Below the pieces are notes generated by a model. The model was not told the origin of the DNA. It did no database searches and worked only from the letters and a program-made list of their open reading frames with translations. A stretch of DNA of 47,817 nt, counting the filler, from Stramenopiles sp. TOSAG23-2 (Eukaryota), in NCBI GenBank assembly GCA_900128395.1. It is 2 parts of 2 records of this genome, joined end to end, with 100 filler letters (N's around TTAATTAATTAA, not from the genome) between each part and the next. Parts side by side here need not be neighbours in the genome. Positions count along the whole stretch, not along the records: positions 1 to 23,882 come from LT649478.1; 1 more part is not named here. One strand, written 5' to 3'. The first letter of the stretch is position 1. Each line of letters starts with the position of its first letter. Below, in pieces: positions 1 to 47,817 of the stretch. Both the position numbers and the translations under genes were made by a program.

Positions 1-286
1 ATTTTATTTATCTACCTATCGCAATATATTTTATTTTTTTTTTTTTTTTTCGTTTCAGGCTCTCTAAATTCGTATCGACTGTGTGCAACTTTTAAAAAAA
101 AGGCACTTGAAATATTACACCTGCTAGATCCCTAGTAATATCCGATATTAGAAAAGCTGGCCCAGCTGGAAATGGAGGAGAATACATTTATATGTTTAGT
201 GCTTTATTATATATTTAGAAAAGTGAAAAACAAATTATATTATTACTTCTTACGATTATATATATACATATATACGTTCCGAATTT

Positions 287-554
287 CATATAGTTAGTAT
301 TTATATTGTTAGAAAAATAATAGTAATAAACAAGCATGAGACGACGTTCAGCAGCGTTTATGGGAGGGCCCAACCCAACTTTACAAAAGAAAAGCGAAAC
401 AAGAACATCGTTAACACCGTCATATAGTTAGTATTTATATTGTTAGAAAAATAATAGTAATAAACAAGCATGAGACGACGTTCAGCAGCGTTTATGGGAG
501 GGCCCAACCCAACTTTACAAAAGAAAAGCGAAACAAGAACATCGTTAACACCGT
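287..554. repeat. Exact 134-bp tandem duplication spanning the PP2C start codon
   Basis: 287-420 = 421-554. The first copy gives a short upstream ORF from ATG 336 (MRRRSAAF...TPSYS*). Confidence 0.95.
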
Positions 555-1555
555 TTGCGCTTCAACTTTTAGGAGATAACGCAAATAATGATAATAGTAT
601 TAGTAATAACAATAATAATTATGAGGGAAAATCATCGAACAATGATAACAACAACAATAATAATAATAACGGGGCGAAAAAACAACGTACTTTCATTTTA
701 AGCGCTGGTGCTCATGGCGAACAAGGTTACCGTAGAACTATGGAAGATGAACATGTCATGGAGTTATACTTAAATACGACTGGCTTAAATAAGCAACCAT
801 GTAAATTTTTTGGTGTATTTGATGGTCATGGTGGTACACAATGTAGTATATATATTAAAGACAATATCGTAGAAGTCTTAACAGAGGAATTAAATAAAAT
901 AGATGTGATTAATGATATAAATGACCAAGACGAGCAAGTGAAACAAGCGTTAACAAATACTTTCTTAAAAGTTGACGAAGACTTTTTAGCGAAATGTAAA
1001 GAAGAAAGTTATACAAATGTTGGATCAACTGTAACTACTTTATTAGTCGTTGGAAATCGTGCATATTGTGCAAACTGTGGAGACTCAAGAACGGTGCTTT
1101 CGCGTGGTGGTACGGCAATAGCATTATCACAAGACCATAAACCTAAAGTACCTTCAGAGGAACGTCGTATTGTAGATGCCGGCGGTAGAGTATTTCATGG
1201 CCGTGTTTGGGGTGTGTTAGCTGTATCCCGTGCATTTGGTGATGCAGATTTTAAAATTGGTAGCGATATGTTAGATGAATTCGAAATTACTGCAAGTCTA
1301 GTTATAGCAGATCCAGAATTCCAAATAATTGAACTTGGTGAATCTGATGATTTCGTTATTTTAGCGTGTGATGGTCTTTGGGACGTTATGGAGAACGATA
1401 GAGCTGTGCAATGGGTTCAAGAACAAATCAACAAGCAAGAAGAGGAGCATAGTTATGCAGATCTGGATCAAATAGCAAGATTGATGACTAAAGTATCTAT
1501 TGAACAATTAAATTCAAGAGATAATGTAAGTATTATGATAGTAAAAATCGAATAG
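470..1555 (+). CDS. PP2C/PPM-family Ser/Thr protein phosphatase with an Asn-rich N-terminus
   Basis: Motifs RRTMED, FFGVFDGHGG, ANCGDSR, DHKP, LAVSRAFGD, ILACDGLWDV and SRDNVS; single exon. Confidence 0.95.
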   Translation: MRRRSAAFMGGPNPTLQKKSETRTSLTPFALQLLGDNANNDNSISNNNNNYEGKSSNNDNNNNNNNNGAKKQRTFILSAGAHGEQGYRRTMEDEHVMELYLNTTGLNKQPCKFFGVFDGHGGTQCSIYIKDNIVEVLTEELNKIDVINDINDQDEQVKQALTNTFLKVDEDFLAKCKEESYTNVGSTVTTLLVVGNRAYCANCGDSRTVLSRGGTAIALSQDHKPKVPSEERRIVDAGGRVFHGRVWGVLAVSRAFGDADFKIGSDMLDEFEITASLVIADPEFQIIELGESDDFVILACDGLWDVMENDRAVQWVQEQINKQEEEHSYADLDQIARLMTKVSIEQLNSRDNVSIMIVKIE

Positions 1556-1749
1556 AAGAGAACACGTTAATGTTATATTTTATTATTAAATACATTATAA
1601 TATTGATGCATCTTTTATACGAAATGAACATCATAATGTAAGTATTATGATAGTAAAAATCGAATAGAAGAGAACACGTTAATGTTATATTTTATTATTA
1701 AATACATTATAATATTGATGCATCTTTTATACGAAATGAACATCATAAT
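1521..1749. repeat. Exact 112-bp tandem duplication spanning the PP2C stop codon
   Basis: 1521-1632 = 1633-1744, with 5-nt junction microhomology (ATAAT). Confidence 0.95.
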
Positions 1750-2283
1750 AGTTTTTCATGTAATTTTTCAAGGATGTCTTTTTTATAAAGTTTGAGATTA
1801 TAGTTTTGTATATTTTTGTCCCCAACAGAGTGCACATCTGATGTTATGCGAGCGTATGTGTGTATCGTTCTGATCCATATGGTATCATTATATTTTATTT
1901 AAAATAAAAATACTAATAAAAATATCCCATTGTATCATACCATTATATCACGTTTTTAATCTACTCTCATACTTCTAGGATAATATCTGATCTGTGTTAT
2001 CCAAGAGGAGTTTCTTTTCTGATTGAAATACTTTGTCCACGCAAAGAGAGGTAAAATGTATATATATATATATTAAATATATATATAAAACACATTTGTA
2101 AAAATATGAAGTTACGTGCACACAGAGGTGTGTTAAAATACAAATTGACACTTTCGACAGAGATGTGTCAATGGCCACACTATTAACATTAGATATATTT
2201 TATAAAAAATCAAAGGTTTTTAGTTTCTAAAATAATATTATATTAAAATTTGTATACCCATACACGCACACATACAGTCCTCT

Positions 2284-2498
2284 TTTAACTTTCTACTACA
2301 GCTGCAAATCCTTCAATTTATCATTAACAATATTTTTAACATATGATCCTATTAATTAAATTTATTTCTTGCCTTTCTTCTTTTTCTTCTTTAACTTTCT
2401 ACTACAGCTGCAAATCCTTCAATTTATCATTAACAATATTTTTAACATATGATCCTATTAATTAAATTTATTTCTTGCCTTTCTTCTTTTTCTTCTTT
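2284..2498. repeat. Exact 106-bp tandem duplication spanning the RPL13 stop codon
   Basis: Period 106, identical copies. Confidence 0.93.
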
Positions 2499-3112
2499 TT
2501 ACCAGCATTTGCTGCTTCTTCCTCAGCTTTTTCAATAGCACGACGTGCACGGATACCAATCATACGAGCATCACTTCTTGCTTTACGTTGTACTTGGTAT
2601 ACACTAGAATCAGATTTTGGAATATCTGCAAATTCAACAGCACCAGATCCAGTAGAAACTGGCATGATTTCGCCAACAAGTTGTTGTGCCATTGATGTGT
2701 CGCCACTTCCACCTTTTTTGTTACTACCACGTGGGAAAACAATCAAACGTTGTTTGTATGCTTTAAGGCGATCAACATTTTGTTGAAGGGACTCAACACT
2801 TTTGTTTTTTCTGCGTGCATCAACAGCAATACCAATATTCAATGCATCTTTTCTGTTAATACCTGCAGCTTTCAACTCCTCCAAGGTGAAACCACGTCCT
2901 TGACGTAATTTCATGTTGTATTTTTGGGTTGGACATCTAACAACAGGTCTGAAAAGTCCTGCAGCTGGACGTGGTGCAATAGCAGCAGCTTTTGCTTTAC
3001 GAGCTAAACGACGACGTTTTTTACGTGCTGGCTGATCCAATGTTACACGTACACGCTCTTGCCAATGCTTTTTAAAATGCGCGTTTGGTACGACGTTATT
3101 ATGTTTAACCAT
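2468..3112 (-). CDS. RPL13: 60S ribosomal protein L13 (eL13)
   Basis: MVKHNNVVPNAHFKKHWQ, RPVVRCPTQKYN, GRGFTLEELKAAGI and GIAVDARRKN are hallmark eL13 motifs. Confidence 0.98.
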   Translation of the reverse strand: MVKHNNVVPNAHFKKHWQERVRVTLDQPARKKRRRLARKAKAAAIAPRPAAGLFRPVVRCPTQKYNMKLRQGRGFTLEELKAAGINRKDALNIGIAVDARRKNKSVESLQQNVDRLKAYKQRLIVFPRGSNKKGGSGDTSMAQQLVGEIMPVSTGSGAVEFADIPKSDSSVYQVQRKARSDARMIGIRARRAIEKAEEEAANAGKKKKKKKGKK

Positions 3113-3298
3113 CTTGTCTTATGTAAATTATAATGAGTATATATATATTGAAAAAGAATAAAAACGTTTTAAAGTAATTATAATCTATGTATGTACGTTA
3201 TTATGTTTAACCATCTTGTCTTATGTAAATTATAATGAGTATATATATATTGAAAAAGAATAAAAACGTTTTAAAGTAATTATAATCTATGTATGTAC
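3093..3298. repeat. Exact 102-bp tandem duplication spanning the RPL13 start codon
   Basis: Period 102, identical copies. Confidence 0.93.
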
Positions 3299-3720
3299 TT
3301 ATCCACTTGTTAGTGTGTAACATATTCTATATATGTATAGTACGATATGTATATATATAATATATATTTTATAATATCTATAGTACTGTCATGATATTGT
3401 ACTGCCTCCTCATAGTATAGAGGTAGGGGGGGGAATAGATCTACATCCATTAGTGTTATCATAGTACATTATACCCCTTAATATTAATCATCGACTAACA
3501 GGTACAATAATAATGTACTTATATACTCCTAGATACACAACGAACTCGTACATAATAATGTACTCTATACAACATGAGTAGCTACTCTAGGCACACCCAA
3601 ACTCGTAGCAAATGATCTTAATATTAAGGAATATTATGTATAATATAAAACCTCCCATAAAGTATCACTTCTTGTACTGATGAATGTACTGATATATACT
3701 ATATAACTTGAGCTACTAAT

Positions 3721-3766
3721 AGAAACGAATAAAGGATTGGTTGGGAGAATTGGTTCAGAAACGAAT
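3721..3766. promoter_or_regulatory. Candidate core of a bidirectional RPL13/RPS16 promoter (CCAAT boxes)
   Basis: Two ATTGG (reverse CCAAT) at 3736 and 3749, bracketed by the direct repeat AGAAACGAAT (3721, 3757), between divergent ribosomal protein genes. Confidence 0.4.
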
Positions 3767-4095
3767 GGTTGTGAATTCTACTTCATGCTATACTCATACT
3801 ATTTAATAAAAACAAATGATATAGAAATACCACCTTGGGATCACATATAACCCTATAATACAACACTATTATAGAACTAGGGAGTATATCTTGGATTAGT
3901 ATACTATAAAACACATTTAAGTAAAACAATTCTCATTGTTTTTATTCCATTTGAGATGAAATTTACTATCCGGATAGAACCAGATAAATATGTACATATA
4001 GAGTAAGAGATAGAAATAGTTCTACAGAGAGAAGATATAGATAAAGATAGATAAACAAATATATATATATAAAAGAATAATATAAGAAGAAAAAG

Positions 4096-4521
4096 ATGTC
4101 TCAATCAGTACAATGCTTCGGAAGAAAACGTAATGCCACCGCAGTTGCACATTGCAAAACTGGACGTGGTGTTATCAAAGTTAATGGCAGACCAATTGAC
4201 CTTGTTGAACCAAAAGGTTTAAAACTTAAAGTGTATGAACCTATATTAATCCTTGGACAAGACAGATTCAGTCCAGTGGATATCCGCGTGCGTGTTAAAG
4301 GAGGTGGTCAATCCGCACAAATCTATGCAATCCGTCAAGCCATTGCAAAAAGTCTTGTTGCATATTACCAAAAATATATTGATGAAAGTTCCAAGAACGA
4401 AATCAAAGAAATTCTTCTAGCATATGACAGGACTTTGTTAGTAGCAGATCCACGCCGTTGTGAACCAAAGAAATTCGGTGGTCCATCTGCACGTGCACGT
4501 TACCAAAAATCTTATCGTTAA
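4096..4521 (+). CDS. RPS16: 40S ribosomal protein S16 (uS9)
   Basis: [31 protein letters not shown] and [24 protein letters not shown]. Confidence 0.98.
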
Positions 4522-4892
4522 ATATTTATATTTTTATACCATGCATATTATGTTATATGTTGCGAAACAATTACCAGGTAGGATAATAAAAAGAAAAAAA
4601 ATATATAAAAAAGGGTTGTTGTTTTTAAAACAAATAATATACATATACTTGTAAAATATTTTTCCATATATATTTATATATAGGCATACTGTACTTATTA
4701 GTTATTAGAAAATATTATTCTACTTATAGTAAGAAATTAATATGGTTTTTATATGATATTACAACCAACACAACAAATCTCAAAACAGTATATAATGACC
4801 GATTCTCTCACATATACATATCTCCTCCTTTCACACACACACCCTATACATCATTTTTAAATATATATTTTTAAATATATTTTATCATATAT

Positions 4893-7800
4893 TTATAATG
4901 AATCTATTGTTGCAACAATCTTTTGCATACGCTTTTTTTTCTTCTTTGTAGATCTCAGGAAATCTTTTTCTTCATATTTTTTCTTCCTACGTTTTGTATT
5001 TAATGATAAGAAACTTTGTATTTTCCCTTCATCTAAAGTTCCTACATCACCAATAATAGAACGATTTCTAGAAGAAGAAGAAACGCTTCTTGATTTTCGT
5101 TTCAATAACTTTTTTCCTGATACTTGTTGTTGTTGCTTTTTTCGAAGTGCTTTTGTATTATTGCCAACTATAGTGGATTTAAAATTCATACCATCATTTG
5201 ACAATTTTTTCTTTATTACGACTTCTTCCCAACGAACACACCCATCTTTGCTTATAGATGTAATACGCCATTTAGTACCATCGTTCTCTATTGTTTCCAT
5301 CCCGACATATTCAAGTTCTTCCTCCTCGTCTTCCTTTCTCTTCTTGTTTTGTTTCTTCGCTGAGGCCGACATATCGTCATCTGATCTTTTTCTTTTTTTG
5401 ATATCGGTCTCTATTGTTTCCATCCCGACATATTCAAGTTCTTCCTCCTCGTCTTCCTTTCTCTTCTTGTTTTGTTTCTTCGCTGAGGCCGACATATCGT
5501 CATCTGATCTTTTTCTTTTTTTGATATCGGATTTTATAGTTCTTCCATTTTTATCATTCGATGATGATAAAATACCGTGTTTTTTAGGTGTTTTCAATGA
5601 ACTACCTGCACCGTGTTTGTGAAGCGGGGCGTTTGAAGCTAAACTTGCGCCAGCTCTTAAATTCGCAATATTATTATTATTATTGTTGTTTATGTTCTTA
5701 TTATTACTATTGTTATTAATGTTCATATTATCCTTTCGTTTTTTTTGTATTTTTTGACGTTTTCGTTTTTCTTGAACTTTTTGACGTTTTAATAATAACA
5801 CATCAGGGGATAATGATGGACAATCACTGGATTCATGTCCAATTTTCTTACAAAAATAACATGCTACAGCTGGTACAACTACTGTTTCTTTCGCGCTTAT
5901 AATACATTTACTAAAAAGACTTGGGCAATCGCTGGATGTATGCCCATTTTTTTTGCAAAAATACTGGTACAACTACTGTTTCTTTCGCGCTTATAATACA
6001 TTTACTAAAAAGACTTGGGCAATCGCTGGATGTATGCCCATTTTTTTTGCAAAAATAACATACCAATGTTGTTGTTTTTGCTGTCATTCCCCCTGCAAAT
6101 ACTTCTTTTTTCTCATCAATGATAAGAATAGAATCTTTCAGTTTTTTCTTCTTTTTTATTACTTCTTTCCAATTAAGCTTAAGTCCATTATCAGTTATTG
6201 ATATTATTCGCCATGTTGCACCTTTTTCATCTAGGACCTCTTTGCCAACATAGTCACCATCTTCTTCGTCATCAATAATATCATTTGTATTACCTGCACT
6301 GTGTTTGTGACGCGGGGTGTATGATGCTAAACTTGCACCAGGTCTTAAATTTGCATTCTTATTATTCTTTTTACTTGCAGCGTGTTTCTGGAGCGAAGCG
6401 TATTTATTTTCTGTTGGAAGGTGTGTATATAAGTTATTGTTGTTATTACCCTTTTCTTTTTTTTGTTGAAGAGATAATTTTTTGGCACTTTTAGTTTTTA
6501 TTGCTTCATCTCGTTGCTCCGCTAATATTACTTGGTGTTTCATCTTTTCTTCATCTGCCTTCTTCTTCTTCTCTTCCATTAAATCTTTTTTCGCTCGTTG
6601 CTCCGCTAATACTACTTGGAGTTTCATCTTTTCTTCATCTGCCTTCTTCTTCTTCTTTTCCATTAAATCTTTTTTCGCTCGTTGCTCCGCTAATATTACT
6701 TGAAGTTTCATCTTTTCTTCATCTGCCTTCTTCTTCTTCTCTTCCATTAAATCTTTTTTCGCTCGTTGCTCCGCTAATATTACTTGAAGTTTCATCTTTT
6801 CTTCATCTGCCTTCTTCTTCTTCTCTTCCATTAAATCTTTTTTCACTCGCAATGATCGACAACGTTTGGCCAATCGCATGAACTCACGCCCAATAAAACA
6901 TTTTCGCATGTTCTTAACCTGTTTTTTTAATCCCTTTAAATAAGGAGACATTATATTGTTCCATGCATCATTTTCGATATGAAGCTTTTTTAAATAATAT
7001 TTAAACTGTCTTTCTAATACTATTCTTTCTTTTTTCTCTTTCACTTCCCTTTCTTCAGTTGTGAGACGACGTGGTATAATTCTTTGTTTTTGTGCATTAT
7101 AATACTCTTCTAGCTCAATTTTCATCCTCTTAATTTCCACATTAAGCAGTTCTGACGTTTTTGGCATTTGTTTATCAATACTTGCACCGTGTTCTCCAAT
7201 ACCTGCACCAGGTTTGTGAAGCGGAGTGCATGATGCTAACTGTCTCTTCAGCTTTAGATATTCTCTTTGTGTTGTTTTGAATGAACTACCTGCACCTTCT
7301 TTGTTACGCGGAGTGTATAATGCTAAACTTGCATCAGGTCTTAAATTTGCCTTTTTATTATTCTTTTTACTTGCACCATCTTTCTGGAGCAAAGCGTATT
7401 TATTTTCTGTTGGATGGTGTGTATATAAGTTATTATTGTTATTACCCTTTCGTTTTTTTTGAAGGGATAATTTTTTGACACTTTTAGTTTTTATTGCTAA
7501 TCTTGCACCAGTATCTTCACACGCTTGGGTTCTCTTCTTTTTTTCAGCAAAAGTTCTTTCCCGTTTCTCTTCAACTTTTTGACGTTTTGGTAATACCACA
7601 CGAGATAATTTTTTGACGCTTTTAGTATTTATTACTCGCTTTTTACTGCGAGCGCTTCTTACTTCCTCGCAAGTAGGATTATTCCAAAAATTTTTATATT
7701 CTTCATGACGTATTAACTCCTTTCTCGTTTCAAGATCTAAAACACTCGTACTATGGAATTTCTTTTCTTGTAAATCCTTTTTATCCATTTTTTTCAATAC

Positions 7801-8844
7801 TAGACGACCTCGCTTCTCATAAATTGTTGCATCCTTACTATATACAACGTTTTTTACGTGATTGACAAGAGATTTTACAGATTTGAAGTTATATGTATCA
7901 CAGAAACCTTTTTTCCTTTTGAATAAGTTTTTGATTTTTTTTTGTTTGCAATAAGACCGAATTACACTTTCGATATGATTCCAAACCCAATTTTCCTCCT
8001 CTATTCCATCAAATGCTTTGGAGCGTAGCGCGTAAAAATGAGAGATGTGTTAGAGAGGATATGTACATGAAAAAAAAAAAAAAAAGACAGAGAGATATAA
8101 ATATAATAAATATATTCATGTGTTAGAGAGGACATCGTTTTTTTTTTACGTTTTAAGGGAATAAAATTACTTACGACTATTGGCAGTATTAGATTTAAAA
8201 CGATCAAATAAATTTGATTTTTGAAGTATTGGTACTATCGTCGCCCCAACAAATTTTCCCCAATTAGGAAACCATTGCTTACTTTGCTGATATGTTGTTG
8301 CCCTTTGCTCCCTAAAAGAATGAGTTAACCAAGCTTTTACTTTACCCGGCGTTAACGACACTCCTTCATATGCATGCCTTTTAAATAACAAGAGATACAA
8401 CATGACAATCGATGGAGTCCTAGAACGCCCACTTCGACAAAAATATACGATATTATCTTCCGTCAAATTTAGTAGATACATAATCGTAGCATGTTCAATA
8501 AAAAATTTCTGTGTATTTATAATATCAGTTCGATTTAGGGGCGTTTCACTTTCAGCAATTTTGGCTGAATTCTCAATCAAATGAGAAACTTTTACAGAGT
8601 ATTCGTTTCCTTCCTTTTTTTGTTTATCGACACAATTTATCATACAGTTTTTTTTAGTTTGATTGGCATGATCTCTCCTCCAACTTGGTTGCTCCGCCCA
8701 ATGTTTTGTAGTTACTATTATACGATGTGACGTTTCTGGATCAAATAACTTAAAAAATTCATTTGGATTGTGTTCGTTTATTTTACGGGTATACGTTGTT
8801 GATGTTGTTGTTGTTGTTGTGGTGGTGGTAGTAGTAGTTGCCAT
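4893..8844 (-). CDS. Spliced ~1230-aa protein: N-terminal CX5R (PTP/dual-specificity-like) phosphatase domain, Lys-rich repeats and CCHC zinc knuckles. Exons 8844-8175 and 8015-4893; frame broken by a 94-bp duplication at 5870-6057
   Basis: YFCRSGRSRT P-loop. The GT-AG intron 8174-8016 joins ...ANS-P-FDGIEEENWVW in frame to the 5911-7797 ORF. CYFCKKNGHTSSDC knuckles. Removing one 94-bp copy restores the frame into the 4893-5972 ORF. Confidence 0.8.
5285..5530. repeat. Exact 123-bp in-frame tandem duplication (41 aa)
   Basis: DIKKRKRSDDDMSASAKKQNKKRKEDEEEELEYVGMETIE occurs twice with identical DNA. Confidence 0.93.
5870..6057. repeat. Exact 94-bp tandem duplication causing a frameshift
   Basis: 5870-5963 = 5964-6057; it duplicates one zinc knuckle out of frame. 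Confidence 0.93.
6510..6845 (-). repeat. Coding minisatellite, 4 x 84 bp (AKKDLMEEKKKKADEEKMKLQVILAEQR)
   Basis: Period 84 with a few substitutions between units; coiled-coil-like peptide. Confidence 0.92.
8016..8174 (-). mobile_element. Spliceosomal intron of the repeated (Introner-like) family, copy C, with an internal duplication and AT-rich insert
   Basis: GTAAGTAATTTTATTCCCTT...TCCTCTCTAACACATCTCTCAT...ACGCTCCAAAG; phase 1; restores the ORF; similar to both CTR9 introns. Confidence 0.75.
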
Positions 8845-9095
8845 AATGAATTGCAAGAAATATATTCAAATTAATATAGAAAAAAAACTACAACCTGTTC
8901 CATGTAAGTATATTAGTATTTTCCTTTCTTAGTTAAACATATATATTTATAAATTATATAAAAAAAAGATATTACTTCGTTTATATCGATATACTATTAC
9001 CTGCATCAACAACAATGCTATTATTATAATTAATGATGCACAATCTGCACGATGCACCTTTTTCCCAGCCGCATCGCCCAATCCCGATATATTAC

Positions 9096-9269
9096 CTCTC
9101 GAAACAACTCGGGCCATTTCGCCTATGAAAGTTAAGTCTAACTTTCTGTAGTCTTATCTTTACTATAGACATAGCAAAGAAAAGACGGCCTTCACAGCCT
9201 TCACGCCTTCACCAAATTTTATATTTGATAGTAGTGCTGTTCTCATACTAACAAGTGATGTTTCGAGAG
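9096..9269. mobile_element. 174-bp MITE-like element with 11-bp TIRs and a 9-bp TSD
   Basis: CTCTCGAAACA (9096-9106) and TGTTTCGAGAG (9259-9269), flanked by ATATATTAC at 9087-9095 and 9270-9278. Confidence 0.7.
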
Positions 9270-9724
9270 ATATATTACCTGGTACTGTATACTTAGTGAA
9301 GTGCAGCTACTCTGTACTGTAAAATGTGATGGAATGTTTCAATATATAGCACATAGTTATTAGTTGTTTAGTTGTTGTTTTATTTAGTTACGGTTATAAA
9401 TAATAGTATAGCAATTGAAGAAATAAATATAAATATAATAATAAATAATTGAAAATAGTATATATATGCACATATGTATTATATTATAAGTTTATGATTT
9501 ATAGAAGCGAATATTACATTTACAAATCATCCATCCAATCATTCGTTAGATGATACCACATTGACATCCCTGATCTTCGTGTATGTATGTATCTGAAAGT
9601 TTTTTTCGAATCAAATTATACATAAATACATATATATTATAGATATATATATAGATTGTACATACAAATAATTATTAAATAATAGTAAAACATATTTATT
9701 ATTTTAATTATTTTCTAGAACAAA

Positions 9725-12421
9725 ATGGATGCGTTAGCACAATTACAAAAGGCACAAAATGCAAATAAGGCTTTAACAATGGCTGAAAAGCAGCAATTAA
9801 AGGAATTTGCAAAATTTTCCAAAGCACTAACAAGTAGTATGCCATCTCGTATGGCACGAGGGGAAGAAACTGCAAGTTCAATGAATCCAGATGTTTTTTT
9901 ATATAAAGCAGCGAATTTACAACGTCAGCGTCGACGGAAAAAAGTAGAAGCAGCAAAAGTGAAGTTACCAGCACATATACAACAAGTATTGGATTTACAA
10001 ATAACTAGAGGTAAAAGAAAAGGACAATGGAAGCCATCGAATGAGTTGAGAAACGCTTTAGGGGGTATATTACCAAAACCACAATCTGGGATCCCGGAAT
10101 CAAAATGGACTACTGCTGTTGTATTAGCTTTTTTAAGACGTCACCCTGATTTATTTCCACATACAAGAGAAGCATATCATGCGGGATCATTTTTTGTACC
10201 GGATGATATGATGTTACAGCAAGCAGCAAATGCCTTGCCACCTTTGAAAGGTAGTTGGGTAGATTTAGTTGGTAGTAGAGCTAATAATCGCTCTCAACAC
10301 GCTATTAACATTGGTGAGGCAGGTCTATGGCGTGATTGTGTAGAATTCAATGCTACTACACATGGTTATTTACCATTTTCAAATGAGGAAAGGGAAGCTC
10401 GTCAACGCAACAATAATGTATATAGTCGTGGTAGTAGTCAAAATCTTTACAGTCGTGGTAGTATGAATAATGCACAAAGTTTACCACACTTAACACAACC
10501 ACCACCACAACAACAACCATCTCGTGGTGGTATTTTTACACGTGAAGCTGAACAACGTATGAAAGAACGAATAGCAGCCGCTGCAACTAAAATAGCTCGT
10601 TTTAAAACGGATGCTGAATATTTAGAAGAAGAAAAGCGTGAAAAAAGGAGAAATAAACGGCAGGAAGAATGGAATTGGCGCATGCAAGCGTTAAAAAAAG
10701 AGTTTAAAACCAAGTCGCAGGATCCAGGAAAAGCATTTTTATTAGGGGAAAGAGTGAAAACAAAATTTCGCCGAGCTAGTGAATGGGATAGACCACGAAT
10801 AACACAAGAATATCATCCAGCTAGAATTGTTAGGCTTGGATTAGATGGCCAGTCTGTTGATATAGAATATTTAAATGGTCGAAAAGAAATAGAAAAACGA
10901 GTTTCAAAAATACATGTCGAGGCTGATATGATTGAATTTGCACGTATGTCAATAGAAATAAATAAGCGTAATTATGATAGAAAAATGAAAGCAAAAGCTA
11001 TACGAGAGGAGCAAGAAAAATTTGAAGCAGAGTTAAGATTACTTAAAGAGGCAACAAAAAGTAAAAAGAAAAAGAAGAAAAAGAAAAGCAGTAGTTCTAA
11101 TAATGAAGATGACGATGACAAAGGAGAAGACGAACGAGAAAGCAATGATGATGACGACGACGATGATGAAAGTGAGGAAATGAAAATGATGAGGCAACAA
11201 ATGTTGGAAGAACAGGCAAAAAACGCTGTGGAAGTGCAAGTAGATGAAGAGGAGGAACAAATGCGTTTACATGAAGGTCTTGATATGATTGCAAATTCAT
11301 GGTCAAAGCCTTTATCATTAAAACAAGAGCGGAAGCGTTTAAAAAGTTTCATGGAAATGAAAAAAGTTGATTTTAATACTCGTGTATGTGCCCAATCTAA
11401 TCCTAGTGTAGATACAAAAGCTTTACGAAGAGATCATACTGATCTAAGAGAAATTAAACAAAAAAGGAAGGTTGTGAAAAAAGAAAAGACAATGAATGAG
11501 TTGTTGGACGATGCTAAAAAAGCACAAGAAGCATTGGAAGCAAAAGCTCTTAATGAAGTTGGTGCTGGAGAAAAAGCAAGAGTTGTAGCTGGTGGTAAAA
11601 AAAATGAATTGATTCGTAAACAATTTGAAGAGGAACAACGAAAAAAACGTGAGCGACTTCAGAAATTGATCGACTCCGTAACAAATGCAGAAGATAATGT
11701 AGTTGCATGTATTTTAAAACATGAGGCAAACGTGTTAGATGTGCAGCATAAATGCGATGAGGCTGTTGATAAACATGCTAGGGCTGCTTTGAAAACTGAA
11801 CAAATTCATGCATTTGATGATTTAACTGAAACATTAAATAAAGGACGAAATATAAATTGTGATTTAGTAGAAGCGGTAGTGAAATGGAGAGAAGCTAAAT
11901 TAGTATTAGCAAAACATCGAGGGGAGGAAATTTTAGAATATGTAGAATATGATAAAGATTCAGATAAAGAGGCGGATGAACTAGGTGCATTGTCGGATCC
12001 AAGTGCATTACCATTTTTATGGAATGGAAATAATATATTGTTGCACATAACGAATGATTTTGATTTTTTGATTAATTGCCATCAACTCACAGAATGGTAC
12101 GGCCCAGATTTTAATTTAATAAGTAACCCTTTCATGCTGGCTGTACCAGTGTGGGAAAGGGCATCTACTCCGTTGAAAGCCACGCAAAGTGTATTGGTAA
12201 ATGGTGTACAAGTTGAAAGAATAATACCACGTCTACGTGATCGTAGCGAGCGGCAGGCAAAAGCATTAATGGCACAAAAAGCAAGGCAAAAAAAAAGTGC
12301 ATGGTGGTGGCCTGGGCACAGTATACGTCCGGCTGAATATGAACGTGTCCGTCGTGCAGAGAAAGAAATTTTTAATGAGAAAAGGAGAATTGGGTTAAAA
12401 CCCAAGGGTGTACCACGATAA
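9725..12421 (+). CDS. Hypothetical coiled-coil protein with a Tudor/SH3-like barrel and an acidic/basic low-complexity linker
   Basis: 898-aa ORF with ATG. FLLGERVKTKF...YHPARIVRL...VDIEYLNG resembles a Tudor-like domain. Confidence 0.8.
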   Translation: MDALAQLQKAQNANKALTMAEKQQLKEFAKFSKALTSSMPSRMARGEETASSMNPDVFLYKAANLQRQRRRKKVEAAKVKLPAHIQQVLDLQITRGKRKGQWKPSNELRNALGGILPKPQSGIPESKWTTAVVLAFLRRHPDLFPHTREAYHAGSFFVPDDMMLQQAANALPPLKGSWVDLVGSRANNRSQHAINIGEAGLWRDCVEFNATTHGYLPFSNEEREARQRNNNVYSRGSSQNLYSRGSMNNAQSLPHLTQPPPQQQPSRGGIFTREAEQRMKERIAAAATKIARFKTDAEYLEEEKREKRRNKRQEEWNWRMQALKKEFKTKSQDPGKAFLLGERVKTKFRRASEWDRPRITQEYHPARIVRLGLDGQSVDIEYLNGRKEIEKRVSKIHVEADMIEFARMSIEINKRNYDRKMKAKAIREEQEKFEAELRLLKEATKSKKKKKKKKSSSSNNEDDDDKGEDERESNDDDDDDDESEEMKMMRQQMLEEQAKNAVEVQVDEEEEQMRLHEGLDMIANSWSKPLSLKQERKRLKSFMEMKKVDFNTRVCAQSNPSVDTKALRRDHTDLREIKQKRKVVKKEKTMNELLDDAKKAQEALEAKALNEVGAGEKARVVAGGKKNELIRKQFEEEQRKKRERLQKLIDSVTNAEDNVVACILKHEANVLDVQHKCDEAVDKHARAALKTEQIHAFDDLTETLNKGRNINCDLVEAVVKWREAKLVLAKHRGEEILEYVEYDKDSDKEADELGALSDPSALPFLWNGNNILLHITNDFDFLINCHQLTEWYGPDFNLISNPFMLAVPVWERASTPLKATQSVLVNGVQVERIIPRLRDRSERQAKALMAQKARQKKSAWWWPGHSIRPAEYERVRRAEKEIFNEKRRIGLKPKGVPR

Positions 12422-12770
12422 TTAATACTCGTATATTACATGACGTACGAAACGTAGTACGAGTATATATATAATACGAACTACTTCGTATGTACGTACG
12501 AGTATATAAATATAATTTACGTATAAATTTCCAGTACATAATAGATCGAATTAGGGTATTTTAGATATGTTATGATAATATGATATGCATGTGATATGGC
12601 ATAGAACCTCGTTTGCATAATATTATCATACAATTAGGCCCAGAAGATTAAAATTGTATGCATACGTATGATCGTACGAGTATATATATATATATGATGA
12701 AAATATTGATATTTTTTGTTTTACTTTTTAGTCACACATACATAACTAAGTTAGATTTTAACCTTCTATC

Positions 12771-15700
12771 TTAATCACTATCATCATCGTCGTCATCATC
12801 ATCAAATAAAGCATTTACTTCCTTCTCATCCTCTTTCGAAACAGATTTCTCATCATCTGCAACTCCAGATTCCTCTAAACCACCCTCATCATCCTCATCA
12901 TCGTCGTCATCATCATCATCATCGATAAGCATCTTTTTAGAAGCTGTATCGGCAGTACCATTAGCACTATTACCACCCTTATTATCAGTTTCATCATCAT
13001 CTGAATCATCATCTGAATCCGAACCAAATAACGCTGCTTTTTGCTGTGCTTTTTCATTACCGTCGTCGTCAGAATCACTATCACTATCACTACTACTATC
13101 ACTACTATCACTAGAACTTTCACCATCAAGTTTAGGTTTTTTAACTTTTTTAACTTTCTTTTGACCTGGCTCCCGTTTCCTTTTTACTTTCTTTTTATTT
13201 TCTTCTTGAAATTTCTGTGCTTTTTCAGTCAGCTCTTGCTGCCCTTCTCTCCATTTCTTTTCTTTCTCTTCTCTTTGTTTTGCTTCTTCTAGGTCTTGCA
13301 AGCGTTTTGCCTCTGCCTCTTGCCTTTCTTTCTCCAGTTGATCCTCGCGCAATTTCTTAAATTCTGCATCACGAGCCTGTGGAGCGAAGTGTATGAATGA
13401 GTGATATGTTAGAGGGGATATCCTTTTTAGGTTTAGGGGAATAGAATTTACTCCGAAAAAAAATATACTTGTACTATAGTATGTATATATGTATGTAGGT
13501 AGAATGTGTGTGTGTGCGTGTGTGTGTCAAGAACTTGGTGCAAGATTAGCATCATATGCTCCGCTTCACAAACACGGTGCAGGTTAGTTGCAGGTTGGTT
13601 ACTCACTTCTTTGCTTTTCATAGCAGTAACTAATGCACCTTCAAGGTGTTTTAAATGATCAGTACATTTTCGAACAAATTGTTCCGCACTTGCTTTTTCT
13701 TTTTCATCAATATCCACCCCGCCTACTTTAATATAAAATTGGCGGTATTTTAGCGCACTAGCAAAGTAAGATTTCATACGTTTTAATTGCATAACTTTAT
13801 CATCCAACGAAATGACATTACTAAATTTTGCATACATATCAGCAGCAATGATGCACATTATTGAAGAAAGTTCATACCAATGGTCTACCACTTCAGGAAA
13901 TAAACGCACAGCACGTTGTAACACTTTTAAACATTCTGCATTCATACCGGCCACTTTGTAAGCAGCTGCTAAGTACGATAAATGCAACCCGGCATCACCC
14001 GGTCCAAACGATTGTATACAGGTTTGAAATAATTGTATTGCGGCAGGGTATTTTTTTAATTGGATTTGAATTTTGGCTAAATTAATAGCAGGATCTGGGG
14101 CATCAAATGCTGAATCGCGAACTTTCGTAAATATATCTCTTGCATATGTAAGATGCCCACGTTCTGCTAATACCATTCCAATGCCATTAGCTGCGTATAT
14201 ATTTGAATCGTCTCTTTGCAATACCCTTTTATATATTTTCAGTGCAAAATTTAAATGATCCTGCTTCTTTCTACCTTCACTAATCATTGCCGTTTCAAAT
14301 TCAATATTTGCCAACGATAGTTGAGCATATACATCTCTTCTACCTGATTTTTGCTGCAAAGATGTGAATAGTTTTTTCGCACCATCCATATCACCTGACT
14401 CTAAGCGAATGTTAGCCAAGACATTGACCGCTTTATTTGATGCACTCTCGTCGTAGCTATTTGTGACCTGTCGTGGAGTGTAGCGTATGAGATGAGTGAT
14501 GTGTGTTAGAGAGGTTATCTTTTTATAGGTTCAGGGGAATAGAATTTACTTACAGCTTTTTTCAAATATTCGACTGCTTCCGTATGCATGTTTCTTTCAC
14601 GGTATATTTGGCCCAGGCATACGTAGGATTCTCCGTACCCTGGGAAATGTTTGACAATTCCAAGATGCAAACGTTCTGCGCGAATACGATCACCAGTTTG
14701 CTCTAAATATAATGCAACATTAAATGTTAATGTTATATTTGATTTCTCATACAAATAATTACTGGATCCCTCCTTTAGAAGATCAATAAATATTTCATTA
14801 TCATCATCGTTGCTACTACTACTATTATTATCACTATCACCGTCTTTTTTGCTTAACTTTAATGCTTTGATAAATTCTTTTCTTGCATTTTTAAAATCAC
14901 CAAGTTTTTGATACAGCACGGCAACATTATTTAAAAGATCAGGCGTTGGTTTTTTACCATGAACTTCTGTCATAGCTTTAATACTACGTTTGTATAATTT
15001 CAATGCTTCTTTTTTTGAAGCATCACTGCCTTGCGAACGATACAAGTTGCCTAATTCCAATCGTGCCTCATAATCAACATTGTCCAATTCGATTACCTTT
15101 TGTAAATATTTGATTGCTGCGGCAGATTTTTTTAAACTTGATTTATTTGCATATATGCTACCAAGTACAAGTAATAACTCTTTGCAACTAGGATTTTTTG
15201 CCAATCCTTTCTCAAAATAACTTAATGCATTTTTCATATCTTTATTACGCAACGCCATTTGACCTAATCCCATTTGTAATGCTGGATTAAATAATAATTC
15301 CTGATTGCTTTTAAAATTATTTCTTGCTAATTTATAAAATTTAGATGCTTGTTCAAAATTGTTTTCTTTGTGGTACGTACGTGCCATTAAAAGATAAGCC
15401 TGCCCTTTAACTTCAACATTCGCAGTACGCTCTACCGAGCGTGAACATAATTCAATTACTTTATTGTATCTCATTTTCTTGAAGAAATGATCGGCTAAAC
15501 CATTTAAAGTTGCAGCTAAATTTGGATTTTGACGATGTGCGTTGAACATTTTCGTCACATTCTTCTTCACCCTATGCGCATCTTTTGCGCCTCGTTCGTT
15601 ATCCATTTCCATCATCGCTAAAGCGGTCAATGCATGTGCATTGTTGACGTCCAACGTAAGAGCTCGTTGGTAACATTTTTTCGCCATTTCCAAATTACTC

Positions 15701-16416
15701 ATTTTTAAATAACAATGTCCTAAGCATACACGTACATCTGGTGCACAATGTGGATAATTCGATAAAATTTTCGAATAACATTTCGATGCATGTTTAAAAT
15801 CTCCTTGAAGGAATTGAATAGCACCAAGACCTAAATTAGCAGCATAACTTTGACCTTGTGTAACATCCATAGCAGCATTGAAATTTTCACGAGCTGAACG
15901 GTAATTACTAGTGCCTGTATTTGCATATAAAGCTAAGTAGCCTTTTGCAATCCATATAAGTTCACTATCTGTTTCTAAAGCTGACATTTCGTCCTGTAAC
16001 AAATTAGCAGCCTCTCCAAAGCATTGGTTTGCTTTGTTAAAATAGTCTTCTACCACATCACTTGACAAATTTTCTTCCTTTGATTTCCTATATTGCTCCG
16101 TATAATACGAACCGTGTGTTATAACAAGCAATGCTTTACCTTTACGAGCCTCCGTCCTCTCTGCCTCCGTATTCTTGATTTGTTGTGTTTTTGCAACTTG
16201 ATCTGCTTCCTTCAACACATCTAAAGCTGCGTCATTATTACCAAGTTGAAAATATTGTATTGCAAAATTTGCCCAAACAGCCAATGCTGGTACTTCTACT
16301 TTCAAAAGCTTCAACACCCCATCTACATTTTGTTCCATATCGTCCCTAAAGATATGTACAATCTTATTATTCTTTAAAGGTATTTGAATACCATGATCTT
16401 GAAACGAATTGGCCAT
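12771..16416 (-). CDS. CTR9: PAF1 complex subunit CTR9 (TPR protein); exons 16416-14554, 14467-13607 and 13376-12771 (~1109 aa)
   Basis: N-terminal IQIPL, many TPRs, the conserved NIYAANGIGMVLAERG...ARDIFTKVRD block and an acidic tail. Two phase-0 GT-AG introns join the three ORFs in frame (KKA|VTNS; KSKE|ARDAEF). Confidence 0.9.
13377..13606 (-). mobile_element. CTR9 intron 2: Introner-like copy B carrying a nested 145-nt insert (13454-13598)
   Basis: GT-GAGTAA-[insert]-GAGTAA-ATTCTATTCCCCTAAACC...CCCCTCTAACATATCACTCAT...CGCTCCACAG. Confidence 0.78.
13534..13587 (+). repeat. ~50-nt dispersed repeat core, also present inverted at 5604, 6292, 7201 and 7288 (fragments at 7181, 7495)
   Basis: 13561-13584 is the exact reverse complement of 5604-5627 (24/24). 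The core matches 43/49 with the copy at 6292. Confidence 0.85.
14468..14553 (-). mobile_element. CTR9 intron 1: Introner-like copy A (86 nt, apparently uninterrupted)
   Basis: GTAAGTAAATTCTATTCCCCTGAACCTATAAAAAGATAACCTCTCTAACACACATCACTCATCTCATACGCTACACTCCACGACAG; phase 0; restores the ORF. Confidence 0.8.
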
Positions 16417-16455
16417 ATTGATAAGCAATCCGTTTATAGATATACGTCGTTATTG

Positions 16456-16487
<32 letters not shown>

Positions 16488-17492
16488 AAAAGAATTGTAA
16501 AATTGAACAAACAAAAATGTGAATTCTTTTAGCGGTATTTTGGTTGAAACACACGCGTACAAACACAAAGATAAATGAATGGATAGATGGATGGATGGAT
16601 GGATTAGAGGATGCAACTGTACTACATTATCACTTTTTCCATACACATCGTCTATATATTATTTTATTAATATATTTTAATTTAAAATATATAATTAAAA
16701 AAATCATTAATAAATAGCATGTAACTATGACTGGAATCAACCATCTAATCGAAACAATTGCATGTGAGCTATTCATTTTTTTATAATAAATTTGTGTGGA
16801 TGATAAAATACAAAACTTAAAAAACTATTAAAAAAATTCCAACCTTAACCTACGAAATGTGCAAATTCCCTATCAAATATTAAAAAATTATTATAATAAA
16901 TACGTACTTGAAATGTTGAAATGGACTCTTTTTCTGGGGCAATTTATAATATTAAAAAATATGCAGCACCCAGCACCGAGCACCGTACTTTCACACCAAA
17001 TATATAATAGCAAAAGGTGCTGTGGCATACTTAGATATAAGTATGAATTTTGTATACTAATATTCCTGTTTGACCAAAAATCACATTGATTTGTTGATTT
17101 AGATTGTAGTATACCAAAATTCATGCTTACAATATTTTTAAAAAGTATGACTCCTTAACCTTCTTTTGATTTTTTCATAATAACGAGAAGGATCCGTATA
17201 GATCCACGCTATAATAATATAGTACTTATACAGGTACTAAACGCAGGACTGTGGTGTGGCAGAAGAATCAATCCAGCCAGCAATATATATATAGACAATA
17301 TACTATTTATTTAAACACAACTTTCTACGGTTTTTTCAGTGAAAGTTTGTAGAACAAAATACATACATATATATATATATATACAAACATTATAGTAGTA
17401 ACATTATATAATGTATATATAAACGTTATAGTAGTAACATTATATAATATATATATATATATAATAACAGAACCATATAATCTATAAATACC

Positions 17493-18224
17493 ATGGCAGA
17501 AATAGCAGTAAGAGATGATATTAATAATACCAAAAATATAATATCTAAACGTTTAATGAATTTAGATTATTACAAACGCTTGCATCAAGGGTCTTTGTTT
17601 TGGTTAAATGCCATTCGTCTATCGCATGACCACATACGGCGCCATTATGATAAAGAAACGCTTGCATTGCGTGCAAAGCAGTTCTTTTGTTTAGGTATGT
17701 CGATCGGAAATATATTGCGTATAAATGATTTATCACAAGCGTTATATGCATCTCTATTACTATTTAGCGAGTATGAATTTCATTTTCATACCGCAGGGCC
17801 AGCACAAGCTATTAAATTATTATATGCTCGTGACGGGACATATTTTCCACAGTCGTTAAGCGCATATAATGCGAATGAACCAGCAAATATACAATTAAGT
17901 AAATTTGGTAAAAAAGTTGTTTTGGAATTTTTAAAAACACCGAATAATATAGAAAATTTAGATTATTTCCAAGTGTTTTATTCATTATGTGAATCATTAA
18001 CACAATTATATGAGAAATTTAATAATCTAGACGTAGAGCATAAACATCATTATGAAGAATTTTTAGCATTCGATAATAAAATCAAACATCATATTATCAG
18101 TAAAATAAGTAATGACATGAATGATTTGGCACAATCTGTTTTACATGATCAATTAGAAACAATGGAAAATTTATTTGATGATCCAGGGCAAGGGTTGTGT
18201 GTGATGTATGAAGAGAATTGGTAG
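17493..18224 (+). CDS. Conserved-type hypothetical helical protein
   Basis: 243-aa ORF. The KRLMNLDYYKRLHQGSLFWLN...LDYFQVFYSLCESL pattern recalls an uncharacterised family I associate with fungi and protists (from memory, unverified). Confidence 0.75.
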   Translation: MAEIAVRDDINNTKNIISKRLMNLDYYKRLHQGSLFWLNAIRLSHDHIRRHYDKETLALRAKQFFCLGMSIGNILRINDLSQALYASLLLFSEYEFHFHTAGPAQAIKLLYARDGTYFPQSLSAYNANEPANIQLSKFGKKVVLEFLKTPNNIENLDYFQVFYSLCESLTQLYEKFNNLDVEHKHHYEEFLAFDNKIKHHIISKISNDMNDLAQSVLHDQLETMENLFDDPGQGLCVMYEENW

Positions 18225-18449
18225 AGCTATATATATAGAAATATCACACCGGCGACCACACACACACTATTTTACTCCGCGTACGTTCATTACTGGATTA
18301 CACAAATTAAAAACTTTAAAATAATATTTACTACCCCACGATGGTACTACGAGTCGTAAGATTTTAAAACGTACGAACACACATTATTGTAATATACTCT
18401 TATATTTAAATATGTACACAGATATTACATGTTTTTTACACGTAATTTT

Positions 18450-19862
18450 TTACAAATTCACTCGTTCTTCCCCTTCAAATATTCCAGCACTTCCTAATTT
18501 TCCAATTAATGTCTCATATACGTCAATACCTTTTTTGAAGACATCAATATCAATGTATTCATTATGCTCATGCAATAATACAGGTGATTTTGCCATTGGG
18601 GAAAATCCATATGCAGGAACACCACTTTCACGTAAAAATCGTGAATCTGTGCCTGCTGGAAATATTTCTGGTTCTAATGTCGTGTTAAAATCATTTTTAA
18701 ATGTTGTGCTAATTAAATTCCACCATGGGTTTTTCGGATCAATTGATGATACATGATGCTCCGTTATTGGCGTGCCAATCCATGGTGCATACTGCCAGGA
18801 CATTCCAACCTCCTTGGTCCATTCATCTAACATATCGGAAATAGATTTGCAAGGGACGGACGGTGGAACTCGAATATCAAAACCAGCTTCTGCTTTGGTT
18901 GGTATAACATTTAATGCCCATGTTTTACCACCATCCCCAGTGACACCAGCTTTTAACATGGTCAAATTCAATGTCGTAACGTCTCCTAATTTTTTTGCCT
19001 CACAATGCGAACATCCACCCGTATGACCAAGCGATTCTTCTTGTTGCTTTCTAAATTCAAATGCTTTATTTGCTAAATTAATTAATTTAGATATTGCAGT
19101 ATCAGCAATAAAACGAGATCCATGACCGGTTGGACCTTCCACATTTACCAATATCCATAATGGTGCCCGTTCTCCATAAAATACCGTATATGCATCTTTT
19201 TCATTTGCTAAACCTTCATCCAAAGCAACAGATATTTTGCCTAAGTCTTTAAATGTATCAGATTTTACTAAAAGTCCCATACCGTCCGCACCGCCAATCT
19301 CTTCATCTGGGACAAACGATAAATGGATAGTGCGTTTCAAATCGACCCCTGATAATCGCTCAAGTGCTAATAAATACTGTGCACATACACATTTCATATC
19401 TTGCGTGCCTCTTCCCCATATTTTACCATCTTTAATCATAGCAGCGAAAGGTGCTACGTTCCAATATTCCATAATTGCAGGAACAACGTCATAATGGGAA
19501 TTTAATAATATAGCAGGTAAATTTGGTTCTTTACCAACTCTCGTAGCAATAAGACATGGTTTATTTTTAACAAATTCTTTTATAAGTGTTTTAAAGCCTA
19601 ATGATTTGCATTTTTCTTCCAAAAATGCGACACATTCCCTGTACGATCCAGTGACCGGACCTTCACTACTAACAGTCCTAAAGCGTAATAAATCTTGAAA
19701 AAATTTAATTTCGTCATCTGCACTAGCATGTGTATAGTTTTTTGTTATCAACGAGCTTTTAAATTTCTTTCTAGTTGGTTCATTATTAGTAAAATGATCA
19801 ATCAAATCCGTTTTATCGTCGCTGCTACTGCCACTTACAGTATTTGTTGATAATGATGACAT
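18450..19862 (-). CDS. ACY1: Aminoacylase-1 (M20A metallopeptidase family)
   Basis: LLNSHYDVVP, GRGTQDMKCV, VPDEEIGG, LDEGLA, GHGSRF, FPAGTDSRFLR and LLHEHNEY. Confidence 0.95.
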   Translation of the reverse strand: MSSLSTNTVSGSSSDDKTDLIDHFTNNEPTRKKFKSSLITKNYTHASADDEIKFFQDLLRFRTVSSEGPVTGSYRECVAFLEEKCKSLGFKTLIKEFVKNKPCLIATRVGKEPNLPAILLNSHYDVVPAIMEYWNVAPFAAMIKDGKIWGRGTQDMKCVCAQYLLALERLSGVDLKRTIHLSFVPDEEIGGADGMGLLVKSDTFKDLGKISVALDEGLANEKDAYTVFYGERAPLWILVNVEGPTGHGSRFIADTAISKLINLANKAFEFRKQQEESLGHTGGCSHCEAKKLGDVTTLNLTMLKAGVTGDGGKTWALNVIPTKAEAGFDIRVPPSVPCKSISDMLDEWTKEVGMSWQYAPWIGTPITEHHVSSIDPKNPWWNLISTTFKNDFNTTLEPEIFPAGTDSRFLRESGVPAYGFSPMAKSPVLLHEHNEYIDIDVFKKGIDVYETLIGKLGSAGIFEGEERVNL

Positions 19863-20341
19863 ATTTCGTTTTAATGGTATGTGTGTGTGTATAAATAATT
19901 ATGTATCTATCTTAATATAGCTAGCTACGTATTTTAACTATCTACCTTTTCTAACTATCAATCTATCTATCTTATAATCTATCTATATGTATATATATAT
20001 TCCCTGCCCTGAAGTGTGTGTGGGTGTCAAATAATGTACCGTCTCCGTGTTTCTATGTTTCTATATAGTGTTGTTTTTAATATTATAGTTAAGGATCTAT
20101 TTATGTGTAATCTTGTAGTATAATATCTTATAGTGTTTATAGTGTAAAAGTATCTATATTACTTGTAATGTCACTAGATTAATAACTACCACCAGTAGTA
20201 GTGGTATGCCAGTATGCAACATAAATAAAAGATGTGCATACCAACATAGAGATATATTCCACAGATTATTTCAATTATAGAAAGGTGTGATTTTAATAAA
20301 TTATAAATATACACACAAGAGTATATAAAAATATAATCTTT

Positions 20342-21151
20342 TTACAATACTACAGATCTTCGAAAACTACTTTCTAATAAAGGATCTAGTAATGGTGGCT
20401 TACTAAGTGATTGATCGATTGCTAATGACACTTGTCTTCGAATACGTTCCGCGCGTGTTCCTTTTCGTTTTAATTCTAGGTGTTTGTCGCTACTCCAATG
20501 TGCTGTACGTAATATAGGTATGACTCCATCGTGACCAAGGGATGAAGGGATGCCCTCAAATGTATTTCGCGGAGGCGTGATTCTAGATTTTACTGCCCAT
20601 TTATTTTTAATTTTAAATTTTCTTGGATTTAATTTCATAATCTTGTTAACTAATTTACCAGCACTTTTTAAACTGTGTTTTTTCAGTTTACGATCCAATG
20701 TGTCTACATGTTTTGCTCGTTGCCATGCACGTAAATGCTTTGCTTCATATGCCAACATATGATATTCAATTGACTTTTCCATGGAATATGAATTTTTAGT
20801 TGGAACACCACCTTTCAAACCGTTTCCAGCCATTAATCTCCGATTGGAAAAATCTTGTTCTAATATTTTTCGTTCATATTCTGATAAACTTGGCAATGAT
20901 GCCCACTTGCTTTTTTTCATGACACGGCGGTCTGGTGTCCATTGAGGTAATGAAATATTGGGTAATGCCGCACTTTCTGCAACGCGATCCATTCTGATTT
21001 TTAATGGATATTGGCGCCTATGTTCTCCAGGTTCACCAAGTGCATATTTTCTTACATCAAAAACATTACAAGCAGTACGAACAGAATTGAAGAAATCTGC
21101 GTCTTTCAACGATTCTATCGTCTCCTCAATATTGCCACCATTTGATGCCAA
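20342..21151 (-). CDS. Hypothetical basic protein; start uncertain
   Basis: The frame is open to an upstream stop at 21187 with no ATG near the 5' end. Codon-like composition; no recognised domain. Confidence 0.6.
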   Translation of the reverse strand: MASNGGNIEETIESLKDADFFNSVRTACNVFDVRKYALGEPGEHRRQYPLKIRMDRVAESAALPNISLPQWTPDRRVMKKSKWASLPSLSEYERKILEQDFSNRRLMAGNGLKGGVPTKNSYSMEKSIEYHMLAYEAKHLRAWQRAKHVDTLDRKLKKHSLKSAGKLVNKIMKLNPRKFKIKNKWAVKSRITPPRNTFEGIPSSLGHDGVIPILRTAHWSSDKHLELKRKGTRAERIRRQVSLAIDQSLSKPPLLDPLLESSFRRSVVL

Positions 21152-21331
21152 TGCACAAAACGCTTCTTCATTTAAGACAGATGTTTACTCGTAGGAAAAA
21201 TATATATACCATATATATATTATATAACATTTTTTATAAAAAAATAGGTTTTGCAAAATAAAATAAAATATAGGTACTCGTATTATGATAAAAATTATTT
21301 TTTTCAAATCTTGTTCACTATTAATATTTTT

Positions 21332-23882
21332 TCAAGACAACAAGTCGAAAATTGAATTATTAGGCAATATAAATGCTTTCACAATGACATAGACCAATAT
21401 TAAAAACCCAATAAGCATGCAAACAATCGAAACAGTGTTTACAATACTTGTAAATGTACGCTCTCGAAATTCTGGACCTATAACTGACAAAACAGCTACT
21501 AATGGTACCAACGAATAAAGAATACTAATAGAACAACTTAAAACCAGTATTTCCCCCACTTTCGTAAATACTTCAATTGTACAAAATAATAATGCGAAAA
21601 CGGAACAGATAGTTGTCCCGCTAGCATTGATTATAGATGGACCAATGTGCTGAATAGCATGTGTGATTCTATTCACTCTCCTCTGATATAATGTATCACG
21701 AACATTTAGATTTTGCTCTACACAACCTTGCCATCCTGAACCTTCACCTGGGCCACTTGCACCACTTCCACCAGATTCAAAACCCGGACCATTTGCCCCT
21801 GCATGCATGCACATCTCATTTGTAATTGGCCAGACAGATGCTAAAACTGATGTACAATGTTGACATATGCATTTCATAAATGGCCAAGCATTCTGTTCAC
21901 TTACTATATTTTTTGCATAATCTATATCCGAGCCCCAACGCGTCATATCCGTAGTATTGGGGTTGACTTCCAAGTAGCTAATTACGTCTGGACAGCTTGG
22001 TATTGCATTGGCAATGCAAGCACCAACTGGATCACTGTCCGAAGATGGGCCACTACCATTGAATCCTGAAGCACCACTACCACCGTAATGATGTTGCGGT
22101 GGTGCCATGCCAGATGGACCACTAGCAGCGTTGTGAAAAGAATAACTACAGCCATAAAAATCTTTATATCCAAATTCTGGGGGTTCTCCTTGATGAAATG
22201 TGCATCCATTTCCTGCACAACAATCATCCATTTCGCAACCTCCGTTGATATCACAACCGCCTTGGAGATGAGTTGGAGTATCAGTTGCACTTGGACAATA
22301 TGTGTAGCCGTCAGCACATGGTTTCGCCAAGTGACACATGTGCCTTGCAAGCCCCCAAACTCCTACCAATTCATTTTCGCAATCGTTACATACACATTTC
22401 ATGTGTTCCCATGCTTGCTGTTCATCGATTACATGTTTTGCGTATTCGGGATCTGAACCCCAACGATCCATATCCGTATTACTGTCGCTAACATTTAAGA
22501 AGTGCGTTATATGTGGGCATGTTGTTAAGGCAGCCGCTTGACAAGCACCAAAAGCAGCATGAGCATCAGCATCAGCATGATGATGATGATCATCATGATC
22601 ATGATCTTCGCCACCACTACAACAATTTGCATTGTGATTGTAGTAGTCATAAACGCCTTTACAGTCGGCTCCAACATTTGGATCTGCGTGTGCCCGATGA
22701 TGTTGATCAATGCTTTCGCATGTGTGCATGCAAGAGAATCCGAGAGCGGCCATTTCACTATCGCTCCGCCCACTTGGATGTTCCTTCGAACCATTTGGAT
22801 TTTCCCACGAACCACAAGCAGTAGCATTAAGTGTGCGACCTGGTAAGCATATGCCATCAGGCATAGGGGGGCACGAGGCACTGCTGCCACCGGTTCCGCC
22901 GTTTACGCCATAAGAGCTTGTGCCACCGATATGATGACCGATATGATGACCGATATGATGGCAACATGGCGATAACAGTGGCAACCAATTCAATAATTTT
23001 GTGATTGTGATATTTTTTACAGGAGGAAGTATAGATTCTCTATATGTAGAACATGTTGGATTTTTCAAATTTATACCAGGTATGAGTGAATGTAGGTAAC
23101 TGAGCCATCCTTCACATGTATTTTCATGCATTGTTTGGGGTATGGTAATTATTAAATCACCTCGATAATTATCAGGGTTGGCGCAGAGATTAGAATATTC
23201 ATATATGCAAGGATCACCCTTGCACAAGCATGCACATGGACTGTGGAATTCGTAAGCTTCGCCACCTGTACCTACTGCACTACAATCCCATTGCAATTTT
23301 CGATTAAAACCTGACTCGCAAAACATAAATCCAACATCTCTCACTGACGATATATCCCAATTGGAAATATCGCCATTAAAACTTGAAGCACCTTGAAACA
23401 TACCATTCATATCTGTCACTTTCGATACATCCCATGAACTGAGATCACCATTAAAACTTGAAACCTGAGCACTTGGAACACCTGGTACATGACCAAACGT
23501 ACTCATGAGCGCACTTGGTACATGACCAAACATTCGAAACATACTCGTTACTGATGAGACATCCCATGAGCTGAGATCACCATTGAAACTTGATGCACTT
23601 TGAAACATATTACCCATATCTGTCACTTTCGATACATCCCATGAGCTGAGATCACTATTGAAACTTGATGCACCCTTAAACATTTCACTCATAGTTGTCA
23701 CTGATGATACATCCCATGAGCTGAGATCACCATTGAAACTAAATGCATCCATAAACATATGAGTCATATCTGTCACTTTCGATACATCCCATGAGCTGAG
23801 ATCAGCATTGAAACTTCGTGCATCGTCAAACATACCAGTCATATCTGCAACTTTCGATACATTCCATTGAGAGATAGGTTGA
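21332..23882 (-). CDS. 5'-truncated surface/membrane protein: DUF285 (BspA-like) 25-aa repeats, Cys/His-rich region with a duplicated 72-aa six-Cys domain, and a C-terminal Dispatched/Patched-like transmembrane tail
   Basis: [16 protein letters not shown] repeats at 75-bp period; tail [20 protein letters not shown]...FTKVG...VLSVIGP; the ORF runs into the contig end. Confidence 0.85.
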
Positions 23883-23982
23883 NNNNNNNNNNNNNNNNNN
23901 NNNNNNNNNNNNNNNNNNNNNNNNNNTTAATTAATTAANNNNNNNNNNNNNNNNNNNNNNNNNNNNNNNNNNNNNNNNNNNN
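23883..23982. other. Artificial contig-joining spacer (N44 + TTAATTAATTAA + N44)
   Basis: Exactly 100 nt and symmetric; the central 12-mer gives stop codons in all six frames. Confidence 0.97.
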
Positions 23983-24496
23983 TTAATTTACTCATGATAA
24001 TTCCTACTCTCCAGAAAGAATACAATAACTGAGACAAATCTATCTCACTAAACTGAAAGATGGACAATGAATCGTAACATTGCGATAGAGTTCATTGAAA
24101 TCCACAGAGTGTGCCAATATTTTTAAGATACAAAAATATTGGTGGAGGTAAATAGATGCAATTAACGCATTATATGCATCAATTGAAAACTGTGTATTGG
24201 TCAAAGGTGTGTGATACATCGTACCGTGGTAGAGTATATCATGATCCTTCTTGCATATACACTTTAAAGTGCAATGAATATGACTCGCATCAGAGTCAGT
24301 AATCGGCACAAGGTTGTGTAAAGATATTTGATACTTTTTTATATATATAATTTATGGCTTTTTGCCACAACCGTGCACTTCAAGATCTTTATCCGGATAC
24401 ATAAAAAGCCACATATACACACACATATACCATACACAAACATATATATATATATACAATCACATACTTCTAATACGATAAATCGTGAATCTTCAC

Positions 24497-24854
24497 CCGA
24501 TGGACAACTTTTACATGCTGTTTGATTGTGATCATTTGAGTCTTGATATTTTCCTGACGGGCACGATTGACACGATTGTGCACATACGCATTGTACATCA
24601 CTGTCACATTCCTTCGATGACGAGCCTGTGTTATACATGGTATAAGTATGTGATTTCATATAAAAGCAACCCGACGGCTGACTGGGAGTATCCATACTTG
24701 ATTTAAAATCTTGTAATCCTTTGCATTCTGTCTCACTGGCGGATTTGATGCATGTAGTATCAGAATAAAACGCAGGTTTTTCATATTCTCCAACTCCACA
24801 AGCATACAAAGCATCAAATCTTATAAGCGCTAGCAATATGACGAGGATCAACAT
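24497..24854 (-). CDS. Probable first exon of a secreted Cys-rich (GCC2/GCC3- or TNFR-like repeat) protein; downstream exons unresolved
   Basis: Hydrophobic signal-like MLILVILLALIRFDALYA, then CQSCPSGKYQDSNDHNQTACKSCPSG. The sequence then becomes (TA)/(TG)-rich and non-coding-like after a possible GT donor at 24496. Confidence 0.6.
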
Positions 24855-25532
24855 GGTGTGTTCTAGGAGACTATTGAACAAGAACGATGAATATTAAATG
24901 TAACTTTGGCTATAGGTTGGTCTTGTATCATATGTATGTGCTTGTATATACATATATATTTATGTGTGTGTTTTTGTTATAATATATCATATATAAAACT
25001 GCCGCCATATATAAATAAATGTATAAATGTGATGAGCCGGAGGTGCGGAGGACATATTTATTATTTTTAGGATTTTTAAGGATATTAAGGATAATCACTG
25101 GTATAAAGACACTACATATCGAACGTATCGATTTAAAATTAGATTGTGCTATTTTGAAATTATATTGATTGCATTGCTCTCTGTTTTTAGCCTGCCCAGC
25201 CTGCTATTATTTGAGGATTACCAGATTACCTGGATTAATACAGCTCTACCGTACCTTTATTAGAGCTACTGGCATACCATGGCATACCATGGCATACCAC
25301 CATTATTATTACGACAACAGTGTTTTTTTTTTATATTATTATAGGCACATAGCACTATATATAATACCAAGTAAATATTTATATTATATTTACTGTATTT
25401 TACAATAGAGCATATCATCATACCAAGACACAAACATAACCAAATCGTTAGGTATCGCCCGTAAAGAAGCAGCTTCACTGCAACCGTATTATTAGGAAGA
25501 TTCAGTAACGAAAAATCCTTACAATAGAAAGT

Positions 25533-26402
25533 ATGCCCCAAAATAGAAGCATTGATAAGGATGGTACAGTCGAAGAGATTAATAATACGGAGGATGAGAC
25601 AAAAAAATTGAAACGACGTGTTAAAAATGCACAAAAAGTTTGTGCAGGAGCAGGAGTCGTGGGCATTGTCTTTTATATTCTTTCAGATTATTATGTTATC
25701 ATGAACTGGGGTGTTATTGCTTGCATCATAATATATATGGGTGGCTTCTATAATATTTACCACAATAACATTTCATTAGTGGTGCTGAAAAGAGTATTTC
25801 GTGAAGTAAACGTCCTAGTCATCTTGGGCTTAACTCTTTGTAATGTTGTAGTTGATGGAATGCAACCAGAAAATCCATTTTCATCAGTTATGGGCTGCGG
25901 ATATGTAATTTGCGCATTAAGTATATTCACTGCGGATGCAATTGAAATCAAAAGTCGTACTATGATTTTAACATTAGGATCCATGTTTTCAATTTTGACA
26001 TTATATAACTTATTAAGTTATGTCTTCATGTCTACTGCACTTGGAGTTGAACTTTATAATTTTGGAGGTGGGCATGTATTTTACAAACGGAGTGTAAAAC
26101 GGTCTATATATTTTAATATTTGCACTTCGTCGTTTAAAGGGGTAAAAAACGCTTTTAAAGACAAAGATATGAATTTACTTATGTTTGTTACTGATCCTGT
26201 ATATCGTGATACTGGTGATACTGATAATGGCTCTAGACGAGAGTTTCGCCGCGGTTTAACTGATTATAGATCGAAGAGACAAATTGAATTAATAACCAAG
26301 CAAAAAAAACAACCAGTAGTTTCATTAGAAATAATTGATGAAGGACCACCAAAGCAGGCAAATAAGGTGGATGGGAAAACTAAAAAAACATCTACTGTTT
26401 GA
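25533..26402 (+). CDS. Hypothetical multi-pass membrane protein (about 5-6 TM)
   Basis: 289-aa ORF with several long hydrophobic segments and charged termini. Confidence 0.75.
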   Translation: MPQNRSIDKDGTVEEINNTEDETKKLKRRVKNAQKVCAGAGVVGIVFYILSDYYVIMNWGVIACIIIYMGGFYNIYHNNISLVVLKRVFREVNVLVILGLTLCNVVVDGMQPENPFSSVMGCGYVICALSIFTADAIEIKSRTMILTLGSMFSILTLYNLLSYVFMSTALGVELYNFGGGHVFYKRSVKRSIYFNICTSSFKGVKNAFKDKDMNLLMFVTDPVYRDTGDTDNGSRREFRRGLTDYRSKRQIELITKQKKQPVVSLEIIDEGPPKQANKVDGKTKKTSTV

Positions 26403-26777
26403 GAGAAGGAGACAATTCAGCATGTACCGGTAATATCCTTAATGTATTGAATTATTAATTAAGGTTTTGTAATTAATTATATTTTCGGCCTTTGCACCTT
26501 TTTTTTGGCTTTGTGTTTGTAAGACAGTTGGAGTGTTTTGGATTGCTTTGCTGGCAAAGATTTCATTATGGGTGTTGGGGCATTATCTTATCTGGAAAGG
26601 ACAGAAGGATGTTGCGGCGAAGAACAAGAAAAGATATTCACGTGTGGAAATGGAAAATGTTGGAGGAGTCTAAATTTTACCACATCATTTTTTTTTATTA
26701 ATATTTTAAATTATGATATCATATGTATTTTTAAAAAATATATTTACCTGTAAAAAAAAAATATATTTTTTTTATAA

Positions 26778-27697
26778 CTCATAGTGGGGATAGTATTTTT
26801 AGCAGGCAATAGGCTTAGTAGTGTCAAGTACACGACATATTGGAAAAAGAGTCTTGGTAACAGTTTAAAAGTAACATCGAAAAAATTTTTATAGTAGTTA
26901 GTTTTATGTTTTATGCTGATTTTGACAAACTAAGTTTGTCAATCCAAAAAAAAAAATGGACCAAAAAAAAAATGGTTCACAAAACATTTTGTTTTTAATT
27001 TTTTTTGGCTGGGATTTTCGCTCGAGTTTGCTTAAGTCGATTCTATTAACAAAGTGGGGTTTGTTAATATCATTTTGTGTATCAAATGTCCGATTCGAGT
27101 GGAGTATGTGAGTGTATTTTTTTCGGAAGTTGACAAACTGAGTTTGTCAAAGAGAAAATGTGCCATCCATTAAAAATAAAAGGGATTACTATAGGAAATT
27201 TTGTAGCAATCTTGACGAAAACAATCGTTAGAAAAAATAAATAAAAACTAATAAATTTAATAATTCCACAATAATTTTATTATGTGTTCTTTGGTGCTTC
27301 ATACGAAATCGGTAGGCGTGTTTCATCGTATACTAATTTTTATTGTGATATTTATACTTAAGTATCCGATGTCATAAAATATTATATTTTATTTTTAACT
27401 ATTTATTATTTGAAAAATTAGGGTGCAATAATCGCCAATTAGTAGGTGTATTTTTTAGTATACTAATTTTTAACTGTGTTGTTTGTACTTGGGTATCCGT
27501 CTCAGAAATTTTTTTGATGTTTTATTGATAAAGTACACGAAAAATTCAATTATAAATAGTAATAGTGTTATTTAATTGACAAAATTATTTGACAAACTCA
27601 GTTTGTCAAAAAAAAATTATTTTTTACCAGCCTATATATTTTATACTTAACACTACCAAGGCCTATTGCATGCTAAAAATACTATCCCCACTATGAG
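26778..27697. mobile_element. 920-bp non-autonomous DNA transposon (MITE) with ~54-bp TIRs and a 4-bp ATAA TSD
   Basis: CTCATAGTGGGGATAGTATTTTTAGCA... at 26778 is the reverse complement of ...TGCTAAAAATACTATCCCCACTATGAG ending at 27697. ATAA lies at 26774-26777 and 27698-27701. No ORF. Confidence 0.9.
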
Positions 27698-27923
27698 ATA
27701 AAATATTTAAACATGTCCTATAAAAAAATTTACGACGTATTTCGTACTTTTTTTGCGTTCTTTTTACCTATGTAGTATTAACAACTATATGTTGACGTCT
27801 ATACAAATACATGCACGCATATTTTTTTCGTAAAACCAGATCAAATATATTATATTATTTGATATATATATAATAAGAGAGAATTTTTTATATATATATT
27901 TCGCGTATTAAAAAATACATATA

Positions 27924-28931
27924 TTAATATCGACGCCTGTGTCCGGTATACCCGGGCATACTTGTTTTATTATAATTGTCTAAATAAGTAATTTTCCTAT
28001 CGTATGCCTCCGTCGTTGCAAGTGGTTTAGGATTTGGTATTGCACCTTGATTGATTAATTTTGATGCAATTGATGCACCTAAGCCTTTCAATAAATTATG
28101 TCCATTTTTCAATCCTTTTCCACCTGCATATGCTAAATTACATTCTTGTTTTTCCGGTACATTAAAATTTACATGTTTTGAATTATTTTGACTATTACTC
28201 ATATCTTCCATTGGACCAAAGTCAAATTGTACCCCAGGCCTTCTTCCTTTAATGTTACGTTCATATGCTGGTTTCACAAAACGAACGCTTTTGTTTCTTT
28301 TCCTACCATATCCAATCTTATCCCCATCGGCTTGTGCTTCATAATTTGTTTTCCAATGGGATGTGTCATGCCCATGAATACCAGGCGCTTGTTGATAGGT
28401 TGCCGTGTGCAACGGCATTCCTTTGACTTCAGATTCTAAACCAGCAAAATTAATATCACCTTCAAAACGTTTCTTACGATTTGCTTTGCGCTCCATTTCA
28501 GCACGTTCGCTTGGCATCATCCATCCATTTTCCGCTGATACACCTTGCTGTTGAGATTTATGGTTGGAATATTGTTTTCTTGAATTTGCCGGTATAATAC
28601 TACCACCCCAATCAAACTTTGCATTTGGATGTATTTGAGGTTGTTCTCGTTGTCGTTTTAACTCTGCTAATTGTTGTATTTGCTCTGCTGATAATTGTGG
28701 TTGCTTTGCTCTTTGCTGCTCTTCATATGCTTGTCTTAACCTTGAATATTCCTCTTGAACTTGTTTTTCATACGTCGCTGCTGCATCAAAACGTGATAGG
28801 GTTGCAGCCTTTTGATGCTCCGGTTGTGAACGTCTTTGATTTTTATTATTATTATTATGTCTTCTATATTGTACATTTTGTTGTTGTTGTTGTCGTTGTT
28901 GTAAATCTCTTTCACCAAAATTTGCAAACAT
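27924..28931 (-). CDS. Hypothetical Gln-rich protein ending in PGYTGH; candidate ciliary microtubule inner protein
   Basis: 335-aa ORF. C-terminal MPGYTGH resembles the PGY repeat motif of FAM166/CIMIP-type proteins. Confidence 0.7.
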   Translation of the reverse strand: MFANFGERDLQQRQQQQQNVQYRRHNNNNKNQRRSQPEHQKAATLSRFDAAATYEKQVQEEYSRLRQAYEEQQRAKQPQLSAEQIQQLAELKRQREQPQIHPNAKFDWGGSIIPANSRKQYSNHKSQQQGVSAENGWMMPSERAEMERKANRKKRFEGDINFAGLESEVKGMPLHTATYQQAPGIHGHDTSHWKTNYEAQADGDKIGYGRKRNKSVRFVKPAYERNIKGRRPGVQFDFGPMEDMSNSQNNSKHVNFNVPEKQECNLAYAGGKGLKNGHNLLKGLGASIASKLINQGAIPNPKPLATTEAYDRKITYLDNYNKTSMPGYTGHRRRY

Positions 28932-29629
28932 AATTAGATTTAATTTGTTTTTTTTTTAACTAAATGAATGCTAATAAATACTAAAACACAGAGTGTGAGT
29001 GTGTGTGTGAGAGAGAGACAGATGGTTATGCAAAATAAATCTGTTCCTTTATACTTTGTCGTGTGTTAGGATATGTATTTTGTCGTTACACATACACACA
29101 CACACACACACACACCTCTCTTTTGGTATTAATTTTTACATACTGTATAAAACAATCAATGTCCAGTGATTGATTATTGAAAAAAATAATGGTGAAAAAA
29201 AAAAAATAATAACGGCAGCTAATGAGAATACCTTAAAACACAATATATATTAGCTACTCCATAGCATTAAAATTTGAAAAAATGTTTTAATTTTTCCCAC
29301 AGCTGAATAGAAAAGCAAATATATTTGATGATCCGTCTCATTTATTTGGCAGTTAAAATATTCAGTATACGTTGTAAGTACAAATTGATAGGGTAACTCA
29401 TATTACATTTTAACATCATCAGGTTATAATTTTATTTTTTATTCTACTACCCACTTATATAGTGATATATGATAATAAAAGTAGTGTTTTGAATTGATCA
29501 ACAATCATATTGTAACATAAATATGTACAGAGTTATATATATAGTTATTTATCTACATATACAACAACTACGACGACGATTAACGTAATAGATATATATA
29601 TATATATATAAAAGAGAAATATAGCAAAG

Positions 29630-32600
29630 ATGGGAAAGAAAGGAAAAAAGACGAAGAAAAAAACAAAGAAAGAAGAAGATTCAGACTTTTCAGAAGATGA
29701 TGATATGGAAGAGGAAGAACTAGAAGAGGAAGTAACAACAAAGAAAAAGAAAACAACAAAATCATCGTCAAGTAAAAAGAAGAAAGGGAAGAAGAAGAAA
29801 ACAAATACATCTGACGAAGAGGATGATGAAAGTTTAGAAGAAAAAAGTGATGACGAGTCTGAAGCTGAAAGTAAAGAAGATTCTGATGAAGAAGAGGAAG
29901 ACAAAAAAGAAAATTTATATGCTCGTAAACTTAAGAAACAAACCAAAGGTATTGCGAAAATGATCTGGGAACAAGTACAAAATAACAAGAAAATAACATC
30001 ATTGTATCAATGTTATAAAGATAAATTTACTGTCAAACCAAAACTAGTCTTAAAAAAGTTTAAGGCAAAACTTGAAAAACTCATCGGTAAAAATAAGTCT
30101 GAATATAAAGAGATTGAAGGCGTATTCAAAGACTTTGCTTTCGGTGGAGAAGATATTACATTCAATTCATTTTTTATTACTATGTACCAATATCTATATA
30201 AGGAAGCTGGTTCGGATCTTAACATGGGTGATATAGAATTGAAAGTGTTAAAAGAAAAGTATATTGGAACGGACATTCCGGCAGATCAAACAATTCAAGA
30301 TAGAATTAGCAAAGAGAAAATCAGGAAAGCTTTTTTAAATGGTAAAGTTTTGGATAAAAAATCTTTTACGAAGGAAATTATTAAGAAAGTATTACCGACA
30401 CTTGGTGATAAAAAAGCGAAGAAAGATCTTGAAGTTATCTTTAATGTATTTTCATGTCTTTGTAAAAATGACGATGAAATTGCTATGGATGACTTTTTAA
30501 ATTTTATCGGGGATTTTAAATCAACTGGTGGAGATGATGACGAGGATGATGAGGATGAGGATGAAAGCGAAGAAGATGAGGAGGAAGAAGATGAGGAGGA
30601 AGAAGATTCGAAAAAAAGTAAAAAGAAAAAAAGTAAAAAGAAATCAGTTGCAAAATTTACATTGGTTTCAAAAGAATTGAAAAAGTTATTTGAAGCTTAC
30701 ATGGAAAAGACTAAACGTCCTATTGAAACCATGCGTAAAGAGTTTCAAAAAATTGATAAGAAAGGTGGCAATGGTACTGTAACTTTTAAAGAATTTGAAA
30801 AGATCATTAAGAAGAAAATGAAGAAAGCAAAGAGTGACGATATAACTGTTGTAATGGATTGTTTTGATCTTGAGCAAAAACAACTGGTTGCATATGAAGA
30901 TTTCATTGTCTACCTTGAATCATTAGGCGAAAGTGCCGAAGTCAAAGAGTTAAAGCTTAAACTACGTTCAGAAATCACTAGCAGTTTGAATGAAGCTCCT
31001 GATGATGATGATGCATTGACGTATAAAAAAAGACGTGAATTATTGCAAGAAACGTTTGCACTCGTCGACAAGAACGACCAAGGTTTTATTAAAAAGAAAG
31101 CTTTTGAGTCCAGTTTGAAAAAGCTGATTGATATTAATAAAAAAGAGCTAAAATTATTATCATCGGCGTTGGATGAAGATGGTAATGGGAAAATAACATA
31201 TGCTGAATTTGTTGCGTTTGTATTCCCAGATCGTGAACTTGATGAAACAATTAAATTAATGCGTGCTTCTTTAAAAGCAGGTGTAAAGAATTTTGGTGGT
31301 GAAAATGCCGTTAAATCCTTGTTTGATAACATTGATACGGATCAAAATGGGAAACTCTCAGTTGATGAAATTGTCGCGGAATTTATAATGTGCGAATTTC
31401 CAATTGATAGTTCGGTTGCATATCAAATTATGATGCGATATGATAAAGATGGGGATGGGACAATCAATCCAAAGGAATTTTTTGAAATTTTAGATGAAGT
31501 GGAGAATGATGAAGATGACGAAGAGAAGGAGGAGGAAGATGAAAATTTAGACGATTCTAATGATAGCGCGGCCAATACGGGGGCATTGTTAACAAAAGGT
31601 ATGAAGAGAATCTTATGGCAAGGGGGTATATCGCTAGCTTTGAAACAAAAAACCAGTGCCAAAAATGCTGTCTTGAAGGGATTTAAGAAAAAAGAAGCCG
31701 AAGGCGAAACTGTAACGATTAAAAAACCAGTTTTTTTAAAAGATTTAAAAACTATGAAAGCCTTCAAATTGAAATCTCATCATTATGAAAAAATTGCAGA
31801 TACGTTTAGTCATGATGCATCCCGCGAAAATGTTGATATTTCAGAATTTGCAGCATTTGTTTCCACCCCTGCTCATGATTTTGGTCGAGATGGTAAGGAA
31901 ATCAAAAAAATTGCTGAGAAATTGCATGCTGGCATCGATAAAGAATTTGAGAAGAGAAAATCGAAGTACAAGACTACATATGTGATGATGAAAGAAATAT
32001 TTGCTGCACAAGGTGGTGATAAGAAAAAAGGCACCATACCAGAGAACAAATTAGAAAGTGTCTTAAAAAAGATTTCTCCAAGCGTAAAATTGAAAAACGA
32101 TGAAATTGATGCTTTGAAAAGACGGTTTGTGATTAAAGGCACCATACACTACAACGATTTCATTTATTTCATCGATCCGCAACCTGATATTGAAAAATTA
32201 ATTAAAAAATTGCGCGTTAAAATAAAAATTATGAACAGGCATGGCAATGATATCGAAACAATATTTGAAGAAGCTGATGCGGATAAAAGTGGTGCTTTGG
32301 CGTATGGTGAATTTGCTACGCTTTTGAAAACCACGTGCGGGTTGCCAATAACAGATGCGCAATGCCATGCTTTAATTAAACGTTTAGATGTAGACAATGA
32401 TGAAGAAGTTGATATGGATGAATTTCTAGATTTAGTAATAGAAGACGATGAGGAGGAGGAGGAGGAGGAAGAAAAAGATGCAAAAGACAAGAAAAAAGGC
32501 AATACCGACGCAAAAAATAAAAAAGATGCAAAAAAAACAGCAGAAATTAAACCAGAAGATTGGGAAAAAGTCAAGAAAATATTAGTTGTATGGGTAAATG

Positions 32601-35568
32601 ATGACGAAGAAAATATAGACACGTTTGAAGAGGAAGCTGAAAATGTTGCTGGTGAAAAGAAGACAGCCATTGAAGATGAAGAATTCGTAGATTGTCTTCT
32701 TACAGCTGGTTGTGATAAATTATCAAAAGCTCAGCAAGCTTTAGTGTGTAATAAATTCAGAACGAAAGGTAAAGATAGTATGGTTGATTTCGTTGCATTT
32801 CTCGATTATTGCGAGGAGGTTGCGAACTTGGTTGCGGACGAAGACGATAAAAAAAAGAAAGAGGTGGTGAAATCTAAGTCAGCTACTGATAAAGACAAGA
32901 AAAAAGATGAAGCTACTACAAAGTCGACTAGTAAGAAACCTGAGAAGAAGAAAGATGATGATAAAAAGAAGGTAAAAGAAACCAGTGGAACTAAAATTTT
33001 GAAACATTCAAAAGATCAAAAATTTATGATTGGGGATATGGTATGGGTAAGTTTTGAGGACGATGATTATGAACAAGTTAAAATTACATCATACGATAGC
33101 AAGAAAAAGCAATATGAAGGTGAATTTCAAGATGGTAGTGGAGATAAAGATACATTTGATGAAGCTGAACTTTCAGCGGAAAATCCAAAAGAGAAAAAGA
33201 AGGCAGGTAAAGATGTAACGGCGAAGAAAAAAGATGATAAGAAATCTGCAAAAGGAAAGGACAAGAAAGATGATAAAAAGAAAAAGAAAGTAACTATTAA
33301 AGAGGAACAAGATGATGAGTCATCATCAGAGGAAGAAGAAGATATGATGATGATGATGACGATGAGGAAAATTTATTGCCGGTAGATGAATGGTACAAAA
33401 AAATACAAGAAAAAGCATTTGACCAAGCATTTAAAGAAATTGATACGGATGGAAGTGGTGCAATTGATGCAAGTGAATTAGGTAGTGCATTAAGAGCAAT
33501 GGGGCAATCTCCTACCGATGAGGAAGTTCAAAGTTTATTGAGTGAATTTGACCATAGCAATACTGGTCAAATCGATAAAAATGGTTTCCGCAAGTTAATG
33601 AAACGTCGCTTAGGTCATAAACGCCGTAAAGAGCAACATGCGAAGTCGAAAGCAACTTTAGACCAAGTGCAGGTGTTGTTTGAAGAAATAGATGTCGATA
33701 ACTCCGGTTCATTAGATAGTAAAGAGTTTGAAATATTAGTTAAAAAGCGCATGCGGATACAATTAACAGCAAAAGAATTCGCATCATTATTTGAAGCTAT
33801 CGATTTAGATAATAGTGGTACGGTTGAATTTGATGAATTTAGTAAATTGTGGGAAGCTGTTGAAGAACATCAAAGTGGTTCTCGTAGTAAACGTCGTGTT
33901 ATGAGTGCATTGGCGGAGAGAGCTGTGCAAAAAATTGCGAAGGGCCCTATTGAAGATCCAAGAAAATATTTGCGTGCATATGCTGGCATGCCTTCTAACT
34001 TCCGTCCATCTGTGCTATCTAAATTAGATAACGATCCGTTGCATTCCATAGGGCATATGTTGAGTGGTGCAGCAGATGAATTGATGTCGCATCAAGTATT
34101 GAAGGCGCATCATAATGGCAAACGAATTAAGTTTGAAGAATTACGCGAACTAGATGATTTATCTTCAATTAAAGCATATGTGAAGTTAAACGATGCGACT
34201 GGTGTACCAATTCCAGATGAAGAAAATCGAAAACATATTGAAAATCGTTGGATACGAGTTTGCCTGATGCGTGGGAATCCAAATGAAGATCAAGAGTCTA
34301 GTACCTCTCGACGTAAATTTGTTGGCAACCAACATATTGCATTGGCAAATTTAAAAGAGGAAGATGTATGGGATTTCACTAAAAAAGGAACTGGGCTTTC
34401 GAACAAGCGCATGGTGATTAAATCAAATGCAAGTGACGCTAAAGATTTATATTTGATCTTTGAATTGACATGTACTGTTCGTAAAAACGGCAATTCAGGT
34501 GCAAAATCAACATTTGAAATGGGTGTAGCGTGGGGAGCCATTAAATTAGAGGATGCTAATGTGCATAGTAAGAAAACCTTTAGATTGACTATGAAAGGTG
34601 GTACGATTGATGAAGACACTGAAATCAAACCAGATGAAATTTTACAAAATCGCACGTTTGTTAAAGGTTTATTTCATCGAAAGAAAACTGCGTGCCAATT
34701 AGAATTAGTTTTCCAACCAATTTCATCTAGTAGTAAAGGCATTTCTGTTCAAGACATACGTAGTATTAGATTATTGCCTCCGACAATCATATGTTCCTTG
34801 GAATGCGTGAAACTATTACACATGTATCGGTACATTATGAGCCATGGATATAGTAATGCATTAAGTACAAATAGTGGCGGTAGGAAGAAAAAGAAGAAAG
34901 GGAAAAAAGGACGTAGAGATTATGATAGCGATGAGGATAGTGATGATGATAGTGATGATGACGATCGTAGGCGCAGACGTGGTGGCAGTTCAGATTTTCG
35001 CAAAGATGCGTCAACTCCAAATTTTGGTATACACTTGCCAGAATTAAAAATCTTTCCACAAATTTTAAAAGAACCAACGCTTCTTCTTCAATTATTAAAT
35101 TTTCCAGAAATCAAAGTTATGCAAAAAACCATGCAAAAAGATCCACTAAAAGCTTGTAAAGATTTTCGTAAATGCATTTTGCAATTATGGCCTCAAGTAA
35201 CCGTACACGGTGCATCATATTCGCATGAGCATGGTGGTCTTGAAAATGCAGAAAGACGCCGATTACGTCCAACGAAAACGGCGAAAAACATGTTAGGAAA
35301 TGTTCAAAGGGCGAATTTAGATATGCCATTCATGTCAAATTTAGAAAATGACGGTGGTGCTGGTTGGAATAAACCATTCCATATTAATGAAGTAACAATG
35401 CAAGCACCGGATACTGCATGTGCTTTCAGTGCATTGGAAAATATGATCCTTGCATCTGTTACTGGGAAAGCAAAGAAAGCACGGAAAGTTAAACGTGGTG
35501 GTGATTCACCAGATCGTAGAAAGAAAAAAAAGAAAAATAGATGGGACGATGATGATGATGATTTTTAA
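29630..35568 (+). CDS. Giant multi-EF-hand protein with a Tudor-like barrel and a C-terminal nephrocystin-1 (NPHP1)-like domain; single frameshift at ~33343
   Basis: More than 10 EF-hand loops (DEDGNGKITYAE, DTDQNGKLSVDE, DTDGSGAIDASE...). C-terminal FRPSVLS, VPIP, RWIRVCL, LIFEL, EMGVAWG, MKGGT, LLPPTII and PFHINE parallel the NPHP1 C-terminus. One base is missing in a GAT run (GAT ATG ATG), and restoring it links the two ORFs. Confidence 0.8.
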
Positions 35569-35752
35569 AAAAAAAAAGAGAGAGAATATAAACTTTATAT
35601 ATATATATACAAGTACTTGTAATATTAATATAATAAAATTAAATGACACACAACATATCACTTCAAAATATATAATATATCTTGAGATACTTTTTATACA
35701 TTCTTGCATAATTTTCCTAAAAAAAAATAAAAACTGATTTACACCACTCATA

Positions 35753-36517
35753 TCATAGCTTTTGTTTCTTTTTTACCCTCTTCTTCCTGTTCTTTCTATT
35801 CTTTCTCTTTTTTTTTCCAGGTCCATCAGATATTGGCACTGTGTTTATTTCCTGTACAAATCTTTGTAATAACAAATATTTCAGCAATACATGTTGTTGA
35901 AAATCAATCCTAGAAATATTATGTTTCAAGTAAATGTGCTGAAGTAATGATTTAATATGTTCAAACGGTAAACACTCATTACAATAATTGCATTTATACT
36001 TTCGTTCTGGTTTTATTCCATTACAAATTTTTTCATGCATATTCCTTTTACATTTTGCAGGGAATAATTCACCACATTCACCTTTCCTGCATACATAAAA
36101 TTTGCAAGCAGGATCCTCAATTCCATGAACTTTTTTTTTATGAAATAGCATGTTTGCTTCTGGCACATCCATACGGTAATTGTTTCTAAATATTTTCGTA
36201 CAATTACTACATTTTACTGTATATTTATATTTTTCTTCTTCTTGTTTTTCAATTATTTTATGTACATTCTTTTTATGCGTGATTAAGTCACACTTGGAAA
36301 GAAATACACGATTAGTACACAATTCCTCATTACATAGATGATATGTGATACTATTGTCTATAATACCATGTTGTTTTCTTTTATGAACATGCATCAGATA
36401 TTCCACTGTTTTCTTACCCTGATGATGTTTTACAACATTGCACCCTGTTTGATCACACATGAGACTATATCCATTCTCAGGGCGTTCCCCCCTGCCTTTA
36501 TTAATATATCTTGGCAT
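35753..36517 (-). CDS. Tandem C2H2-type zinc-finger protein with a basic C-terminal NLS
   Basis: About five C-x2-4-C...H-x3-4-H/C units (e.g. CNEELC...HKKNVH, CNYC...HIYLKH); ATG at 36517. Confidence 0.75.
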   Translation of the reverse strand: MPRYINKGRGERPENGYSLMCDQTGCNVVKHHQGKKTVEYLMHVHKRKQHGIIDNSITYHLCNEELCTNRVFLSKCDLITHKKNVHKIIEKQEEEKYKYTVKCSNCTKIFRNNYRMDVPEANMLFHKKKVHGIEDPACKFYVCRKGECGELFPAKCKRNMHEKICNGIKPERKYKCNYCNECLPFEHIKSLLQHIYLKHNISRIDFQQHVLLKYLLLQRFVQEINTVPISDGPGKKKRKNRKNRKKRVKKKQKL

Positions 36518-37295
36518 TTTACTAATATATAGATATATATAAATATTATAAGATATGATATTCAACAATACAAAAGGATAGAAGGCAACAGAAGATAATA
36601 TATCACATTACAATTGTTTTTATTTCTTTAGTATATGATTTACTTTTACTCTCTCCACTATATTAATAATATAATTGTTTTTAGTTCTTTTTTTTTATTT
36701 AATAAAAAAATGATGTGCAAAAAAATTAATTTGTTGTTCCTTTATTATTTTTTTATACCAGGTATATAGAGCTGGAGAGCTAGATCTATTATATTAATAC
36801 CTGTACTGTATACCAGAGCTATTATTAATACTGTACAGGGAATGAGTAATGAGCCAGGATAACATTGACATAGCATTACTATAATATATTATATTAATCC
36901 ATGTGGAATACGAGTAGACGACTATTGACACTATGGGAGGCGTACTGTCTGTAGACTTTTCATTAATAGACGACAACTATCAACAACTTATATTTTTTTT
37001 TCGTTTTGTGATTTTCTGTCCAATGCACCACCATGTGCCAATGCAATTTTTTTAAATGAATTAGAATGGCATAAACGGCTACTAATAATTTTATTTACAT
37101 TAATAATACATCGGTATGCATATATTTATACCAATATTTGATTAGTACATGTAAATATATACATACATCATATATATATATCTTCTTTCTTAATAAAGTT
37201 TTTGAATTTGTGTTTCTTTTTTGTCCAAATATATATATATATATATACATATAGTAGATAACAATATTTTTTTCGTCTTCTAAAATATTATCATC

Positions 37296-40200
37296 ATGGA
37301 GGAACAAAACGGGGGAAATGCTATTACGGAAGAGGGAAAGCAGCAACAGAAAGAAAAAGCAATTAAACGTCGATTAAAGCATCTATATGCTTCTACAACG
37401 TCAGGAATAACAAACACGGCGCCGGAATTGATACCTACTGGTTATGATCAAGATTGTTCATTATTACGTACGTCATGGGCTTATGACCATATACGTTGGA
37501 TGGTACAGAAAGATGCATTAGGCCAAGACATGTTTTTAATAGGTACCCATAGTCCATTACGACGTTGGTTAGCATTTCGTTTTTGTGAAGTTACAAATAG
37601 AGAATGTGAATTTGTAGCTTTGACCTCTGATACAAGTGAAGCAGATCTGAAGGCTAGAAGAGAGTTAAGGCATAAGTCGGACAGTGCAAATTCAACCATC
37701 TCAGTTGTATGGTTTGATCAAGCAGTTGTACGTGCAGCTACGCTGGGCCGTGTTTTAATATTGGAAGGTTTAGAAAAAGCTGAAAGAAATGTCTTGCCGG
37801 TATTAAATAATTTATTGGAAAATAGGGAAATGCAATTGGAAGATGGGCGATTTTTAGTCGCGCCAAAACGTTATGATGAGCTGATTAATAAACAAGGTAG
37901 AACCGGTTTGGAAGATTTAGCATTGGTGCGCGTACATGAAAAATTTCGCGTCATAGCTGTTGGAGTGCCAAGTCCACCATTTCCAGGTAACCCATTGGAT
38001 CCACCTTTACGTTCGCGTTTTCAAGCACGTCATATCGAACGTTGTCCAACGGAAGAATTGTTATTATCGTTGCGAACTCGTTATGCACCAACCGTTCCGC
38101 GCAATACGGTTGAGCGATTGTTAGCAACATATGAGGCGGTATGGGCACTTGGTGATTCACAAGCAGATACAGCTGGCGTTGAGGCAAAGGCATTGGCGTT
38201 TAGTTCATTATGCTATCCATGTGAACAATCAATTATTTCGGCATCTAATTTATTGGAAAATTTACCTGGTTTACAAGTTGCCGATGTATTAGAGCGTATA
38301 TTTCCAGCGATGCCAGAATCTGGCTTATTGCAAGGGGAAGCAGCTGTATTAGTTGGACAAGTGTTAGCAACGTTGCGAAATACGAATCGTAGAATTGAAA
38401 CATCCTATGAATTAGTCAATATTGAAAAAGGTGGTAAGGATGTGAATATTGTTGGTCCAAATACTCATACATTTCATTTTTTAAATCATGATGATGGCAA
38501 AAGAAATTCTGTAACTGCAAATGTTGGACATTTTTCTCCTAAAGTTCCTGGGAATATATTGCAAGCACCCATTATTAACCTTGTTACACGCATGGTACAA
38601 TCTACTATATGTGGAAACGACGTTTGTTTAATTGGTGGAAGAGGGGAAGGAAAGACGTTCGTTTCGAAGGAGTTTGCAAGTTGCTTAGGATATGTGCAAG
38701 TTGAAACATTATTTTTGTTTGAAGATATGACTGCTAGGGATTTGTTACAGCGAAGAAGTACAAATAGCCGTGGTGAAAGTATTTGGGAACCGACACCGTT
38801 ATCGACTGCGATGGAATTTGGCCGTTTGTGTATATTAGACGGTTTGCACCGTTTACCTGCAGGTACAATAGCTGCATTAGTTCGTTTAATTCAAGATCGT
38901 GAAGTTTCCTTGTACGATGGTACACGATTTATTTCTACACGCAGATGGGAGTATTTAAAAAGCATCTCATCTGAGGAGGAATTACTGAAACGTAAAGTTA
39001 GGCCAGTACATCCATCGTTCCGTATATTGGGTTTAGCAGCGCCACCAGAAGCACGTGGCAGGCGATGGTTAAGTAATGAAGTTATGCAACTATTTCATTA
39101 TTTTGTGTTGCCGTTGGAACAAAATATGTATTCAATTGTAAAAAATACGGTGCCAAAATGCCCAGATCTAGTTGTTACCAAATTAGTTGATATTCGACGA
39201 CGATTGATGGAAGCTGCATTGGATCCTGGATCACCACTATGGGTGGACACCGGTGATTACACTGGAAGTTCCACAATGGACGATAACATGCAAGATGTAG
39301 ATGATGCAGAAATTGCGAATGAGGAGGATGAAGTAGCAGCTAAAATGGCTGCGGTATCATCTCAAGCTGTTACGCTATCGATGCGACAAATAATTCGTGC
39401 AGCAAGACGCGCTGCGACAGCAAATTTTGAAGAATCGACGGAAGATGAGCGTGCGGAAGATATCGGAAATAGTTTAGAAGCTGCATTAATGACTGAATTT
39501 ATGCCACGTGCAGAACGTGCATCTGTTCGAGAAATTTTACGTTCTGTTGGTTTAGGTGGTGGTTCTAGAAAACTAAGGATTGCTGCTGCAGGATCGATGG
39601 AAATCGTAGAAGCGGATTTCGACGCTGCTGATCCAAAAATTATTATTGGTGATGTGACATGCCCCGTGTACTCACCAAAAGAGCCTGCATTGGTGCCAGA
39701 TACTCTATTCTTTGCTATTCCGCAACAAAAATTAGTTTTGAGGGATATGCTTCGTGATTTAATTGCAATGGAGCATATTTTATTAATGGGAAACCAAGGG
39801 GTTGGAAAAAATAAAATGGCAGATAAGTTGTTGATGTTATTACAGCGAGAACGGGAGTATATCCAGTTACATCGTGATACTACTGTAGGGTCATTAACTT
39901 TAGCACCTAGTTTGCGTGAAGGTATTGTTGTTTTTGATGATTCGCCATTGGTGAAGGCGATGATTAACGGTCGCATTTTACTTATTGATGAATTCGATAA
40001 AGCGCCAACTGAAGTTGTCGTAGTATTGAAAGCGTTGCTTGAAGATGGTGAAATCTTGCTAGCAGACGGCAGGCGTTTCGTTCGTTCCAATTCTAAAATG
40101 CTTGGCACAGGTGATAACATCAAACCGATTGCTGATGGATTTAAAGTTATTGCATTGGCTAATCGACCTGGATTTCCATTTTTAGGTAATGATTTTTTCC

Positions 40201-43200
40201 GTGAGATGGGTGATTGTTTTGCTTGCCATGCCGTGCAAAATCCAGATCAACAATCTGAAATTGTGTTATTGCAATCATATGCACCTGAAGTGCCAGAGGC
40301 CTTGTTAAGGATGTTGACAAGTGCATTTCGTGAATTGCGGGAATCAGTTGATGCAGGTAAATTAATTTATCCATATTCCACGCGTGAATTAACAAATGTA
40401 GTACGGCATTTAGCAAAATACCCTGGCGATACAATTACCACCGTACTTGAAAATGTATTTGCATTTGATGTATATGATCCACAATTACGTGAAGTTTTAT
40501 TCGGTATATTTCAACGCCATGGGATACCATTAGGGCAAGCAGATGGCTCGATGAATACATCCAGTCAAGGTGTAAGTGGTGTTGCTGTTCCAACTCCGTT
40601 GCCTTTGCCAAGTGAATATGGAAGTTTAATTCGACAACCAAATGCGAAGGAAAGTGTAGTAACCTTTGATTGCTCCACGCATAAAGGTAAAATGATTAAA
40701 ACGATGAAATACCGCGATATATCCCCTGAAGAAGCTGAGGATTCTGGTGGAGTGCCAAAAGACATGCTTGATGGTGAAGCTGGAGCTGAGTGGACGAAGC
40801 TTTCATTGACTTCTGCTAGATCCGAGCGTTTTTGTGAAGAAGATCAGTGGTGGAGAATCGGTATGATAACACGTGAAGGTGTTATGATCAAAGGTGTCGA
40901 CCCTTTGCAAGGATCTTGGATGGGAGAGTTATTGGCCATGGAAAGTTGTGAAAATACTTTGTGTGTGTTAACATCTAGAATGGAAATGCATGTGCATGAT
41001 ATGGAACAAGAGCTTGTTAGGGAATTGCCATTGATGTTGTCAAGGGTTATGGATGAACGTTCCGTATATGCAAAAGGTCGTTATATGATACCAATCGATA
41101 CGCTTGGTTGCCTGGTTTTATTTGATCAACGAATGGGTTCATTACTCAAGGTATTTCCAAAAAGTGGTGTTGTGGAATCGTATCAATGTCCACCTCCTGG
41201 CGTTGATCTTAACAGCTGGGAACCTGGTCAAATGAAGCAAACATTAATGGCTGGAGGTATTGGTGAAATGGCTGTCTTGCATGATGTAGATGGCACCTCC
41301 GTTATCATATTTAATGCATCGACACTTAAAATAACACGTTTAAGAGTAAATTTGCCAAAAGGTTTTGTAATTCACAACATTCGTATTTTAGGATCGAGTA
41401 ATATGCTTTTATATTGCCATAGTAGCGAACACGGTGTATCCACTTATTATGAATTGAATATTGCAAATTTATCCTCCCCTATAATAACATCCGTCGATGT
41501 TGTTGTCCACGGAGATGATAAGTCGGTTGATTTTTTTGCTTCGCCGTTATCAATAGCTCAATTTCCCGTTCCTGCTATACCGGAAGATAATGGTGGTCCA
41601 ACTGTTCATATTTCATCAGCGACATCAACATATGCAACTTATGGTCTTGGCATTGAAATCACGGAGAAGAAGAAATCGAAAATTATGGGTTATACCCGTT
41701 CAATGGATCATCGACATGCTGTTGCAGATTTAGTGGGAGATGAAATCAACGATGATAATACTGGTGGTGTACAAGAAGAGGAATTGTACAATGGTGCCAA
41801 TGGTTTACGTAAAAAGGTTCAAGTTCAAAAGAAAGAAGCCAAGAGTCGAGTCCTTTCATGTATACATAACGCGTCAAGATCGAAAATATCTGTTATTTCA
41901 ATCATCTCCAATAATCATCTAGCAGTTGATCATGATGCTGTGCTGATTGAATTAGTAGATATGGGCTCAGGTCAATTGCGTCAAATTGCAGCAACAAAAT
42001 TTCCTGGTTTAGGATTGGATGGTATCGATAGGGAAGGACAAGGTACTGGTGGCAGTTTAGCTGGTCGTGGTTTAAAAGTTACTGTAAACAATCCAAGACC
42101 CCCAGCGAAGGAATTGGGTATGGCATCTGCCGTTGCTTGTTGCGAAACTAGTGATGGTCGCTTAGCATTGTTATTCAGTGATGCGCATGTTCGTTTATTG
42201 GAAGTTCGTCAAGATAAATTAGCTGTACAAGAAGCTTTATTTACTACGTTAACAGGTGATGGTGGTGCATTTGGTGACGATGATGGAATGCGAGGTGCCG
42301 GTATGGATGATATTGATGATTTCGATGATGATTTCGATGACGATTATTCAGATGATGAAGATTGGGACGAAGATGAAGAGTGGGATGAAGATGAAGATTG
42401 GGACGAAGATGAAGATGGTGGTGGTAATGAAAGAGGTGGTAATCGCAGAGGCGGCCGTAAAGGTGGAAGGCAACGAGGCCGTGGAAAAGGTAATGGTCGT
42501 GGAAAGGGGCGTGGGGGTAAAGGCAAAGGTCGTGGTGGAAAAGGTAAAGGAAAAGGTGAGGGAAAAAGACGTGGAGAAAATAGACGAAGACAATTAACGA
42601 AAGAAGCGAGAGAAGGTGCTGCTGATGTTTTAAGAGCAGCTCGAAAGCTAGCTAGCGAGGCAAGCGACAATCAAAGGTTAGAATTAAATATGGATCAAGT
42701 GGATGAAGGTAAATATGATGAATTGTATGCTACTGTAGAAAACGAAGTAAATCAACTTCGAGTTGTTTTACAGTCGGTTGAAGCAAAGGAAAAAGAACGT
42801 ACATGGCTACGCGGGAAGACAACTGGAGAATTGGATGATTCTAGATTGGTTGACCTTGCTATTGGGGAAAAAAATGTGTATAAACGTCGTGGACAAAGAG
42901 AAGAATCGCGCTTGACTCAACGTTTACCAAAACGCATGTCGTTTGTTGTGGATGTTAGTGGTTCCATGGCCTATTTCAACGGCGATCAACGTTTAGATCG
43001 TCTATGCGCCACCGTAGTCATGCTTATGGAAGCATTGGCCGGTCTTGAACATAAATATCAGTACGAAGTGATTGGACATAGTGGTGAAACATTTGAGTTA
43101 CCATTAGTAAATTTTGGGCGACCACCAACAAATCGAGGGGAACGATTAGCAGTTGTGCAAACTATGGTAGAGCATGCTGCTAGTTGTCGCAGTGGGGATA

Positions 43201-43502
43201 ATACATTGGCAGCAGGCGCAAGAGCAGTAAAACATGTGCGTTCTGAGGAAGCTGATGATTTTTTCGTTTTTTTAATCTCCGATGCGAATTTAGATGGTTA
43301 TGGTGTAAGCCCTGAAGTTTTAGCACAAGCATTGACGAATGATCCACAAGTTAATGCATATGCAGTATTTATCGCCGAGCCGCGTGTTGCAGCGGAAATG
43401 CAAGTGCGCATGCCTTCTGGGCGTGCACATGTTGTATTGGAAAACGAAGGGATGCCATTATTGTTTAAAGACATTTTTACAAGAGCAATGTTGAATAGTT
43501 GA
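37296..43502 (+). CDS. VWA8: VWA8-like protein (MoxR-type AAA+ modules plus C-terminal vWA domain)
   Basis: QKDALGQDMFLIG, ILEGLEKAERNVLPVLNNLLENREMQLEDGRFL, Walker A motifs GGRGEGKT and GNQGVGKN, GELDDSRLVD and the MIDAS DVSGSM. Confidence 0.93.
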   Translation: MEEQNGGNAITEEGKQQQKEKAIKRRLKHLYASTTSGITNTAPELIPTGYDQDCSLLRTSWAYDHIRWMVQKDALGQDMFLIGTHSPLRRWLAFRFCEVTNRECEFVALTSDTSEADLKARRELRHKSDSANSTISVVWFDQAVVRAATLGRVLILEGLEKAERNVLPVLNNLLENREMQLEDGRFLVAPKRYDELINKQGRTGLEDLALVRVHEKFRVIAVGVPSPPFPGNPLDPPLRSRFQARHIERCPTEELLLSLRTRYAPTVPRNTVERLLATYEAVWALGDSQADTAGVEAKALAFSSLCYPCEQSIISASNLLENLPGLQVADVLERIFPAMPESGLLQGEAAVLVGQVLATLRNTNRRIETSYELVNIEKGGKDVNIVGPNTHTFHFLNHDDGKRNSVTANVGHFSPKVPGNILQAPIINLVTRMVQSTICGNDVCLIGGRGEGKTFVSKEFASCLGYVQVETLFLFEDMTARDLLQRRSTNSRGESIWEPTPLSTAMEFGRLCILDGLHRLPAGTIAALVRLIQDREVSLYDGTRFISTRRWEYLKSISSEEELLKRKVRPVHPSFRILGLAAPPEARGRRWLSNEVMQLFHYFVLPLEQNMYSIVKNTVPKCPDLVVTKLVDIRRRLMEAALDPGSPLWVDTGDYTGSSTMDDNMQDVDDAEIANEEDEVAAKMAAVSSQAVTLSMRQIIRAARRAATANFEESTEDERAEDIGNSLEAALMTEFMPRAERASVREILRSVGLGGGSRKLRIAAAGSMEIVEADFDAADPKIIIGDVTCPVYSPKEPALVPDTLFFAIPQQKLVLRDMLRDLIAMEHILLMGNQGVGKNKMADKLLMLLQREREYIQLHRDTTVGSLTLAPSLREGIVVFDDSPLVKAMINGRILLIDEFDKAPTEVVVVLKALLEDGEILLADGRRFVRSNSKMLGTGDNIKPIADGFKVIALANRPGFPFLGNDFFREMGDCFACHAVQNPDQQSEIVLLQSYAPEVPEALLRMLTSAFRELRESVDAGKLIYPYSTRELTNVVRHLAKYPGDTITTVLENVFAFDVYDPQLREVLFGIFQRHGIPLGQADGSMNTSSQGVSGVAVPTPLPLPSEYGSLIRQPNAKESVVTFDCSTHKGKMIKTMKYRDISPEEAEDSGGVPKDMLDGEAGAEWTKLSLTSARSERFCEEDQWWRIGMITREGVMIKGVDPLQGSWMGELLAMESCENTLCVLTSRMEMHVHDMEQELVRELPLMLSRVMDERSVYAKGRYMIPIDTLGCLVLFDQRMGSLLKVFPKSGVVESYQCPPPGVDLNSWEPGQMKQTLMAGGIGEMAVLHDVDGTSVIIFNASTLKITRLRVNLPKGFVIHNIRILGSSNMLLYCHSSEHGVSTYYELNIANLSSPIITSVDVVVHGDDKSVDFFASPLSIAQFPVPAIPEDNGGPTVHISSATSTYATYGLGIEITEKKKSKIMGYTRSMDHRHAVADLVGDEINDDNTGGVQEEELYNGANGLRKKVQVQKKEAKSRVLSCIHNASRSKISVISIISNNHLAVDHDAVLIELVDMGSGQLRQIAATKFPGLGLDGIDREGQGTGGSLAGRGLKVTVNNPRPPAKELGMASAVACCETSDGRLALLFSDAHVRLLEVRQDKLAVQEALFTTLTGDGGAFGDDDGMRGAGMDDIDDFDDDFDDDYSDDEDWDEDEEWDEDEDWDEDEDGGGNERGGNRRGGRKGGRQRGRGKGNGRGKGRGGKGKGRGGKGKGKGEGKRRGENRRRQLTKEAREGAADVLRAARKLASEASDNQRLELNMDQVDEGKYDELYATVENEVNQLRVVLQSVEAKEKERTWLRGKTTGELDDSRLVDLAIGEKNVYKRRGQREESRLTQRLPKRMSFVVDVSGSMAYFNGDQRLDRLCATVVMLMEALAGLEHKYQYEVIGHSGETFELPLVNFGRPPTNRGERLAVVQTMVEHAASCRSGDNTLAAGARAVKHVRSEEADDFFVFLISDANLDGYGVSPEVLAQALTNDPQVNAYAVFIAEPRVAAEMQVRMPSGRAHVVLENEGMPLLFKDIFTRAMLNS

Positions 43503-43516
43503 GAGTTTTTTTTCTT

Positions 43517-46500
43517 TTATATACCTTGTAAAGTAAATTTTTGATTTTTGATTTCTACATCCGTAACACAACTCAAGAACTCAAGTTTTTCCTGGTTTTT
43601 CATATTATTATTTTCATCATCGACATTATTGTTTGTATTAGTCTCAAGATTTCCAAATTCATCAATCAAACCAAATTCTTCTTCCTCTTCCTCGTAGACT
43701 TCGTCCTCACCATGGTTATCTTCAAATATTTCAAAGTCATATTTTGGATCAGATAAATCTCGTGTTATTGGAGGTGCGACAGCAAACGTATTTTCATTAG
43801 TCGCAACTTCGCCTGGACCCAATCCAACAACATCCAATACATCAGTAACTGCATTATCGGAGCCTACACTTTCTTGTGTAATTTGTAGTGGACTTCTAGC
43901 ACGAGCTGTAACTCTTCTGACAGAAGGAATGTCAACACTTTGTTGTGCATTTTCGTTTTCTGCATTTTCATTGTCAAATTCGTCCTCTTCATCTTCCTCT
44001 TCTTCTACCACTTCAAGAGCTAGCTCTTCCAATACCATATCTTCGCTTTGTAATTGAGCTAATGTACGAGCTCGACGGCCGCGGCTGGATAATCCACGTG
44101 GTGGAGTTTCATTTTCTTGGTTTTCTCTATAAACTTCGACTTCAGTTTCATTTTGATGAACGATAGCAGAGGAATTTTCATCGTAAATTTGAAAAGCATT
44201 GCTATCGTTAACAACATTTTCAGGCTGTACTTGTTGTTCTTGTGCAGCAGATAAAAGATCGGAATTTTCATCGTAAATTTGAAAAGCATTGCTATCGTTA
44301 ACAACGTTTTCAGGTTGTACTTGTTGCTCTTGTGCAGCAGATAAAAGATCAACAGTAGCCATACTTGCATTTTTATTAGTATTAACATTATTCTCATCGT
44401 TTTGGTTCGTGTCTTCAAAAATGGAAAATTGGAATGCACCTTGTGCCGTTTCATTTTTATCGTCGGATGCGGCGTTTACATTTTCCTTCAATAATTGAGT
44501 TGTATCTTTCTCATTGTCATTGGTATTATTATTAGTTGTAGTAGTAGTATTAGTAGTATTATTATTATTATTGCTGTTGTTGTTTACTAATTCCCTTGTT
44601 TCATCTTGAAATATTTCAAAATTAAAAGTATCAGCAGTTTTATTATTTTTTTTTACTGGGGTATTTTCATCCAGCAATTGCTGAGTATTGTTATCGTCAG
44701 CATTATTATTATCAATATCTTCATCATTATCTTGGCGGTCGCTAAGATCAATGTATTCCTTCAGTACTCCTTGTGGGCTGCAAAATAAATCTCCAAGATC
44801 TTGCATTGCAGCTTTCATATTAAGTGTCATGTCATCTCTTGTCATAGTGCCTGGGGAATCATGTTCATCGCCAAACGTATCATCATCATCATCAGTTCCA
44901 TCAGCAGCAATTTTAAAATTATTATTGATCGTTTTTGTATCACTTAATAAACTTTTTCCTTCTATAAATCGTATAGAGGCCATTGCAGTTGAAGTTTCCA
45001 CCCGATTATTAATTGGGCTATTATCATTATCATCAAAAAGTCCCCCGACATCATCTAACGCTTCTTTCATATTAATGGTCATGTTATCATGATCATCTTC
45101 TTTGTTCGTGTCAAATGCGACGGAGTCATTTGTTTCACCGCCACCAGTGAAAAATAATCTGCGTGTAGCTGTTTTTGGAGATGGTTTTCTATTGACATTC
45201 TCACTTGGTTTTACCACAGATTGAAATATGGAATTATCATTTCTTGCATCATCAACTGAATCGTTAGCAAAACTATTAAAATTTAAAACTTTACGTGTGG
45301 TTGTATCTTTTTTCATGGAAGTATTTACTATAGATTTCTCGTCTGCTTTTTTGCCACCAGTAGAAAAAAATAATTGTTTAGTAGTAGTGCTAGTTTTTGT
45401 TGTTGAATTTTCATCAAACTTTAGTATTTTTCTAGCAGTTGATTTTTTTATTGCATGTTGTTGGTGTTGATAATTGTCTACAACATCAATTGTTTCCGCT
45501 TCCATTTTCTTCTCGCTTGACCAAATTCCACTAGAAACGTTGTTATTATTGTTGTTGTTGTTGTTGTTGTTTGATGCATTATCGCCATATAATTCTTGTA
45601 AATTTGGTGTAATTGTACAAAGTGTTGCGCGTCTTCCATTATTTCTCGTGCCAAGTGGTTTTCGTCTCATTTCTGTTACAATATCATCGGCACTAGTTTG
45701 TAGAGTAGCTAATGCTTTTTTACGTTCTTCTTTTGCTGCTGCTGCTGCTGCTGCTGCTTTCTCTTCAGCTTGCTGTTTACGAAGTAAATCTTTTTGTTTT
45801 TTCTTTGCCAACCACTTCATTCCACGCTGTTCCTCAAAACACATTTCATTAGTATTAATATCCTTTAACAATTTTTCATTAAATCCATACGTCACATTGC
45901 TATTGGAGGATTTTTTCCGGCGTAACTTGCTTTTTTTAAGTTTTCCCTTCTTCTCGCTTTTACTTTCCTTCTTATCTTTTTTTCTATTTTTGCTAGATTT
46001 TTTCGTACTTTTTTTCTTTACATTACCACTTTTCTTACTGTTAAATTTTTTCTCTGGCATTGGATCTGATACTAAACGTGTTTCAACATTTGGCATTTCC
46101 GCATTTACATTTCCTTCATAATTTTTGAAAGGATTTGCTTTTAAATCAAGCACTTCTTGCTCCTCTTTGCTACGTGTAGCAGATCCTTCAATACGCCGCC
46201 TTAATGATATTTTTTTAGCAGATGGTTGTACATTTTGATCATCAAAATTTTGATTTACCAACGGTTTTCCATCTTTATTTTCAACATCATTCATTTCATC
46301 AAACTCTTCATCAACACAAATTGCAAACGCATTTTGCTTTGCCGCTGGTATTCGTGGTGCATGATTTCTACTACCTCTACGTCTGGTAGATTCATCATAT
46401 AAACCACCTTCATTCCAAGCAGAAACTGTTTTCACATTTTCTTTTTTTCGCTGATCAACCGTTCCAAATTCATCCCAAGGAACAGATGCGCTTTCCTTTA

Positions 46501-47449
46501 ATAGATCATCCCCTCCATCAACCATGTTATTGTTACTATTGCTATTTATAGCATCTTCTGCCCTGAAACCTTCTTCAACAAAAATTTGAAAATTACCTAA
46601 TGTCGATACTTGAGAATTATCAGTAAATGCTTGTTGCTGATTATTATGATGTCCACCAAGGCCACCACCAGTTTTTGGCCCCGTTCTCCTTCCAGTATTT
46701 TCATCGATTTGACCACCCGTACCTTGCCTCCTACTACTTCCTGCAGAAGCTTGATTTAACATCGAAAACGCTTCACGGCCATCATTATTCCCATTCCTCT
46801 CTGTAACATCACGCCCCATGTCCTCATCAGCTTGTTTCAACCAATGCCTAGACATTCTACGTTTAAATTGGGTATGCCTAGTTTCCAACACATTTTCAGG
46901 CTTGGCACCAAGTGCCAGACCACGACAATATATTTTATCCGCCAATGGATAACGTTTCTTTTCCTCCTCAACTAATGCCCATGCGATGTAAAAGAAACTC
47001 CGTTCCTCTCCTATTTTATTTGCATACAAAAAGCGAAATACTTCGCTAGCATCATCAAGCTCATCTGCATATTTTAACCATACTGTTAAATATTTAATAT
47101 TATTTCTGTATTGTTCATTTTTAAAAAATGCTCTTGTACATCTTTCATATAAAGGCATAGCCACCGCTGAAGATGTTGGAAACTCTGTTTCTGCCCACTT
47201 AATATACTTTAACCAAGGTTTAATTGGATTATCACCTTCATATGCTACTATAGCATTTTCAAAAGCTTCCCGTTGCATATTTTGCTTTTCCTTCAATGCT
47301 GTAACATGGCTAGAATTTTCAGATAATGCATTTAACTTCTTTACATTACGTCCTTTTGCTCTAGGTTTGAAATTTTCCTTTGTTTTCTCCCAGCCAAATT
47401 CATCAACATCATTTTGATTCGTATTTGTTTCTGACACTATTGTCGCCAT
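43517..47449 (-). CDS. Spindle checkpoint MadBub family protein (BUB1/BubR1/Mad3-like) lacking the kinase domain
   Basis: WEKTKENFKP (KEN1), Mad3/Bub1 TPR domain, FQIFVE-KEN-FAICVD cassette, GLEBS-like EMCFEEQRG and two CD1-like motifs; no kinase motifs before the stop. Confidence 0.88.
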   Translation of the reverse strand: MATIVSETNTNQNDVDEFGWEKTKENFKPRAKGRNVKKLNALSENSSHVTALKEKQNMQREAFENAIVAYEGDNPIKPWLKYIKWAETEFPTSSAVAMPLYERCTRAFFKNEQYRNNIKYLTVWLKYADELDDASEVFRFLYANKIGEERSFFYIAWALVEEEKKRYPLADKIYCRGLALGAKPENVLETRHTQFKRRMSRHWLKQADEDMGRDVTERNGNNDGREAFSMLNQASAGSSRRQGTGGQIDENTGRRTGPKTGGGLGGHHNNQQQAFTDNSQVSTLGNFQIFVEEGFRAEDAINSNSNNNMVDGGDDLLKESASVPWDEFGTVDQRKKENVKTVSAWNEGGLYDESTRRRGSRNHAPRIPAAKQNAFAICVDEEFDEMNDVENKDGKPLVNQNFDDQNVQPSAKKISLRRRIEGSATRSKEEQEVLDLKANPFKNYEGNVNAEMPNVETRLVSDPMPEKKFNSKKSGNVKKKSTKKSSKNRKKDKKESKSEKKGKLKKSKLRRKKSSNSNVTYGFNEKLLKDINTNEMCFEEQRGMKWLAKKKQKDLLRKQQAEEKAAAAAAAAKEERKKALATLQTSADDIVTEMRRKPLGTRNNGRRATLCTITPNLQELYGDNASNNNNNNNNNNNVSSGIWSSEKKMEAETIDVVDNYQHQQHAIKKSTARKILKFDENSTTKTSTTTKQLFFSTGGKKADEKSIVNTSMKKDTTTRKVLNFNSFANDSVDDARNDNSIFQSVVKPSENVNRKPSPKTATRRLFFTGGGETNDSVAFDTNKEDDHDNMTINMKEALDDVGGLFDDNDNSPINNRVETSTAMASIRFIEGKSLLSDTKTINNNFKIAADGTDDDDDTFGDEHDSPGTMTRDDMTLNMKAAMQDLGDLFCSPQGVLKEYIDLSDRQDNDEDIDNNNADDNNTQQLLDENTPVKKNNKTADTFNFEIFQDETRELVNNNSNNNNNTTNTTTTTNNNTNDNEKDTTQLLKENVNAASDDKNETAQGAFQFSIFEDTNQNDENNVNTNKNASMATVDLLSAAQEQQVQPENVVNDSNAFQIYDENSDLLSAAQEQQVQPENVVNDSNAFQIYDENSSAIVHQNETEVEVYRENQENETPPRGLSSRGRRARTLAQLQSEDMVLEELALEVVEEEEDEEDEFDNENAENENAQQSVDIPSVRRVTARARSPLQITQESVGSDNAVTDVLDVVGLGPGEVATNENTFAVAPPITRDLSDPKYDFEIFEDNHGEDEVYEEEEEEFGLIDEFGNLETNTNNNVDDENNNMKNQEKLEFLSCVTDVEIKNQKFTLQGI
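44171..44350 (-). repeat. In-frame 90-bp tandem duplication of an ABBA-motif unit
   Basis: DLLSAAQEQQVQPENVVNDSNAFQIYDENS twice, with three synonymous differences. Confidence 0.92.
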
Positions 47450-47762
47450 GACTATTATTTATAATTTTATTTTATTTTTTTTGGTTGTAATGTGCGTATA
47501 TAATATATATATACATATATATGCTCCTACGTTTGTTTGTGTTCTATCCTTTAATCTTGATTTGGTTCTTGGAGATTTTAAATATACTTTTATATTTTAA
47601 AAAAAGATAAAGTAATAATAAATCTACAACGTTTTTTTTTGCTGTTGTTGTTTTTTCATATTCACATCAATGGTGATGCAATGCTATTAATAATGCTGGA
47701 CTGCCTTGCTGGCTTGCTGGGCTTGCCTGGAATTGCTGTTGTGTAGTGTTATATTTTTAAGC

Positions 47763-47817
47763 GGTGGTCAAATCGATGAAAATACTGGAAGGAGAACGGG
47801 GCCAAAAACTGGTGGTG
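47763..47817 (+). other. Inverted exact copy of 46663-46717 at the window end; probable amplification chimera
   Basis: 55/55 reverse-complement match to MadBub coding sequence about 1 kb away. Confidence 0.85.

Follow-up and report, generated by a model that had tools for sequence, protein, structure and literature searches.

Rickettsia palindromic elements are in-frame insertions of MITEs of about 150 bp that fall into ten families, and of the 44 such insertions in R. conorii nearly half are fused in frame (PMC10969869). Introner elements are transposons that create introns (PMC12130899), and the capture of filler DNA can leave target duplications with overhangs of up to 11 bases (PMC2567098). 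We compare with them a module of about 50 nt that is found in coding sequence and in introns of an uncultured marine protist.

The window, i.e., the whole 47.8-kb stretch of DNA that was analysed, comes from Stramenopiles sp. TOSAG23-2, and three RNA runs (X14, X17 and X18) and one DNA run (X2) were aligned to it as contigs. Two genes on its minus strand carry the module, with their copies 6-8 kb apart. The first, a phosphatase/zinc-knuckle gene (4893..8844, from here on the host gene), has a weak dual-specificity-phosphatase domain in exon 1 (8844-8175), an intron (8016-8174) that is spliced in X14 (joint 8015>8175) and a long exon, which contains numerous internal repeats as well as two CCHC zinc knuckles and ends with the stop at 4893. 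Its allele P0001 is a single continuous ORF. Among the eight alleles counted (window, L001, L002, P0001-P0003, P0005 and P0006) the ORF is broken in two, in L002 by a stop and in the window by a frameshift; here an exact 94-nt tandem duplication (5870..6057, minus strand, family D8) shifts the frame in this assembly only, the 94-nt stretch being single-copy in L002, in X2 record 22 and in P0001-P0003. Indel variants in the host exon are of +9, -6 and -6, apart from a single +1 variant. The second gene (12771..16449, minus strand) is a CTR9 homologue with three exons in this span, TPR exons and an acidic/lysine-rich tail, whose identity is supported by a match to solved CTR9 structures (E 3e-50).

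The module has the consensus ANLRxGASLASYAPLHKHGAG and is delimited by GGTGCA(A/G)G words with a spacing of 39 nt. It occurs five times in frame on the minus strand of the host gene: as type A copies at 5604..5652 (ANLRAGASLASNAPLHKHGAG; RNA contig X17 record 8), 6292..6343 (ANLRPGASLASYTPRHKHSAG) and 7288..7333 (ANLRPDASLALYTPRNKEGAG; X14 record 1, X17 record 10 and X18 record 14), as a short form at 7201..7239 (QLASCTPLHKPGAG, then the partial repeat IGEHGAS; X14 record 1 and X18 record 14) and as a truncated type B copy with upstream flank at 7495..7552 (AEKKKRTQACEDTGARLA; families I12 and D9). The copy at 6292 forms the end of an internal repeat unit of about 220 nt (6286-6505), which resembles 7282-7498 (families D4 and D9), and the type B copy is cut off where this unit starts. 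The host copies are embedded in larger internal duplications of 103, 180 and 46 nt (D3, D4 and D9) and up to about 220 nt and do not represent insertions of their own, and the repeat number varies between alleles (P0001 and P0006 versus the window). RNA contigs cover the copies at 5604, 7201 and 7288 and show that the host exon is transcribed.

Intron 1 of CTR9 (13377..13606, minus strand, 230 nt, GT..AG; joint 13375>13606, cut +1) is removed in 3/3 RNA runs, its joint is absent from the DNA run X2, and it is identical in all five sequences at hand (window, L004, L005, L006 and L009). It harbors a type B copy of the module at 13522..13593 (72 nt, core 13533-13584), which has its sense on the plus strand and is antisense to CTR9. 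The core reads ..CQELGARLASYAPLHKHGAG*, and the copy is followed by an 11-nt partial duplicate of the module end (13578-13588 / 13589-13599). In inverted-repeat pairing the core 13533-13584 matches 6292-6343 (52 nt, 87%), the intronic copy matches 5604-5652 (49 nt, 88%) and 7201-7239 (39 nt, 87%), and a fourth arm, 13524-13551, matches 7495-7522 (28 nt, 86%). BLASTN of 13520-13610 against the window returned the same sites, 5604 (45 nt, 88.9%), 6292 (49 nt, 87.8%, 43/49), 7201 (39 nt, 87.2%, 34/39) and 7495 (16/16), and also 7288 (46 nt, 82.6%), with E-values from 3e-9 to 0.012; it found no further module copy in the 47.8 kb, the rest being matches of 10-14 nt (E 0.7-2.9). BLASTN and alignment together reproduce the identities of 24/24, 43/49, 34/39 and 16/16 that the initial annotation had counted at 5604, 6292, 7201 and 7495. 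Its peptide readings were right, in the intron LGARLASYAPLHKHGAG* on the plus strand and in the reading frame of the host gene GASLASNAPLHKHGAG, GASLASYTPRHKHSAG, LASCTPLHKPGAG and DASLALYTPRNKEGAG, and both genes lie on the minus strand, as it had stated.

Inside the window the sequence is confined to these two genes, as would be expected if a piece of one gene had been captured once, inverted, by its neighbour, or if the resemblance were due to chance. Against this, a 35-nt core for which at most 3 mismatches were allowed had no match in 100 shuffles of the window, and two more loci lie outside it, an intron of an MFS-transporter gene and a STAND-NTPase/WD40 gene. The metagenome, BLASTN and protein scans that yielded these loci rule out both local capture and chance, to which we leave next to no probability, and they also overturn the confinement to two loci that the initial annotation had considered. 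A pattern scan of metagenome contigs gave nine loci in four distinct places: the host gene (L001, L002), the CTR9 intron (L004, L005, L006, L009), the MFS intron (L003, L008) and the STAND-NTPase/WD40 gene (L007), a count of four that holds for the metagenome and protein scans, not for a whole genome, and that diverged copies may have escaped. A motif profile run against 5.8 billion proteins gave 8 matches among 7,536 candidates, namely six host alleles, P0004 and P0007, which cover all three places with an open frame (the CTR9 intron is the exception); it gave no match among short proteins, and two scans of viral contigs found no module. From a GC content of 0.33-0.34, against 0.345 in the window, and from the shared metagenomes we infer that L003, L007 and L008 belong to the same species.

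The copy in the MFS-transporter intron consists of about 2.5 tandem modules (~200 nt), is antisense and lies beside the 5' splice site. Positions 606-663 of L003 are 86% identical to host 7552-7495, and 700-773 are 86% identical to host 5675-5602. The copy reads ..GAGSSAEKKKRAQSCQEAGASLAS*APLHKHGAGRNNHANFRAGVSLGSYAPLHKYGAG, and the same frame is open in allele P0004 (antisense ORF). It is collinear with the host coding sequence, non-module flanks included, as a captured fragment should be: it carries the host-specific flanking codons (AEKKKR..QxC..), and its two module subtypes follow each other as in the coding sequence. The type A copy is nearest to the host copy at 5604 (52/59) and its type B copy is nearest to the CTR9 intronic copy (55/59; 93% over 59-61 nt). 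The two intronic copies resemble each other (55/59) more than they resemble any of the copies in the host gene (41-49/59), and they share the flank GTCAAGAA, of which the host has a diverged form only. This closeness could reflect an independent source element or copying from intron to intron. Among the differences between the intron copies are a stop codon and indels between the MFS alleles (P0004 versus L003).

In the STAND-NTPase/WD40 protein (L007, P0007) a copy of about 50-70 nt stands in sense and in frame. The 35-residue stretch that bears the motif is missing in the homologues P0009 and P0010, with conserved blocks on either side. BLASTN gave 87% identity over 47 nt (E 3e-10). Upstream of the pattern that was searched for, 18/25 bases agree with the intronic copy as well (counted from the alignment), so the locus is not a chance pattern match. 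The search for the module in frame in an unrelated protein, which the initial annotation had recommended, thus found a lineage-specific case.

Four unrelated genomic contexts, one of them this in-frame insertion, are what a short non-autonomous mobile element would produce, i.e., a eukaryotic analogue of Rickettsia palindromic elements or introner-type elements. Such an element would be translated where it lies in sense and in frame and spliced off where it lies antisense beside a 5' splice site; the copies in the host gene would be old insertions that were amplified later. The 93% identity of the intronic copies over 59-61 nt and the mosaic of states of different host copies in the CTR9 intron would fit. 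The initial annotation had read this mosaic as that of a consensus-like source. The mosaic is real, and descent from an older intact module explains it as well as a master element does. Like Rickettsia palindromic elements (PMC10969869), the module is a short repeat with a conserved peptide that unrelated proteins contain in frame, within a variable region of surface type; in one protein the insertion is absent from the homologues. In contrast to them it resides in a eukaryote, is not palindromic, does not fold and has variable ends, it has two protein hosts and four loci, and most of its copies arose by duplication within a gene. The copies outside the host gene differ in extent (~50, 72 and ~200 nt), terminal inverted repeats are absent from the ends of the module blocks, fold z-scores of 0.01, 0.62, -0.45 and 1.02 reveal neither an intrinsic fold nor a palindrome, and Rfam has no match to the module above threshold. 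Neither a foldable body with inverted termini nor a large set of copies with constant ends was found at the four loci. The nesting of the host copies in larger duplications and the host-specific flanking codons in the MFS intron also argue against a mobile element, as does its absence from the viral contigs. We consider such an element unlikely. Of the dispersed, exonised element suggested in the initial annotation there remains that the module occurs elsewhere, once in frame in an unrelated protein; taken together, the observations do not suit an element like those of Rickettsia.

Both introns show possible traces of insertion. In CTR9 intron 1 a block of 145 nt (13454..13598, minus strand), made up of the module, (CA)n, TA-rich sequence and a T8 run, is flanked on both sides by GAGTAA (13604-13599 and 13453-13448). 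Subtraction of the 151 nt between the two GAGTAA copies leaves 79 nt, which are identical in 70/86 alignment columns to CTR9 intron 2 (14468..14553, minus strand, 86 nt; joint 14465>14552, cut +2, in X17 and X18), our reference member of a family of look-alike introns of about 80 nt, and intron 1 without the block is a complete member of this local family. In L003 the block is flanked by GTGTAAGTATAC and GTTTAAGTAGAC, 10/12 identical (direct repeat D2). Each block is found 8-17 nt downstream of the 5' splice site and is framed by short direct repeats of the core of that site, of the same target type GTRAGTA, which would suit a mobile element. These repeats, which in both introns coincide with the splice-site consensus, may point to insertion at a staggered break; that they are target duplications is uncertain for L003, where the repeat overlaps a possible partial third module. 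An allele with an empty site was not found among the five CTR9 sequences, all of which contain the insert, and the paralogous intron 2 serves as the only stand-in. That both inserts are antisense and behind the 5' splice site hints at a target preference, which with n=2 is not significant.

A repeat within introns beside the splice site, flanked by direct repeats, recalls introner elements (PMC12130899), and so does the setting among look-alike introns of about 80 nt. Unlike introner elements, the module is neither a whole intron nor a source of splice sites; it makes up 72 nt of the 230-nt CTR9 intron, was added to an intron that was already complete, and is carried by two intronic loci only. 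The ~80-nt intron family is distinct in sequence from the module and may itself have the introner feature of numerous near-identical intron copies, with 15 contigs of the DNA run X2 matching near 13415.

Mirtrons are one class of intron-derived regulatory RNAs. As in these, sequence of a spliced intron is here complementary to the mRNA of another gene: both intronic copies (2/2) are antisense to the resident gene and complementary to host mRNA. The excised CTR9 or MFS intron might therefore pair with 4-5 sites in the host mRNA, directly or as small RNAs, and couple the output of the host gene to transcription of the intron-bearing genes. Complementarity to at least four sites had been claimed in the initial annotation, and at four the predicted duplexes are indeed of -69 to -87 kcal/mol (-86.5 at 5604, -76.7 at 6292, -69.0 at 7201 and -68.6 at 7288), with -38.2 kcal/mol at 7495 and shuffled means of -21 to -27. 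On these energies an antisense role of the CTR9 intron is physically possible. Common descent alone, however, yields complementarity, and unlike mirtrons the module has no hairpin precursor or other structure (fold z 0.01; whole CTR9 intron z -1.98). No RNA contig of the three runs requires the intron to explain its depth; over 13388-13791 in X14 and X18 the exonic portion of the spliced contigs is sufficient, although contigs cannot prove absence. The intronic copy is invariant in 5/5 sequences, and conservation is higher between the two intronic copies than between them and the coding copies; yet the whole 311-nt region is invariant, element included, so that invariance is uninformative on selection, and the stop codon and the MFS-allele indels between the intron copies look like those of unconstrained sequence. 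The shared orientation may simply be due to counter-selection of the donor-like CAG|GTA that the module has at its sense end. We hold a regulatory role of this kind to be very improbable.

We rather propose, with a probability of about 50%, that the copies in the introns and in the STAND-NTPase/WD40 gene are fragments of the repeat-rich, orphan coding tail of the host gene and not a discrete mobile element, because their ends differ, inverted termini and a fold of their own are absent, and the MFS copy has flanks specific to the host gene. The home of the module would be this internally repetitive, fast-varying tail, where unequal recombination and segmental duplication would have raised its copy number. 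Copies of coding fragments of varied length would also have reached three other places or more: 72 nt antisense into CTR9 intron 1, about 200 nt with 2.5 modules antisense into the MFS-transporter intron, and about 50-70 nt, in sense and with the frame kept, into a variable linker of the STAND-NTPase/WD40 protein. We infer that the direction was from gene to intron, that the insertions proceeded via capture of filler DNA or of cDNA, and that the copies lack a function, those in introns being passengers lost by splicing and those in coding sequence being translated within low-complexity linkers. The supposed source in the host is hypothetical, since an intact type B module is absent from every host allele examined.

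With filler- or numt-type capture (PMC2567098), fragments of the coding tail share arbitrary boundaries, an insert copied from sequence elsewhere in the genome, few copies, non-coding landing sites and short putative target duplications of the size of a staggered break. They differ in that one small module family gave rise to three captures or more, that two inserts lie behind a 5' splice site in the same orientation, that one lies in frame in an exon and that they stem from a nuclear coding repeat instead of organelle DNA. The shared antisense orientation and the position behind a duplicated splice-site core would not be expected of passive capture.

A bolder idea is that a small unrecognised insertion element, with the module as its core, targets and duplicates 5' splice-site DNA (GTRAGTA) and is harmless in either orientation, spliced out when antisense and translated in a linker when in sense, and/or that the intronic antisense copies feed RNAs that pair with host mRNA; we regard this as a long shot. 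If inserts between duplicated cores of 5' splice sites were to recur, this would indicate a hotspot of breakage and insertion at splice-site DNA or a mobile element so targeted.

As it stands, the copies seem to be a few strays of gene sequence and not a new regulatory RNA. If the ordinary reading as coding fragments holds, the locus would be a small, clean case of the scattering of pieces from fast-evolving, repeat-rich coding sequence, in which introns absorb the scattered pieces and an unrelated protein can gain a linker peptide from them. Its value would be that of an anecdote from an uncultured marine protist on how proteins and introns evolve, not that of a new mechanism.

The repeat of about 50 nt (the module) that the initial annotation had placed in an intron of a CTR9 homologue (12771-16449, minus strand) and in a phosphatase/zinc-knuckle gene (4893-8844, minus strand; here the host gene) is present in both, inverted repeats and BLASTN agreeing, and the peptides it had read from the intron and host copies were correct on re-translation. 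In inverted orientation, the intronic copy at 13533-13584 (plus strand) matches 6292-6343 (52 nt, 87%), 5604-5652 (49 nt, 88%) and 7201-7239 (39 nt, 87%); a fourth arm pairs 13524-13551 with 7495-7522 (28 nt, 86%), and BLASTN added a copy at 7288-7333 (46 nt, 82.6%). BLASTN found no further copies in the 47.8-kb window, which is AT-rich eukaryotic DNA (GC about 0.3-0.4); the remainder were 10-14-nt matches with E 0.7-2.9. With up to 3 mismatches allowed, the 35-nt core gave 0 matches in 100 shuffles.

Comparison with solved CTR9 (E 3e-50) and with Pfam TPR families identified the TPR gene as a homologue of CTR9. In contigs of three RNA libraries 13375 is joined to 13606, with 230 nt skipped between GT..AG borders on the minus strand, and the joint is absent from contigs of the DNA run; the module therefore sits in a real, removed intron (intron 1, 13377-13606). 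GAGTAA occurs twice in this intron (13604-13599 and 13453-13448). When the 151 nt between these copies are taken out, 79 nt remain, which are identical in 70 of 86 alignment columns to CTR9 intron 2 (14468-14553, minus strand, 86 nt), itself resembling the last 77 nt of intron 1. Intron 1 is thus a normal intron of its family with a 145-nt insert at about position +8, a block of module, (CA)n, TA-rich sequence and a T8 run with the 6-nt direct repeat on both sides.

The introns of the region look alike: they are about 80 nt long with the consensus start GTAAGTAAATTCTATTCCCC and the extended branch site ATATCCYCTCTAACA, features shared by 14468-14553, 13377-13455 and 8016-8174 (all minus strand). 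The extended branch-site word ATRTCCYCTCTAACA occurs 4 times in the window (0.23 expected), in the host intron and both CTR9 introns. The family pattern GTAAGTAAWTYTATTCCC misses CTR9 intron 2 by one base; no result rests on it. Of the contigs in the DNA metagenome run X2, 15 align around 13415 and 9 depart from the window at 13452, which suggests that the intron family may have spread through many genes, like introners.

Exon 1 of the host gene resembles dual-specificity phosphatases weakly (E 3e-4, under Pfam's cut-off), the intron of 159 nt has its splice joint, 8015>8175, in RNA run X14, and the long exon encodes two CCHC zinc knuckles. Expression of this region, on which the earlier interpretation depended, was found: contigs from the RNA runs X14, X17 and X18 cover the copies at 5604, 7201 and 7288. 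Indel variants in the host exon measure +9, -6 and -6, with one +1 from a divergent contig; the coding copies are therefore transcribed and their frame is mostly kept. An exact 94-nt tandem duplication (5870-6057, repeat family D8) breaks the frame in this assembly only, the unit being single-copy in the metagenome contig L002, in the DNA contig X2 record 22 and in the database proteins P0001-P0003, each of these proteins one continuous ORF. Either the duplication arose as an artefact of assembly or amplification, or it is a rare null allele; a canonical intron was ruled out, as the unit contains no AGGT. At about 790 of L002, an in-frame stop replaces the L of other host alleles (..SPDVVL*KRQKV..); some members of the population may be able to do without the tail, or the contig may be in error. 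Between the host gene and CTR9 lies an 898-residue ORF (9725-12421, plus strand), covered by RNA and DNA contigs and without a Pfam match at E 0.01.

The host copies are parts of larger internal repeats (D3, D4, D9), one of 103 nt present three times and others with units of 180 and 46 nt, and hence are not separate insertions. The 180-nt and 46-nt units jointly make up a repeat of about 220 nt, in which 6286-6505 is similar to 7282-7498. Repeat number differs among host alleles, P0006 missing the entire middle part. Tandem coding repeats of 84 nt (28 residues) and 123 nt are found at 6426-6929 and 5280-5525, and their copy number in P0001, P0006 and P0008 differs from that in the window. The tail is highly recombinogenic. 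The module peptide is itself polymorphic (HKHGAG/HKHSAG at two different copies, YTPRH/YTLRH, HKH/HQH), and no sign of strong constraint on it was seen in the host alleles compared. A phmmer search with P0001 against 1.84 billion representatives gave 38 matches at E up to 0.001, 4 of them fragments of the gene itself (P0002, P0005, P0011, P0013; 87-91% identical) and 34 confined to the zinc-knuckle stretch; the tail thus has no relatives among these representatives beyond its own alleles and generic zinc-knuckle matches.

Whether the module extends beyond two loci, and into other proteins, had been left as a question. An exact-pattern scan of metagenome contigs yielded 9 loci, which map to four places: the host gene (L001, L002), the CTR9 intron (L004, L005, L006, L009), an intron of an MFS-transporter gene (L003, L008; Pfam MFS_1, 9e-22) and a STAND-NTPase/WD40 gene (L007). 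The observation is thereby confirmed and extended to four loci, with one unrelated protein carrying the module in frame and no others found; this copy number rests on the one scan and on protein searches. A motif profile run against 5.8 billion proteins gave 8 matches among 7,536 candidates, namely 6 host alleles, P0004 (MFS intron) and P0007 (STAND-NTPase/WD40), all from the three places with an open frame. No matches were obtained among short proteins with the profile, nor on viral contigs in two pattern scans (0 matches). L003, L007 and L008 have a GC of 0.33-0.34 (window 0.345) and share metagenomes with host-gene and CTR9 contigs; we infer that they come from the same species as the window.

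The MFS intron starts GTAAGTATAC. Module sequence follows 17 bases later; it extends over about 200 nt in antisense to the transporter and reads ..GAGSSAEKKKRAQSCQEAGASLAS*APLHKHGAGRNNHANFRAGVSLGSYAPLHKYGAG in module sense. In the allele P0004 the antisense frame (L003 453-789) runs for 85 residues without a stop; L003 and L008 have one TAA in it. This fits a young fragment derived from coding sequence. The protein of L007 combines a STAND NTPase of the NPHP3_N type with WD40 repeats behind it and carries the module in frame as NSARFASYDPLHKHGAGKSHGAG; the DNA shares 87% identity with the intron copy over 47 nt, and upstream of the pattern used in the scan 18 of 25 bases agree as well (counted manually from the alignment). 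Since the homologues P0009 and P0010 have the conserved blocks on both sides and lack the motif-bearing stretch of 35 residues, the copy is a lineage-specific in-frame insertion. An in-frame TAA at L007 1855-1857, between the NTPase and WD40 parts, reflects a nonsense allele, an error or readthrough; a 21-nt mini-intron was ruled out, the stop lying inside a block conserved with P0009.

The initial annotation had considered a dispersed element exonised in the manner of Rickettsia palindromic elements (RPEs). The in-frame peptide insertion is indeed like that of RPEs (PMC10969869), whereas a palindrome, a high copy number and constant ends are missing here. No terminal inverted repeats are found in any of the three non-host copies, which extend over about 200 (MFS), 72 (CTR9) and 50-70 nt (L007). 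Upstream flanks define two subtypes: type A (ANLR..) is found in host 5604, 6292 and 7288 and in the second MFS copy, type B (..KKKRxQxCxxxGA..) in the truncated host copy 7495-7552, in the CTR9 copy and in the first MFS copy. Compared across 59 core columns, the CTR9 copy comes nearest to MFS type B (55/59; host copies 41-47/59), and the MFS type A copy is nearest to host 5604 (52/59). In the MFS intron the pair B-A follows coding order and keeps host-specific codons in its flanks, as expected of a host-like coding fragment and not of a discrete element that has ends of its own. Near-identical GGTGCA words, 39 nt apart (D1), delimit the module, whose end shows a tendency to local reduplication in the CTR9, STAND-NTPase/WD40 and 7201 copies; this gives the module the look of a slippage-prone coding repeat. 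A true mobile mini-element is unlikely.

The second proposal was an antisense RNA released from the intron. Its geometry is as described, the intron RNA being complementary to the host mRNA sites, and the predicted duplexes (-86.5, -76.7, -69.0 and -68.6 kcal/mol at four sites, -38.2 at 7495) are strong relative to shuffled means of -21 to -27 kcal/mol; strong complementarity, however, follows from common descent. The element has no structure: its folds do not exceed shuffles (z 0.01, 0.62, -0.45, 1.02), with z -1.98 for the whole CTR9 intron 1, and in 4800-14600 no Rfam family reached its gathering score at a permissive threshold (sR52, 25 bits, and SCARNA7, 23 bits, lie below 50 and 65 and were treated as chance). 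Depth of X14 and X18 over the intron bin is explained by the exon part of spliced contigs, which as contigs cannot show absence. The intron is identical in 5/5 sequences (window, L004, L005, L006, L009), as is the surrounding 311-nt region in the window, L005, L006 and L009, so that invariance of the whole region would be silent on selection for or against the copy. Among the differences between the intronic copies are a stop codon and an indel, as in unconstrained sequence, and their antisense orientation may merely avoid the donor-like CAG|GTA at the sense end of every module. We therefore consider a regulatory role very improbable.

On the best reading, to which we give a probability of about one half, pieces of an orphan coding tail rich in repeats multiplied by duplication inside their own gene and, a few times, were copied to other places by break-associated insertion; they would be passengers in introns and a new linker in one unrelated protein. 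The L003 module block lies between GTGTAAGTATAC and GTTTAAGTAGAC, 10/12 identical (D2), a repeat that overlaps a possible partial third module. Captured filler DNA makes short target duplications at staggered breaks (PMC2567098), and the direct repeats at the intronic blocks, which coincide with the splice-site consensus, are of this size, as would be expected for such insertion. Filler-DNA capture is the closest fit, although no empty site was found among 5 CTR9 sequences; the captured piece may have been DNA or a cDNA. Introners (PMC12130899) likewise place repeats within introns, adjacent to a splice site and between direct repeats, but here the module was added to an already complete intron. 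The one feature that would merit a survey across the genome is the recurrent position of the intronic blocks, just behind a 5' splice site whose core is duplicated.
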